A stretch of DNA of 64,000 bases from Malacoraja senta (taxonomy: Eukaryota), in contig CM075989.1 of the NCBI GenBank assembly GCA_038087875.1, positions 18,478,001-18,542,000 on the forward strand, in the 5' to 3' direction. Both the position numbers and the translations under genes were made by a program. The notes below the pieces were generated by a model. The model worked only from the letters and a program-made list of their open reading frames with translations, had not been told where the DNA came from and did not search any database. This document shows, in pieces, positions 1-64,000 of this stretch. Positions within the stretch are counted from its first letter, which is position 1. Each line of letters starts with the position of its first letter.

Positions 1-81
1 CCCGTAAAATGCTTTCTACGGCGCATGTAAAGAAGCTGCTGAGAATTGTTGGGGGCGTGCTGATCTTCTTACAATTGCAGA

Positions 82-512
82 AGGGCCTGTCCCACTTTCA
101 CGAGTTATTCACGAATTCTCCTGAGTTTTCCCCTTGATTCAAACTCGCAGACTGTTCGTAACGAGTTCGTAGGAGGACGTAGGAGTTCGTAGATATATCG
201 TAGCGGCCCGTTATGCCAGCCGTAGGTACTCGTGGCATCGGGTAAGTCAGGACGTTTTTTCCAGCCCGATAGAAAATGTCCACGAGTAAAAAATGGTCGG
301 GAAGAAAGAAATTGCAACTTTTTATTCGTAAGGAGGGCATCGAAATAGTCGTGGGAATTCGTAGACATACTCGTAGGGGTTCGTAGGAGTTCATGAACAC
401 AGTCGTGGAAGGTCGTGGGAATTCGTAGATTACCACGATCTTGCTTTTTTTTTTTAGGTCCTTTAAACTCGGCAGAGGTTTTGAATTAAGTCGTGAAAGT
501 GGGACAGGCCCT
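82..512. mobile_element. Non-autonomous PIF/Harbinger-type MITE with AGGGCCTGTCCCAC termini
   Basis: TIR AGGGCCTGTCCCACTTTCACGA (82-) / TCGTGAAAGTGGGACAGGCCCT (-512). Interior has repeated TCGTAG/TCGTGG motifs. Right flank is TAA, left flank imperfect. Interrupts a Rex/Babar-like LINE fragment. Confidence 0.8.
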
Positions 513-760
513 TAAGGAAGCACAAGTGTTGGTGTGCTTTCTTGGCCATTGCTTCCACATGGTTGGTCCAGGACAAGTTGCTGGTGATATTTATTCCTAG
601 GAGCTTGAAGCTTTCAACCATGTCTACTTTGGCGCCTCCGCTGTATATTGGGGTATGTGCACCTTTGCAACTTGAAGTCGATCGCAATCTCCTTCGTCTT
701 GCTGACATTGAGGGAAATGTTGTTGGCTTGGCATCGGGGCACGAGGTTCTCAATCTGACG
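513..760 (-). mobile_element. Rex1/Babar-like LINE RT C-terminal fragment (continues at 1-81)
   Basis: Frameshifted translation CQANNISLNVSKTKEIAIDF...VESFKLLGINITSNLSWTNHVEAMAKKAHQHLCFL, typical of the Rex/Babar RT thumb region. Confidence 0.7.
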
Positions 761-1077
761 TTGGAGGGGGGAGAAGAGAGAATGGACGGAGAGTGAGTTA
801 GTCAGGACGAACGTGGTCAAGCAATGGTCCTGGAAGCAGAATATCTCTCTGCTTCTCTCCATCCCATCCTATAAAATGTCTTTCTGAAAATTGCTGTGGT
901 CTGCAATGAGGATCCAAACTTCTCCATTAATGGTTAAGTGCAAATAGAACACTGTGCCACTTTGAGAGTAGGCAACATGCCCCGACTGTTGCCACCTGGT
1001 TTCAGCTGTGCTGGTTACGTCCAGAGGCACAAACCCAATGATCACCAGGTCACCACGTGAAATCCTTGCTGCACATG

Positions 1078-1330
1078 AGTTCAGTTTAGTTGATGGTCAC
1101 GTGTACCGCTTGTGTGGCGTGCTAACCAGTCAGCAGAAAGACAATGTGTGATTTCAATCGAGCCATTCACTGTGTACAGATACATGATAAGGGAATAAGG
1201 TTTAGTGCAAGGTAAAGCCAGCCAAGGCAAGAGTCAAGAGTGTTTTATTGTCATATGTCCCAGATAGAACAATGAAATTCTTACTTGCTGCAGCACAACA
1301 GAATATGTAAACATAGTACACTGTAAACAA
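1078..1330 (-). mobile_element. Rex/Babar-like LINE 3' UTR fragments
   Basis: Same 3'-end motifs (TGACAATAAA.. with short tandem tail) as copies at 6262-6640 and 40835-41165. Confidence 0.55.
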
Positions 1331-1362
1331 TATGATAAACGAGAAAAAAAGTTCAGAATGTG

Positions 1363-1464
1363 TATGCATACATACATACATACATACATACATACATACA
1401 TACATACATACATGTATATACACACACATACATACATACATACATACATACATACATACATACA

Positions 1465-1498
<34 letters not shown>

Positions 1499-1656
1499 CA
1501 TACATACATACATACATACATACATACATACATGTATATACACATACATACATACATACATACATACATACATACATACATACATACATACATACATACA
1601 TACATACATACATACATACATACATACATACATGTATATATACACACACACATACA

Positions 1657-1690
<34 letters not shown>

Positions 1691-2020
1691 CATACATACA
1701 TACATACATACATACATACATGTATATACACATACATACATACATACATACATACATACATACATACATACATACATACATACACACATACATACATGTA
1801 TATATACACACACATATACATACATACATACATACATACATACATACATACATACATACATTCATACATACATTCATACATACATACATACATACATACA
1901 TACATACATACATACATACATACATACATACACACATACATACATACACACATACATGTATATATACATACATACATACAAACATACATGCACACATACA
2001 TACATGTATATATACACACA
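1363..2020. repeat. (TACA)n/(CATA)n microsatellite, ~650 bp, with periodic CATGTATATACAC interruptions
   Basis: Directly visible. Produces the spurious MYVC/HTYI ORFs. Confidence 0.98.
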
Positions 2021-3125
2021 CTAAACTTTTGTTCTCGTTTATTATATAGTTTGCAGTGATCATATATATATGATCGAAGATAGCTGAGGAACACCAATTG
2101 TAGTTGAGGGCTGTAGTTCAGGTAGACAGTGGTACAGGTCTGTTCTCTAGTTGCAGTAGGGTGGTTCAGCCCTGAACTACTATCTACCTCATTGGTAAAT
2201 GCACATCCATTAGTAGTGCACATTTTCAAATGCAACCCCAATTTTCAGGCCGACGTCTATTGTTTCAACATTTTGGCTGTAAATCTGAACTGAATCATTA
2301 ACAAAGGAATTCATCTGTGAGCTACTGCAAGCAAATAGTCTTGGTTGCGTATTATTTTTCATTACTTGGTGACACCACAATTGCTTGGCGCTATTGACGC
2401 TGATAGGGGGAGCCTTGAGGACAAATTGTTCTGTGTCAGGCCTCAAGAACGTCACACCTGCAGCCACTGGAACCACAGAATTACTAGTTTCTACTTTGAA
2501 CGTAACATATTCCTCCACGGTGTTTCATCCACAAGCCTATTTTTCCTCAACATCATTTAGAAGAATCAAGAGACAGTCAGTTCTTAATAACAACCATAAT
2601 TTCTGGGCACTGTCACTTTCGTGACAGGCTCCAATGTGTTGTCTCACCGCAGTTCCCTGTCCCTTTCAAAAGATCTTTGGAGCTCATCGTTCTCCTCCCA
2701 GCTTCCCCACGTCCCTGCCATTGTGTTGGCTCGTGCACCACGCTGGCTTTGCCCAGCCCGCCTGAGCTGAGACATCCCGCCCCACAGCAGCCGATTAAAC
2801 AGGCCGCAGTGAGAAAGGGAGCGCAAAACGTCGATCGACGGGCAGCAAATTACTCTGCGCTGGAAAGCTATCAGAGCAGTGCGATTCCCATTATCCAGAA
2901 ATGGCTGCGAATGAAGCAACAATGAGCCACGGCAGCATGCTATCACAGGGATCTTCTGTATTGTTTCAGACGGCTAACATCGCCACAGTTTATTGGATTA
3001 CAATATTTCAACATGCATTGGCAAACATTGTAAAAGGGTGGCAGGCACTTTTATTTTAGAAGTCGCAGCATCGTAGAGCTGTACGGCACAGAAACAGGCC
3101 CATCAGCTACTTCTCCATGCCGACA

Positions 3126-3560
3126 TGAAGAAGGACCTCGACCCAAAACGTCACCCATTCCTTTTCTCCAGAGATACTGCCTGTCCCGCTGAGTTACTCC
3201 ATCATTTTGTGTCAACCAACAAGTTAGGGTTAGGGTCGTCAAGGTCGGAAGATAGGCTCAAAAAGCTGGAGTAACTCAGCGGGTCATGCAGCATCTCTGG
3301 AGAGAAGGAAGGGGTGACGTTACGGGTCGAGACCCTTCTTCAGACTGCCAAGGCTCATAGACCAGGTCAGAGTCCCCGCTGGTCCGCACCTTTCACCCCA
3401 TCAGCCTTCACATCCTTCACATCCAACGCAACATCCCCAGGCATTTCTGGCTCCTCCAGCGTGATCCCACCACTAGAGACATCTTCCCAACACCAGCCCT
3501 TTCCGCCTTCCGCAGAGACCTCTCCCTCCACAAACTCCTTGGTTCACTCGCCCCTTCTCA
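3126..3560. mobile_element. Penelope-like pLTR pieces in both orientations plus adjacent probable internal PLE fragment
   Basis: pLTR motif ..ACCCATTCCTTTTCTCCAGAGATACTGCCTGTCCCGCTGAGTTACTCC (+) and its reverse complement at 3250-3346. Hammerhead cores are degenerate (CAAA and GTAA in place of GAAA). Confidence 0.7.
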
Positions 3561-4435
3561 GCCAAGGGCAAGGTGGGCCAAAGGGCCTGTTTCCATGCTA
3601 TATGACCGTCATCCTACGACTATTCCTAACGATATATTTTACTTTATTCAAAAAAAAATTCAGCCATCTATTATCTTTTATGTTTGCATTCACCCGCACA
3701 GTTTTGAAGGGAAAAAAAGGTAAGGTTCGTGATGAATTATTATGTTACAGTCAAGCCAGCAGGAGAATTCCGAGGAAGTCTAACTAGACACACTCCAGCA
3801 GTTTGATTAGTACAAATTAAGAGAACAATTTCTGACAAGGACCCAATGAAAATGTACATTACTTCAGCTGGTAGTCTTGTATTGTATAATGAGCAGCTTT
3901 TCACATTTATATTAGATTCATGGTGTGAACTGTCACACAGGAAGCAGCACGTTTGTCAGATGTAATAACGTCAACAGATTTGCCGTTATACCAAGACTTT
4001 GCCATGCACACAAGTTGGAGCAGAAGAGAGACACAAGGAACAGCAGACGCTGGACCATTCAGCAAAATACAAAGTGCTGGAGGAACTCAACGGGTCAGGC
4101 AGCATCTGTGGAGGGAATGGACAGATGATGTTTCGGGTCAGGACCCCAGCTTTCTTCCCCCATCTCTCCAATCAGCTTAAAGAAGGGTCCAGACCTGAAA
4201 CGTTGTCTGTCCATTCCTTCCACAGATGCTGCCTGACAGAGGAGGCCCTACCGCAGCCTGGGGCGTACCTGGGGTTACCTGGATCAGTACATCCTGCATG
4301 TGGACCGGACTTTGGACTTGGGACTTTTTCTTTTGTAAATGGCGAGGATGAAATATGGTGACTTGTGCACGTGTGAGTTTTGCAAAAAGAATGGTACTGT
4401 GTTGTGCATATGTAACAATAAAGAACAATTGAACC

Positions 4436-4670
4436 AGTGGTAGAGTTGCTGCCTCATCGCGCCAGAGACCCGGTTCGATCCTGACTACAGGTGCTATCTG
4501 TACAGAGTTTGCACGTTCTCCCTGTGACCAAGTGGGTTTTCTCCAGGTGCTCCGGTTTCCTCCCACACTCCAAAGACGTGCAGCTTTGCAGGTTAATTGG
4601 CTTCTCTAAATTGTCCCTAGTGGGATAGAACTAGTGCATGGATGATCGCTGGTCGGCGTGGGCTCGGACT
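4436..4670 (+). mobile_element. HE1-type tRNA-derived SINE
   Basis: B-box GGTTCGATCC followed by GCTATCTGTACAGAGTTTGCACGTTCTCCC..CTCCCACACTCCAAAGAC core shared by >20 copies in the window. Confidence 0.8.
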
Positions 4671-5034
4671 CCAGAGATGCTGCCTGACCTGCTGAGTTAC
4701 TCCAGTTTTTTGTGTCTATCTTCGGTATAAACCAGTATCTGCAGTGCCAAGCCGGGCAAAATGACTCAGCATTTAGGTTGCCCGGCGGCACTTTGGGTGG
4801 TCATTGGCACCCGGGCAACCGCTAATTTCGGGCCCTGTAAAGCCAGCAAAGTCCGATCAAACTAAAAAAAAATGTGGGGCGCGACTGCAGCCTGTTCACG
4901 TGACGCAGGTTGGAGGAGCTTCTATGGGGCAGGGCTGAAGGCCAAGTGGTCACCAAGACCTCACTGCACCTCACATCCACTTCCAGGAGAGCAAGCCAAG
5001 GGCAATTGGACCCGTGCCTCCTAAACTGGTTAAT

Positions 5035-6076
5035 GTAGCAATGTTACAAAATTTTGAGATTTTAAAAATATAGACTGCAATTTATCCCATCAGATAAAGC
5101 ATAAAAAGAAGTTTAATTTGACACCTAATTCACTTTCATATCTTCAGTATTAAAGAAGTTATGGCCATTTTCATACTCGGAAATTAGCATCTTGTTCCCT
5201 ATTGCTTTTCATTGACTTAACACAAAAGTTGTGATCGAGGACAGTCAAAAGCCCATAACTTTCTTAAAAATTAAGATAACTGAAAGAAATTTTCAGTTAT
5301 TATAGATTGAAGCATTATGAAACAAATATGAAACAATCTTACTTAGAAGACATGAAAGTAAAGCAAATAATTAGTTAGTTACCTAATTGTAGCTAATTAC
5401 AAAATTCAATTACTAGATCTAAACATCTATCAATTTCTTAAGAATAGATTAACATTTTTAAATAGCCTAAGTGTCCAAATAACATTCACACAATAATTCA
5501 CAATATAACATAATTTTTAAATCTCATTTTCATGAATTTACAGGCCAAATGGAAGGAATTGAATGTTTAATACCTGTAAATTAATGGGCATTTAATTCAT
5601 CTTGTGAGTGAGGATTTCTGGAACGCGATCTTTTGGAACGTTCATTTGCGGTGAATTTAACCCCGTATTGGCATGAAAAATACTGCCGTTAATTCGGGGA
5701 ATAAAATCACCGTGTCGCATGAAAAAATGTGAATTAAAGGCTTCTTAAGAAGCACTTTTATACATTTAAAGAAACCACTTTCGTTTACCTGTCTCGTGTG
5801 TGAAATCCGTCCCCGTTAACGGTGTTGACGCTTCAGGAGCTGATTTTAAAATTACTCCAGCGCTGACATTGACGATTTATTAAAATTAAAAAATACACAA
5901 ATCGCCACTAGGAACGATTCTTCAGCCAACGCTTGTACTCCAACAAAATATTAACCAGGACAAGGGAGGAGAAACCCGCGTTTTAACCCCGCCCCCCCTT
6001 AAAGGCGCCAAAATCGCGCACACGGCCAGTGGCAGAATTACAGCGCGACTGAAGGTAAGTTTTGTAACATACCTAC
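5035..6076. mobile_element. ~1.04-kb non-autonomous DNA transposon at a TTAA(TG) site (Kolobok/piggyBac-like target)
   Basis: Imperfect TIR GTAGCAATGTTACAAAA / TTTTGTAACATACCTAC. TTAATG at 5030-5035 and 6077-6082. AT-rich interior, no transposase ORF. Confidence 0.65.
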
Positions 6077-6261
6077 TTAATGCAGACATGGGGAGAATAC
6101 CAAGAACATATTGACCCAATCTCATTACCCAATTTGGCTGGAAGCTTGAGCATACAAGACATTGCAAAGTCACTCTGTCTGGGCAGCAGAGGAGCAGATG
6201 GGTTCTACTACCATGAGTCCAGATAAACGATCCATTGGGAAATCTGTCATCATCTGTCTAC

Positions 6262-6640
6262 TTTAGTTTAGTTTATTGTCACGTGTACCGAGGTACAGTG
6301 AAAAGCTTTTTGTTGCGTGCGATTCAATCAGCGGAAAGACTATACACGTGATTACAATCGAGCCGCCCACAGTGTACAGGTACATGGTAGAGGGAATACT
6401 GTTTCGTGCAAGGTAAAGTCCGATTAAAGATAGTCCGATAGTCTCCAGTGAACTTCAGATAGTAACTCGGGCCTGCTCTCTTGTTGTTGATAGGATGGTT
6501 CAGTTACTTGATAACAGTTGGGGCGGAACTGTCCCTGAATCTGGAGGTGTGTGTTTTCACATTTCTGTACCTCTTGCCTGATAGGAGAGAGGAGAAGAGG
6601 GAGCGGCCGGGGTGAGACAGGCCCTTGATTATGCTGGATA
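6262..6640 (-). mobile_element. Rex/Babar-like LINE 3' end
   Basis: Reverse complement ends AAAAGCTTTTCACTGTACCTCGGTACACGTGACAATAAACTAAACTAAA. Confidence 0.65.
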
Positions 6641-7506
6641 GCATCAATGGATTAGCACCAATGACCGCTGCCACCTACACCCTCTCACTGTGTCTTCTTA
6701 ACTGTGTGGAGTGACCTCATGGGGACACCTGCGAACACCATCTACAAATGAATGCAGGGGAATGACTATCATTTTGATGTTATTGCTGTCTGACATCGAA
6801 TGCAAAATAGTGAAGCCTATTCATTGAAATTTAGATTTATTGCAGTTTGCATCCTTTGAAAGGAAGCTGGGTGCAGCATTTCCAGGACAAAAATCGAGTT
6901 TTCTTTGTTTAGGAACTGTCGGCAAGACTAGCGATACTTATCAAATTTAATAATATAATGCGATTGAATAAGGGCCTCTCATCCTCGAATATCTCAAAGT
7001 GTTTTAGACGATAATCTTTTTGTGCGAGTGTTGTGTAGATGCTCTGGTCTCCGTTAATTAAAACTGATTCTTCATTGCACCTTTCCCATATCATTTTTAT
7101 CACCTAGCTTTTATTTTCACGAGACAGAACACTGCACACTGCACAGAGTAGGGGAAACAGATTAATGATGTGCCTCCTAATTGGTTCTGGAAACGTATAT
7201 TTTATTGTTGAAGGGAGCTCTGTTTGATTTTCCTGCACCTTTTACGTAAACAAGAGGCTTTGACTGGGGGGAGAAAACAGACCCCGGGACGAACGCAGCG
7301 GGTCAGGCAGCATCCGCAGAGGGAATGGACAGGTCGGGACCCTTCTTCAAGTCCATTTCACTCCACAGATGCTGCCTGACCTGCTGAGTTCTTCCAGCAG
7401 TCTATTTTTTCCTCAGGGTTTCAGTATTTGAAGTCCCTTCTTTTAGAGCTATGGATTGGAAACAGGCCCTTCAGCCCACCACGTCCTGGTCACCCATATA
7501 CTAGTT

Positions 7507-7720
7507 TAAGAAGGAACTGCAGATGCTGGAAAATCGAAGGTAGACAAAAGTGCTGGAGAAACTCAGCGGGTGCAGCAGCATCTATGGAGCGAAGGAAATA
7601 GGCAACGTTTTGGGCCGAAACCCTTCCGGGTTTCGGCCCGAAACGTTGCCTATTTCCTTCGCTCCATACCTTCGATTTTCCAGCATCTGCACCCGCTGAG
7701 TTTCTCCAGCACCTTTGTCT
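7507..7720. mobile_element. Palindromic Penelope-derived mini-element with 15-bp TSD
   Basis: Inverted pLTR halves; ACCCATATACTAGTT at 7492-7506 and 7721-7735. Confidence 0.85.
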
Positions 7721-7859
7721 ACCCATATACTAGTTCTATCCTACATGCTAGGTACAATGTTCAGAAGCCAATTAGAGATAAATGAGCATGATGACCTGGG
7801 CTCAGAGTTGGTGGGAGAAATGTGGGTGGGGACATGGGCAAGAGAATGTGGGATGGGAG

Positions 7860-8012
7860 GTATTACTTGAAATGAGTGAATTCAATGTTTACTCCTTTAG
7901 CTTGTAAACTACCCAAGCAGTGCTGTTCCTCCACTTTGCGTGTAGCCTGACTCCGGCAATGGAGGAGGCCCAGGACCGAAAGGTCACTATGGGAATGGGA
8001 AGAGAAATTAAA
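7860..8012 (-). mobile_element. Penelope-like GIY-YIG endonuclease C-terminal fragment
   Basis: FNFSSHSHSDLSVLGLLHCRSQATRKVEEQH..LGSLQAKGVNIEF, matching the other copies in this window. Confidence 0.8.
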
Positions 8013-8274
8013 ATACAGATACACCACCGATGTTCCGGCAACCGGTGGTCCGGACCCTCCGAGTGACAAGCAAAGTTAAGCTCGATCAGGATAATCACAA
8101 ATTATTTGGGTTGGATCTATTTGGGTCTATTGGATAATTCTCGCCCTCTGATGCATGAAATACAGACTGTTCAGACATTTCCCGGAGTATAGTGGAACCC
8201 TGACTACCTGAATCACTGACTTTATTACAGCTGGGGCAACATGACAGGTAATCAAGATTGTTGCATGACCAACT

Positions 8275-8870
8275 GTGACGCAGCGGTAGAGTTGCTGCCT
8301 TACAGCGCCAGAGAGCCAGGTTCGATCCTGACGATGGCTGCTGCCTGTACGGTGTTTGCCCGTTCTCATTGTGACCGTGTGGGTTTTCTATGGGTGCTCC
8401 GTTTTACCTCCCACATCCCAAAGACGTGCGGGTTTGTAGGTTAAATGGCTTCTATAAATTGTCCGTAGTAGTGTAGGATAGAACCAACGTATGGGTGATG
8501 GCTGACAATAGACAACAGACAATAGACAATAGACAATAGGTGCAGGAGCAGGCCATTTGGCCCTTCGAGCCAGCACCGCCATTCAATGTGATCATGGCTG
8601 ATCATCCCCAATCAGTACCTGCCTTCTCCCCATTTCCCCTGACTCCGCTATTTTTAAGAGCCCTATCCAGCTCTCTCTTGAAAGCATCCAGAGAACCTGC
8701 CTCCACCGCCAACCAGCCATTTAAAACGGCCTCTGAGGCAGAGAATTCCACAGACTCACCACTCTCTGTGAGAAAAAGTGTTTCCTTGTCTCCGTTCTAA
8801 ATGGCTGGTTGGCAAGGACTCGGTGGGCCGAAAGGCCAGTTTTCAAGCTGTATCTCTAAAGCTAAAACTT
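8275..8870 (+). mobile_element. HE1-type SINE interrupted by a minus-strand CR1 3' fragment (~8504-8803)
   Basis: SINE head and B-box at 8278-8330, tail GCTGTATCTCTAAA at ~8848-8861. The CR1 3' end has a (TCTATTG)n tail. Confidence 0.7.
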
Positions 8871-9665
8871 ATAAACCAGAAGTAAATCAGCAAATTTCAG
8901 TATTCAAGTCTGATGCTGACAGGGCCGAGGCATGAAATTACAAGTAGGATATCATTTAAAAAAAACGTTTCTGCTTTATTTACAGAGTAACGATGAACGT
9001 GATTAATGTAAGGAACTGTTCGATGAGACAAGGCTTGTCGTGTGAGATCTCTGCAGCATGGGGGGGGGATAAACAATGGATCGTGAAGCTACAGAGACAC
9101 TGAAAGCACTGGCCTTTATTAAGGTAAATAAATGTGGGCCCACTATTCCTGCAAAATATGGAATTACCAGGTATCTGGAAAAAAAAAAGAGTTATATAAT
9201 GGTAACAGATCAAAGGGTTTCTGCAAGATTGAACATGGAACCTGAGTCTGAGCTATTCTGTTACAGCCATTAGTGTCCTCACAACTCTGTGATTTGAACA
9301 CAATACAAATGTATTATTTCCGTATGTTGTTTGTAATTTTGCTCCATGGACAGGGTTTGTTCTGCCCAGTAATTTGAGGCTCGAGTGAGAGGAATGTGGT
9401 AATCATTTTCTTCTCTCAAAGTGAAGAGAAATAATAGTGAATTTAAGATGTCAAATCGAGGGCTTCTCTGCTTTATCAGAACATCTAAAGATTCCCTGAC
9501 CACTATTTTATAGATGAGTAGTGGAAATATCCCTGGAGCCCTGGTCAACTTTAATCCCACATGTGATATTGTTTAGAAAACATAATTTATTGCTGTCTGT
9601 GGCATCCTGCTGTGTGCATATGGATATTCCCCTTGTACCTTGATTGTAATCTTGTATAGTCTTTT

Positions 9666-9762
9666 CTGAAGAAGGGTCTTGACCTGAAATGTCACCCATT
9701 CCTTCTCTCCAGAGATGCTGCCTGTCCCGCTGAGTTACTTCAGATTTTTGGTTCCATCTTCG
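9666..9762 (+). mobile_element. Penelope pLTR mini-insertion starting at the hammerhead core, 12-bp TSD
   Basis: CTGAAGAAGGGTCTTGACCTGAAATGTC; ATAGTCTTTTCT at 9656-9667 and 9763-9774. Confidence 0.8.
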
Positions 9763-9849
9763 ATAGTCTTTTCTTTGGCTGGTTAACACGCAACAAAAGC
9801 TTTTCACTGTACCTCGGTACATGTGACAACAATAAACTAAACTAAACTA

Positions 9850-10200
9850 AAGATAGACACAAAAAGCTGGGACAGGCAGCATCTCTGGAGAGAAGGAATG
9901 GGTGACGTTTCGGGTCGAGACCCTTCTTCAGACTGGTTAGGGATAAGGGAAATGAGAGATATAGACGGTGATGTGGGGAGATAAAGAACAATGAATGAAA
10001 GATATGCAAAAAAAGTTACGATGATAAAGGAAACAGGCCATTGTTAGCTGTTTGTTGGGTGAAAACGAGAAGCTAGTCCAATTGGGTGGGGGAGGGATAG
10101 AGAGAGAAGGAATGCTGGGGTTACTTGAAGTTAGAGAAATCAATATTCATACCACTGGGCTGTAAGCTGCCCAAGAGAAATATGAGATGCTGTTCCCCCA
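9850..10200 (-). mobile_element. Penelope-like element 3' part (EN tail, 3' UTR, pLTR)
   Basis: Reverse complement encodes EQHLIFLLGSLQPSGMNIDFSNFK, followed by a pLTR with an intact hammerhead core. Confidence 0.85.
9904..9931 (-). ncRNA. Minimal type I hammerhead ribozyme core (Penelope pLTR)
   Basis: Reverse complement CUGAAGA-A-GGGU-CUCG-ACCC-GAAACGUC: both conserved boxes, stem II and palindromic ACGU stem III. Distal AUCUCU/AGAGAU pairing is possible. Confidence 0.8.
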
Positions 10201-11083
10201 ACTAACTAAAGTTCAGTGGTGTTATTACGTTATTGCATGGGGCAAGGCCAGCAGGAATGTGACCTGGGGCCTGACCTCCCGCACCCTTGGGGTCGGCTAC
10301 GGGAGGCGCCTCCAGGACACAAAGGTAGTCGGGCAAAGCAGAGATACGTCAGTACGCTGAACGATACAAGAGCTAGTCTGGATCGGGCGCCGCTCGAAAT
10401 GGCACCAAATCTGGCGACTCTAAAATAATGTCACTGTGTTTTGCTCATGTGACAATAAAGAACGTATTGTGTTGTATAGTAAACAGCTCCATGCTAACAT
10501 GAAGATATAAATGAGGTCTCCCTGCATGGGACCATTGTCACCATTTTGTCATGTCTTTCCAGAGGATATTTCCACACAACAATAACTGAGTTCCTTAATA
10601 TGCTTAAGTAGAACTAAACACATTTCACTTTGAAATGTCAACCATCCTTCTTCTCCAGGGATGCTGCCTGACCCGCTGAGTTACTCCAGCACTTTGTGTC
10701 TTTTTGTTGTAAACCATCAGGGAGACCTGGTTGCAAGAGAGACAGGACTAATGATCCAGGGTTGCGATGCTTCACATGTGATAGAGAGGAAGGTAAAAGC
10801 TAATCAGGGAGAATGTCATGGGGGCACTCATAGAGGGCACTGTGGAGGGGTTAGTCCACTGAGCATCATTCACACACTGTTGTTTATGCTGACCTGACAT
10901 TGTTACAGTGGTTCTGGGTTGAATCTGGTTTCTGAACTTAAGGTTCAAATGAAGTCGATGCAGAATCCATAATCCTTTCCAGACTCGAGCCTCTCCAGTC
11001 AGTGAAGACAGCCTCAGGGCAGTGGATCTATTGGAGCAATTGCAATGCTCTTTGAGTTAATAGGGCAAAACATAAGACCCAGG

Positions 11084-11363
11084 CCGAGACCCTTCTTCAG
11101 ACGTGGGTTCTGACCCAAAACATCACCCATTCCTTCTCTCCAGAGCTGCTGCCTGTCCTGCTGAGTTACTCCAGCATTTGAATTGAATTGAATTGAATTG
11201 AATTAGACTTTATTAATCCCCTTATTCAGGGGAAATTCAGATGTCCTTGCAGCACACTAATAAAATACAACATAGTATTAAAAAGAAGTTCAACACCAAA
11301 AACATGCTCTATCTATTTAGTGTCTATCTTCGGTGTAAACCAGCATCTGCAGTTCCTTCCTAC
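11084..11363 (+). mobile_element. Penelope pLTR mini-insertion with 14-bp TSD, itself interrupted by a (CAATT)n-tailed fragment
   Basis: ACATAAGACCCAGG at 11070-11083 and 11364-11377; (GAATT)n at ~11178-11204. Confidence 0.75.
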
Positions 11364-11524
11364 ACATAAGACCCAGGTTGTTCCCCACTTTCCCCGTCAA
11401 CCCAACTGCAAAAATCAGGGCCTGAAACTTGGTCATAGAGTCATAGAAGCCTGACCAAGTTGGCATATTGGGCTAGTCTCACTCACCTGCATTTGGCTCA
11501 TAGCCATCTAAACCCATCCTATCC

Positions 11525-12105
11525 ATTCCATTGTTCAAGGTGTGGACTCTTGTACATCAGCGAGACCAAACGTAGACTGGGCTATCATTTCGCTGAACAC
11601 CTTCGCTCAGTCTACCTGAACCTACCTGATCTCCCGGTTGCTAAACACTTTAATTCCCACACTGACCTTTCTGTCCTAGGCCTCCAATGTCAGAGTGAGA
11701 CCAAATGCAACAGCATCTTATATCTCGCTTTGGCGGCTTACAACCCAGTGGTATGGATATTAAATCTTCTAACTTCAAGTAACCCTTGCGTTCCCTCATT
11801 CTCCATCCCTCCCCCACCCAAGTCGTACCAGTTTCAAAGTCGCCGTGTTGAGTCTCATTGTCTGTACTCATTCTCACCTCGGACACAGCTAACAATGGCC
11901 TGTTTCCTTTATCATCAGTACTTGTTTGCATATCTTCCATTCCTTTTTTTCTATACATCTCTACATCACCATCTATATCCCTCGATTCCCTCTCCCCTGA
12001 CTCTCAGTCTGAAGAAGGGTCTTGATCCTAAATGTCACCTATTCCTTTTCTCCAGAGATGCTGACTGACCCGCCGAGTTACTCCAGCTTTTTTGTGTCTG
12101 TCTTC
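11525..12105 (+). mobile_element. Penelope-like element: GIY-YIG endonuclease remnant plus pLTR
   Basis: HCSRCGLLYISETKRRLGYHFAEHLRSV..DLPVAKHFNSH, then pLTR with mutated hammerhead (CTGAAGAAGGGTCTTGATCCTAAATGTC). Confidence 0.88.
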
Positions 12106-13303
12106 TGTCCAAGGTCCAGCCTTCTTTTGGTTGGAAAACTTTGCAAGGTTGTCCTTCAACCAATAGTGGGAATATGACAGGAAGGAGATGAGAGGTGAGA
12201 GATGATATGGTGAAAAGTCTGGGAATGTTGCGATCTCAACTCATGTCCGGCTTTCCCTGTTGGCAACTCAGAGGGACTTTCCAAAACTTTATCCATTTGA
12301 CCTCTTGACCAAAGGTCCTTCCTCTACTGCTTCCCACTGCCGAATGGCCTTCTCCTGCACCTAATTTCTAACTCTGCAAGGCAGTCACAACTAACAAGCA
12401 TTTCAATTGATTATCATTCCTTGCTAAGCGACACTCAAAACTTGTAAATGGCAGTGTTTACAAGGAATGTAATCACTTACGAAACGTGTTTAGTAATCAG
12501 TTGCGCCCTCCATACCGAGACTTTGCCAAAATAAGAATACAGCTGGGTGCTTATGTTTGGAACATCCTGGTTTAATTACATTTCAGCAAGGATGACAGAA
12601 CAAAGGAGAGAGGGGTGACTGGGTTCATTTAGCACAGTACAAAATCACCATTAGGCTGGTGTAGGAAGGAACTGCAGATGCTGGTTTACACCGAAGATAG
12701 ACACAAAATGCTGGATTAACTCAGCGGGACAGGCAGCATGCTGCCTGTCCCACTGAGTTAATCCAGCATTTTGTGTCTATTCTCCATCATTAGAATGGAA
12801 TGGACAGACCAAGTTTCAGGACAAGATCTTCCTTCAAACATCATTGAAGAAGGGTCCCAACTCGAAACATCATCCCTCTATTTTTGCTCCACAGATGCTG
12901 CCTGACCCGCTGAGTTCCTCCAGCCATTTGTGATTTCCTACTAAGAGTGATCAAGATGCCTTCATCACTCAGGAGCAGTTTGGTACCAGCTGTGTGATTG
13001 GTTTTGTTATCGTGCGGCATAACTGCACATCTAAAAAGATAAAAATTTACTTATAAGTTAATTTCTAACATGTGTTGATTTGATGCTTCTTAGTTATTAG
13101 TTTATTAAATTAGAAGTTAATTGGTCATAAAATCAAAACAGAAGAAAGGTAAGTAAAACATTGAGAGCAAAATATGTTGATAAATGTAGCTTAATTTTTA
13201 ATCATAGTGCATATCGGCACATTATGGTCCACAATAATGCACTGGGTACCAGGAATCAAAGCATTTACACACCTCATCTACCTCTATCAACATAAGCCAG
13301 CCC

Positions 13304-13617
13304 GAGCGGCACGGTGGTGTAGCGGTAGAGCTACTTCCTGACAGCGCCAGAGTCTCAGGTTCGATCCTGACTACGGGTGCTTGTCTGTACGGAGTTTGTA
13401 CGTTCTCCCCGTGACCTGCATGGATTTTCCCTGAGATCCTCAGTTGCCTCCCACACTACAAAGACATACAGGTTTGTTGGTTAATTGGCTTGGTTTGGCT
13501 TGGCATAAATGTATAAATGTATGAATGTAAAATTGTCCCTGTGGTAGTGTTTATCTGTGGGGATCGCTGGGCCGAAGGGCCTGTTTCTGCGCTGTATCTC
13601 TAAACCAAAGTGAACTA
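13304..13617 (+). mobile_element. HE1-type SINE, near full length
   Basis: GCGGCACGGTGGTGTAGCGG A-box region, GGTTCGATCC B-box, tail GGGCCTGTTTCTGCGCTGTATCTCTAAA. Confidence 0.85.
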
Positions 13618-14209
13618 ATGCTCGCTTTGTACACTCTGCGAAAAATTTCCCAGTGAACCTGAGCAGTTTCCCCAATAATGTTTACATTGGATGGAAAAAT
13701 ACCAAGTGCTGGAGGAACTCAGCGGATCAGGCAGCATCTGGGGAGGGAATGGACAGACGAGGTTTCTGGTCAGGACCTTTCTTCAGACTTAAGGAGCAGG
13801 GGTTGAGAAAGCCAAGAAAGAGAGGTGAGGGGTGGGACAAAGCCTGGCAAGTGATAGGTGGATACAGGGGAGAAGGGTGATTGGCAGATGGGTGGAGTAA
13901 GTGACAAAGGCTGGAGGCCAAAAGAAGACAAAAGGGTGTCAGATAAGGAGAGAAGAGGAGGCGTGAAATGTAAAGCCAGAGAGAGGAATATGGGGGAAAG
14001 GATAGAGAGGGGGCATAAAAGCGATATGGGATGCGGGGATGGGAGATCCGTGTACCTAGGAGGGGAAAGGGGCAGGGTGATGGGGTTTCAGTTTCAGTTT
14101 AGTTTATTGTCATGTGTACCGAGGTACAATGAAAAGCTTTTGTTGTGTGCTATCCAGTCAGCAGAAAGACCACACATGATTACAATTGATCCATTTACAG
14201 TGACTAGAT

Positions 14210-14575
14210 ACATAGAAACATAGCAAAGAGGTGCAGGAGTAGGCCATTCGGCCTTTCAAGCCAGCACCATCATTCAATATGATCATGGCTGATCGTCCAA
14301 AATCAGTACCCCATTCCTGCTTTCTCCCCATATCCCTTGATTCCGTTAGCCCTAAGAGCTATATCTAACTCTCTCTCGAATATATCCAGTGAATTGGCCT
14401 CCACTGCCTTCTGTGGCAGAGAATTCCACAGATTCACCACTCTCTGGGTGAAAAAAGTTTTTCCTCATCTCAGTCTTATTCTTGTTCTTAAAACTGTGAG
14501 CCCTGGTTCTGGACTCCCCCAACGTTGGGAACATTTTTCCTGCATCTAGCTTGTCCAATCCCTTAAGAGTTTTAT
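14210..14575 (-). mobile_element. CR1/HER1 LINE 3' fragment nested in a Rex-like 3' UTR
   Basis: LDKLDAGKMFP.LGESRTR.HS motif plus CR1 3' UTR. Confidence 0.85.
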
Positions 14576-15035
14576 ATTATGGGATAAGGGAATATCGTTT
14601 AGTGCAAGGTAAAGCCAGCAAAGTCCAACCAAGGATAGTCCGAGGGTCCCCGATGAGGCAGACAGTAGTTCAGCACTGCTCTCTGGTTGTGGTAGGATGA
14701 TTCCGTTGCCTGATAACACCTGGGGTGGGGGAAATATTTGCACCCCAGGGTGAGGAGTTTGGGCAGGAGAAAGAGGGGTGGGGGGGGGGGGGGAATACTT
14801 GAAATTGGAGAATTCAATGTTAGTCATTTTACTTTGAACAGTGTAGGATTCCTTTGTCTATTTCTCCATCTTATATTTGCAGTTTAATTTTATACTGGGG
14901 ACTCCGACTGTGAAGAGGTGACTTGACTCTGGTCCAGTTGTCATCAGCCTGGTACATACACCATCTGGTGGTCTGAGCCTGCAACTGTGGCCAGGCAGAA
15001 CGTTTCTGAGATACATCCTCAGGGTCAAGAGGGTT

Positions 15036-15600
15036 TGTGTAGGAAGGAACTGCAGATGCTGGTTTAAACCGATGATAGACGCAAAATGCTGGAGTAACTC
15101 AGCGGGACAGGCAGTATCTCTGGAGAGAAGGAATGGGTGAAGTTTCGGGTCGCGACCCTTCTTCAGACTGATGTCAGGGGAGAGGGAGAGACATAGATAA
15201 GGAAGTGTCAGGTGTGAAACCAGGACAAAGGGAATAAAGATCAATGAGAATGTTTCAAATCATCGTTAGTGGGAGAAGGTAACAACAAAGAAAACAAAGA
15301 TAAAATGTAGTCAGAGACAGTAAGACAGGTCGGAGAACTGGGAAGCGGTAGGGATGAGGAGCGAGGGAAAGCAAGGTTTACTTGAAGTTAGAGAAGTCAA
15401 TGTTCATACCGCTAGGGTGTAAGCTGCCCAAGCGAAATATAAGGTGCTGCTCCTCCAATTTGCGCTGGGACTCACTCTGACAATGGAGGAGGCCCAGGAC
15501 AGAAAGGTCAGTGTGGGAATGAGAGGGGGAGTTAAAGTGTTTAGCAACCGGGAGATCAGGTAGGTTAAGGCGGACTGAGCGGAGGTGTTCAGCACAACGC
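15036..15600 (-). mobile_element. Penelope-like element: EN C-terminus, 3' UTR and pLTR
   Basis: ORF 15378-15656 AEHLRSVRLNLPDLPVAKHFNSPSHSHTDLSVLGLLHCQSESQRKLEEQHLIFRLGSLHPSGMNIDFSNFK; hammerhead-like core at ~15139-15166. Confidence 0.9.
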
Positions 15601-16069
15601 TGAAGAGGGATCAAGTGCCATAGACACGGTGGGCCGCAGGGCTGGTCGGAAGGCATGGCGGGCCATGGCCTGTAGATGGAGCCGCCGAGCCCAGTCCCTG
15701 CTCGTCCCCTGTGGACCAGAGAGGAATATAGAGGAGGCCGGTGATGGCAGATGTAAGAGCAAGGGTCGAGAGAGGGAACGGTATCTTATCATCCGCGCTC
15801 TCAATTCGGCTGCAGAAGGAAGCCGGGGCACAATAGTTGAAGGAGAGGAGAGAGACGACGGTTCACTGGACGATCTGAACCAAGGAGACGGCTGAATGAT
15901 CTGGATGATCGCTGGACAGTGTGGACTAGGTGGGCCGAACGACCTGTTTCCATGCTGTATCTCCAAAGTCCAAAGTAAAGTCTAAAGTTCGCTTGGTGCG
16001 GCCATTCACGTAACTGCCATGATATTGTTCCAATTGTTTGATGCCAATGGTTCATATTTTTTCCTTTAG

Positions 16070-16366
16070 TTTTAGTTTTGTTTAGAGATACAGCACGGAA
16101 ACAGGACTCTTGGCCCACGCTGACCAGCGATCCCCGCGCACTAGCACTATCCTACACACCAGGGACATATTACAATTTTTACCGAAGCCAATTAGCCGAC
16201 AAACTTGTTTGTCTTTGAAGTGTGGGAGGAAACCGGAGCACCCAGAGAAAACCCACTCAGTCACGGGGAGAACGTCCAAACTCCATATAGGTGAGCACCC
16301 GTAGTCAGGATCGAACCCGGGTCTCTGGCGCTGTGGAAGGCAGCAACTCTACCGCTGCGCCACCAT
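16070..16366 (-). mobile_element. HE1-type SINE
   Basis: Reverse complement of the SINE consensus including the B-box (GGATCGAACC on +) and the (TTTAG)n tail. Confidence 0.85.
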
Positions 16367-17099
16367 TGCCTCCTCTCATAAGTGGAATATCTGCATTAAA
16401 ATTGCAAGACACGGTGTCTCCTGACTTGTATTGTCCTTGAGCATAACTTGTCTGACAAAAGCTGTCAGTTGTGCCATAATGTATTTTGCAAAAACACTTT
16501 TCATCTATGCTTATTCCATGCACCAGTAAACAGCCACGTTTAGCATTCAGGCAAGCGGGCATCGCTGGTGTGTTTGTGCCATCGTCCTGATTGTTTCAAT
16601 GGATGAAAAATCCGTGAAGATGACTGTTCGTGTCAATTCTTTCACAGTGGTATTTAGTGTCGAGAAACGACGGGAATACCTCAGCTTTGAAGATCGCCAA
16701 TATCGTTTCCCAAGTTACCGCAGAACGACAGGAGCTCCGCCCCTGAAAGCACACTTGCCTTTTTGTTGGCGAGATTGAATTGAAAGCATGTGTTTCAGTT
16801 TAATAAGCTAATGGTGCCTGACCTGTGTGAGAATTATGGGGACTGGAAGCTTCACTTTGCAACTAATTTATTTGCTACTTTCCGCCGTTTCCTCATCAGG
16901 TTGGTGTCAGTGTCACAAAGACATTACTCCTCCACCCACGATCATATTCATTGTCCCAAGTGATCCTTTGAATGCATCCACTCTGCTTTTCACGATCTTT
17001 CTTCAAAACCTTCTTCAGGGTGACAAGTCGGCACAGCAGAGGAGTTGCAGCACCAGAGATTTGTTCAAGAATGTTTTAAAAGGAATCATGAGGATTAGG

Positions 17100-17955
17100 A
17101 GCGGCATGGTGGCGCAGTGGTATATGTGCTGCTTTAACCGTGCCAGAGACCCGGGTGTGACCCTGACTACAGGTGCTGTCTGTATGGAGCTTGTACATTC
17201 ATTAGACAGATGAGAGGCGATCTTATAAAACCATATAAAACTCTTAAAGGATTGGACAGGCTAGATGCAGAATTTTTTTAACCTATGTTGGGGGAGTCCA
17301 GAACCAGGGATCACAGTTGTGTCTGAAGAAGGGTCTTGACCCGAAATGTCGCCAATTCCTTCTCTCCATAGATGACGCCTCACCCGTTGAGTTTCTCCAG
17401 CATTTTGTGTCTACCTTCAATTTTATCAGCATCCACAGTTCTTTCTTAAACATCACAGTTGAAGAATAAGGGGTAGGCCATTTAGGACTGAGATGAGTAA
17501 AAACTTTTCCACCCAGAGTTGTGAATGTGTGGAATTCTCTGCCATAGAAGGCAGTGGAGGCCAATTGACTGGATGTTTTTGAGTGAGAGTTAGATTTAGC
17601 TCTTAGGGCTAAAGGAATCAAGGGATATGGAATGGGGCACTGATTTTCGATGATCAGCCATGATCATATTCAATGGTGGTGCTGGCTCGAAGGGCTGAAT
17701 GGCCTACTCCTGCAACCTATTTTTCTATGTTTCTATGTTCTCCCCGTGACCACGTGGGTTTCCTCCAGGTGCTCCAGTTTCCTCCAACACTAGAAAGCCG
17801 TACAGGTTTGCAGGTTAATTGGCAAAATTTGGTAAAAATTGTAAATTGTCCCTCGTTTGTCGTGCGTGCTAGTATTCGGGGTGATCGCTGATCGGCACAG
17901 ACTCAGTGGGCCAAAGGGCCTGTTTCCTCACTGCACCTCTATACTAAACTAAATT
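17100..17955 (+). mobile_element. Three-level nest: HE1 SINE > CR1 3' fragment (~17208-17740) > Penelope pLTR (17320-17451)
   Basis: The SINE resumes at TTCTCCCCGTGACC (~17738). The pLTR is flanked by ATCACAGTTG (17310-17319, 17452-17461) and starts at GTCTGAAGAAGGGTCTTGACCCGAAATGTC. Confidence 0.8.
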
Positions 17956-18019
17956 AAAGACTGAATATGCTGTCCTAATTTATTAGGAATATGCTCCCTA
18001 ATTTATTTGACTCTATTTA

Positions 18020-18355
18020 TTCACGGGATGTGAAGAGCATTGGTAATGCCAGCATCTTATTCCATCCCTCAGTATTAATTCTAAATTGAGGAGCCAGTTT
18101 AGAGTCAGCCACAGTGATAGGTTTGAAGTCACATTTAGGTCAGATCGGATGAGGAGGACACGCCACTGAAGGACTTTGTGACCCAGATGGGCTTTTACAG
18201 CATCCAGTAGTTTTATGGTTATCATTACTCATATATACTTCCATTCCCAATTTATTTAATTGCCTGAATTTAATTCCCAGCTGCTGTGGTAGGAACTCAC
18301 ATCTCTGAGTAAGTGGCTCTGCATGGCAGTCCAGTAACGCACCCACTACCGCCAA
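18020..18355 (-). mobile_element. Older, diverged tRNA-headed SINE
   Basis: Reverse complement begins GGCGGTAGTGGGT..GTTACTGGACT. Its 3' end resembles the fragment at 50300-50375. Confidence 0.5.
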
Positions 18356-18873
18356 GATACCTGCCATTATAGAGCCGGATTTATCAAATTGAGTTTACAA
18401 AGCAGCTCAAAATCGCACCAGCACACAGGGAAAATTAGCACATGTTTTGCACCAATGTGAAATGTCTTCTTTTACAATGGTAATGTAAATGTCGACGAGA
18501 GATACAGGCCCTTCGGCCCACCGAGTACACACCGACCAGCGATCATCACGTACACTAACTAGCTCTGTCCTACACGCTAGGGACAATTTTATAGCTTACC
18601 GAAGCCAATTAACCTACAAACCTGCACGTCTATGGAGCTTGGATGGAAACCGGAGCACCCAGAGAAAAACCACGCGGTCACAGGGAGAACGTACAAACAC
18701 CGTACAGACAGCACCTGTAATCAGGATGGAACCTGTATATTATGTGTGAGTAGGCTAACCTACGATAGACAGTGAACATCATACAGCAGGGAAACAGGCC
18801 ATTCGGCCCAACTCGTCTTTGCTGACCAAAATGCCCAAAAGCTAGTCCTACCTGCTCACATTGGACCTGCCCA

Positions 18874-18972
18874 GTCTGAAGAAGGGTCTCGACCCGAAAC
18901 GTTGCCTATTTCCTTTGCTCCATAGATGCTGCCTCTCCCGCTGAGTTTCTCCAGCATTTTTGTCTACCGTGA
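18874..18972 (+). mobile_element. Penelope pLTR mini-insertion starting at the hammerhead, 9-bp TSD
   Basis: CTGAAGAAGGGTCTCGACCCGAAACGTT; ACCTGCCCA at 18865-18873 and 18973-18981. Confidence 0.8.
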
Positions 18973-19477
18973 ACCTGCCCAAGTGATTTATAAATGTTGT
19001 TATTGTACTTGCTTCCTCGGCTGCTCATTCCATATATCCAACATCCTCTGATTAGAACCTAAAAAGAAACAAGTTTAGTTTAGTTTAATTTATTATTATC
19101 ATGCGTGCCGATGTACAGAGAAAAGCTTTTGTTTGGATGTTATTGCGTTAAAGAAAAGACGAAAACATCAATACAATCAGGCTGCCCACGTTGCAGAGAT
19201 AAAGGATAAAGGATATTACATTTAGTGGAAATATAGCTTTGTTAGTGTGAGAAATTCTGCTGTTAAATAAAGATTTAAAGGAGTGGAACGATCGTGATGG
19301 ATGATAGCAAATCCTCTTCTGGGACCGGCACGCAAAGAGTTGCCACTCTCCGTCGCCAACTTGGTCCATGGCCGTGTAAAAGTTGGCCATGGTGCTCTGT
19401 TGTCAAGGTGGGACTGGGGTTGTGCAGGTTGGTTCAAGAATCTGATGGTTGTAGGAAAGTGGTTTTGTTTATTTTAT

Positions 19478-19760
19478 GTTAGAGATACAGCGTGGAAACA
19501 GGCCCTTCGGCCCACCGAGTCCGCGCCGACCAGCGATCCCCGCACATTAACACTATCCTACACACACTAGGGACAATTTTACACTCATACATTTATGCCA
19601 AGCCAATTTAACCTACAAACCCGTACGACTTTGGAGTGTGGGAAGAGCTCGGAGAAACCCCACACGGTCATGGGGAGAACGTCCAAAGTCTGCGGTCAGG
19701 ATTGAACCCAGGTCTACTGGCGCTGTAAGGCAGCCTCTCTACCACTGCGCCACCGTGCCA
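19478..19760 (-). mobile_element. HE1-type SINE
   Basis: AGAGATACAGCGTGGAAACAGGCCC ... CTGCGCCACCGTGCC. Confidence 0.85.
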
Positions 19761-20391
19761 CACTGTTAATGAACCTGGTGGTGTGCGACCTCAGGCTTCT
19801 GTACCTCCTGCCCAACGGTAACAGTGAGAAGAGGGCTCGGCCCGGATGGTGGTGATGCGCGATGATAGATCTATGCCACCTTCTTGTGCCACCATTGCCT
19901 CCGTCGGCTGAGCAGTGTGGAGAGAGGGCGTTTCCTCATCAGAGACGGCAGTACATTGTACAACATAATCAGGGAACTGGAAATGAACTTGCTTAAAACA
20001 CATGAGTGTTTTCACAAAATGCTTGTCAGGATACATCTTTCTTATGACATCTGGATAACTCATTTATATGGTTAATGGCCACTCTAGCAATGAATAGTGA
20101 AAAGCAATTGTCATTTGAGGGCAGGTTTCAAAGTCACGGTGCAATTTACATCAGGTCCAAATGATTATCTTGAATGAAGCGTGCACTCTGGTTAGAGTGT
20201 GTAAAATATTATTCCCTGTCAACAACCACAGGTGTGTCATGCACTGACTACTATGAAATGAGCATGAATTGTGACATTGGACCAACATTTTGTCCTGATC
20301 ATAATACTGACAATAGTTCATGGGATATTGTAGCCTTATCTACATTTCAGATTCAAACTTGTTATGTAATTTTAACAGTTCTTCTTCTCTT

Positions 20392-20927
20392 AGAAACATA
20401 GAAACATAGAAATTAGGTGCAGGAGTAGGCCATTCGGCCCTTCGAGCCTGCACCGCCATTCAATATGATCATGGCTGATCATCCAACTCAGTATCCCGTA
20501 CCTGCCTTCTCTCCATACCCTCTGATCCCTTTAGCCACAAGGGCCACATCTAACTCCCTCTTAAATATAGCCAATGAACTGGCCTCGACTACCCTCTGTG
20601 GCAGAGAGTTCCAGAGATTCACCACTCTCTGTGTGAAAAAAGTTCTTCTCATCTCGGTTTTAAAGGCTTTCCCCCTTATCCTTAAGCTGTGACCCCTTGT
20701 CCTGGACTTCCCCAACATCGGGAGCAATCTTCCTGCATCTAGCCTGTCCAACCCCTTAAGAATTTTGTAACTTTCTATAAGATCCCCTCTCAATCCCCTA
20801 AATTCTAGAGAGTATAAACCAAGTCTATCCAGTCTTTCTTCATAAGACAGTCCTGACATCCCAGGAATCAGTCTGGTGAACCTTCTCTGCACTCCCTCTA
20901 TGGCAATAATGTCCTTCCTCAGATTTG
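20392..20927 (-). mobile_element. CR1/HER1 LINE 3' fragment (low divergence)
   Basis: ORF QRRFTRLIPGMSGLSYEERLDRLGLYSLEFR..FFTQRVVNLWNSLP; (TTTCTATG)n tail. Confidence 0.95.
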
Positions 20928-20929
20928 GC

Positions 20930-21225
20930 CTTTTCTTAAGCCCTTTGCTCCTCTAAGGAGCAGAGGCCATTGACAAATGTCCTCCACCTCACACGGTTGT
21001 TGGCAGTTCTTTCGAGATCTCCCCAGTTGAGCCCACTCTCAGACATTTCTGTCTGGACATCTCTTCTTCAGTTTTTCGTGGGGCGACCCCTTTTCCTTTT
21101 TCCTTGGGGGTTCCATTTCAGGGCTTGCCGGGTGATGTTTGTGGCAGGTTTCCTGAGGGATTGTGTCCAAACCAACTCCATTTTCTCCTTCGAATTTGTA
21201 AGTCAATGGGCTCCTGGTCCACATT
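20930..21225 (-). mobile_element. RTE-clade LINE 3' fragment
   Basis: Reverse complement gives LRKPATNITRQALKWNPQGKRK.GRP-like text, the RTE/RTEX C-terminal motif, followed by a 3' hairpin (TGCTCCT..AGGAGCA). Confidence 0.65.
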
Positions 21226-21418
21226 GCTTACTTTGTCTCTCCACCAGATGTTAAGTACTCTCAGAGTGAGTATTTTAACAGTGAGAAACAGTAAGAAAAT
21301 GTGTTGAGTGTGATGAAGTGCCGCAACAGGAATGATAATATTTAAATGTCCCTTTTGTTATAATTATTTGTTTTTGCAATTTTATGGTCGTTGGCTCGTC
21401 AAGAGTTATTACTTTAAG

Positions 21419-22275
21419 AAGATAGACACAAAATGCTGGAGTAACTCAGCGGGACAGGCAGCATCTCTGGAGAGAAGGAAAGGGTGACGTTTCGGGTCGA
21501 GACCCTTCTTTCAGACTGGTTAGGGATAAGAGAAACGAGAGATATGGACGGTGATGTAGAGAGATAAAGAACAATGAATGAAAGATATGCAAAAAAGTAG
21601 CGATGATACAGGAAACGCCATTGTAATATGTTTGTAGGTGAAAATGAGAAGCTAGTGCGACTTGGGTGGGGGAGGGATAGAGAGAGAGAGGGAATGCGGG
21701 GCTACCTGAAGTGAGAGAAATCAATATTCATACACTGGGCTGTAAGCTGCCCAAGTGAAATATGAAATACTGTTCCTCCAATTTGCTTTTAGCATCACTC
21801 TGACAATGGAGGAGACCGAGGACAGTAAGGTCTTTGTAGGAATGGGAAGGAGAATTAAAGTGTCCAGCAACCGGGAGATCAGGTTGGTTCACGCGGGCTG
21901 AGCGAAGGTGTTCCGCGAAAAGATCGCCCAGTCTGCGTTTGGTCTCGCCGATGTATACGAGTCCACATCTTGAACAACAGATACGGTCGATGAGGATGGA
22001 AGGAATGGGCCTTGTTTCGGGTCGAGACCTTTCTTCAGACTGAGTCAGGGGAGAGGGAGACATAGAGATATGGAAGAGTAAGGTGTGAAAACACAGATCA
22101 AAGGGGATGATGGTCAAGGAAATGTAGAATGGGACCTTGATGGTTGAGGGGAAGGTGACAACGAGGCATCCGGACAGTAATATTTAATCGGGAGGACAAA
22201 GAAACTGGTTGGAGAACTAGAATAGTGGAAGGTCGGAGAGAGAGGGAAAGCAAGGGTTATTTGAAGATCGAGAGC
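21419..22275 (-). mobile_element. Penelope-like element in partial-tandem arrangement (3' UTR/pLTR - GIY-YIG EN - 3' UTR/pLTR)
   Basis: ICCSRCGLVYIGETKRRLGDLFAEHLRS..AGHFNSPSHS..LGSLQPS; hammerhead-like cores at ~21486-21514 and ~22014-22038. Confidence 0.9.
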
Positions 22276-23859
22276 TACCTCACAAACTCCATTCCCTGAG
22301 TGACTGACTGCAACTCTCTCCATGACAACAGTCTGATCTCAGAGTCTAAGTTTGACTCTCAGATGGGCAGCTGACCACCTATATGTGTCATCACAAAGAT
22401 CATTTATTTACTCCCTGTTAATGACCAGACATCTTCATGCCTCCGCTCCTTTGCGGTTGAAAGTCACATCTACACCTCTGTTGCCTCTGCTTTTCACTGC
22501 AAGGCTGTCCTCAGGACATGACAGCTCTCTGTCCCTGAGAACATGCCCGCCACCCAAACAGTTTGCGAATCAGTTTGCAGATTCTGTAGATGCTGCCTGA
22601 ACCGCTGAATTCCTCCAACACTTTGTATTATCGCTCAAGATTCCAGCATCTGCAGTTTCTTGTGTCTCCAATGTTTTTTTGTCACTGTCAGAAACAGAAA
22701 AGAGAAAAAATTAACATTCATGGAGAATTATTTAATATTCAAATTTTAAAAGTTAAAATTAAGAGCAAAATAAAACACTCATAAAAGTCATTAAACTAAA
22801 GCCATTTCTTTGCCTGATACTGCTGAGCGCGGTGGTTCCAACAGATTCCCCAACAAATGATTGCAGTTGTCAAAACCACACAAACATCAGTCCATAAATT
22901 CGGGACATTGGCATTCTTTTCCAACTCATAACGTTGCAAACAGCTGCTTGGGGGGACAAAAAAATGACTTGTCGATGGGAGGCTGCCAGGGTTTCCCTCA
23001 AAATCTCGTCAGCTATCTCCTTAACGCCAGGAATAGCTCCCTGGACATGTTATTAATCAGCCTGGTGTTCCCCATTGCTCAGACCACCATAAAAATGAAG
23101 TATAGCATGAACTAATGTGTGCATTGCTTCTCCATCCAGTTCCTCCGGCTGGTCACACAGTGCCATTAACTGTCTCTGCTGAAGTAAACACATTTCCATT
23201 GAACATTTCAATCAACATTTTCTCAACACTTAAACTGCCCCCCCCTTCCTCCCCGCCCCCCCCCCCCCCCTTCCTCCCTCCCCAGTTCCAGAAACTACCT
23301 TTCTTGGTATTTATATTGAATAAGCGACTCTGCGTACATCATAGTTTACTTTAAGTTTCTTGGAACAATACAAGCAAAATGTGTTGTAGTCATACAGCAC
23401 GGAAACAGGCCATTCCACCCAATATTTCTGTGTCTACACAGTACAATATGGGCATTTGGCCCATATTCGTCTAAATATTTCCCATCCGTGTAGCTGTTCA
23501 AATGCCTATTAAATATTGTTATAATGCATTTGTTATACTTGTTATAGTATAGTGTTGATTGCTGTTCTTAATATTTATTGAGAAGTTGAAGCTACCATTG
23601 GTTGCTGTTGGATAGATCTATAGATAGGAGTGGTTTGGAGGGCTGTGGGACAAATGAAGGCAAATGGGACTAGCCCAGTACGCCAACATGGGGGCAAGGT
23701 GGGCTGAAGGGCCTGCTTCCGTACTGTACAGCTCTATGATTCCCCCATGACATTGTCTTTCCATGACTCTTCCAGAGGGTTGTCCCTCAGTGAGGGGCAG
23801 AATCTTGGGCCTACACATCGCTACGTGACTCGCCGGTGTTCCGTCTTCATTTTAATTTT

Positions 23860-24155
23860 AGTTTTAGTTTAGTTTAGAGATACAGTGTGGAAACAGGCCC
23901 TTTGGCCCACCGAGCCTGCGATGACCAGTGATCCCCGCACACCTATACTATCCTACACACACTAGGGACAATTTACAATATACACCAAGCTAATTAGCCT
24001 ACCAACCTGTACATCTCTGGAGTGTGGGAGGAAACCGAAGATCCCGGGGAAAACCCACCCAAACTCCGTACAGACAAGCACCCGTGGTCAGGATCGAACC
24101 CGGGTCTATGGGGATGCAAGGCGGCATCTCTACCGCCATGCCACCGTGCCGCCCA
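23860..24155 (-). mobile_element. HE1-type SINE
   Basis: Consensus head, B-box and tail in reverse. Confidence 0.85.
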
Positions 24156-25384
24156 GGGACTATTGGACGTACAGATATGAGAGCGGTTGGATTTTTGTTG
24201 CTTCTTTTCGTCTGAAAGCGAACACTGCACAAAACATAAAGCTCTTGACTTCACAGAGAGACGAGAATGTTGATGAAGGTCAGGGTTCGAGATACAGTAA
24301 AACATAATACACTCCCGCAAGCTTTCAACCGCCCGGGCACAGATGTGGTCAATTCTTTGGATTGTTGGATGGAAGACGTTTATTCATGCATGCACCACTT
24401 TAGGTCAAAGGTCATCGGCAAGGGAAGGCTCGGAGAGCAAAGGGCCCACAGCTCTAATAGAAGGATTTGTATTAGAATTTGTAAGATCTCTCGAGAGACC
24501 ACGAAATGCCTTGTCATTGACTAATGTAAAACAGGTAACTAAGGGGATATGTTGTCTCTCCAATGTCAAATATATAAAAGTAAGTCACTGCATATTGTAT
24601 GGAAGGCATGATTTTACCTTCATCCATCTTTTGGAAGAATAAGGCCAAGATATTTAAAATTAAGCGAATTAGATTTTTTAATAAGTGTCTTTATAAAAGT
24701 AATCACTCTACCAAATGGCGTCCATTTAGTTTGCCTCCCCGGAAACATGAATAACGTTAAAATCTATCCAGATGTTGCTGTTTTTCATTTGAACAAAGCT
24801 TATATTTTGTGTTTTCACCATCAATATAAATAAAAGATGTGTAGCTGGTGGGAACATTCAGAGAACAATATAAAATGTAAAGACCCACTCAGGTTTATTC
24901 CCATCTGTGCTCAAGTATCTGGCTGTACCTATTGATTCCACTCACAGAAGGTCAACCAGCATATATCCCACTCCTTTCAACGATACTTCAGGAAAAGTTG
25001 AAAGGTTTGTTCTTTACCTTGTTGTATTGCTCGATACAAAAGAACAACAAAGTTCTGCTTTCGTCCAATCAGCTCCCAGCACAAGTTCCCCCCCCCCCGG
25101 TAATTGCTACGGTCTAAAACGCAGACCATCCAAACAATATCTGAGCATTCTCTGAACTAACGTACCTCCACATTTTTCTGTGAGCTGCTGATTTGTAGCT
25201 GCCTTCCCGAGGGCTTCCGAGTTAAGCACGGGTCTCTGACAGGAAAGATTAACTGTAAAGATGCAAGAAACTGCAGATGCTGGAACCTCGAGCAAACACA
25301 CCAAATGCTGGAGGAACTCAGCAGATCAGGCGGCATCTGGGGAGAGATGGGACCGACAACGTTTTGGGTTGGGAACCTTCTTCT

Positions 25385-25697
25385 TAAGTCAAGTCAAGTC
25401 AAGTCAAGTCAAGTCAAGAGAGTTTATTGTCATGTGTCCCAGATAGGACAATGAAATTCTTGCTTTGCATCAGCACAACGGAATATAGTAGGCACGAATA
25501 CAGAACATATATCAGTGAGTCCATATACCATTTTATAAATATATACATACAACAATAAATAAGCAGATAAAGTGCAAATAAACAGATAATGGTCTATTAA
25601 TGTTCAGAGATTTGTTTCAGTTGAGTTTAATAGCCTGATGGCTGTGGGGAAGTAGCTATTTCTGAACCTGGACGTTGCAGTCTTCAGGCTCCTGTCT
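25385..25697 (-). mobile_element. Rex-like LINE 3' end with (TTGAC)n tail
   Basis: (AAGTC)n at 25386-25417 followed by AGAGTTTATTGTCAT; homologous to 1228-1330. Confidence 0.6.
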
Positions 25698-26409
25698 TAA
25701 GACCATAAGTCATTGGAGTAGAATTAGGTCATTCAACGCATCGAGTCTACTCAGCCATTCAATCACGGCTGAACTATTTTCCCCTCTCGACTCCATTCTC
25801 TGTCTTCCTCCCCGTAACCTTTGACACCTTTACTAATCAAGAAGCTATAAGTCTCTGTTTTAAAAATACCCAATGTTTTGGCTTCCACAGCCGTCTGCGG
25901 CAATGAATTCCAGAGGTAATTCCAGAGGAACAAGGTAGGGAAATTGGACTCGCTTACATGGGCCGGCATGGACGAGTTGGGCCGAAGGGCCTGTGCCTGT
26001 GCGCGATGACTCTGCGACTCTAAAGTAACGACTTTACTTAGGATTATTCCTTAATATTCAAAGCTATTAAATAGGATTTAAATTTAAATAGGATTGCACC
26101 ATAAAATGTTACATATTGGTTACTCACAATGCTATTTTTGCAACTGACATTAGCCTTCTTAATGCTGTTTAAATTACTAATGCACATTTACCTAGAATTG
26201 GCTGGGTAACAAATCAAAGTTTGATTCATCACGGACCATCTGAAGCCCTTCCAGAGAACCTGGATCAGAATGCAAGTGCTCAAAACATGAAGTTAATCTT
26301 TGCCTTCCACTATGTTGAAGCCAATCTGTCAATACATTGGGAGAAAACGAACAAATAAGGCCCAAAACTGGCTGGGAAATGCCAACAGTTCCTGGCAGAA
26401 TTATTTTCC

Positions 26410-27030
26410 ATTATATGAGTGTAGAAGCTGGGAGGCCATGTTGCAGTTGTATAAGATGTTGGTGAGACCACATTTAGAATAGTGTGTTCTGTTCTGGGCA
26501 TCATGTTATAGGAAAGATGTTGTCAAGCTGGAAAGGGTACAGGGAAGACTTACGCAGATGTTGCCAGGACTAGAGGGTCTGAGCTACAGGGAGAGGTCGA
26601 GTCTGGAACTCTATTCCTTGGAGCGCAAGGACTCGATTCCTTGGAGCGCTGGAGGATGAGGGGTGATCTTATGGAGGTGTATAAAATCACGAGAGGAATA
26701 GATCGGGTAGATGCACAGAGTCTCTTGCCCAGAGTAGGTGAATCGAGGACCAGAGGACATAGGTTTAAGGTGAAGCGGGAAAGATTTATTAGGAATCTGA
26801 GGAGTAACTTTTTCACACACAAGGTGGTGGGTGCATGGAACAAGCTGCAGAGGAGGTAGTTGAGGGTGGGCCTATCCCAACATTTAAGAAACAGTTAGAC
26901 AAGTACGTGGACAGGATAGGTTTGGAGGGATATGGACCAAACGCGTGCAGGTGGGAATAGTGTAGTTGGGCATGTTGGCCGATATGGGCAAGTTGGGGCA
27001 AAGGGACTGTTTCCACTCTATGGCTCTATG
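26410..27030 (+). mobile_element. CR1 LINE 3' fragment (HE1-tail-type subfamily)
   Basis: MLQLYKMLVRPHLE; RMRGDLMEVYKITRGIDRVD..FFTHKVVGAWNKL; 3' end similar to the HE1 tail. Confidence 0.9.
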
Positions 27031-27139
27031 ACAGTAATACACAAACTTGGTGGTCCTCCACCCATCCAAAGGGTGGTTCTGCCAATGGTGTACGCAATTA
27101 CCCCAGGAATCAGCAATGAGCTATGCAGCAATTTCTGAC

Positions 27140-27990
27140 TTATTATAATAATAATAATAATAATAATTCATTTTATTTACTGGCGCCTTTCTAAAACCCA
27201 AGGACACCTTACAAGGCATAGAATCACAAAAATACAAAACACATAATCGGAATAAATTAAATATAAAAACACCACAATACACAAATCAAGGACAGAATTC
27301 AATTACAAAAGCACAAAAAGAAAATAAGAAACACAATTTGAGGAGAGAGCAGCGGCAGCCAAACCGTGCCAGCGTCCACTCTCCCCTCCGACCGCCATCT
27401 TGCACACAGACTAACAGGCACAGCACACAGAAATCATCCCCCCACAATGACCACCACTGTGGGGGAAGGCACAATGTCCAGTCCCCAACCCCAGTTCTCC
27501 CCAGAGTCAGGCCCATCGAGGCCGCCACAGTTGCCTCTATGGAGGCCCGATGTTCCTGGCCGTCGGGAGAGTCCTCGCAGCGGCTGGAACAGCCGGTTTC
27601 CCGGCGGAGTCGATGGCACCTGAAGCCGACAGGGCCGCGCCGATTTGGAGCCACGAGGCTCCCGATGTTGGAGTCGGCGCCGCCGCCCGCGGCTGGTCGC
27701 TCCGCAGACCCGCAGTCCCGCAGCCCGGAGGTGTTGATGTCGGCGGTCATCGCATACCGGAGCTCCAGCGCGTCGATCCAGCGCGGCGACCCAGGCAAGG
27801 CATCGCCCGCTCCACGATAGCGCTCCAGCGCCATGCCGCCACCGAAGCTGAAGGTGCTGGGCGGTCCCCGTCAGGAAAACGGCGCTCCAGGTCCGCTGGT
27901 GGGCCATGAGGACGGGTCGACGAGGCAGCCTGGAGCAAAAGCTGCCTCACCGACCAGGTAGGGACCCAGTAATAGTTTCCCCCTTACCCC
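27140..27990 (-). mobile_element. GC-rich ~850-bp non-autonomous retroposon with L2-type 3' tail
   Basis: Reverse complement ends GTAAGGTGTCCTTGGGTTTTAGAAAGGCGCCAGTAAATAAAATGAATTATTATTATT, the same tail type as the L2 at 37956. Body is CpG-rich with no recognisable ORF. Confidence 0.6.
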
Positions 27991-28095
27991 CCTTGTATTG
28001 TGGTGCCTTCAACGAGAAAATTCAGACAAAGGAATTGGATATTGAGGAAAAGGGTGTGGATTAAATGTAGGGTTATAGAAGGGCAGAACGGTGGC

Positions 28096-28295
28096 NNNNN
28101 NNNNNNNNNNNNNNNNNNNNNNNNNNNNNNNNNNNNNNNNNNNNNNNNNNNNNNNNNNNNNNNNNNNNNNNNNNNNNNNNNNNNNNNNNNNNNNNNNNNN
28201 NNNNNNNNNNNNNNNNNNNNNNNNNNNNNNNNNNNNNNNNNNNNNNNNNNNNNNNNNNNNNNNNNNNNNNNNNNNNNNNNNNNNNNNNNNNNNNN
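28096..28295. other. Assembly gap (200 N)
   Basis: Run of exactly 200 N. Confidence 1.
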
Positions 28296-28304
28296 TCTTG
28301 ATGG

Positions 28305-28600
28305 TTTAGCGTAGTTTAGAGATACAGCGGGGAAACTGGCCCTTCGGCCCACTGACTCCGCGATGACCAGCGATCCCCACACACTAACACTATCCTACAC
28401 ACTAGGGACAATTTACAATTTTTTTCGGAGCCAAATAGCCTACAAACCTGTACATCTATGGAGTGTGGGAGGTAACCGAGCACCAGGGAAAACCCACGCG
28501 GTCACAGAAGAAGATACAAACTCCGTACAGACAGCACCGGTAGTCAGGATCGAACCCGCGTCTCTTGCGCTGTTAGGCAGCAACTCCACCCCTGCACCAC
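28305..28600 (-). mobile_element. HE1-type SINE
   Basis: Consensus motifs in reverse. Confidence 0.85.
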
Positions 28601-28704
28601 TGATTGAGAAACAACTAATGGATAGGACACAAAGGTAAGTTCTATTCCGTTTGAATAATGCCATTGTGCATTTTGCATGTACACGAGTCTTGTTCTCAGA
28701 TTAA

Positions 28705-28790
28705 TATTTCACCTAAGAGATGGCACCCGCAACAGTGCAACACTCCTGTAGTACTGCACTGGAGTGGCACGCTGGAATTTTGTGCACAGA
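28705..28790 (-). mobile_element. Possible ancient Deu-domain SINE (AmnSINE1/SacSINE1-like) fragment
   Basis: AGATGGCACCCGCAACAGTGCAACACTCCTGTAGTACTGCACTGG resembles the AmnSINE1/SacSINE1 sequence as I recall it; not verified by search. Confidence 0.45.
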
Positions 28791-29711
28791 TTGGAAAACT
28801 TTCATGAATGGGAAAGGTTGAGAAGGTTAAGGGACCAGATGAGATGAGGTATCCTGGTCAGCATGGATAAGAGCGAGGAAGGCCGTCGGAGAGCCACGTG
28901 TGATGGATAGCCATGTGCAGTTGCAGGCAGTAGATAGAGCTGTTCGGTGAACATTTGTATTTTCAGCGCCAAAACGCGATGACGCTTGTGTATTGCTTAG
29001 GACCATAAGTTCATACGTGATAGGAACAGAATTAGGTCATTCAAACCCATCAAGTCTACTCCCCCATTCAATCATGGCTGATCTATCTCTCCCTATTCTC
29101 CTGCCTTCTCCCCATAACCCCTAACACCTTGTGCCTCCATCTTGATGGGGAGTTGTTTGTGTGATATGTGTTTTGCATCATTAGGTCTGGATCCAACGTT
29201 CAGATCCTGTTCCTTTAATTTTGGTTCCAATCCCCTCGTCCCAATCCACATGAAGAACGAGGCATCGTCTCATCTGTCAAAATCTTTTCATATCACAAGG
29301 ACTGATGCAGCCCTCGTTCTCCTAAGCTGGAGGGAATGCTAATCAAGATGCCCGTCTCAGAATGAATAAGCTCAGCAGGTAAGCTGCAGCCCCTCCTGCT
29401 GTAGTTAATTCACGTTAGTTCTGAAGCCTCGTGGGTTTGGATGGTACAGTGTCATGTCAAGGAGTGACGTTACATCAAGGAACAAGAGAGGCATTGTGCA
29501 TTAATTTATTGGATACAAGAAATATTTAATAGAAATAATTCATGTTGAATAAAACATTGATCGAGTTCAGTTTGATTTTTTGCCTGGACAAGAAGATTCA
29601 AATCTGAAGTGAAATATTTTTTTGGAAAAGTTATCATGAAAAGTTTTGTTCATTGACTTGACAGAAGACAGGTGTTTTTTGGTGAGGATACGGTGGTGTA
29701 TCAGCAACTCC

Positions 29712-30135
29712 TACAGCTTGGAAACAAGCCCTTCAGCCCAACTTGCTCCATCCATACTAGTCCCACCTGCCCGCATTTGGCCCTAAGCACTCCAAACCTT
29801 TCCTATCCATGTACCTGTCCAAATGTATTTTAAATGTTATAGTACCTGACTCAACTACCCCCTCTGGCAGTTCATTCCATATACCCACCTCCCTGTGTGT
29901 GAAAGAAGTTGCCCCTCAGGTTCCTGTTAAATATTTCTCCTCTCACCTTAAACCAATGTTCTCTGGTTCCTGATTCCCCAACTCTAGGTAAAAGGCTCAT
30001 GCGTCTACCCTGTCTATTCCCCTCATGATCTTATACACCTCTATACGATCCTCCAAGGAATATTGTCCTAGCCTACTCAGGCCCTCAAGTCCTGGCAACA
30101 TCTTTGTGAATCTTCTCTGCACTATTTCAAGCTTA
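29712..30135 (-). mobile_element. CR1 LINE 3' fragment
   Basis: Reverse complement of the same 3' region as 26550-27030. Confidence 0.85.
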
Positions 30136-30339
30136 ACATCTTTGATAAAGCTCCTTTAGTTTTGTTTAGTTCAGAGATACAGCACGGAATCAGGCCCTTC
30201 GGCCCAGCGAGTCCACAACGACCATCAACCCCCGTACATTAACACTGTCCTACACACACCAGGGACCATTTATATTTACACCAAGCCAATTAACCTACAA
30301 ACCTGTACGCCATTGGAGTGTGGGAGGAAACTGAAGATC

Positions 30340-30640
30340 ATAAGATCATGTGATAGGAGTAGAATTAGGCCATTTGGCCCATCAAGTCTATTCCCCCATT
30401 AAATCATGGCTGATCTATCTCTCTCTCCTAACCCCATTCTCCTGCCTTCTCCCCATAACCTCTGACACCCGTACTAATCAAGGATCTATCCGTCTCTGCC
30501 TTAAAAATATCCATTGCCTTCTGTGGCAATGAATTCCAGAGATTCACCACCCTCTGACTAAAGAAATTCATCCTCATCTCCTTCCTAAAGGAACGTCCTT
30601 TAAATTCTAAGGCTGTGCCCTCTGGTCCTAGACTCTCCTC
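30340..30640 (-). mobile_element. CR1 LINE 3' UTR fragment (CATAAG-tail subfamily)
   Basis: GTAGAATTAGGCCATT..CATGGCTGATCTATCTC..; copies also at 25700, 29005, 33025, 49530 and 58560. Confidence 0.8.
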
Positions 30641-32672
30641 TCCTGGACTCTAGGTGAGATCTTCTGCATGATTTAGCTGGGTTTGCATTTCACTGTGCTC
30701 AGGTACAAGTGACAATAAAGTATCATTGAATGATTGCATCATTGAGTTGGGCCGAAGGGCCTGTTTCCGTGCTGTATGACTCCATGCCTCTATGAGTTCC
30801 GGAAGGGAACGTGAATTTTTTTTCTGACTCAGAAACAGAATTGCTATCATTACGCCATGGCTGATGTAAGACACATTAAAGCAGTTTAATACCTACTTAG
30901 ATTAAGCGGTTCACAGCCCGCTGAAGCTTCACCTCCATAAATAATGTGTGAAAAAAAATATTCGTCAAGCGTTGAAACACTGAAAATATATCATCGCTTC
31001 TCCAGTATGTAATCAGGAGAGGTCTTTATACCTTTATTTATAAAAACTAGGATGCCATACACTATCCTTAAAAGAAAGCATTATCTTGTTTCATTACATT
31101 TACTCGTTCCTGCATCGAGATAAGTTAATAGACAGGCCACTATTTCTTTTTAAACGCATGTCTGACCTCTGAATCCCAGATTAAATGTGAATAAAGTGAG
31201 TGCAGATGAATCCTGCTTCTAATATACTCAGAAATTCTAATTCAGTGAAGCATATAATTGCAAAGACACACTTAAAGAACATCAGACTTCTGTGGTATCT
31301 TTCAGTAAATTCTAATCTTTTAAATTTCCAGGTATTTTTCGCAGCCATTCATTTGCATTTTCTTCTCCACTGACTGGCGATAAGAGGAGGAACATACAAA
31401 CTTTAACTGAAATGGTTCCTTCACACCCACTCTGCAGAGCTGTATTAGAATGCATTGAAAATAAATGAGTTCTCCTGAGGATATTAGAGATGGAATTATC
31501 ATTTAGGAAGGTTAATGACTGTTTTGTGACATGAGGCTGGTGTATGTTAAATAGTTTGCAAAAAACATATCGCTGACAAGGCATGGGTTTGTCCTATGAC
31601 CCCCGTGACCCTTGGGGAGAAGAGGGGATGCTGCCCTGATGTGTATTTCTCCACTGAACCAGGTCATGTTTACTTCACTCAGTGTTATTTACAGTATATG
31701 AGCTACGCTGGCCCAGCAATACAGGACATTCCCTTACGCAGACAAGCTCACTTAATGAGGTCAATATCCACAATTCATGTTGTAATCAGTATCGACAGCC
31801 TCACTTAAAAGCCTCCAGTTTTCCACTGGCAGCTGAGTTGCAAATGGAAAAATAAGTTAATCACATTAGCGCCTAAATAAATGACCATACATTTTGGGAT
31901 CTGAATGTTATATTTAACTCTCTCCTTCCACGCTGTCAGTATTGGTATTGGTTCGTTATTGTGACATGTACCCAGATACAGTGAAGACTGTTTAGTTTAG
32001 TTTAGAGATAGAGCGTGGAAACAGGCCCTTCAGCCCACCGTGTCCGCGACGACCACTAACACTATCCCGCACACTAGGGACAATTATACAATTTTTACCG
32101 AAGTCAATTAATTAATCTATAAATTTCGTTCAAGCTAGGTTTGAATGACAATAAATAGCATTCTAAACCCGTACGTCTTGGGAGTGTGGGAGGAAACTGG
32201 AGCTCCCGGAGAAAACCCACACGGTCACGGGGAACGTGCAAACTCCGTACAGACAGGATCAAACTCGGGTCTCTGGCACTGTAAGGCAGCAACTCTACAG
32301 CTGTGCCATCGTGCCGTCCCATTTGTTCGTGTGTTTGCCAAGACAGATCCTTTAGCTCTAAGGGCTAAATATAACCTCTCTTGAATTGGTGACGTTTTGG
32401 GTCGAGACCCTTCCTCAGAGTTTGGGTTAAAATGTGGTTGTAGAGTCGAGGAGCAGGCGGAATCACAGAGGGGGAGCAGCGAGCGAGGGTGCTGCAGAAC
32501 TCTTGTCGGAGAGAGGACTTCTTCGAAGTTGGCATACCTTGAGGAGATTTTGCAGTGGAGCAGACGAAATGTGTGGGAAGGAATTGCAGATGCTGGTTTG
32601 CACCAAAGATAGACTCAAAAAGCTGGAGTAACTCAACGGGTCAGGCACCATCTCTGGAGAAACAGAATAGGT

Positions 32673-32700
32673 GACGTTTCGGGTCGAGACCCTTCGTCAG
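32673..32700 (-). ncRNA. Minimal hammerhead core, CUGACGA variant
   Basis: Reverse complement CTGACGAAGGGTCTCGACCCGAAACGTC, within a pLTR at 32570-32705. Confidence 0.78.
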
Positions 32701-34012
32701 ACCAGTTTAGTTTAGTTGGAGGGATATGGACCAAACACAGGCAAATGGGACTAGTGTAGCTGGGACATTGTTGGCCGATGTGGGCGAGTTGGGCCGAAGG
32801 GCCTGTTTCCACACTGTATCACTCTATGACTCTATGTCTCTCACACCCTGAGCAACCTGTGACTTCTCTGGCCAGAGATCCTCCTTTCAACCACATCCTG
32901 CTTCCACTGTGATGCAGTGGCCCATCTCCAAGAATTCAGGTTGTTGAATCCATTCTTGGATTCCTCTGTGGGTGACCTCCTTCATGAAAGGCTAAGTGCC
33001 GAGTAAAACAATGAGGAAAGGTCACATAATCATAAGGAATAGGAGTAGAATTAGGCCATTCGGCCCCTCAAGTCTACTCTGCCATTCAATCATGGCTGGT
33101 CTATCTCTCCCTCCTAACCCCGTTCTCCTGCCTTGTCCCGATAACCCCTGACACCCGTACTAATCAAGAATCTGTCTATCTCTGCCTTAAAAATATCCAC
33201 TGATTTGGACTCCACGGCCTTCTGTGGTAACGAATTCCACAGATTCACCACCCTCTGACTAAAGAAATTTCTCCTCATCTCCTTCCTAAAAGAACGTCCT
33301 TTAATTCTGAACGTGCGCTGAAAGGCACGATTGTTTGTTGTACGCTCAGTATTTAGAGAATAAAGAGGGTCCCAGCATGGGGGGGGAGGGGGGGGGGACA
33401 CACCGAGGGAACAAAGAGGGAACACTGGGGCAACATTGAACACTTTGCAACTTTTTGGCGTCCTATACCTAGCGACTCTTTGCATACTCTGTGCGTGACA
33501 TGCAAAACAAAGCATTTCACTTGACATGTCACATGTGACAATAACGTACCTTTCATTTGCTCCCTTCCCTTGAAAAACGGAACAAAACTCCATCAAATTT
33601 CACTGAGTCAACAGAAGCATCGAGACAGATTAAAGGATAATGACGATTAATTATTTCTAATGCATAATAAGCATAGCTAAAGCTTGGCACTTTGTCGAAT
33701 AATTATTGTAAGTATTCGAGCTATGAAGGAAAGTCTATTTTGTAATCAACGTAATCGACAAATGTAAATTAGATATACTTAACAAACTTCATTAATGGGT
33801 CGTCTCATTAAGACGAGCAATTAGATCTTTTTATTACACGCATACCATGCACTTCGGAAGTGAAATGTTCATTTCAGATCGCTGCTAATAGCCAGTGTGT
33901 AACTAACCTCTTATTTGTGCAGTAGATGTTTCCAGAGTGACATTTCATCCTGGCCTTAAATTACTTCATTCAAAACTGCGGAGGAATTGCATCAGAAGTC
34001 CCCACGTTGCCT

Positions 34013-34158
34013 TCTTCTTCTTCTTTCGTGTGGCGTGCACAGCCTAAAGTTGTTGGACAACTTGTTCTATTTGATCTTCCGTTTGTGCACGTCGAGTCGA
34101 TTGCATTAATCGAAACAGGGCGGACCACGTGAAGGTTGCAGTCTTCCACCCCCCCCCC
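34013..34158 (-). mobile_element. HDV-ribozyme-headed short retroposon, copy 1 (catalytic C mutated)
   Basis: 13-bp TSD CCCCACGTTGCCT (34000-34012, 34159-34171); (GAA)n tail; homologous to 44024-44164. Confidence 0.85.
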
Positions 34159-34223
34159 CCCCACGTTGCCTGAGAAAGCAGGACGTGGTTAATGTGGGGA
34201 ACTCAAGCTGAATGGGATCTCTA

Positions 34224-34539
34224 GGGCGGCACGGTGGCGCAGCGGCAGAGTTGTTGCCTTACGTCGCTCCAGAGACCCTGGTTCGATCCTGACTACGGGT
34301 GCTGTCTGTACGGAGTTTGTACGCTCTCCCCGTGACCAGCGAGGGTTATCTCCAGGAGCTCCAGTTTACTCCCACACTCCAAAGACGTACGGTTTTGAAG
34401 GTTAATTGGCTAGGTAACATTGTAAATTGTCCCTAGTGTGTGTGTGGGATAGTGTTGGTGTGCGGGGATCGCTGGTCGGCGCGGACTCGGTGGGCCGAAG
34501 GGCCTGTTTCCGCGCTGCATCTCTCAACTAAACTAAACT
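34224..34539 (+). mobile_element. Full-length HE1-type tRNA SINE
   Basis: GGGCGGCACGGTGGCGCAGCGG A-box region, GGTTCGATCC B-box, central domain, CR1-like tail and (ACTAA)n. Confidence 0.92.
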
Positions 34540-35241
34540 GAAGGTGCTGGAGGAGTTATCTCTGTGCGAGAGGGCAAGAGAGATTGTAAGAGGCCTCCAC
34601 GTATCAAGACTGCGTTCTCACTAACCCTCTCGAGTGGCACCTCGCGACTTCACCTCTCTTTCTCAATGCTCCTCTCATCTCGCTGCGACCATCGGGAAGA
34701 AGGTACAGGAAACTGAAAACTGCCAAAACCAGGTTCAAGAACAGCTTCTTCCCAGCAACCATCATGCTCTTGAACACAGCACAACACTGACCTCAGCAAC
34801 GATGATCTTCTCTGGACTGTGTCTTTGGTTGCACCACTGGTTTTGCAACGTTATGGCGACCTAGTTTGACTTACATTTGAGTTTGAGTTTTATAATACTT
34901 ATGTACTATGCAGGTCCACCTCCGGTTTACCGGCAACTGGTAGCCCGGCACCTCCATTAACCAAAAATGCTTTTCACTGTATCTCGGTACACGTGACAAT
35001 GAAAATCCTCAGCCTAAATGTATTAAGGTTATTAACTTCTCAACACAAGGAACTACAGGTGCTGGTTAACGATAAAAGACACAAAGTACCAGAGCAACCC
35101 AGTGGGTCAAGCAGCATCTCTGGAGAACATGGATGCAATCAGATTATTGATGATTATTCAGGCTGGTTATTAGTTTATTGTATTATTGATTATAGTATAT
35201 TTATCTCTGTGTTTATGGCTCTGTTAAGCTGAAGCAAGTAA

Positions 35242-35567
35242 AGGGCCTGTCCCACGAGCGCCACCAAACCGGAAGCGGGGGCCGTGCGGAGGTCGAGTGA
35301 CGTCAAGACGGTGCGTACGGCGTCAATGCGGCGCGCACGGCCGTCGATGCGGCTGCAGGGCGGCAGGCCGTTGCCGCGCGGAATTTTTGAACCGTGTCAG
35401 TTTTTCGGAGCCCCGCGCGATGTCGGGACCAGCTCGGTACAACTCCAAACGGCTCCGGCAATCGAAGTGGGACCGGCCGCGCGACCTCCGCGCGGCCCCC
35501 GCACGGCCCCCGCTTCCGGTTTGGTCGCGCTTGCCGCATGCAGTCGCATGCTCGTGGGACAGGCCCT
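35242..35567. mobile_element. PIF/Harbinger-type MITE, TAA TSD
   Basis: TAA|AGGGCCTGTCCCACGAG...CTCGTGGGACAGGCCCT|TAA. Removing it restores the host repeat GCAAGTAAGAATTTCATTGTTCTA. Confidence 0.92.
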
Positions 35568-35779
35568 TAAGAATTTCATTGTTCTATTGCCTGTACTATA
35601 TGACAATTAAACACACTTGACTTGAAATAATGATCAGAAAGTTTCTGAACTGTAGATCAAGCTGTTGTAATGTCAGACTTTCTGACTCAAGTAGCCAATT
35701 ATAGAGCCCACAACAACTCTTCAGTCTTCGTAGTTCTGGAACTTTCTCATCTCTCCACCCATTTTCTCCTCTCTTTACT

Positions 35780-36070
35780 TTGCAGATACAGCATGGAAAT
35801 AAGCCTTTCGGCCCTCCGCGTCTTCGCCGACCAGCGATTGTCCAGCACTAGCCTACACACTAGGGACAACTTACAATTTTACAGAACCAATTAACCTACA
35901 AACCTGGACGTCTTTGGAGTGTGGGAAGAAACCGGAGCAACTGGAGAAAAGCCACGCAGGCACAGGGAGAACGTGCAAACTCCGTACAGTCAGCACGTGT
36001 AGTCAAGGATGAACCCGGGTCTCTGGGATTATAAAGCAGCAACTCTACCCCCTGCGCCACCACGCCACCT
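35780..36070 (-). mobile_element. HE1-type SINE
   Basis: Consensus motifs in reverse. Confidence 0.8.
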
Positions 36071-36761
36071 GCGTCTTTCCTCTTCTCTTCTCTACTCTTC
36101 TATGAATCCCTGACATCTATGCCTTGGACACTCGATTCACACACTTTAAAGAAAGACACCTTTGAAGTCCCATCCCGAAAAATCACCTATCCATGTTCTC
36201 CACAGATGCTGCCTGACCCGCTGAGTTACTCCAGCACTTTATGTCTTTTTATTATAAAGCTGCATCTGCAGTTCCTTGTTTCTCCAAGGAGCTTTTGTTC
36301 TTATTTTGACCATGTAGATGCAACCAGCTTCGCCAGTGCAGGATGTTCTTAAACCAGAGGAAAGTGTGGCGTACGGTTTGTGGAATGTCTTTGTGGTATA
36401 ATGAGTCCATAATGGTCAGGAAATTGCCTGGTACCTTCAAGCTACGAATGACGCAAGCATTGCACCAACAGAGAAATACTCAATGATTTGCAATTGACTA
36501 AAGTTCATTTACCTGCAGCATATTATTGGATTTACAGAGCACCAGGCAACCGATGATGTCATTATTGATCAACACTGACACAAATGCATTCCCAGTAGAA
36601 TATCCAGAGATAGTTTCTACAATAAGGTGTCTGGACTCCTTCTGAACTAACGTACTTTAGTGAAGCTAAATTTAGTGAGCTGCTGCCTAGTAACTCCCTG
36701 AGACACCCTCAACTGTGCTGTTTCCAGGAGATAGACACAAAATGCTGGAGTAACTCAACGG

Positions 36762-37390
36762 TAAAAGGATTTCAGTATAGGAGTAAAGAGGTTCTTCTGC
36801 AGTTGTATCGGGCTCTGGTGAGACCACATCTGGAGTATTGTGTACAGTTTTGGTCCCCTAATTTGAGGAAGGACATCCTTGTGATTGAGGCAGTGCAGCG
36901 TAGGTTCACGAGATTGATCCCTGAGATGGCGGGACTGTCATATGAGGAAAGATTGAAAAGACTAGGCTTGTATTCACTGGAGTTTAGAAGGATAAGGGGG
37001 GATCTTATAGAAACATATAAAATTATAAAAGGACTGGACAAGCTAGATGCAGGAACAATGTTCCCAATGTTGGGCGAGTCCAGAACCAGGGGCCACACAG
37101 TCTTAGAATAAAGGGGAGGCCATTTAAGACTGAGGTGAGAAAAAACGTTTTCACCCAGAGAGTTGTGAATTTGTGGAATTCCCTGTCACAGAGGGCAGTG
37201 GAGGCCAAATCACTGGATGGATTTAAGAGAGAGTTAGATAGAGCTCTAGGGGCTAGTGGAATCAAGGGATATGGGGAGAAGGCAGGCACGGGTTATTGAT
37301 TGGGGACGGTCAGCCATGATCACGATGAATGGCGGTGCTGGCTCGAAGGGCCGAATGGCCTCCTTCTGCACCTATTTTCTATGTTTCTAT
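36762..37390 (+). mobile_element. CR1/HER1 LINE 3' fragment inserted in a palindromic Penelope mini-element (36729-37585)
   Basis: LYRALVRPHLEYCVQFWSPNLRKDI..; tail TTTCTATGTTTCTATG. The pLTR is split at AACTCAACGG / GGAACAGGCA. Confidence 0.93.
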
Positions 37391-37955
37391 GGAACAGGCA
37401 TCATCATCTCTGGTGAGAAGCAATGGGTGACGTTTTGGGTCGAGACCCTTCTTCAAGCCCGACTCGACAGGTCTCGAAACGTCACCCATTTCTTCTCTCC
37501 AGAGATGCCGCCTGTCCCGCTGAGTGACTCCAGCATTTTGTGTCTACCTTTGATTTAAACCAGCATCTGCAGTTCCTTGCTACACTGTTTCCATGAGAGG
37601 TACTTTGTTCAGATGCCACCTTGCTTCACAAGCAGCAGGCAATTTATTGATCCGCACAGGAAACATCTTGTCAAATGTTGACATAGATGCACAGCAGATA
37701 CAACCGTGCTGAGATTTAGAAAGTTATTGAAGGTAGACAAAAATGCTGGAGAAACTGGAGAAAGTTATAAAAACCTCCTGTGGGACAAGCCTTTTGAATT
37801 GAAGTCTACAGAGGGGCAACTCACTTTGGAAGCACTTGATACAAAGCCCTGATCTTAGTGAAATATTTGGAGTATTATGCACAGTTCTGGTTGCCCCATT
37901 ACAGGAAGGATGTGGAGGCTTTGGAAAAGGTGCAGAGGAGGTTTACCAGAATGAT

Positions 37956-38516
37956 AATAATAATAATAATAATAATAATACATTTTATTTATATAGCGCT
38001 TTTCAAGGACTCAAAGTCGCTTTACATTGAGAGTCAAGAATAAACAAAATAGAGCAGTAAGACAGAGATGCAAAGGGGAGGGGGACATGGGACTAAGGGT
38101 ATGCAGAGGTGAAGAGATGGGTCTTGAGGCGGGACTGGAGGATGGTGAGGGACTCAGAATTTCAAATCAATTGTGGGAGGGAATTCCAGAGCCTGGGAGC
38201 TGCCCTGGAGAAGGCTCTGTTTCCAAAAGTGCAGAGGTTGGATTTCGGAATGGAGAGGAGACCGGCTGATGTGGATCTGAGGGACCGTGAGGGTTGGTAG
38301 GGGGAGAGGAGGTCAGTGAGATAAGGGGGGGCCAAGTGGTTGAGGGCTTTGTAGGTGAGGACCAGGATTTTGTAGATGATCCGGTGGGAAATGGGAAGCC
38401 AGTGAAGTTCTTTGAGAACTGGGGTGATGTGGTGCCAGGATTTGGTGTGGGTAATGAGTCGGGCGGCTACATTCTGGACCAGTTGGAGTCGGTTGATGTT
38501 GCTGGAATTGATGCCA
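37956..38516 (-). mobile_element. L2-clade LINE 3' fragment nested in a CR1 fragment
   Basis: RLQLVQNVAARLITHTKSWHHITPVLKELHWLPISHRIIYKILVLTYKALNHLAPPYLTDLL; tail AAAAGCGCTATATAAATAAAATG(TAT)n; TSD AATGAT at 37950-37955 and 38517-38522. Confidence 0.92.
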
Positions 38517-39147
38517 AATGATGCCTGGAATAGAGGGTTTTTTTCTATAGGGAGAGGTTGGAAAGACATGGATTGCTTTCTCCGGAACGCCGGAGGTTGC
38601 GGGGAGACCACTAGACTTTAGACTTTAGAGGTGCAGTGCGGAAACAGCTGTCACCTTCACACTAACACTATCCTGCATGCGGGAAACTATTTACAATCTT
38701 ACCAAAGCCAATTAACCTAAAAATAGCACGTCTTGGGAGTGTGGGAGGAAACCTGGAGTAAACCTGGAGTAAAACCAACATGGTCACAGGGAGAAACTCC
38801 ATACAGGCAACACCCGTAGTTAGGATCGAACCTGACACTGTAAGGCAGCAACTCTACTGCTGCGCCACTGGGCCGCCAAACCTGCTAGAAGTATATAAAA
38901 TGATCAAAGGCAGAGATAGGGTAGACAATTAGACAGGATGGAACAATCAATTACCAGAGTACATTTAAGGTATAAGGTGCTTTAAGGTGAGATGTGTGGG
39001 GTAAGGTGTTTACACAGAGGGTGGTGAGAGCCTTATTGTGTTATCCAGAGTGGTGGTTGAAGCAGACAGGATACTGGCATTTGAGAGAGTTTTCAACAGA
39101 CACATGTATATGCAGGGAATGGATTATGTGCAGACTAGCAACAGTTA

Positions 39148-39432
39148 GGGCGGCACGGTGGCGCGTTGCTGCCATTACAACGCCAGCGACCTGGGTTCGA
39201 TCCCGACTGCGGGTGGTATCTGTACGGAGTTTGTACATTCTCCCCCTGACCTCTGAGATCTTCGGTTTCCTCCCACTCTCCAAAGACATATGGGTTTGTA
39301 GGTTAATTGGCTTGGTATGAATGTAAAATTGTCCCTAGTGTGTGTCAGGTAGTGTTAACGTGCAAGGATCGCTGGCCGGTGCGGACTTGGTGGGCTGAAC
39401 GGACCTTTTCTCCATTTTATCTCTAAACTAAA
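39148..39432 (+). mobile_element. HE1-type SINE
   Basis: Head, B-box and tail. Confidence 0.82.
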
Positions 39433-39767
39433 GTAATGTTGGTCTTGACATAGTGGTCCAAAGGACAAGTTCTCGTGCTGTACTGCACTAGGTTCTCTGT
39501 TCTAGTGTGAGTGAGTTGGGAGGTTGATAGAAGGCTGTGGGGTGACCTTATTTTGAGGTGCTACGTAACGAGGGGCATGGATAAAGTGAACGCTCACAGT
39601 ATCTTTCCCAGGGGTGTGGATTATAAAACTAGATGGTGTGGGCCTAAGGAGAGAGGGGAGAGACTTAAGAGAAACCCCAGGGTTCTCACTCAAAGGGTTG
39701 TCCATATCTGCAATGAGCTGCCAGAGGAAGCTATAGAAGCAGATACAATTAACACTTTTAAAGGACA

Positions 39768-39837
39768 CTAGACCAAGTGCAGGCCCGTTGGGTCTGTTCC
39801 CCCAACGTGCAGTTGCGGGGGGGGGGGGGGGGGGAGG
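39768..39837 (-). mobile_element. 70-bp Helitron 3'-terminus fragment flanked by a 15-bp duplication
   Basis: Reverse complement ends CAGACCCAACGGGCCTGCACTTGGTCTAG (compare GGGACCCAACGGGTCCCACTTAGTCTAG at 51773-51800); CACTTTTAAAGGACA at 39753-39767 and 39838-39852. Confidence 0.75.
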
Positions 39838-40834
39838 CACTTTTAAAGGACATTAGGACAGATATACAGATACGTTTTTAGAGTGCTATGGGCCAAATGG
39901 GACTAGCCCAATATGCCTACTTGTAGCGCATCCCCCATCTGGGAGGCGCTACAGGTCTCTCCGTTGCCGGACCAGCAGGTTCAGGAACAGCTTCTTCCCT
40001 GCGGTTATAACCCTACTTAACTCTGCACCTTGGTGATTGCCAGTCATCCCCCCCCTTCGGACACTCCTTCCCCCAGTGACTGATCTCTCCCCCCCCCCAA
40101 ACTACACAATGACAATAAAGTTTGAATCTGAATCTGAATCTTTGAATCGGACAGCATGGACAAGATGGCCAAAGGGCCTGTTTCCGTGCTGTACAACTCA
40201 ATGCCTCTATGACCCACCCAATCCATTGTTGACAGTGAATTACATTGATATCTGACGTATAGGCTACTTTAATATTCCATTAAACAATCATTTAGCAGTT
40301 CATTTTCTATAAATCCATCCGCAGAACACCCACACCTTTAATCTCTAGCTGATGGTTTAATAAGGTGGGACTTTTCAGCAACCTTTAAAGCATGAATTTT
40401 GATGGGGTACAATGCATAATTATTTTTCTATGATTCGCATTTAATCGTGCAGAAGTTTTCACACATTAGAAAGTTAGAAGGTTTAATTTGAGATGTTCAG
40501 TTCCAAACTGCATGAACAAAAGATCAGAGAAGCACAAAGTTTTACTTGATGTGGTAATTGGGATTAGGTTCAGCCTTAAAGTATCAAATTAATATGGTTG
40601 AACACTGAAAACGGGGATATTCAGTCTCAAAATGGTGCAACTAAATAATTCAACAAAGTGGCTCAGTAATTTATGAGCATGAGTGGCAGTTTTAATTTCA
40701 CTCTTCATCTGCTTGCGTTTAGACAGAGACAGAGCTGAACTTTAGATTTTTCAAGACATGTACGGATATACATTCAGCAGGTTGGGCGAGAGAAAAATAG
40801 TCAACATTACAGGCTGATCACCTATCATTAGAAC

Positions 40835-41165
40835 TTGAGTTTAGTTTGAGTTTAGTTTATCGTCACGTGTACCGGGGGACAGTGAAAAGCTTTTGTTGCG
40901 TGCTATCCAGCCAGTGGAAAGACAATACATGATTACAATCGAGCCATCCACAGTGTACAGATACATGATAAAGGGAATAACTTGTATAATGTTTAGTGCA
41001 GGATGAAGCCAGTAAAGTCCGATCAGAGATAGTCCGAGGGTCTCCAATGAGGTAGATAATAGTTCAGGATTGCTCTCTAGTTGTGGTAGGATGGTTCAGT
41101 TGCCTGATAACAGCTGGGAAGAAACTGGCCCTGAATCTGGAGGTGTGCACTTTTCACACTTGGAA
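40835..41165 (-). mobile_element. Rex/Babar-like LINE 3' end
   Basis: Same family as 6262-6640. Confidence 0.7.
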
Positions 41166-42064
41166 ATGTTTAAAAAAATCAAATATGTTTTAAGTCATAG
41201 AGTCACAGTGCTATACCGCACAGAAACAGGCTCTTCAGCCCACTTTGTTCATGCCAACCAAGTTGGTATACAGGGCTATCCAATTTGCTTGCATTTGGCC
41301 CATATTCCTCTAAATCCTTCCGATCCATATATCTGCCCAAAATATGTTTTAACAGTTGTAATTGTATCCGCTTCTATAGCTTCCAATGGAAATTCCTTCC
41401 AGTTACGGGCCACCCTCTGAATGACAAAGTTGCCCCTGAGGTCTTTCTAAAATCTCTCCCATCTCCCTTAATCCAATGCCCTCTAGGATTTGAATCATCC
41501 AATCTGGGAAAAAGACACTGAGTGTTCACTTTCTCCATTCCCCTCATGATCTTGTACACCTCAATAAGATCAAGGGTTCCGACCTGAAGCATCACCTACG
41601 CCTTTTCTCCCGACGTGTTACCATACCCGCTGAGTTACTCCAGTACTCTGTGTCTATCTTCGGTATAAACCAGCATCTGCAGTTTCTTCCAATACATTCG
41701 CAATAAGGACATCTCTCATTGAAACACTCAACCAAATAAGTCCCAGCCGACCCAACCTCTCCTTCTCACTCAAGCCCGCAAACTCAGGGAACGCCCTAGT
41801 GAATCTCTTCTGCACCCTTTCCAACTTAATGCCATGTTTGCAGCAAAGGTAGAAATGTGCTGAGAACAGAAGGAATATCTGGGTGGAATGAGAAGCCAAC
41901 AGATATTCTTTGTCTAAATCAGAAAATGCTGGAAATACTTAGCAGGTCAGATTGATTATTAGTGAGGGGAGAAACAGAGGCAATATTTGCGGTCCAAGAC
42001 CTTTCCAGTGCGAAATGAAATGTGGTTTAAATTGTAGAGAGGGAGAAGGGCGATGAGAACAAAT

Positions 42065-42332
42065 GGTGCAGTGGTGCAGCGGTAGAGCTGCTGCATCAGG
42101 GATCCGGTTTCGATTCTGACCTCGGGTGCTGTCTGTGCGGAGTTTTCTCTGGGTGCTCTGCTTTCCTCCTACACTCCATAGAGGTGCAGCTTTGCAGGTT
42201 AATTTGGCTTCAGTAACAATTGTAAATTGTCCCTCGTGTGTAGGATAGTGCTTGTTTGCGGAGATCGCTGGGCGGTGTGGACTTGGTGGTTTCTGCACTG
42301 CATCTCTAAAGTAAACTAAACTAAACTAAACT
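42065..42332 (+). mobile_element. HE1-type SINE
   Basis: Consensus motifs and (ACTAA)n tail. Confidence 0.8.
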
Positions 42333-42887
42333 GTTGGAATATGCTATTCGAGCTCTTCCCTTCATTTATTTTTTACATTGATGACTATCGATATTGCTTC
42401 CTGCACTCACGTGGAACTCAGAAGTGCCATCACCTCTGCTGCCAATTCACACCCTGTCTCTCGTACTCAAGAGTGCAGCATCTGCAGTCTCGTGCATTGT
42501 TACATCTATATTTCCTGCTTCTATTGAAAGATCGACAGCCTGAATTGTTAGCTCTGATTTCCTCTCTCGGTGGACAGACAGCGAAGATTTACTTCAGGCT
42601 TGCGGGAAATAATCAACCCCATGTTTCTCTTCTTAAGACAATTACAACAATTGGTCAATTGATTGCTGCATCTGTCAAGTGACCTGGGCGCTGGGATTGC
42701 GTCACACGGTGGCTGCATGCCCGAAGATGGCTCTGCAGGAGAAACATGCCAGCTTGTTGTTGTGTCAATGCTGTGTGGTTTCTCTCCACTCATTTCAATT
42801 AGCAACTTTGAGTCTAGGTGGTTCTAATAGACCGCTTTATTTATTCATGCACGTCATCCTAAATATTCATCTGGTGGCACAGCGGTA

Positions 42888-43351
42888 AGGGCCTGTCCCA
42901 CTTACGCGACTTTGGCTCGCAAATTACGCGACCTCGTGGTCGCTTGAGGCGTATGGGCACCGTATGGCCGTGCGGGGCCGGTCCCACTTAGAAGCGCGGA
43001 GTTGTGCGGGGCTGGTCCCGACATCGCGCGGGGCTCCAAAATTCTTGCAGTGGCCGAAATCTTTGCGCGCCAACGGCCTATCGGCACGCAGGCGCATTGC
43101 GGTCGTACGCAGCGTCTTGATGGCGTACGCCTAGCGCGTGGCGTTGCACGATGACGTCACCGCCCGGCGTGATGTTGCGTGATGACGTCACCGCCCGACG
43201 CCCAAATTCAGTCGGCCCGCCTCCTCCTCAGCTGATTGGTAAGCATGACGCAAATGACATCACGCGTGTACTTAGCGCGAACTTCGCGTGAACTCCGCTT
43301 CCGTTTGGTCGCGCCAAACGCACGCAATCGCATACAAGTGGGACAGGCCCT
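42888..43351. mobile_element. PIF/Harbinger-type MITE inserted in an HE1 SINE head (SINE 42872-43640), GTA TSD
   Basis: GTA|AGGGCCTGTCCCACTT...AAGTGGGACAGGCCCT|GTA. Removing it restores GGTGGCACAGCGGTAGTGTTGC. Confidence 0.92.
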
Positions 43352-44023
43352 GTAGTGTTGCTTCCTTACAGGCCAGAGACCCAAGTTCAATGCTGACTAC
43401 GGGTGTTGTCTGTACGGAGCATGTACGTTCTCCCCATGACCTGCGTGGGTTTTCTATAAGATTTTCCATTTCCTCCCACACTACAAACACGTGCAGGTTT
43501 GTAGGCTGATCGGCTTGGTTTAAATTTAAATTGTCCCTCGTGTGTGTGTAGGATAGCGTGACTGTGCGGGGATCGCTGGTCGGTGCAGACTCGGTGGGTC
43601 GAAGGGCCTGTTTCCACGCTGTATCTCTAAACTAAACTACACGGTCAAAGATAATTAACTTTATTATACTCTGCCACACTAAAGAGCTTCCACAGTGCTA
43701 TTGGGCATAAAAGTCCACTTGAAAAACACTGAGTACTCCATCATAACACCTATAAAGGCAAACCACTGCCTTGCATTTCACATCTTTAATGCAAGGTGTC
43801 TCCTGTCAGTGATTGAGTTACTGGTGAAAGTGCAGGTTGAAAATAACAGGCAGGATCCTGGTCTTGGAGTCCTCCTTGCAATCCATCACATCGGTGCTTT
43901 GAATCCTTTTGTAATCAATTATTGCAATAATATATACAATACAATACAATACCAAACAAACCCACCACCATAATACAAAATCACCTAATTATCTAAACAA
44001 ATATTCTTATGTACTATTCTTAT

Positions 44024-44077
44024 GGGGTGGAAGATTGCAACCTTCACGTGGTCCACCCTGTTTCGACTAATGCAATC
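44024..44077 (+). ncRNA. Minimal HDV-like (CPEB3-type) self-cleaving ribozyme
   Basis: P1 GGGGUGG(44024-30)/CCACCCU(44053-59) with G1-U wobble; P2 GAUUGCA(44033-39)/UGCAAUC(44071-77); P3 ACC/GGU; L3 UUCACGU; GU after P1; P4 reduced to UUCGA; J4/2 CUAA with putative catalytic C44067. Confidence 0.85.
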
Positions 44078-44164
44078 AACTCGACATGCACAAACGGAAG
44101 ATCAAATAGAACAAGTTGTCCAACAACTTTAGGCTGTGCACGCCATACGCAAGAAGAAGAAGAA
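44024..44164 (+). mobile_element. HDV-ribozyme-headed short retroposon, copy 2 (possibly Ingi/Vingi-derived)
   Basis: Ends GCCATACGCAAGAAGAAGAAGAA; TATTCTTAT at 44015-44023 and 44170-44178; starts exactly at ribozyme G1. Confidence 0.82.
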
Positions 44165-44834
44165 TATATTATTCTTATATGCTTATAACTAAATACACTA
44201 TTATACAACTATATTACAATCCTTGTCAAGGATACATTCCACCCCTTGCGATGCCCAGCGTTCCCGGAAATCCCTCAGGGCGCCCGTGGACAGCGCGTTC
44301 TGCGTCCTTTTGCAGACCATCCAAAGGCAGATCTGTCGACGGGTTTACTAATGGGCTGGTGGGTGGAAGAGCTAATTAAGGATTCGTTGAAGGGAGCAGA
44401 GCAGGAGGTGAAGTGAGTCGAAAGCCCTGGTAATAAAACAGAAATATGAATCTCGTTACGGGGTGAAATTAGTAACCGTCTGACTTTCATGGCTGACGAC
44501 AAAAAGATCCGGAGAAAAGAAACAGTGGGGAATGTAAAAAGCCCAGTGTCGATCAACACCTCGACATGGAGCTTTACAGTTAAATCCTGACGGGGAGAAT
44601 GTTTCCAAACGACACTAAAGGAGGTTCACCAAGAGTGGTGGCTTTTCACACGAAGAACTTCGCATTTCATGTTCTCGCTGTTTGTCCAGGTGGAATTGTG
44701 GTGTAGATCAACTTGGCCACTTCTCCCCACTCAGTAAGTAAGGCTTTCCAGCTGCACCTTTAAACAAATGGTGCACCATCAAAATCAGTAGTTGAACTGA
44801 GTTTGACAGAGTTTTTTTTTTAACAGAGGCGACC

Positions 44835-45375
44835 AAGAGGATTGATGAGGGCAGGGTAGTAGATGTTGTCTACATGGACTTCAGCAAGTTGGGCTGTCAT
44901 GTGACAACTGTACAAGAGGTTGGTGAGACTTCACCTGGATTATTGCATGCAGTTCTGGCTAACAGGCTGTAGGAAGGATGTGATTAAGCTAGAGAGAGTG
45001 CAAAAAGTTTCACAAGAATGCTGTCAGGGCTGGAGTGTTGGAGCTGTATGGAGAAACTGGATATCTGGGCTGAATCCCCTAGAGCAGAGGAGGCTGAGGG
45101 GTGACCTGATAGAGGTTTATAAAACCACAAGGAGCATGGAGAAGATGGATTGTCAAAGTCTTTATCCCAGGGCAGAGAGTCTAAAACTGGAGGCCATTGG
45201 TTTAATGTGGGAGGGAAAAGATTTAAAGGGGACCTGAGGGAGAATGTTTTCACACAGAGGGTGGTGGGTATATGGAACAAGCTGCCAGAGGAAGTGGTAG
45301 AGGCGGATACAATTACAATGTTCACAATACACTTGGACAGGCACATTGATGGGAAAGTTTTACAGGGAAATGAGC
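44835..45375 (+). mobile_element. Diverged CR1 fragment
   Basis: VDVVYMDFSK; LVRLHLDYCMQFW..RLRGDLIEVYK; FTQRVVGIWNKLPEEVVEA. Confidence 0.85.
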
Positions 45376-45567
45376 CTTTGTAACTTGCTTTAGCCTCTGC
45401 ACACTCATCCAGTCCCAGATCCACTCTTAGGGAGAGATTAGAGACTTCAGCTTGTTGAAGGAAAAGGTCATGGCTCATGATGTTTACTGTTATATGACAG
45501 GGCCACATGGCACACAGTTTGGTTGTCTGATCTTGCCCCAACCCCTTCCCTTCACCTCTCTCTTCAG

Positions 45568-45860
45568 GGTGCCACAGTGGTGCAGCGGTAGAGTTGCTGC
45601 CTCACAGCGCCAGTGACCCGGGTTGGATCCTGACTCCGGGACTTTGTGCGTTCTCCCTGTGACCGCGTGGGTTTTCCCCAGGTGCTCCAGTTTCCACCCA
45701 CACTCCAAAGACGTGAGGGTTTGTAAGTTAATTGGCATTGGTAAAACTGTAAATTGTCCTTAGTCTGTCGGGTAGTGCTAGTGTGTGGGGATCGCTGGTC
45801 GGTGCGGACTCAGTGGGCCGAAGGGCCTGTTTCTGCGCTGCATCTCTAAAGGCTAAAGTC
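45568..45860 (+). mobile_element. HE1-type SINE
   Basis: Consensus head, core and tail. Confidence 0.85.
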
Positions 45861-47230
45861 TCACGCCCCATTCAGCTCTCTCTACCAGCTATATCCCTTC
45901 TACTCCACCAGTCTGAAGAAAGGTCCCGACCCAAAACGTCATCTGTCCATTTCCCTTCACAGATGCTGCCTGACCATTTGGCACTCAGACACCTTGGATT
46001 CTTTCCCACTCGCATCCCCAACAGCTGGCGTTCATAAAAACAGCAACCTCATTATTTTCAATGGACCAAGGTTAAAAACTGAGCATGTTGAGCAACTTAT
46101 AAATGTGAAATATCAGCCTGCCATTTCGCAGTGTGATTTTTGATGTGATTAGATTCGAGGTTGTAGACAATGTACATGCAATCCGTGACTATTACACAAA
46201 GCCCCAGAGAACAGAACAGACAACCAAGGATCTCGAGAACTCCAGTCTCGTTTGCCATAGCAGCTTTATCTACAGTGAAGAACATTGCCTCTGGCAGTCC
46301 AGGCTGCCTATATTATTAACTTCGATGGGAACCCGGAGTGTTGACAAGAGCAGTAATGCACGGGCAAGGCTTACTGCAGAGGTGTACAGTTTAGCTGACG
46401 GAGAAATGGGTGACAAAAGGTCAGTTTCATGGATCATTGCTATTCATGTTTGCTTAGTAATCCAACAAGCAAGAAGATATTTCCACAGAGATCAGCTGAA
46501 TAGGAGAGGCTTTAAAATTAATATTGTATTATAAGGTTACGAGGAATATGAAATTGGAAGGTTCCAAACGTGCGTTGAACTACTGGCTCAGGAAATGAAA
46601 TACGTCTGTATCAGGAACAAGATCAGTTGAGCTGCTATTGTGGGATTTAATGGAGGGCCAACAGAACGTGGAACAGAACAGCACAACCACAGGTCCTTTG
46701 GCCAACAATGTCTGTGGCGAACATGAGGCCAAGTTAAACTCATTTCCTCTGCCTGACATGTGGTCCACATCCCTCCATTACCTGAATGTCCACACACCCA
46801 TCTAAAATCTCCTTAAACCGCACTACGGTATCTGTCTCACCACCACCCTTGGCAATGCGATAAAGGCACCCACAACCATCTGTGTAAAAAACGTTGCCCC
46901 GCACATCTCCTTTAAACTTTGCCCCTCTCACCTTTAAACTATGCCCTCTAGTCTTTGACATTTCCACCCTGGGAAAAATTTCTGACGTTGGGTATTCTAT
47001 GCCCATCGCCATAAAATTTCTCAGGGACGTGACGAAGCTGAATACTCATTAAAGTCTTTTGGGCTTATTGGCCATCGATAAAAATTGAATATACAAATTT
47101 GTTTACCAGCCACTGCTGAAACATGAATGATCGGTGTAGAGGAGGATTCCTCAAGATTGTTCACAGACTCGCTGACAATAACCAGAGCACTGGAAGGGAT
47201 CCATCGATGTACAAGAGACACTATATTGGA

Positions 47231-47306
47231 TGCTCCATAGATGCTGAGTTTCTCCAGCATTTTTGACTACCTTCGATTTTCCAGCATCTGCAGTTCCTTC
47301 TTGAAG
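47231..47306 (+). mobile_element. Penelope pLTR mini-insertion, 11-bp TSD
   Basis: ACTATATTGGA at 47220-47230 and 47307-47317. Confidence 0.8.
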
Positions 47307-47814
47307 ACTATATTGGACATGTTTACAAGCAACAGTAAGTGACAGTAGAGAGAGGGGACTCTAAAGGAGACCCACCACCTGGACCCAACACTGAGTTTAG
47401 TTTAGAGATACAGCTTCGGATCACTGAGTCCTCGCCGACCAGCGATCACCCAGTCCTATCCTACACACTTGGGATCATTTACAGAAGCCAACTAACCTAC
47501 AATTGTGTACGTCTTTGGACTGTGAGAGGAAACTGGAGCACCCAGAGGAAACCTACGTGGTCACAGGGAGAACAAACTAGGTGTTTAAGAAGGAACTGCA
47601 GATGCTGGAAAATCGAAGGTAGACAAAAAATGCTGGAGAAACTCCAGCATTTTTTAGAACAAACTAGGGACAGTTTACAATGATACCAAGCCAATCACCC
47701 TACAAACCTGTACGACTTTGTAGTGTGGGAGGAAACCGGAGATCCCAGAGAAAACCCAGGTCACAGGGAGAACGTACAAACTCCGTACAGACAACCACCC
47801 GTAGTCAGGATCGT

Positions 47815-48435
47815 TCCTGCAAATTTGCTAATGTTACTTTTAATTCCTTCATCTGAATCATTAATGTATATTGTAAATAGCTGTGGTCCCAACACCGAGC
47901 CATGCGGTACCCCACCAGTCAATGTCTGCCATTCTGAAAGGTACTCGTTAATCCCTACTCTTTGTTTCCTGTCTGCCAACCAATTTTCTATCCATGTCAA
48001 TACCCTACCCCCAATACCATGTGCTCTAATTTTGCCCACTAATCTCCTGTGTGGGGCCTTATCGAAGGCTTTCTGAAAGTCCAGGTACATTACATCCATT
48101 GGCCCTCCTTTGTCCATTTTACTTGTTACACCCTCAAAAAATTCCAGAAGATTAGTCATGCATGATTTCCCCTTCGTAAATCCATGCTGACGAACCGATC
48201 CTGCTACTGCTATCCAAATGTGACTCTATTTCATCTTTAATAAACGACTTCAGCATCTTCTCCACCACCGATGTCAGGCTAACTGGTCTATAAATCCCTG
48301 CTTTCTCTCTCCCTCCTTTCTTAAAAAATTGGATAACCTCAGCTACCCTCCAATCCACAGGAACTGATCCAGAATCTATAGAACATTGGAAAATGATCAC
48401 CAATGTGTCCATGGTTTCTAGAGCCACCTCCTTAT
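47815..48435 (-). mobile_element. CR1 RT-domain fragment (inverted relative to the adjacent 3' piece)
   Basis: [52 protein letters not shown]. Confidence 0.93.
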
Positions 48436-48439
48436 ACCC

Positions 48440-48845
48440 GTATAGAAACATAAAATTCATAAGGGATTGGCCTGGCTAGAAGCAGGAAAAATGTTCCCCC
48501 TGTTGGGGGAGTCCAGAAACAGGGGTCACAGTTGAAGAATAAGGGTCAGGCCATTTAGGACTGAGATGAGGAAAGCCGTTGTCACCCAGAGAGTTGTGAA
48601 TCTGTGGAATTCTCTGCTACAGAAGGCAGTGGAGGGCAATTCACTGGATGTATACAAGGGAGAGTTTGATATCACTCTTCGGGCTAAGGGAATCAAGGGA
48701 TACGGGGAGAAAGCAGGAACAGGGTACGGATTCTGGATGATCAGTCATGAACATATTGAATGGCAGTGCTGGCTCGAAGAGCCGAATGGCTTCCTCCTGC
48801 ACCTATTGTCTATTGTTTATGTTTATTGTCTATCTTTCTATGTTT
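48440..48845 (+). mobile_element. CR1 3' fragment
   Basis: TQRVVNLWNSL..GIKGYGEKAG plus 3' UTR. Confidence 0.9.
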
Positions 48846-49270
48846 ATTCCTTGGCACTTCAAGTACTTCTCTAAATGGTTATTATATGCTGCTTCAGCTG
48901 CTAAAGTGCTCATTGCAAACACCGGCAATGCTGTAAAATTGCCTAAAGGCAGCCTGCAGCGGGGAGGATGCATTGTACATGGTATCAGTTAAATCTATAT
49001 CAGATGTTCACTTCCTGCTGAGGAGGGAGGCACATGATGATACTCACATTTGCGCCGTCAATATTTTACAAATGACCCCTTGTGTTTTGCAAGGCAACCT
49101 GATATGTTAAGCTCAAAGCCAAGTATGAGACATGATTAACAGCAGTCAAACATTGTGTCCTAACTCCTCTTCTGGCCCTTCTATCAACATATGAAGGACA
49201 CCCTTGCGGATTTTGAACTTTTCGGTCAGAAAGTAGCTGTGGGCGAGCAGTCCAGAAGTGTAAGTGTAAG

Positions 49271-49364
49271 AGTCTGAAGAAGGGTCTCGACCCGAAACGT
49301 CACCAATTCCTTCCCTCCAAAGATGCTGTCTGTCCCGCTGAGTTACTCAAGCATTTTGTGTCTC
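49271..49364 (+). mobile_element. Penelope pLTR mini-insertion with perfect hammerhead core (49274-49301), 13-bp TSD
   Basis: CTGAAGAAGGGTCTCGACCCGAAACGTC; CCAGAAGTGTAAG at 49252-49264 and 49365-49377. Confidence 0.85.
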
Positions 49365-50907
49365 CCAGAAGTGTAAGACAGATCATAAGATCATAAGGTG
49401 TTTTTATGTTCTTTTTTTTTCTATTTGTAACAAAGGCTTCTGCAATAGTCTTGTATTGAATCTTGTACATCATTAAACGAGAAACATTATTTGTAGGAAC
49501 AGTTAATACAGACTTTTTTTTTTAAGATCATGAGGTCATAAGTGATAGGAGTAGAATTGGCCCATTTGGCCCATCAAGTCAACAGCCATTCAATCATGGC
49601 TGATCTATCTCTCTCCCAACCCCATTCTCCTGTCTTCTGCCCATAACCTCTGACATCCGTACTAATCAAGAATCTATCTATCTCTAACTTAAAAATATTC
49701 ACTGACTTGGCCTCCACAGCTTTATGTGGCAAAGAATTCCGCAGATTCACCACCCTCTGACTAAAGACATTTCTCCTAATTTCCTTCCTGGAAGAATGTC
49801 CTTTAATTCTGAGGCTATGACCTCTTGTCCTAGACTCTCCCACCAGTGGAAACATCCTCTCCACATCCAGGTAGACAGGTAGTGAGTGGAAACAGTAACA
49901 ATTTAATTGCAAGGTGACGCAAGGTCAAGTTGGTGCTCGGTAAATTTTGAATAAATATCAGGAATTTCCATTTCATATAGAGAATGACAAACATTTACTG
50001 ACAGTGTGGCAAACATGCTGGAGGTTAAAAACATCAGATTGAGTTAGAGGATAATTGCATGGTGAATTTATAATGTCTGGTAACTCACTCTGTGAATCCA
50101 ACTTCAATCGAGTGATCCTCCTGAGTGAAATATGTCAAGAAGATGCAAATCTCAAGTGAGTGGGAGTGCAGGGTTTAGATTATCCCCCAACATTTACACA
50201 TTACACAATCTCAAGACACAGCAAAATATCACAGCATACTCTGCAGCAAAAAACATGTTGTTGGCTTGGCACCTTCTTCTATTTATCCATTTTGCAAGAT
50301 CTGGGCATCGCTGGTAAGGATAGTATTTATTACTCATCCTTAATTTATAGTATTTATTACTCATCCTTAATTTTAGTTCCAAGCTGGAAGGTCCTTTTTA
50401 GTTTAGTTTAGTTTAGTTTCGAGATACAGCATGGAAACAGGCCCTTCGGCCCACCGAGTCCGCACCGACCAGCAATCCCTGCACACTAACATTATCCCAC
50501 ACACACTAGGGACAATTTACATTTATACCAAGCCAAATAACCTACAATGGCTTACTCCTGCACCTATTGTCTATTGTCTATTGCCCATCTAAAAGTCTCC
50601 TAAATGCCACTATCGTATCTGCCTCAACCACCACCCCAGGCTGCAATTTCCAGGCACTCACCACCCTTGATGTTAAAAAATGGACCCACAAATCTATATA
50701 TTATCTATATCTATATAATTAAAAGTCTCATCTTGACCACTTCCTGTCTGCGCTGTATATTGATTTTAGAAGAAACGCTACCCTGCATCGATGTGATTTT
50801 TGGCCATCTTACTCACAGTCCTCCCCCGCTGAGCCAGCCCTGAGGATTTTTCCCATCGATGAAAAATAAAAAAATTATGAGTGATTAAAAAACCTTGAGA
50901 TCAGCTG

Positions 50908-51069
50908 ATTGGTCCTCTCGCCTGTCAATCACCACAATGAAGGTAACGCCCCTTCTGGGGGGGCGGGACTATAAAACCCCGGATGAGTGGACGTGAGTCA
51001 GTCACTCTGAAAGATCGCGAGAGAGAGGCCACAACTCTGATTCTGCTGTGAGTCTACTGAACTGTGAGT
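50908..51069 (+). promoter_or_regulatory. Putative Pol II core promoter and splice donors within the Helitron
   Basis: ATTGG (reverse CCAAT) 50908-12; GGGGCGGG 50960-67; TATAAAA 50970-76; Inr-like TCAGT with A at 51000; GTGAGT at 51048 and 51064. Confidence 0.5.
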
Positions 51070-51129
51070 CTACCCTTTAAGTGCTTTATGTGGCTTATGT
51101 GGTTATGTGCTTTATGTGGTTAATCCTTT

Positions 51130-51372
51130 ATGTGCTTACAATAAATGATTTGTTAGCCAGCAATGTGCTTGCAATGAATGATGATTTGTTAACCCTTAAT
51201 GTGCTTGTAATAAATGATTTGTTAGCCAGCAATGTGCTTGCAATGAATGATGATTTGTTAACCCTTAATGTGCTTGCAATAAATGATTTGTTGGCCAGCA
51301 ATGTGATTGCAATGAATGATGATTTGTTAACCCTTAATGTTCTTGAAATAAATGATTTGTTAGCCCTTAATG
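51130..51372. repeat. 69-bp (33+36) minisatellite, ~3.5 units, inside the Helitron
   Basis: TGTGCTTGCAATAAATGATTTGTTAGCCAGCAA + TGTGCTTGCAATGAATGATGATTTGTTAACCCTTAA. Confidence 0.9.
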
Positions 51373-51800
51373 AAATGAAATTAGTTGTTTGGCCTGCCCT
51401 TTGCTTTGCTTTGCTTTTGCTTTGCTTGACCTCACCTGAAATGAAAACAAATGGATTGTATTGTTGGCTGGCCCCACCTGCCCTGTGCTTTTGCATTTGC
51501 TTTGCCCTTCCTTTGCTTGACCTCACCTGAAATGAAAGCAAATGGATTGTATTGTTGGCTGGCACCGCCTGCCCTGTGCTTGACTTGACTTGACTTGAAA
51601 TGGATTGACTTGACACAAAATGGATTGAAATGGATTGTTGGCCCTGCACTCACTGTGCTTGACTTGACTTGACCCACAACACCCATGCTATTGCTCCAGA
51701 ACCCCCCCCCCCCTCCCCACTGGCTATCAATATTGGAATTGGTGGAGAAGTGGAATATTGCATTGGGGACCTGGGACCCAACGGGTCCCACTTAGTCTAG

Positions 51801-52483
51801 TATATTACTAAAACTCTCATCTTGTTTGTTTGTATGCGTATGTGATCCTGAAACTATGCCAAAATGGTACATGATAGCACTGCAATTTCTGGCCCACCTT
51901 ACTCACCATTGTCCTGCAGTTGGCATCAGCAAGTTTCGTTCAGATTGATTTTATATTTTACAAGTTATTGACATTTTAATCTTTAAAAAAACACTTTTCC
52001 ACTTGCCGTTCCATCTGTTTCCGAAACTCTGTCAAAACAGTACACAATAGTGCTACAATTTTAGGCCTACTGTACTCACCATTGTCCTGCATTGTGCATT
52101 AGTCAAGTTTCGTTCAGATTGATGTTATATTTTACAAGTTATTGACATTTAAATCTTAATTAACAAAACAGCGCCCTCACTTGCCGCTCACGCCTGTGCA
52201 GTTGGGGGAGGGTTCTCATGCATGTCACAACGAAGATCTCTGGCGTCACGACGGGAACCCGTCAGCCCGCCTGCGCATTTGGGGCCTTGCTGATTTTCAG
52301 TTCGCCATTTTTTTTCCTTTCCCATGTACTTGCCAGGCCTCACAATGGGGACTCAATGGTTCCACGGGTAAGTTTCGCTCTATTCTACAAAGGCCTCCAC
52401 GGGTCCTCCATTCACTTTATTACCTTTCACTTAATATCTGCCGTCAACGGCAAAACTTTCAACGTGGCAATCACTCCTGTGCA

Positions 52484-52490
<7 letters not shown>
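51801..52490 (+). mobile_element. Second Helitron-like element (5' portion) with internal ~175-bp-period duplication
   Basis: TATATTACTAAAACTCTCATCTTG parallels the first element's TATAATTAAAAGTCTCATCTTG; 51847-51981 is repeated at 52021-52155. No 3' CTAG found. Confidence 0.6.
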
Positions 52491-52491
<1 letters not shown>

Positions 52492-52525
<34 letters not shown>

Positions 52526-52546
52526 GAGAGAGAGAGAGAGAGAGAG
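52492..52546. repeat. (GA)n microsatellite
   Basis: Directly visible. Confidence 0.97.
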
Positions 52547-53264
52547 ATACATATAACGAGAAATGTTCAGACTAATTAACTTACCACACATCATTGGGAT
52601 GTGGGAGGAAACCGGAGCACCCGGTGGAAAACCATGCGGTCACAGGGAGAACACGCAAACTCCACACAGACAGCACCTGAGGTCAGGATCGTTCCCGGGT
52701 CTCTGGATCTGTGAGGCAGGGTTTCTTACAAGCAGTTGGGCCAGGTGAAAAGGGAGAAACAGAGTTAATGCTTCAGTTCTAATATTTCACCAGAACATTG
52801 AAAATGATGGAATGAAACCTAAATCAATACAAATCCATGTAGTAATCACATTTCCAGGACAAATGGCAATGCTCACTCACTGCCCTAACAGCCTCCTTTG
52901 AGAAATATATCAAGTAATTGTAGCTAATTGCAAGCTGAACATGCAGCATTAGAAGAAAATATACTGTCCAAGACTGTTTTGAATATTTAAGGTAATGGCA
53001 GCTGTTAGCTGATTAATATTCTTCGAAGAAAATAATGACTGTGCAAAGATCTCAGCAGGTTACAAAGGCTGGTTCATAGGTAACAGCTCCAGGAGTGGTT
53101 ACTAGCCAATAATAAACGTCCCACCGTGCATAGTTATGGCTTGGGATTTTAGCTGACTTGAATTATTCGTAAAGCAGCTGTTTTATATCTGTGATTTTGT
53201 TTGTTCAGCCAACGCGACCACGCTGCCGGCTCTTGAGGGTCTGAGCTGTGGGGAGAGTTTCATT

Positions 53265-53650
53265 TTTTTAGTTTAGTTTGGAGATACAGCGCGGAAACAG
53301 CCCTTTGGTCCACCAAGTCCGCGCCGACCAGCGATCCCCGCACATTAACACTACCCTATGCGCACTAGGGACAATTTACATTTATACCAAGCCAATTAGC
53401 CTGCAAACCTGTGCGTCTTTGGAGTGTGGGAGAGAACCGGAGATCACGGAGAAAACCCACGCAGGTCACGGGGGAAAGGTTTGCAAGAGAGGGTTAGATT
53501 TAGCTCTTAGGGCCAAAGGAATCAAGGGACATGGGGAAAAAGCCGGAATGGGGTACTGATTCCAGATGATCAGCCATGATCATATTGAATGGCGGTGCTG
53601 GCTCGAAGGGCTGAATGGCCTACTCCTGCACCTACTTTCCTATGTTCTAC
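53265..53650. mobile_element. HE1 SINE (-) abutting a CR1 3' end (+)
   Basis: SINE motifs at 53265-53475; CR1 3' UTR at 53485-53650. Confidence 0.8.
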
Positions 53651-54032
53651 ATTGACCACAGCACAATGACCTAATGACCTGTGACTTAGTGTCATGGAGT
53701 CATACACCATGGAAAAAGCACTTCTGCTCACAAAGGCCAATGTAATTGAGAATCAGAGAATATGTAAAATATATACAAATGGTTGAAATTAACTTAACCA
53801 AATTATAACAGTAAATTTAAATCATACTTTAAACTGTTGTCAATCAGTTGAAGGCATAAATATACAAAGATAAAGATAAATTGCCTAAAGATGCTTGCCT
53901 TTGTGGCTGAGCTCCAATCTCCTGTCAGTCCATCGCATTTAGCAGTAAAAACTACAAAGGAAAAAATGTAAATACGTACAATATTTTTAGGGACAATCAT
54001 CTCAACAGAGAAACTAACATTCTACATGATCT

Positions 54033-54246
54033 GTGTAGGAAGGAACTGCAGATGCTGGTTTAATCCGAAGATAGACACAAAATGCTGGAGTAACTCAGCG
54101 GGACAGGCAGCATCTCTGGAGGGAAGGAATGGGTGACGTTTCAGGTCTAGACGCTCCTGAAGAAGGGTCTCGACCCGAAACATCACCCATTCCGTCTCTC
54201 CAGAGATGCTGCCTGTCCCGCTGAGTTACTCCAGCATTTTGAGTCT
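54033..54246. mobile_element. Palindromic Penelope mini-element with 14-bp TSD, followed by a PLE EN remnant (54261-54480)
   Basis: ATTCTACATGATCT at 54019-54032 and 54247-54260; hammerhead-like core at 54157-54184. Confidence 0.85.
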
Positions 54247-55356
54247 ATTCTACATGATCTCCTGGATGCCGAACATTTTAACTCCCCTTCCCATTCCCAC
54301 GCAGATCTTTCTGTCCTGGGCCTCCTCCGATGTCAGAGTGAGGCCACATGGAAATTAGAGGAACTGCACCTCTTATTCCGCTTGGCCAGCTTACAACCCA
54401 GTGGTATGAACGTTGATTTCTACAATTTCAACCCCTGCATTCCCTCTCTCCCTCCCATCCCCCATCTTAGTCGTCCTACCAGTTCCCCTATTCGCATCCT
54501 TGTATCACCTCTTCCCCAGCCAACAAGCGGCCATTATTTGCATCCACCCTTCCTTGGTCATGAATATTCATTGCCATCTTCATTGCTCGCACCAAGGATA
54601 GCGTAGAAACATAGAAAATAGTTTCAGGAGTCGGCCATTCAGCCCTTTGAGCCAGGACCACCATTCAATGTGATCATGGCTGATCTTCCTAAATCAATAC
54701 CCCATTCCTGCTTTCTCCCCATATCCCTTGATTCCGTTAGCCCTAAGAACTATATCTAACTCTCTCTTGAAAAGATCCAGTGAATTGGCCTCCACTGCCT
54801 TCTGTGGCAGAGAATTCCACCGATTCACAACTCTCCGGGTGAAAAAGTTTTTCCGCATCTCAGTCCTGATATTATTATCATCTCCACAAGATTCAGCGAA
54901 GTTGACAGTGTTTCTGCCTTATTGTTATGTTACTCAGTGTTAGCCCTCATGCATCTCAGCTCCCAGAATGTGGCAGGGTGTAGATTTGAGCATTCCTGTG
55001 TGAGCTCACTTTAAAAAGCGAGGAAATTAAGTTTCACGAGCTACACAATCAATGAACAAAGAGCAAATTAAACCACGTAATGTCTCTTGAAAATGAGACA
55101 GCACCAGTCAAGATGAGTTAGACAAACTGACCACATTGGTTAAAAGAAGGGAAATGGATCTTAAAATGGTACGTGAAGTAATGAACATTGATTCAGGAGG
55201 AGGCTAGTCTGTTTACAACAAGACCACGTCTATTATCAGAGGTGGAAAAGTAACATGAGCAGGATGTGATTATCCAATCAATGTGAACCCACAATTAACA
55301 CTGAGCAAAACTGGAGATGTGTGGACTTCCCCTGCCTTCATTTAACTACAGCAATA

Positions 55357-55910
55357 AAGAACTGCGCATGCTGGTCAAAGATAGACACAATGCTGGAGTA
55401 ACTCAGCGGGACAGGCAGCATCTGTGGAGAGAAGGAATAGGTGCCGTTTCGGGTCGAGACTTTGGAGAAGAAGCGTCTCGACCCGAAACGCCACCCATTC
55501 CTTCTCTCCAGAGATGATGCCTCTCCCGCTGAGTTACTCCAGCATTTTGTATCTATCTTCAGATTAAACCAGCATCTGCAGTTCCTTCCTACACAGATCA
55601 TGTAGAATGTTATTCTCTGTTGAGATGGTTGTCACTAAAAATATTGTACGTATTTACATTTTTTCCTTTGTAGTTTTTACTGCTATATGCGATGGACTGA
55701 CAGGAGCTTGGAGCTCAGCCACAAAGGCAAGCATCTTTAGGCAATTTATCTTTATCTTTGTATATTTATGCTTTCAACTGATTGACTGCAGTTTAAAGTT
55801 TCTGGTCGAGACGTTAGAGAGGCAGTGTCTCGAGCCGAAACGTCACCCATTCCTTCTCTCCAGAGATGCTGCCTGTCCCACTGACTTACTCCAGCATTTT
55901 TTATCTTTCG
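55357..55910. mobile_element. Composite Penelope insertion: inverted pLTR + pLTR + ~205 bp copied flank + pLTR
   Basis: 55472-55799 is the reverse complement of 53826-54155. Confidence 0.8.
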
Positions 55911-56811
55911 CATTTAATTGCAGATTAATTTAGCTCCCTTTAAAAGGAAGCCGGATGAACATCCAGGAAGGATGAAGGCAAAAGTAACCAACGTAGGCTG
56001 TGCAAATGCAAGGGTTCTGGTGTAATTGGGTCAATGAATGATACTGGCCTGATTTTGTGCTTATAAATAGAGTTTTGCACATGCACAATTACGTGTGTTG
56101 GACCAGGAGTTGGTGCGACTCTAATGTGTTCACACTCTATGTGCCTCTGCATCTGTTCAAGGTGTTTCCCAATGAATCTTGCTGTAAAATATCTTGACCT
56201 TGTCACACTTCATTACTTGGGTTAAAATGAGACTTTAATGGCATACTAATCCATATGTACTACTTGGCAACTTAACATTTTTAAGTAAAAAAATAATGTT
56301 ACAAGTTTGTATCGCAATTTTCTCAATAACCCACTAGTGAAAGGATCCCGGTGCATATTTGAACAACTATTTGGAAATTTAATGGATTTTAAAATTTAAC
56401 GGTTCATTATTTTTAAGTTTATGATGTTTCAGCTACTTTAAGCTGTTTTTTTGTGAGTTTGAATCTTGAATTGTACTCTGGAGTCAAGTAGAGTTTGAAA
56501 TTGTGGATTTTTTGCCATTTGTGAAAATTATTAAATTTGATTTGTTTCTTAGCCAGCTTGATGAGTTTATTGTTGGGTGCCAGGGGTCCAATTGAACTCT
56601 CAACAGGCAAAAAAAGTCTGTAGCCTCCTTTTGCTCTGGTATTTTATTTCATTCTTCACATGTTTAAATTATAATGTTTTATTTTTAATTGTCTACTGTA
56701 TATCGTCTTGTTCCTTGTGAGCAAAGCACCAAGGCAAATTCCTTGTATGTATACATACTTGGATAATAAAATGTATTCAATTCAATTCAATTCAATTTGG
56801 CGAGACCACTC

Positions 56812-57385
56812 CAGGTGAGACCACACCTGGAGTATTGCGTACAGTTTTGGTCTCCTATTCCGAGGAAAGACATTCTTGCCATAGAGGGAGTACAGAGAAG
56901 GTTCACCAGACTGATTCCTGCGATGGCAGGACTTTCATATGAAGAAAGACTGGATAGACTCGGCTTGTACTCGCTAGAATTTAGACGATTGAGGGGGGAT
57001 CTTATAGAAACGTACAAAATTCTTAAGGGGTTGGACAGGCTAGATGCAGGAAGATTGTTCCCGATGTTGGGGAAGTCCAGAACAAGGGGTCACAGTTTAA
57101 GGATAAGGGGGAAGTCTTTTAGGACCGAGATGAGAATTATTTTTTTCACTCAGAGAGTGGTGAGTCTGTGGAATTCTCTGCCACAGAAAGTAGTTGAGGC
57201 CAGTTCATTGGCTATATTTAAGAGAGAGTTAGATGTGGCCCTTGTGGCTAAAGGGATCAGGGGGTATGGAGAGAAGGCAGGTACAGGATACTGAGTTGGA
57301 TGATCAGCCATGAACATATTGAATGGCGGTGCAGGCTTGCAGGGCCGAATGGCCTATTCCTGCACCTATTTTCTATGTTTCTACG
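56812..57385 (+). mobile_element. CR1/HER1 LINE 3' fragment (low divergence)
   Basis: Open frame VRPHLEYCVQFWSP..GIRGYGEKAGTGY* plus 3' UTR. Confidence 0.95.
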
Positions 57386-59462
57386 TTTCTAATCCAATTC
57401 AAGAACAAAAGCAGCCAGAATTGGGACTTGTCGAGGAAAAAAACATGGAGAAAAAAGAGGCTGGAGATGCTGTCATTTGGAGGAAAAACTCAGCTGGAAG
57501 AAGGCAACAGGTCAGGCACCACCTGTGGTTGCCACTTTGAATCCTGATGCAGGATCTTGACCTGAAATGTTGATCGTTCCTCTGCCTCCATAGATGCTGA
57601 GTTCCTCTAATAATTGTGTTATGTTTTAATTATCTGTGAAAGACATGACTTAAAGATTGATGGATTTTGGGGATTGGCTGTAAGTGTCACCCCTTTACCT
57701 CCGGTGTAGGCTGAAAGGAGAAAATGATACAAAAAGCTGGAGTAACTCAACGGGTCAAGGAACAGGTGACGTTTAGGGTCAAGACCCTGCTTCAAGACAG
57801 TATGTCTGGCCCGCTGAGTTACCCCAGCTTTTTGTGTCTATCTTCGATTTAAAGCAGCATCTGCAGTTCCTTCCTACACAGGAGAGTTTGATATCCTGGT
57901 TTTATCACATTGCAATCACTAACTGTTGGTGAGCATTTCACAATGTTTAGTTTAGAGATAGAGTGTGGAAACAGGCCCTTCGGCCCCTTGAGTCCACACT
58001 GACCATCAATCACCCATACACTAGTTCTATGTTATCCCACTTTCGCATACTACACTCTTGGGGACAATTTACCGATGACAATTAACCCGCACGTCTCTTT
58101 GGAATGTGGAAGGAAACTGAAGCACCCGGAGGAAATCCATGCAGTCTCAGAGAGCGGACAATCTCTGCACAGACAGCACCAATAGTCGGGATCAAACCTT
58201 GGTCTCTGGTGCTAATGAAGAGCAAATCTTCCTGCAATGCTCTGGCCCTTGTGTGAATGTTGACCAATTCTTGCTGAATGCTGCTACTGACTTTAGATTT
58301 TATTTTAGAGATACAGTGCGGAAACAGACCCTTTGGCCCACTGAGTCTGTGCTGGCCAGCGTCACCCTGTACACTAGCACTATTCCACACACTAGGGACA
58401 ATTTTACCAAAGCCACTTAACCTACAAGCCTGTACATTTTTAGAGTGAGGTGAGGAAACCAGAGCACCCGGAGATGTACTGGGTGATTGCTGGTTGGTGT
58501 GGACTCAGAAGGCCAAAGGGCCTGGTTCCACACTGTATCCAAAGTATCTGAAGGGTTTTCATAATTAAAGGAGCAGAATTGGACCATTCGGCCCATCAAG
58601 TCTACTCCACCATTCAATCATGGCTGATCTATCTCTCCCTCTTAACCCCATTCACCTGCATTCTCCCTTTAACCCGTGACACCCGTACTAATCAAGAATC
58701 TATCGCTGTCTTAAAAATATCCATCAACTTGGCCTCCACAGCCTTCTGTGGCAATGAATTGCACAGATTTACCATCCTTTTGGGTTGGGTTTTGGGTTGG
58801 AAGACTTTCTGTCCTTCTGATGGGAACAGGCTTGTTTCGCAACATACACAAGATGGTGTGGAAAAGACCAACTACCGCTGAGCCTGTCCCAAAACACATC
58901 GCTCCTATTAGTGTTCCCTTTCGCCAGCAAGCAGACACAAGCAAAAAAGAGACCTTGCGTCAAAACCTGGATTGATTCAAGAAATTAAATCTGGCTAATT
59001 CCTTTCCAATATCAATACAAACCTCGTTTCAGGAAATCAATAGCCATGAAATAATCCTCTGTATCCGGACTTATTTAGATGTATCTACAGTACTTGCTGT
59101 AGCTGCAGCCGTCACTAGAATGGTGGCGGGAACCAACACAGTTTGTCTCTGTCTCTGTAGTGAATACATTACAAGATTCACAAATGTTTACTTGTCATTT
59201 ATACTGTAATGGCACGATGAAATCCTTGCTTGCAGCAGCACAGCAGGTTTGTAAACATAGCAGTTAATAGATAACGATAGACAAACACAAGTTCAATAAA
59301 ACAGTGCAAAAGAAAATGAACTCCCTATTTCAACCAAGATGGCTGGTAGTTTAATCTTTAGTAGGAGTACATGGTGTTCAATAGTCTGAAGATAGGCACA
59401 ACATTCTGGAGTAACTCAGCGGGTCAGGCAGCATTTCTGGAGAAAAGGAATAGGTGACGTTT

Positions 59463-62400
59463 AAACATAGACATAGAAAATAGGTGCAGGAGTAGGCCAT
59501 ATCGAGCCTGCACCGCCATTCAATATGATCATGGCTGATCATCCAACTCAGTATCCTGTACCTGCTTTCTCTCCATACCCCCTGATCCCTTTAGCCACAT
59601 CTAACTCCCTCTTAAATATAGCCAATGAACTGGCCTCAACTACATTCTGTGGCAGAGAATTCCAGAGATTCACCACTCTCTGTGTAAAAAATGTTTTTCT
59701 CATCTCAGTCCTAAAATATTTCCTCTTTATCCTTAAACTGTGACCCCTTGTTCTGGACTCCCCCAACATCGGGAACAATCTTCCTGCATCAAGCCTGTCC
59801 AACCCCTTAAGAATTTTGTAAGTTTCTATAAGATCCCCCCTCAGTCTTCTAAATTCTAGCAATTACAAGCCGAGTCTATCCAGTCTTTCTTCATATGAAA
59901 GTCCTGACATCCCAGGAATCAGTCTGGTGAACCTTCTCTGTACTCCCTCTATGGCAAGAATGTCCTTCCTCAGATTAGGAGACCAAAACTGTACGCAATA
60001 CTCCAGGTGTGGTCTCACCAAGACCCTGTACAACTGCAGTAGAACCTCCTTGCTCCTATACTCAAATCCTTTTGCTATGAATGCTAACATACCATTCACT
60101 TTCTTCACTGCCTGCTGCACCTGCATGCCCACTTTCAATGACTGGTGTACCATGACACCCAGGTCTCGTTGCATCTCCCCTTTTTCTAATCGGCCACCAT
60201 TCAGGTAATAGTCTACTTTCCTGTTTTGCCACCAAAGTGGATAACCTCACATTTATCCACATGATACTGCATCTGCCATGTATTTGCCCACTCACCCAGC
60301 CTATCCAAGTCATCTTGCAGCCTCCTAGCACCCTCCTCACAGCTAACACTGCCCCCCAGCTTCGTGTCATCCGCAAACTTGGAGATGTTGCATTCAATTC
60401 CCTCGTCCAGATCATTAATATATATTGTAAATAGCTGAGGTCCCAGCACTGACCCTTGCGGTACCCCACTAGTCACTGCCTGCCATTCTGAAAAGGACCC
60501 GTTTACTCCTACTCTTTGCTTCCTCTGCCAGCCAGTTCTCTATCCACATCAATACTGAACCCCCAATACCGTGTGCTTTAAGTTTGTATATTAATCTCTT
60601 ATGTGGGACCTTGTCAAAAGCCTTCTGAAAGTCCAGATATAACACATCCACTGGTTCTCCCTTATCCACTCTACTAGTTACATCCTCGAAAAATTCTATA
60701 AGATTCGTCAGACATCATTTACCTTTCATAAATCCATGCTGACTTTGTCCAATGATTTCACCATTTTCCAAATGTGTTGCTATCCCATCTTTAATAACTG
60801 ACTCTAGCAGTTTCCCCACTACCGACGTTAGACTAACTGGTCTGTAATTCCCCGTTTTCTCTCTCCCTCCCTTTTTAAAATGTGGGGTTACATTAGCTAC
60901 CCTCCAATCATCAGGAACTACTCCAGAATCTAAAGAGTTTTGAAAAATTATCACTAATGCATCCACTATTTCTGGGGCTACTTCCTTAAGTACTCTGGGA
61001 TGCAGCCTATCTGGCCCTAGGGATTTATCGGTCTTTAATCCATTCAATTTACCTAACACCACTTCCTGGCTAACCTGGATTTCCCTCAGTTCCTCCATCT
61101 CCTTTGACCCCTGCTATTTCCAGCAGATTAATTAAGTCTTCCTTAGTGAAGACAGAACCAAAGTAGTTATTCAATTGGTCTGCCATGTCCTTGTTCCCCA
61201 TGATCAGTTCACCTGTTTCTAACTGCAAGGGACCTACATTTGTTTTAACTAATCTTTTTCTCTTGACATATCTATAAAAACTTTTGCAGTCAGTTTTTAT
61301 GTTCCCTGCCAGTTTTCTTTCATAATCTATTTTCCCTTTCCTAATTATACCCTTTGTCCTCCTCTGCTGGACTCTGAATTTCTCCCAGTCCTCTGGTAGG
61401 CTGCTTTTTCTGGCTAATTTGTATGCTTCATCTTTTGTTTTGATACTATCCCTGATTTCTCTTGTTATCCACGGATGCACTACCTTCCCTGATTTATTCT
61501 TTTGCCAAACTGGGATGAACAATTGTTGTAGTTCATCCATGCAGCCTTTAAATGCCTTCCATTGCATATCCTCCGTCAACCCTTTAAGAATCAATTGCCA
61601 GTCAATCTTGGCCAATTCACGTCTCATACTCTCAAAGTTACCTTTCTTTAAGTTCAGAACCCTTGTTTCTGAATTAATTATGTCACTCTCCATCCTAATG
61701 AAGAACTCAACCAAAGTATGGTCACTCTTGCCCAAGGGGCCATGCACAACAAGCCTGCTAACTAACCCTTCCTCATTACTCAATACCCAGTCTAGAATAG
61801 CCTGCTCTCTCGTTGGTTCCTCTACATGTTGATTTAGAAAACTATTCCGCATACATTCCAAGAAATCCTCTTCCTCAGCACCCCAGCCAATTTGATTCAC
61901 CCAATCTATATGTAGATTGAAGTCACCCATTATAACTGTTTTACCTTTGTTGCACGCATTTCTAATTTCCTGTTTGATGCCATCCCCAACTCCACTACTA
62001 CTGTTAGGTGGCCTGTACAAAACTCCCACTAGCGTTTTCTGCCCCTTAGTGTTTCGCAGCTCTACCCATATCGATTCCACATCCTCCAAGCTAATGTCCT
62101 TCCTTTCTATTGCGTTAATCTCCTCTCTAACCAGCAACGCTACCCCACCTCCTTTTCCTTTCTGTCTATCCCTCCTGAATATTGACTATCCCTGGATGTT
62201 CAGCTCCCAGCCTTGGTTACCCTGAAGCCATGTCTCTGTGAACCCAACTATATCATAGTCATTAATAGCTATCTGCACATTCAACTCATCTACCTTATTA
62301 TGAATGCTCCTTGCATTGAGACACAAAGCCTTCAGGCTTGTTTTTACAACACTCTTACCCCTTATACAATTATGTTGAAAAATGGCCATTTTTGATTTTT

Positions 62401-62781
62401 GCCCTGGATTTGTCTGCCTACCACTTATACTTTTCACCTTACTACCTATAGGTTCTACCCTTATTTTACACCCCTCTGTCTCTCTGCTCACACATTTAAG
62501 AAACCCACCACCTCTTATTCTCTGTTTATTATCTTTTTCTTCTTTCCCACCTACATGTTGGGTGCTTCCCTTCTCTGCCTCCTGCCTCACACCCTGTCTA
62601 CTAGCTTTCTCTATTTGAATCCCTCCCCCCAACCGTTCTAGTTTAAAGTCTCCCCAGTAGCCTTTGCAAATCTCCCCACCAGGATATTTTTCCCCCATCG
62701 GTTTCAAGTGCAACCCGTCCTTTTTGTACAGGTCACACCTTCCCCAAAAGAGGTCCCAATGATCCAGGAACTGGAATCCCT
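59463..62781 (-). mobile_element. CR1/HER1-type LINE, ~3.3 kb, 5'-truncated: end of ORF1 (SGNH esterase) plus frameshifted ORF2 (APE endonuclease and RT)
   Basis: ORF1 tail [95 protein letters not shown]; 3' UTR with (TCTATG)-type tail. Confidence 0.97.
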
Positions 62782-63599
62782 AGCCCTTCGTCACCTATTC
62801 CTTTTCTCCAGGAGATGCTGCCTGACCCGCTGAGTTACTCCAGCATTTTGTGTCCATCTTCAGTATAAACCAGCATCTGCAGTTCCTTCCTACACATTCC
62901 ATACAGACAGTGCCTAGAGTCAGGATCACATCCGGCTATCTGTAAGGCAGCAACTCTACTCTTTCTGTTGTAAAGTGATTTCTGCCCAATTGGAAACTGA
63001 TTCATTGCTGGTCTTCAGGGGATCTGAACTCCATGATAATGTTAGAACTGTAGCTTTTACAAAAAAAATTTAACCAAGAGGTTTCGGAGTTAAATCTTCT
63101 TTGGGGCCTTTACTGGCTTGAACACTTTAGTATGGATACTTCTCAGACCCTTTAATTCGGGAACAATCCCAGTGCAAATGAAGTGAAATCCTCTGCATCT
63201 TTGAGACAAAGGTACCGGCTGAGTTTGTAAATCCCTGGAGAAACCAATCTACATAATAATGAGCACATTATAAATTTGCTGTAAGCTCGCGTTAAGTAAT
63301 AATTTGCCTAATGCTTATACGAGCTTCTGGATATTTCCTCATACGTGTGGTGATGATGAATAGCCATTAAGTAGAATTTTTTTCCCCATACATCTCGGAT
63401 TGTAATTTTACCAAAAGATAAAGGGATATAGAACGGAGGGATTGACAGCAAAATGGAGATTAAAATTAGTTTGAAAACCAGAACTTCTGATGCTGCAATA
63501 AGGTATTAAAAAAAAAAGTGAAACTGGCCAGGTACATCTGTGGCAAGAGAAATGGGTGATATTTTGGGCTGCAGTTCTGTCAATAGAACATGGTATTGG

Positions 63600-63917
63600 T
63601 TTTTAGTTTTAGAGATACAGCGTGGAAACAGGCCCTCCGGCCCACCGAGTCCGCACCGACCAGCGATCCACGCACACTAACACTATCCTACACACCTTAG
63701 GGACAATTTTACACTTATACCAAGTCAATTAGCCAAGAAACCTGTACATATTTGGAGTGTGGGAGGAAACCGAAGATCTCGGAGAAAAACCCACGCGGGT
63801 CACGGGGAGAACGTACAAAATCCGTACAGACAGCACCCGTAGTGGGGATCGAACCCGGGTCCCTGGCGCTGCATTCGCTGTAAGGCAGCAACTCTATCGC
63901 TGCGCCATCCGTGCCCC
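63600..63917 (-). mobile_element. Full-length HE1-type SINE
   Basis: Consensus in reverse including the B-box (GGATCGAACC on +). Confidence 0.9.
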
Positions 63918-64000
63918 CCCAAACCATCAACCTGAAATGTTAGCTCCTGTTTGTATGTTAACTGGTGACCACTTCATAACACATCAGTCTGAAGAAGGGT

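Follow-up and report, generated by a model that had tools for sequence, protein, structure and literature searches.

A 141-bp retroposon from both ends of a LINE, likely of the Vingi clade, carries a predicted minimal HDV-like ribozyme whose catalytic base has changed in an otherwise ordinary copy

The window examined here (the whole stretch of DNA analysed, 64,000 nt) contains a minus-strand element of 141 bp at 34152-34012 (Table 1), in which every base named in an earlier note on this DNA is present. A second copy (44024-44164) is 95% identical over 141 nt, and no third copy of the 141-bp element was found in the 64,000-nt window. The element at 34012-34152 had been described as a separate retrotransposition and this description holds, as it possesses its own exact 13-bp duplication, the first A of which (34012) doubles as part of the (GAA)n tail, and has flanks unlike those of the second copy. 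The latter is bounded by a 9-bp target duplication at 44015-44023 and 44170-44178, and because the two window copies have neither flanks nor target duplications in common they represent separate insertions. The 34152-34012 copy differs from the majority sequence of its subfamily by three changes in 132 sites, the subfamily mean being 2.3%, and one of these, a private A to G just beyond the ribozyme, is at 34097. The copy itself is unremarkable, being an ordinary and slightly decayed member of a high-copy family. At 61073-62779 (minus strand) and 1215-2050 the window also holds pieces of a different LINE, which include an endonuclease-like frame, together with an extended microsatellite array of TACA type.

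Table 1. Positions of the element, its parts and its neighbour copy in the 64,000-nt window (ribozyme parts in element nucleotides)
Feature	Position	Strand	Basis
Target-site duplication, 5' copy, 13 bp, last four bases G	34159..34171	-	exact match to 34000-34012
Six extra G between duplication and G1	34153..34158	-	within 14-G run
Predicted HDV-like ribozyme, P4-less, 54 nt	34099..34152	-	descriptor parse and compensatory changes in related LINEs
Predicted ribozyme helices	element nt: P1 1-7/30-36; P2 10-16/48-54; P3 17-19/27-29		descriptor parse
Predicted ribozyme, non-helical parts	element nt: J1/2, 2 nt; L3 20-26; G37; 6-nt linker; J4/2 44-47
Remainder of LINE-derived 5' segment, element nt 55-79	34074..34098	-	comparison with LINE 5' ends L144, L231-L247, L252
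Junction piece, 13 nt, in place of ~2.95 kb of LINE	34061..34073	-	LINE comparison
3' end of the LINE: final five codons, stop (34046-34044), 3' UTR	34028..34060	-	matches ORF end and UTR in L048, L121-L150
(GAA)n tail, common to parent LINE	34012..34027	-	sequence
Target-site duplication, 3' copy, 13 bp	34000..34012	-	exact match to 34171-34159
Second window copy	44024..44164	+	fully paired helices, C at the catalytic site, A at element position 32

The short element joins ~80 nt from the start of a 3.1-kb LINE of the same genome to ~50 nt from its end, with the middle deleted. The parent, which the earlier note had not named, was revealed by locus L048: the terminal 50 nt of the element correspond to the last codons of the LINE with its stop, 3' UTR and (GAA)n tail, and the 5' end of this LINE carries the same predicted ribozyme. 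The 13-nt junction piece appears to duplicate a short stretch of the neighbouring 5' sequence, an origin that we infer from the sequence. Near-full LINE copies span ~3.05 kb and their broken pieces encode an APE endonuclease, a reverse transcriptase (RT) and a C-terminal CCHC motif, with Pfam PF14529 and PF00078 detected on broken pieces of L252 and L152. No intact ORF was present in the five longest near-full copies read, and two C-terminal LINE pieces gave no match to RNase H at E up to 0.1. The 120 relatives listed, of 404, are mostly APE-RT proteins of ~1,000 aa, and RNase H is absent from the precomputed domains of these 120. Vingi, unlike Ingi, is described as having no RNase H domain in PMC13708176. 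Placed by ORF layout and domain content, the parent LINE likely belongs to the Vingi clade. The closest protein noted (P0001; 1,019 aa, encoded on a contig of 3,344 bp) shares 71% identity with the RT region of the LINE, far more than the next matches at ~50%. The short element has the make-up of a bipartite non-autonomous LINE, or SIDE, in that both ends come from one autonomous LINE and it has target duplications and the tail of its parent. It is not a SINE derived from tRNA, 7SL or 5S RNA: the head is the LINE's own 5' end, and Rfam gave no match in the window. We also observed that the LINE ORF has its first in-frame ATG inside the ribozyme (element nt 47-49, J4/2 to the P2 3' strand), and that the frame from this ATG is open into the endonuclease (L252:520-560, L253, L256).

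The fold of the head was examined with our own descriptor for the HDV-like fold, applied to the first 54 nt, to the whole window and to metagenome loci. The 34152-34012 copy pairs at 7/7 positions in P1 (with G1 in a wobble), 6/7 in P2 and 3/3 in P3, in the nested double-pseudoknot order, and the second copy pairs at 7/7 in P2. Three descriptor matches were found across the window, namely both copies and a weaker parse that overlaps the second copy on the opposite strand, and an Rfam scan of the window gave no match at the gathering threshold. The P1.1 pair C22-G37, which the descriptor requires, is present; among young copies C22 is intact in 76/76 and G37 in 77/78. P4 is absent, there being only 6 nt between G37 and J4/2, as in the minimal HDV-like form.

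Related LINEs provided a wider view of this head. From 80 metagenome loci collected, 34 and then 28 reaching the N-terminus were scanned. The strict descriptor detected heads in 3/34 loci, all of one element (L322 and two twins), and a looser descriptor in 3/28, including L275 and L276, with 0 on the reverse strand; four further heads were recognised by eye (L268, L270, L291 and L295). No head was seen in the remaining scanned loci, many of which lie on short contigs. The sequences of P1, P2 and P3 in the related heads differ from those of this family yet still pair (compensatory changes in L322, L275 and L276), J4/2 starts with C in 7/7 metagenome loci where a head was seen, and the P4 region, where parsed, measures 17-34 nt as compared with 6 nt in the family of this genome. 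Heads of related LINEs (L322:3117-3189; supplement of PMC5786205) look very similar to the mammalian CPEB3 ribozyme. The compensatory changes in related LINEs support an HDV-like fold for the family head, and the 5' end of Vingi-2_Gav, as given in the supplement of PMC5786205, shows the same ribozyme layout. Counting against the predicted activity is the length of J1/2, only 2-3 nt; spacers of 0-1 nt are reported in PMC4908430 nearly to abolish activity in engineered HDV-like ribozymes.

From two copies within 10 kb the earlier note had suspected a high-copy family, a suspicion confirmed by a census of exact matches to a 22-nt core pattern in the 1.94-Gb genome, which to judge by its repeats is probably that of a cartilaginous fish. 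This census, whose counts are lower bounds, yielded 1,552 matches with C and 57 with another base at the catalytic position, and the reversed control gave 0. The LINE-type 5' UTR has 112 matches, and amongst 30 of these loci that were read, 25 were short elements with three further junction types, four were inverted LINE copies and one was a direct long copy. At least four deletion junctions have been separately amplified. The three further short families (L347-L376) derive from the same LINE, have 5' parts ending near nt 89, 91 and 96 and keep the whole ribozyme. One allele is present in 15 copies at ~12-kb spacing (G000:C364), reflecting an element within a tandem segmental array.

Two features of the helices that the earlier note had remarked upon have a history in the family. 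The P1 3' strand reads CCGCCCT, with G at 34121 (element position 32) where the second copy has A. The U-G wobble was correctly described and does keep the pairing, but it is not a change of this copy, being the majority state of the younger subfamilies (S1 98/107, S2 15/19). The parent LINE has A at this position in 16/16 copies and the older short groups in 44/45 (24/25, 9/9, 8/8 and 3/3), these sets including loci chosen for likeness to the 34152-34012 copy. The counts indicate that the wobble arose once in a source element and that the 34152-34012 copy inherited it. Private compensatory evidence for the fold was thus rejected, as the wobble is inherited, one-sided and weak evidence by itself. 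The G at position 32 creates a CpG; reversions to A occur, 4/73 copies carry another base, and the A of the second copy may be either ancestral or reverted. The single P2 mismatch that had been claimed was found at 34141. It is not private to this copy, for the same mismatch has 41 matches genome-wide, mostly in a branch of S2; 23 of the 30 loci read belong to this branch and four to the young subfamily. The S2 branch (L377-L404) combines J4/2 CGAA with the P2 mismatch and has been amplified to a few dozen copies, and source elements have therefore tolerated one broken pair.

J4/2 reads TTAA, with T at 34109 in place of the predicted catalytic C (position 44), so that the proposed UUAA with a C-to-U change was borne out base for base. 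This allele is predicted to be inactive because C-to-U at the catalytic position inactivates HDV-like ribozymes in published work (PMC10879173). The earlier note had named a family consensus of U as the observation that would speak against a role in mobility; genome-wide the majority is C, which is kept in 1,552/1,609 core matches and replaced in 57 (40 T, 13 A, 4 G). The resulting loss of 3.5% lies between the values for two non-catalytic control C's of the same pattern, 30/1,582 (1.9%) and 85/1,637 (5.2%, or 71/1,623, 4.4%, with the 15-copy array counted once), and the change in the 34152-34012 copy is therefore read as neutral decay. We also used a sample picked by the 3' end only (the first 100 of 906 matches, 97 after dropping three duplicates), in which non-CpG C/G departures from the majority number 35/1,744 in the ribozyme versus 26/1,247 outside it. 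In the same sample the catalytic C departs from the majority in 2/77 S1 and 2/14 S2 copies, as assigned by our own rule, under which two S2-like copies fell into S1. The catalytic C of S2 lies in a CpG. Against strict neutrality, the loss of 3.5% exceeds the non-CpG rate of 2.0% in the young subfamily S1 (p = 0.003), an excess that we attribute to older copies and site-to-site spread with the support of only two control sites. C is the majority at position 44 in 7/7 groups (the LINE, S0, S1, S2 and three other deletion-junction families). We read 40 loci without C (39 from the 57 non-C matches, plus L010); these are spread over all subfamilies and junction types and include two pairs of duplicated loci, and no catalytically dead, U-bearing subfamily was seen amongst them. 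Conservation in sources combined with neutral decay of copies is what a head required for mobility predicts, although the amplified S2 branch with its P2 mismatch speaks against a strict requirement.

The 5' ends of the family are precise. Of 199 loci surveyed, 158 were full and distinct, 19 were duplicates and 22 were partial or misaligned. A target duplication of 9-15 bp (mode 11-12) was recoverable in 130/158 full copies, 140/158 begin with GGGG, and the duplication abuts G1 without an extra base in 104/130, which led us to reject a family-wide addition of G at the 5' end.

We consider it probable (about 0.85) that the element is an ordinary copy of a 141-bp retroposon made from both ends of a LINE of 3.1 kb that likely belongs to the Vingi clade, and that the changed catalytic base and the extra G residues likely reflect neutral mutation and slippage of a G run after insertion. 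By analogy with R2 SIDEs and NARTc, the 5' HDV-like ribozyme would cleave a read-through transcript immediately upstream of G1 to give a unit-length RNA. The LINE protein would recognise the 3' end that the element has kept, together with its (GAA)n tail, and the RNA would be copied into a staggered nick by target-primed reverse transcription, creating the 9-15-bp duplication. If new families were seeded only by copies with a working head, source elements would keep the catalytic C for this reason while inserted copies decay neutrally.

How the G run arose bears on this reading. The run at 34162-34149 comprises 14 nt, four from the duplication, six extra and four from the element. Extra G residues occur in 4/4 copies whose duplication ends with at least three G (+6, +7, +1, +1) and in 5/126 copies with other duplication ends (+1 or +2), a difference with p = 1.1e-5 in a test that rests on four copies. 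This tracking of extra G with GGG-ending target duplications suggests slippage within the G run, and the simplest reading is that insertion created a run of eight G which slipped afterwards. The six extra residues noted earlier are thus present, but non-templated addition, one of the origins then suggested, is unlikely given that most copies have no extra base and that G runs track G-ending targets. The alternative that they were added at insertion, through non-templated addition or stutter of the RT on G1-G4, or are a homopolymer assembly error, seems doubtful to us. Small additions do occur, as the one or two extra G in copies with non-GGG targets demonstrate; G-G microhomology would also favour stutter during 5' joining, and one locus (L004), where the end of the duplication is unclear, has eight G preceding the element. 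Set against this, runs of 6-7 extra G are restricted to duplications ending in GGG or GGGG (L001, L192), and long G runs are common in the window away from the element, with eight other G/C runs of 9-18 nt.

Two further alternatives concern the head. Host selection for ribozyme inactivation at this locus, for example because of cutting of a pre-mRNA, might be suggested by the position in the ribozyme of two of the three changes counted as private to this copy and by the somewhat more frequent loss of the catalytic C than the young-subfamily average. We regard it as very improbable since the mutation rate is the same in the ribozyme as in the body of the element, the catalytic C is lost less often than one of the control C's, and a simple ORF scan identified no host exon. 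Less improbable, but still unlikely, is that the head matters as a fold or an internal promoter and not as a catalyst, the C being conserved through the youth of the family or another role. The L1Tc head is described in PMC4035085 as both promoter and ribozyme, so that exact 5' ends need not mean cleavage; in an R2 system the fold itself raises insertion efficiency (PMC11331408), and a branch with the P2 mismatch was amplified. Against this stand the retention of C in seven groups of this genome and in distant LINE heads in which all helices have changed in sequence, and the lack of a U-bearing subfamily among the 40 non-C loci read.

Many copies of the parent LINE have an unusual structure, in which the extreme 5' end (starting within nt 72-478) is inverted and joined to a distant 3' fragment, usually between the two halves of a single target duplication (L048, L145, L146, L151, L152, L231, L235, L241, L246, L262-L266 and L368). 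A sample picked by the 5' UTR contained 20 distinct loci (21 found, one a duplicate), of which 10 comprise an inverted 5' piece and a 3' fragment with 0.7-2.8 kb missing, two are classical twin-primed inversions, four are direct and four are lone 5' fragments. Amongst 29 loci picked by the 3' end, excluding the query, there were five inverted-5' middle-deleted copies, two classical inversions and one direct deletion. A script check showed that 7/12 inverted-type loci are flanked by a duplication of 10-12 bp in which no more than one base differs, and such a duplication is visible by eye at three or four more. The inverted pieces mostly have their start in the initial 500 nt of the LINE, and those longer than ~110 nt cannot derive from the RNA of the short elements. 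As in twin-primed L1 insertions described in PMC4245944, these products of the parent LINE have an inverted 5' piece and a forward 3' piece within one target duplication; they differ from those insertions in that the inverted pieces come mostly from the first 500 nt and the middle 0.7-2.8 kb is missing. The same study describes inversions in human cells as occurring almost only with L1. Among the papers listed by literature searches, none dealt with 5'-inverted, middle-deleted Vingi products. Tentatively, the LINE protein might keep both RNA ends where it inserts, so that the 5' end with its ribozyme head sits by the second nick; this nick would often prime, or the first cDNA jump, near the head, and the P4-less ribozyme would serve as both cutter and handle. 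We rate this model as possible rather than probable, but if true this geometry would explain the inverted 5' ends with a missing middle, the repeated origin of tiny two-ended elements and the near-perfect completeness of 5' ends.

Bipartite derivatives have already been described for Vingi, Ingi, RTE and R2 (PMC5786205, PMC4494074). Like the Vingi-1_EE derivatives, RIME (from Ingi), NARTc (from L1Tc) and Bov-A (Kojima 2018, PMC5786205), the present family retains only the 5' and 3' ends of its parent, without an ORF; it also resembles the bipartite elements there described in having no tRNA-type head, in being mobilised in trans and in having several independent deletion junctions, and differs from them in being very short, at 141 bp. 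It shares with Drosophila R2 SIDEs (PMC3414825) and the Pr77 head of L1Tc/NARTc (PMC4035085) a 5' HDV-like ribozyme joined to the 3' end of the parent, precise 5' junctions and loss of function in some copies. Unlike those systems it is dispersed and not rDNA-specific, has an APE-type parent and carries a predicted head of 54 nt without P4. The double-pseudoknot core, absence of P4 and catalytic C as the first base of J4/2 are those of the minimal HDV-like or theta ribozymes, nearly 99% of which are in phages, often beside tRNAs, according to PMC10879173; here, unlike in phages, the predicted ribozyme heads an animal retroposon with more than 1,600 copies. Among the papers listed by literature searches, none describes a Vingi ribozyme or this short family, and none is relevant to Vingi in cartilaginous fish.

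The 34152-34012 copy is of interest mainly as a negative control provided by nature. The family, by contrast, supplies more than 1,600 dated alleles of a predicted ribozyme of 54 nt whose form has been reported mostly in phages, and its source elements, which are conserved, are cleanly set apart from its copies, which decay neutrally. Since Vingi proteins are under development for gene insertion (PMC13708176), a 5' head that cuts itself and a tendency towards 5'-inverted, middle-deleted products would matter both for the design of donors and for the by-products to be expected.

What the first reader, a model, noticed from the sequence alone, without database searches (positions are those of the whole stretch)
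44024..44164. ~140-nt retroposon whose 5' end is a minimal HDV/CPEB3-type self-cleaving ribozyme
Seen in sequence: the insertion starts immediately after the left TSD with GGGGUGG. Its first 54 nt contain the elements of the HDV nested double pseudoknot in order: a 7-bp P1 closed by a G1-U wobble, AA linker, perfect 7-bp P2, 3-bp P3, L3 = UUCACGU, GU after P1, a vestigial P4 (UUCGA) and J4/2 CUAA. Established knowledge: UUCACGU and the following ..CCCU-GU match the mammalian CPEB3 ribozyme as I recall it, and HDV-like ribozymes define the 5' ends of R2, RTE and Ingi/L1Tc retrotransposon RNAs. The remaining ~85 nt are a stem-loop region and a GCCATACGC(AAG)n tail, with no tRNA A/B boxes. Inference: a promoter-less 'ribozyme SINE' that cuts its own 5' end out of host read-through transcripts and borrows RT from an Ingi/Vingi-like LINE. 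I do not know of this family being described in elasmobranchs, but cannot check.
Basis: partly seen in the sequence, partly recalled or inferred. Interest (0 to 1): 0.92.

Follow-up and report, generated by a model that had tools for sequence, protein, structure and literature searches.

The report
Ribozyme-headed mini-retroposon and its LINE
A 141-base jumping element, present in well over a thousand copies, begins with a stripped-down self-cutting RNA of the hepatitis-delta/CPEB3 type that it inherited from a 3-kb parent LINE, and this links the mammalian CPEB3 ribozyme to a family of vertebrate retrotransposons.

Summary
Window 44024-44164 is a retroposon with target-site duplications and an (AAG)n tail. 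Its first 54 nt fit every element of the HDV-like double pseudoknot. The first 28 nt occur 1,382 times in this 1.94-Gb genome; 25 of 26 independent copies examined start at GGGGTGG.

I found the partner LINE: about 3.1 kb, one ORF (AP endonuclease plus reverse transcriptase, no RNase H detected). It carries the same ribozyme at its 5' end and the same last ~30 nt plus tail. The short element is therefore an internally deleted, bipartite LINE derivative.

RNA reads from three runs join a template-switch adaptor directly to the G-run at nt 1, so RNAs start there in vivo.

Rfam's mammalian CPEB3_ribozyme model scores 39 other sites in this genome above its cut-off, and those I fetched include 5' ends of sister LINE and SINE families. 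Across four families the helices co-vary (97% of cells paired; 11 of 17 pairs changed on both sides) while the catalytic core is invariant. Published Vingi consensus 5' ends show the same core.

Self-cleavage was not assayed. The kind is known (R2 SIDEs, NARTc). New are the P4-less form in a vertebrate, the Vingi-like clade and the CPEB3 link.

The parts
44015..44023 (+). left target-site duplication TATTCTTAT
   Evidence: repeated at 44170-44178
44024..44164 (+). whole 141-nt non-autonomous retroposon (bipartite LINE derivative)
44024..44077 (+). minimal (P4-less) CPEB3/HDV-type ribozyme; predicted cut 5' of G44024
44024..44030 (+). P1 5' strand GGGGTGG
   Evidence: pairs with 44053-44059
44033..44039 (+). 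P2 5' strand GATTGCA (J1/2 AA at 44031-44032)
   Evidence: pairs with 44071-44077
44040..44052 (+). P3 ACC / L3 TTCACGT / P3 GGT
   Evidence: L3 invariant across families; same L3 in the CPEB3 consensus
44053..44061 (+). P1 3' strand CCACCCT, then GT (G pairs with C22 of L3 to form P1.1)
44062..44066 (+). 5-nt linker TTCGA in place of P4
   Evidence: aligned against the P4 hairpins of sister families
44067..44070 (+). J4/2 CTAA; C44067 is the predicted catalytic cytosine
   Evidence: C and AA invariant; the CPEB3 J4/2 is 4 nt with catalytic C57
44071..44077 (+). P2 3' strand TGCAATC
44078..44122 (+). body, in part derived from the LINE 5' UTR; differs between SINE subfamilies
44123..44150 (+). 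3' module shared with the LINE 3' end; in the LINE it holds the ORF stop codon TAG
44151..44164 (+). (AAG)n tail
44170..44178 (+). right target-site duplication TATTCTTAT
34012..34152 (-). second, decayed copy in the window. It has a P2 mismatch and the catalytic C changed to T. Six extra G lie at the 5' junction (34153-34158). The duplications GGCAACGTGGGG lie outside these bounds, at 34159-34170 and about 34000-34011.

Best explanation
The element is an internally deleted, non-coding derivative of a compact, single-ORF, Vingi-like LINE. It keeps roughly the first 95-100 nt and the last ~30 nt plus (AAG)n tail of the parent.

Proposed mechanism:
1. Copies lying in transcribed DNA are read through by the host polymerase.
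2. The first 54 nt fold into the nested double pseudoknot of HDV-like ribozymes, here of the CPEB3 type with P4 cut down to five bases.
3. The J4/2 cytosine (nt 44) and a bound Mg2+ cut the chain just 5' of G1. This frees an RNA whose first base is the first base of the element.
4. The LINE-derived 3' module and tail are bound by the LINE's reverse transcriptase. [quoted passage not shown] This gives 7-14-bp duplications, 5' truncations and inversions.

Shown: the fold, its co-variation across sister families, the shared ends with the LINE, the insertion signatures, and RNA 5' ends at the G-run in vivo.

Inferred: catalysis, read-through as the source of transcripts, and recognition of the 3' module.
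For: FOLD. All elements are in order at 44024-44077. The descriptor hits nothing else in the window, in 283 kb of loci apart from family members, or in 2.56 Mb of simulated sequence. Rfam's HDV-F-prausnitzii model aligns over its full length to exactly these 54 nt.

CO-VARIATION. I aligned 11 rows from four families of this genome. Of the cells, 97.3% form standard pairs, against 76.7 +/- 2.1 in shuffles (0 of 500 reach the observed value). Eleven of 17 pairs change on both sides. The co-variation score is 0.621 against 0.208. Slid controls pair in only 41-51% of cells.

INVARIANT CORE. The invariant columns are exactly the known core: U20, C22, A23, G25, G37, the J4/2 C, and AA (their roles in CPEB3 come from passages of PMC4836649).

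LINE PARTNER.
- The ORF C-terminus and its stop codon lie inside the shared tail (L081).
- Pfam finds APE and RVT_1.
- The ribozyme is followed about 52 nt later by the ATG of the APE domain (L084).
- Of 17 LINE 5' junctions, 2 start at the full GGGGTGG, 3 within 1-2 nt of it, and 12 are truncated inside. I saw no shared sequence upstream of G1.

INSERTION SIGNATURES. Of 26 distinct sites, 25 start GGGGTGG and 23 carry direct repeats. 5'-truncated copies with duplications also occur.

RNA.
- In run X21, 756 reads carry a 30-nt adaptor ending ...GAATGGG immediately before nt 1 (agreement 0.79). From memory I recognise it as a template-switch oligo. By comparison, 176 reads run on into varied flanks.
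- Runs X23 and X24 show 237 and 317 loose ends at the same place, with a consensus ending ...AGTACATGGG.
- No variant reaching 10% of reads touches the catalytic C.
- The ribozyme-region variants listed (A8G, C31U, G32A, G42A, U45G) are all pair-preserving or lie in linkers.

P4-LESS RIBOZYMES. Their existence is in print (PMC10879173, passages).
Against: No cleavage assay was done.

This family scores far below every Rfam cut-off: 17.5 against 44 bits for RF02682, and no RF00622 or RF00094 match at E <= 10.

Template-switch reads cannot tell a 5'-OH cleavage end from a capped or triphosphate start. Because the adaptor ends in GGG, they place the end in the G-run rather than on one base. The tool's own table of places where many molecules begin or end lists none. 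Many reads do run across the junction.

Within the family the copies are too alike to show co-variation. The only P1 changes are CpG transitions that happen to keep pairing.

The co-variation rests on four lineages, and I derived the structure from the same sequences.

All LINE copies seen are decayed. Identity runs from 64 to 91% apart from the query's own place, and open frames are at most 449 aa among the 150 listed matches. The youngest SINE copies, by contrast, are 97-98% alike. So the enzyme source for recent jumps was not found.

The one LINE copy I followed from ribozyme into ORF (L084) has a ~51-nt foreign insert inside the ribozyme.
Confidence: 0.85

Rival explanations
1. The conserved 5' fold is not a working ribozyme in this P4-less family. 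The RNA 5' end is set by transcription starting at nt 1 from an internal promoter, as the Pr77 region of L1Tc does. The fold serves as a protective cap-like structure or a binding site for the LINE protein.
For: Template-switch reads fit a transcription start as well as a cleavage end. In L1Tc the same 77 nt act as both promoter and ribozyme (abstract of PMC3383444). A review states that the R2 ribozyme fold protects the 5' end (PMC13708176, passages). This family falls below all Rfam cut-offs.
Against: The bases kept invariant across four families are those needed for catalysis: the J4/2 C, the U20/G25 pair and the P1.1 C-G pair. The helices are free to change as long as they still pair. That is the pattern expected of a ribozyme, not of a promoter. 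No Pol III boxes or tRNA likeness were found. The same 5' end heads a 3.1-kb coding LINE.
Confidence: 0.1
2. The ribozyme works only in the parent LINE and in sister families that keep P4. The SINE carries a dead relic and spreads because its 3' module is recognised, whatever its 5' end.
For: P4 is missing. LINE and SINE ribozymes are nearly identical, so there is no separate evidence of selection in the SINE. 5'-truncated SINE copies also insert.
Against: The parent LINE has the same P4-less form, so the minimal form is not a SINE defect. A second, unrelated P4-less family (L119-L124) exists with the same architecture. Between SINE subfamilies the 54 nt stay almost fixed while the next ~40 nt differ at many places (by eye). 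Of 26 sites, 25 begin exactly at nt 1.
Confidence: 0.04
3. The fit to the HDV fold is a chance resemblance at the start of an ordinary SINE.
For: Low Rfam score. The nested minimum-free-energy fold is no better than shuffles (z 0.80).
Against: The descriptor gives 0 false hits in about 3 Mb. Co-variation across families is strong. Sister families score up to 64 bits on RF00622.
Confidence: 0.01

Closest known systems
R2 SIDEs of Drosophila (Eickbush & Eickbush 2012, PMC3414825; abstract seen)
   Same: Short internally deleted derivatives that keep the 5' HDV-like ribozyme and the 3' end of the parent LINE and are moved by its protein.
   Different: R2 has a restriction-like endonuclease and inserts only in 28S rDNA, where it is co-transcribed by Pol I. 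The element here is APE-type and dispersed, has variable duplications, and carries a 54-nt P4-less ribozyme instead of about 180 nt.
NARTc/L1Tc and RIME/ingi of trypanosomatids (PMC3185411, PMC4035085, PMC3383444; abstracts)
   Same: An APE-type LINE of the Ingi group, to which Vingi is the sister clade. Its non-autonomous partner shares the first 77 nt, which form an HDV-like ribozyme.
   Different: The hosts are protists with polycistronic transcription. Pr77 is also a promoter. The ribozyme sequence is unrelated to CPEB3.
Vingi LINEs and their bipartite derivatives (Kojima 2018, PMC5786205: passages and supplement; Kojima 2011 not held, cited through it)
   Same: Compact single-ORF APE+RT LINEs of about 3.1 kb that give rise to bipartite non-autonomous elements. 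The printed 5' ends of Vingi-2_Gav and Vingi-4_Crp share the L3, the CCCU-GU stretch and the C-N-A-A J4/2 with this element.
   Different: Those consensus sequences keep a P4 hairpin and CPEB3-like helices. [quoted passage not shown] I did not test clade membership of the LINE found here by RT phylogeny.
Mammalian CPEB3 ribozyme (Rfam RF00622; PMC4836649, PMC8233481, passages)
   Same: Same numbering from nt 17 to 38: identical L3 UUCACGU, a P1.1 of one C-G pair plus U/U, a 4-nt J4/2 starting with the catalytic C, and the G1-U36 wobble.
   Different: CPEB3 is a single-copy intronic sequence with a 7-bp P4. Here P4 is a 5-nt linker, the P1, P2 and P3 sequences differ (with compensation), and the RNA heads a mobile element. 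This family does not reach RF00622 at E <= 10.
Minimal HDV-like ribozymes (drz-Mtgn) and theta ribozymes (PMC10879173, passages)
   Same: HDV-like ribozymes that lack P4.
   Different: Those come from metagenomes and gut phages (tRNA processing). The paper says the origin and role of the metagenomic ones are undetermined. Here the host is an animal genome and the role is retroposon 5'-end formation.

Membership tests
HDV-like (delta-like) self-cleaving ribozymes | Nested double pseudoknot: P1, P2, P3 and P1.1 in the canonical order | tested here: met
   co-variation in P1, P2 and P3
HDV-like (delta-like) self-cleaving ribozymes | Core bases: G1-U wobble at the cut site, catalytic C in J4/2, U20/G25 in L3, C22-G37 P1.1 | tested here: met
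   (invariant columns); roles from PMC4836649 passages
HDV-like (delta-like) self-cleaving ribozymes | Score at or above the gathering cut-off of an Rfam HDV-type model | tested here: not met
   17.5 bits against 44 for RF02682; no match to RF00622 or RF00094 at E <= 10. These models cannot score the P2 pseudoknot and they expect a P4.
HDV-like (delta-like) self-cleaving ribozymes | Mg2+-dependent self-scission 5' of G1, leaving a 5'-OH | not testable with these tools
   Indirect only: RNA 5' ends at the G-run in three runs.
CPEB3-type ribozymes (RF00622) | At least 35 bits on RF00622 | tested here: not met
   Not met by this family. Met by 39 of 59 scored sites elsewhere in the genome, up to 64.2 bits, among them the second P4-less family at 43.7 bits.
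CPEB3-type ribozymes (RF00622) | Core identity with the CPEB3 consensus (L3 UUCACGU, CCCU-GU, C-N-A-A) | tested here: met
   Consensus printed compared.
Bipartite non-autonomous LINE (SIDE-like element) | Shares the extreme 5' end and extreme 3' end with an autonomous LINE, has no ORF, shows duplications and the LINE's tail | tested here: met
Vingi clade of LINEs (for the partner) | Compact single ORF with APE and RT and no RNase H | tested here: met
   Pfam on natural ORF pieces. Relatives of about 1000 aa on contigs of about 3.2-3.4 kb carry only APE and RT domains. All copies seen here are broken, so the single ORF is read from pieces.
Vingi clade of LINEs (for the partner) | RT groups with Vingi reference elements in a phylogeny | not tested
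   No named reference RT sequences were at hand. The link rests on ribozyme likeness to printed Vingi 5' ends.
Classical Pol III SINE (tRNA, 7SL or 5S head) | Small-RNA-derived head with internal A and B boxes | tested here: not met
   ARAGORN finds none. Box motifs (recalled from memory) match no better than shuffles: 1636 and 1267 of 2000.

The most novel reading that the evidence does not exclude
The mammalian CPEB3 ribozyme is a domesticated 5' end of a Vingi-clade LINE. CPEB3-type ribozymes are the standard 5'-end-forming device of Vingi-like LINEs and their SINE-like offspring across vertebrates. In this genome the device has been pared down at least twice to a roughly 54-nt P4-less form that still works in vivo. 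That would supply the outgroups which work on CPEB3 ribozyme evolution says are missing, and it would give minimal HDV-like ribozymes a eukaryotic home and role.
Probability: 0.55. Interest if true: 0.85.

Novelty: new variant of a known kind. Interest (0 to 1): 0.75.

Why it matters
Three gaps would narrow.

1. Vingi is not among the LINE clades listed as ribozyme-bearing (PMC5786205, passages). Yet Vingi is one of the few clades that make bipartite non-autonomous elements. A 5' ribozyme explains why.

2. [quoted passage not shown] Here Rfam's CPEB3 model scores dozens of retroposon heads above its cut-off, and the 5' ends of crocodilian Vingi consensus sequences look the same. An origin by exaptation of a LINE 5' end therefore becomes testable.

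3. P4-less HDV-like ribozymes were known from metagenomes and phages, with origin and function undetermined (PMC10879173). This is a natural 54-nt form with a clear role and in vivo 5' ends.

Vingi UTRs are also in use in gene-writing platforms (PMC13708176), so knowing what the 5' UTR does has practical value.

My literature check was limited to open-access papers: 8 searches. "Vingi" with "ribozyme" gave 6 papers, none making this link. Repbase and Dfam entries could not be consulted.

Tried and rejected
Partner search by negative patterns. These patterns anchored the SINE's own 3' or 5' end and forbade SINE bases elsewhere. Searches (0 hits; 10 hits; 60 hits, 30 looked at; 8 hits) gave only SINE copies with indels or 5' truncations. 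The young subfamily's tail differs from the LINE's. The LINE 3' end appeared only when I used the older tail variant (3 of the first 100 rows listed).

False leads:
- L079 looked like a LINE lead but is a SINE interrupted by another repeat.
- L087 is a SINE lying next to an unrelated truncated LINE, not a full-length LINE.
- L083 holds an inverted 5' region and a ribozyme fragment joined to the LINE interior, so it is rearranged.
- A related LINE family at about 42% protein identity (L085, L086) starts at a shared point with no ribozyme. It is probably truncated there; I did not follow it further.

Uninformative results:
- The nested MFE fold of the 141 nt is uninformative (z 0.80), as expected for a pseudoknot.
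- One sister copy (L116) was dropped from the co-variation count because MAFFT shifted its P1 by one column. Of 20 fetched CPEB3-model hits, 9 did not pass my strict parse because of mutated helices or truncated 5' ends.
- The homologue search gave no clade names.
- The weak U6atac match at 44160-44231 (10.5 bits) is treated as chance.
- Earlier scan notes held nothing on this genome or sequence.

Papers not held: Kojima 2011, Ruminski 2011, Webb & Luptak 2011, Webb 2009.

Full report
WHAT IS THERE.

After the direct repeat TATTCTTAT (44015-44023) comes GGGGTGG. The next 54 nt contain, in order:
- P1 (GGGGUGG/CCACCCU, with G1 and U36 as a wobble)
- J1/2 (AA)
- P2 (GAUUGCA/UGCAAUC)
- P3 (ACC/GGU) around L3 (UUCACGU)
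- GU
- five bases (UUCGA) where P4 would be
- J4/2 (CUAA, with C at 44067)

The element ends in ...GCCATACGCAAG(AAG)n at 44164, and the repeat TATTCTTAT recurs at 44170-44178. A second, decayed copy lies at about 34012-34152 on the minus strand. It has its own 12-bp duplication, six extra G at the 5' junction, a P2 mismatch and the J4/2 C changed to T.

IS IT MORE THAN CHANCE?

No Rfam family reaches its gathering score in the window. With relaxed thresholds, the HDV-F-prausnitzii model aligns over its whole length (1-74) to exactly 44024-44077, but at 17.5 bits against a cut-off of 44 (E 0.49).

Covariance models cannot score the P2 pseudoknot, so I wrote a descriptor. It requires a 7-bp P1 with a G-U wobble at the cut site, a 5-8-bp P2, a 3-bp P3, a 6-8-nt L3 containing a C, a G after P1, and a J4/2 of the form C...A. 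It finds only this site on both strands of the window. It finds nothing in 20 simulated windows. In 283 kb of fetched loci it finds 40 sites, all members of this family.

A LARGE, YOUNG FAMILY.

The window lies in a 1.94-Gb assembly. All 40 scored matches (of 1,187 candidates) are 97-100% identical over the full length. The first 28 nt occur exactly 1,382 times.

The 30 fetched loci are 26 distinct insertion sites; four share flanks with others. Of the 26, 25 start GGGGTGG (one GAGGTGG), and 23 carry direct repeats of 7-14 nt. 5'-truncated copies with duplications also occur.

Several subfamilies exist. Between them the first 54 nt are almost fixed. The changes I saw are A8/G8 in J1/2, G32/A32 (U5 pairs either way) and U45/G45 in J4/2, which gives CUAA or CGAA. 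The following ~40 nt differ at many places; this comparison is by eye on the listed rows.

There is no tRNA likeness. Pol III box motifs, recalled from memory, match no better than shuffles.

THE PARTNER LINE.

Searches anchored on the young subfamily's own tail found only SINEs. Using the older tail variant, three rows showed a different upstream sequence.

3' end:
- One of those places (L080) is a 338-bp insert with an 11-bp duplication. Its 3' part is sense and its 5' part is inverted. This is the pattern left by twin priming.
- The uninverted parent (L081) shows an ORF C-terminus with a Cys/His motif. Its stop codon TAG lies inside the sequence shared with the SINE, so the 3' UTR is only about 25 nt plus tail.
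- This LINE is abundant: 4,607 candidates for the C-terminal piece. The copies are old, at 64-91% identity apart from the query's own place, with open frames of at most 449 aa among the 150 listed matches.

Body and 5' end:
- Walking upstream gave RT (L082, L083) and then AP endonuclease (L084). Pfam finds PF14529 and RVT_1 and no RNase H.
- In L084 the ribozyme (nt 8-54) lies about 52 nt upstream of the ATG that opens the endonuclease domain, though a ~51-nt foreign piece separates it from its GGGG...TGG.
- Only 33 matches to the LINE's 5' region exist. Of 17 junctions fetched, 2 start with the full GGGGTGG, 3 within 1-2 nt, 2 at nt 5-6, 7 at nt 9-17 and 3 further in. I saw no shared sequence upstream of G1.
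- From ribozyme to tail the LINE measures about 3.1 kb.

The 141-nt element is thus an internal-deletion, bipartite derivative: about 95-100 nt of 5' end joined to about 30 nt of 3' end plus tail. An intermediate subfamily still shows LINE 5'-UTR sequence up to the ATG region (one search compared).

SISTER FAMILIES AND CO-VARIATION.

Rfam's CPEB3_ribozyme model (RF00622), built from mammalian introns, gives 60 matches in this genome. Of 59 scored, 39 lie above its 35-bit cut-off, the best at 64.2 bits, and nearly all are full length.

The 20 sites I fetched (L105-L124) have unrelated upstream flanks and fall into at least five families:
- One family (L105-L108, L110-L112, L114) continues after 37 nt into an ORF that opens an AP-endonuclease domain. 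It is the 5' end of another LINE.
- Another (L119-L124) is a second short element with duplications, a ...GATAAGAAG tail and a P4-less ribozyme of the same layout. It scores 43.7 bits on RF00622.

My strict parse fits 11 of the 20; the other 9 have mutated helices or truncated starts.

I aligned 11 rows from four families (A2). The named pseudoknotted structure pairs 97.3% of cells, against 76.7 +/- 2.1 in shuffles (0 of 500). Eleven of 17 pairs change on both sides. The co-variation score is 0.621 against 0.208. Partners slid by 1-3 columns pair in only 41-51% of cells. P2 has a wholly different sequence in each family yet pairs in 100% of cells.

The invariant columns are G2-G4, C18, U20-U26, G28, C34, U36, G37, U38, the J4/2 C, AA and the next U. 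These include the bases that NMR and mutational work assign to the CPEB3 and HDV active site: U20/G25, the C22-G37 P1.1 pair and the catalytic C (PMC4836649, passages).

Caveats: there are only four lineages, and I derived the structure from these same sequences.

LINK TO VINGI AND CPEB3.

The supplement of Kojima 2018 (PMC5786205) prints the first ~70 nt of the Repbase consensus sequences Vingi-2_Gav and Vingi-4_Crp. They carry the same L3, the same CCCU-GU and a C-G-A-A J4/2. They are close to the CPEB3 consensus printed by cmscan.

[quoted passage not shown] It notes that RTE, Ingi, Vingi and R2 are the clades that yield bipartite non-autonomous LINEs.

[quoted passage not shown] That fits the LINE found here.

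I did not run an RT phylogeny, so "Vingi-like" rests on architecture and ribozyme likeness.

Bendixsen et al. [quoted passage not shown]

RNA EVIDENCE.

All 10 sampled words of the SINE stand in public runs under eight coded organism labels and 12 studies. I laid four runs on L016:1401-1741, where G1 is position 1501.

- In the single-cell run X21, 756 reads have a loose end immediately before 1501. Its 30-letter consensus (agreement 0.79) I recognise from memory as a template-switch oligo ending GAATGGG. By comparison, 176 reads run on into varied flanks at 1500.
- In the bulk runs X23 and X24, 237 and 317 reads have loose ends before 1501. Their consensus ends AGTACATGGG, another template-switch oligo, with agreement 0.41 and 0.45 because they are mixed with flank read-through. 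Further reads run into flanks at 1499 and 1500 (296 and 150 in X23; 99 and 142 in X24).
- The adaptor's GGG is followed by the element's own four G. This is therefore not the strand-invasion artefact, which would merge the two G-runs. The end can still only be placed in the G-run, not on one base.
- The tool's table of places where many molecules begin lists none, since these reads carry adaptor letters.
- In X21 the sense strand dominates about 5 to 1. Reads with A-runs follow positions 1622-1629; this could be poly(A) or priming on the A-rich tail.

These data show discrete RNAs that begin at nt 1. They do not tell a cleavage end from a transcription start.

HOW IT MOST LIKELY WORKS.

Copies in transcribed DNA are read through. 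The 54-nt head folds and cuts 5' of G1 by the HDV mechanism: the J4/2 cytosine acts as general acid, with a Mg2+ held by the U20/G25 pair. The freed RNA is bound through its LINE-derived 3' module and tail and is copied into a nicked target.

In the LINE, the ATG about 52 nt behind the ribozyme fits the published idea that such folds also aid translation of uncapped RNA (review PMC6765202, passages).

I put 0.85 on this reading. The main rival (0.10) is that the fold defines or protects a 5' end made by an internal promoter, without catalysis.

WHAT IS NEW AND WHAT IS NOT.

Ribozyme-headed LINEs and their deleted derivatives are established: R2 and its SIDEs; L1Tc and NARTc. A review also notes that some SINEs use HDV-like ribozymes (PMC6765202).

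New here, as far as my eight searches of open-access papers show:
- a vertebrate, Vingi-like case with its partner identified
- a natural P4-less form with in vivo 5' ends
- the finding that Rfam's "mammalian" CPEB3 model recognises dozens of retroposon heads in this genome

Repbase, Dfam and four key subscription papers could not be consulted, so prior description cannot be excluded.

Noticed in passing
own genome, e.g. L105-L124 (G000 places listed): Rfam's mammalian CPEB3_ribozyme model scores 39 of 59 scored sites above its cut-off (best 64.2 bits). The fetched sites have unrelated upstream flanks and head at least five retroposon families.
   Followed up: partly
L105-L108, L110-L112, L114 (ribozyme at about nt 72-144 of each locus): A young LINE family whose CPEB3-type ribozyme keeps P4. 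It is followed 37 nt later by an ORF opening an AP-endonuclease domain (MMSRSP...LNVEGL...). Its body and 3' end were not fetched.
   Followed up: partly
L119-L124: A second, unrelated short retroposon (about 190 nt, with duplications and a ...GATAAGAAG tail) that has its own P4-less CPEB3-type ribozyme. Its P1 appears to be 6 bp, with the element starting one base later in the common register.
   Followed up: partly
supplement of PMC5786205: The printed 5' ends of Repbase Vingi-2_Gav and Vingi-4_Crp, and the middle of alligator SINE2-1_AMi, are CPEB3-like ribozymes, although the paper does not list Vingi among ribozyme-bearing clades.
   Followed up: partly
window 34153-34158 (-); L006 about 1493-1500; L084 3018-3033: Runs of 6-9 extra G between the target duplication and the element's own GGGG at some 5' junctions. 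These may be untemplated additions or slippage by the reverse transcriptase at the end of the template.
   Followed up: no
L080 6662-6999; L091, L092, L094, L096, L099-L102: Many 5' junctions of the LINE abut inverted pieces of the same LINE, as in twin-priming inversions.
   Followed up: partly
L016:1622-1629 (run X21): 475 reads (94 + 149 + 232) continue into A-runs just inside the ...CACGAAAG(AAG)n end. This is either polyadenylated SINE RNA or oligo-dT priming on the A-rich tail. How the RNA 3' end is made is unexplained.
   Followed up: no
L085, L086 (G000:C6:42561300-42563500, C1:165943000-165945200): A related LINE family (about 42% protein identity, open frames up to 886 aa) whose two sampled copies start at the same base with no ribozyme. 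Either this is a truncation hot spot or the family has a different 5' end.
   Followed up: partly
window about 28080-28300: A stretch that translates as a run of X (N or masked bases) inside the window.
   Followed up: no
window 1202-2244: About 1 kb of a short tandem repeat that is open in several frames (MYVC.../HTYI... translations).
   Followed up: no
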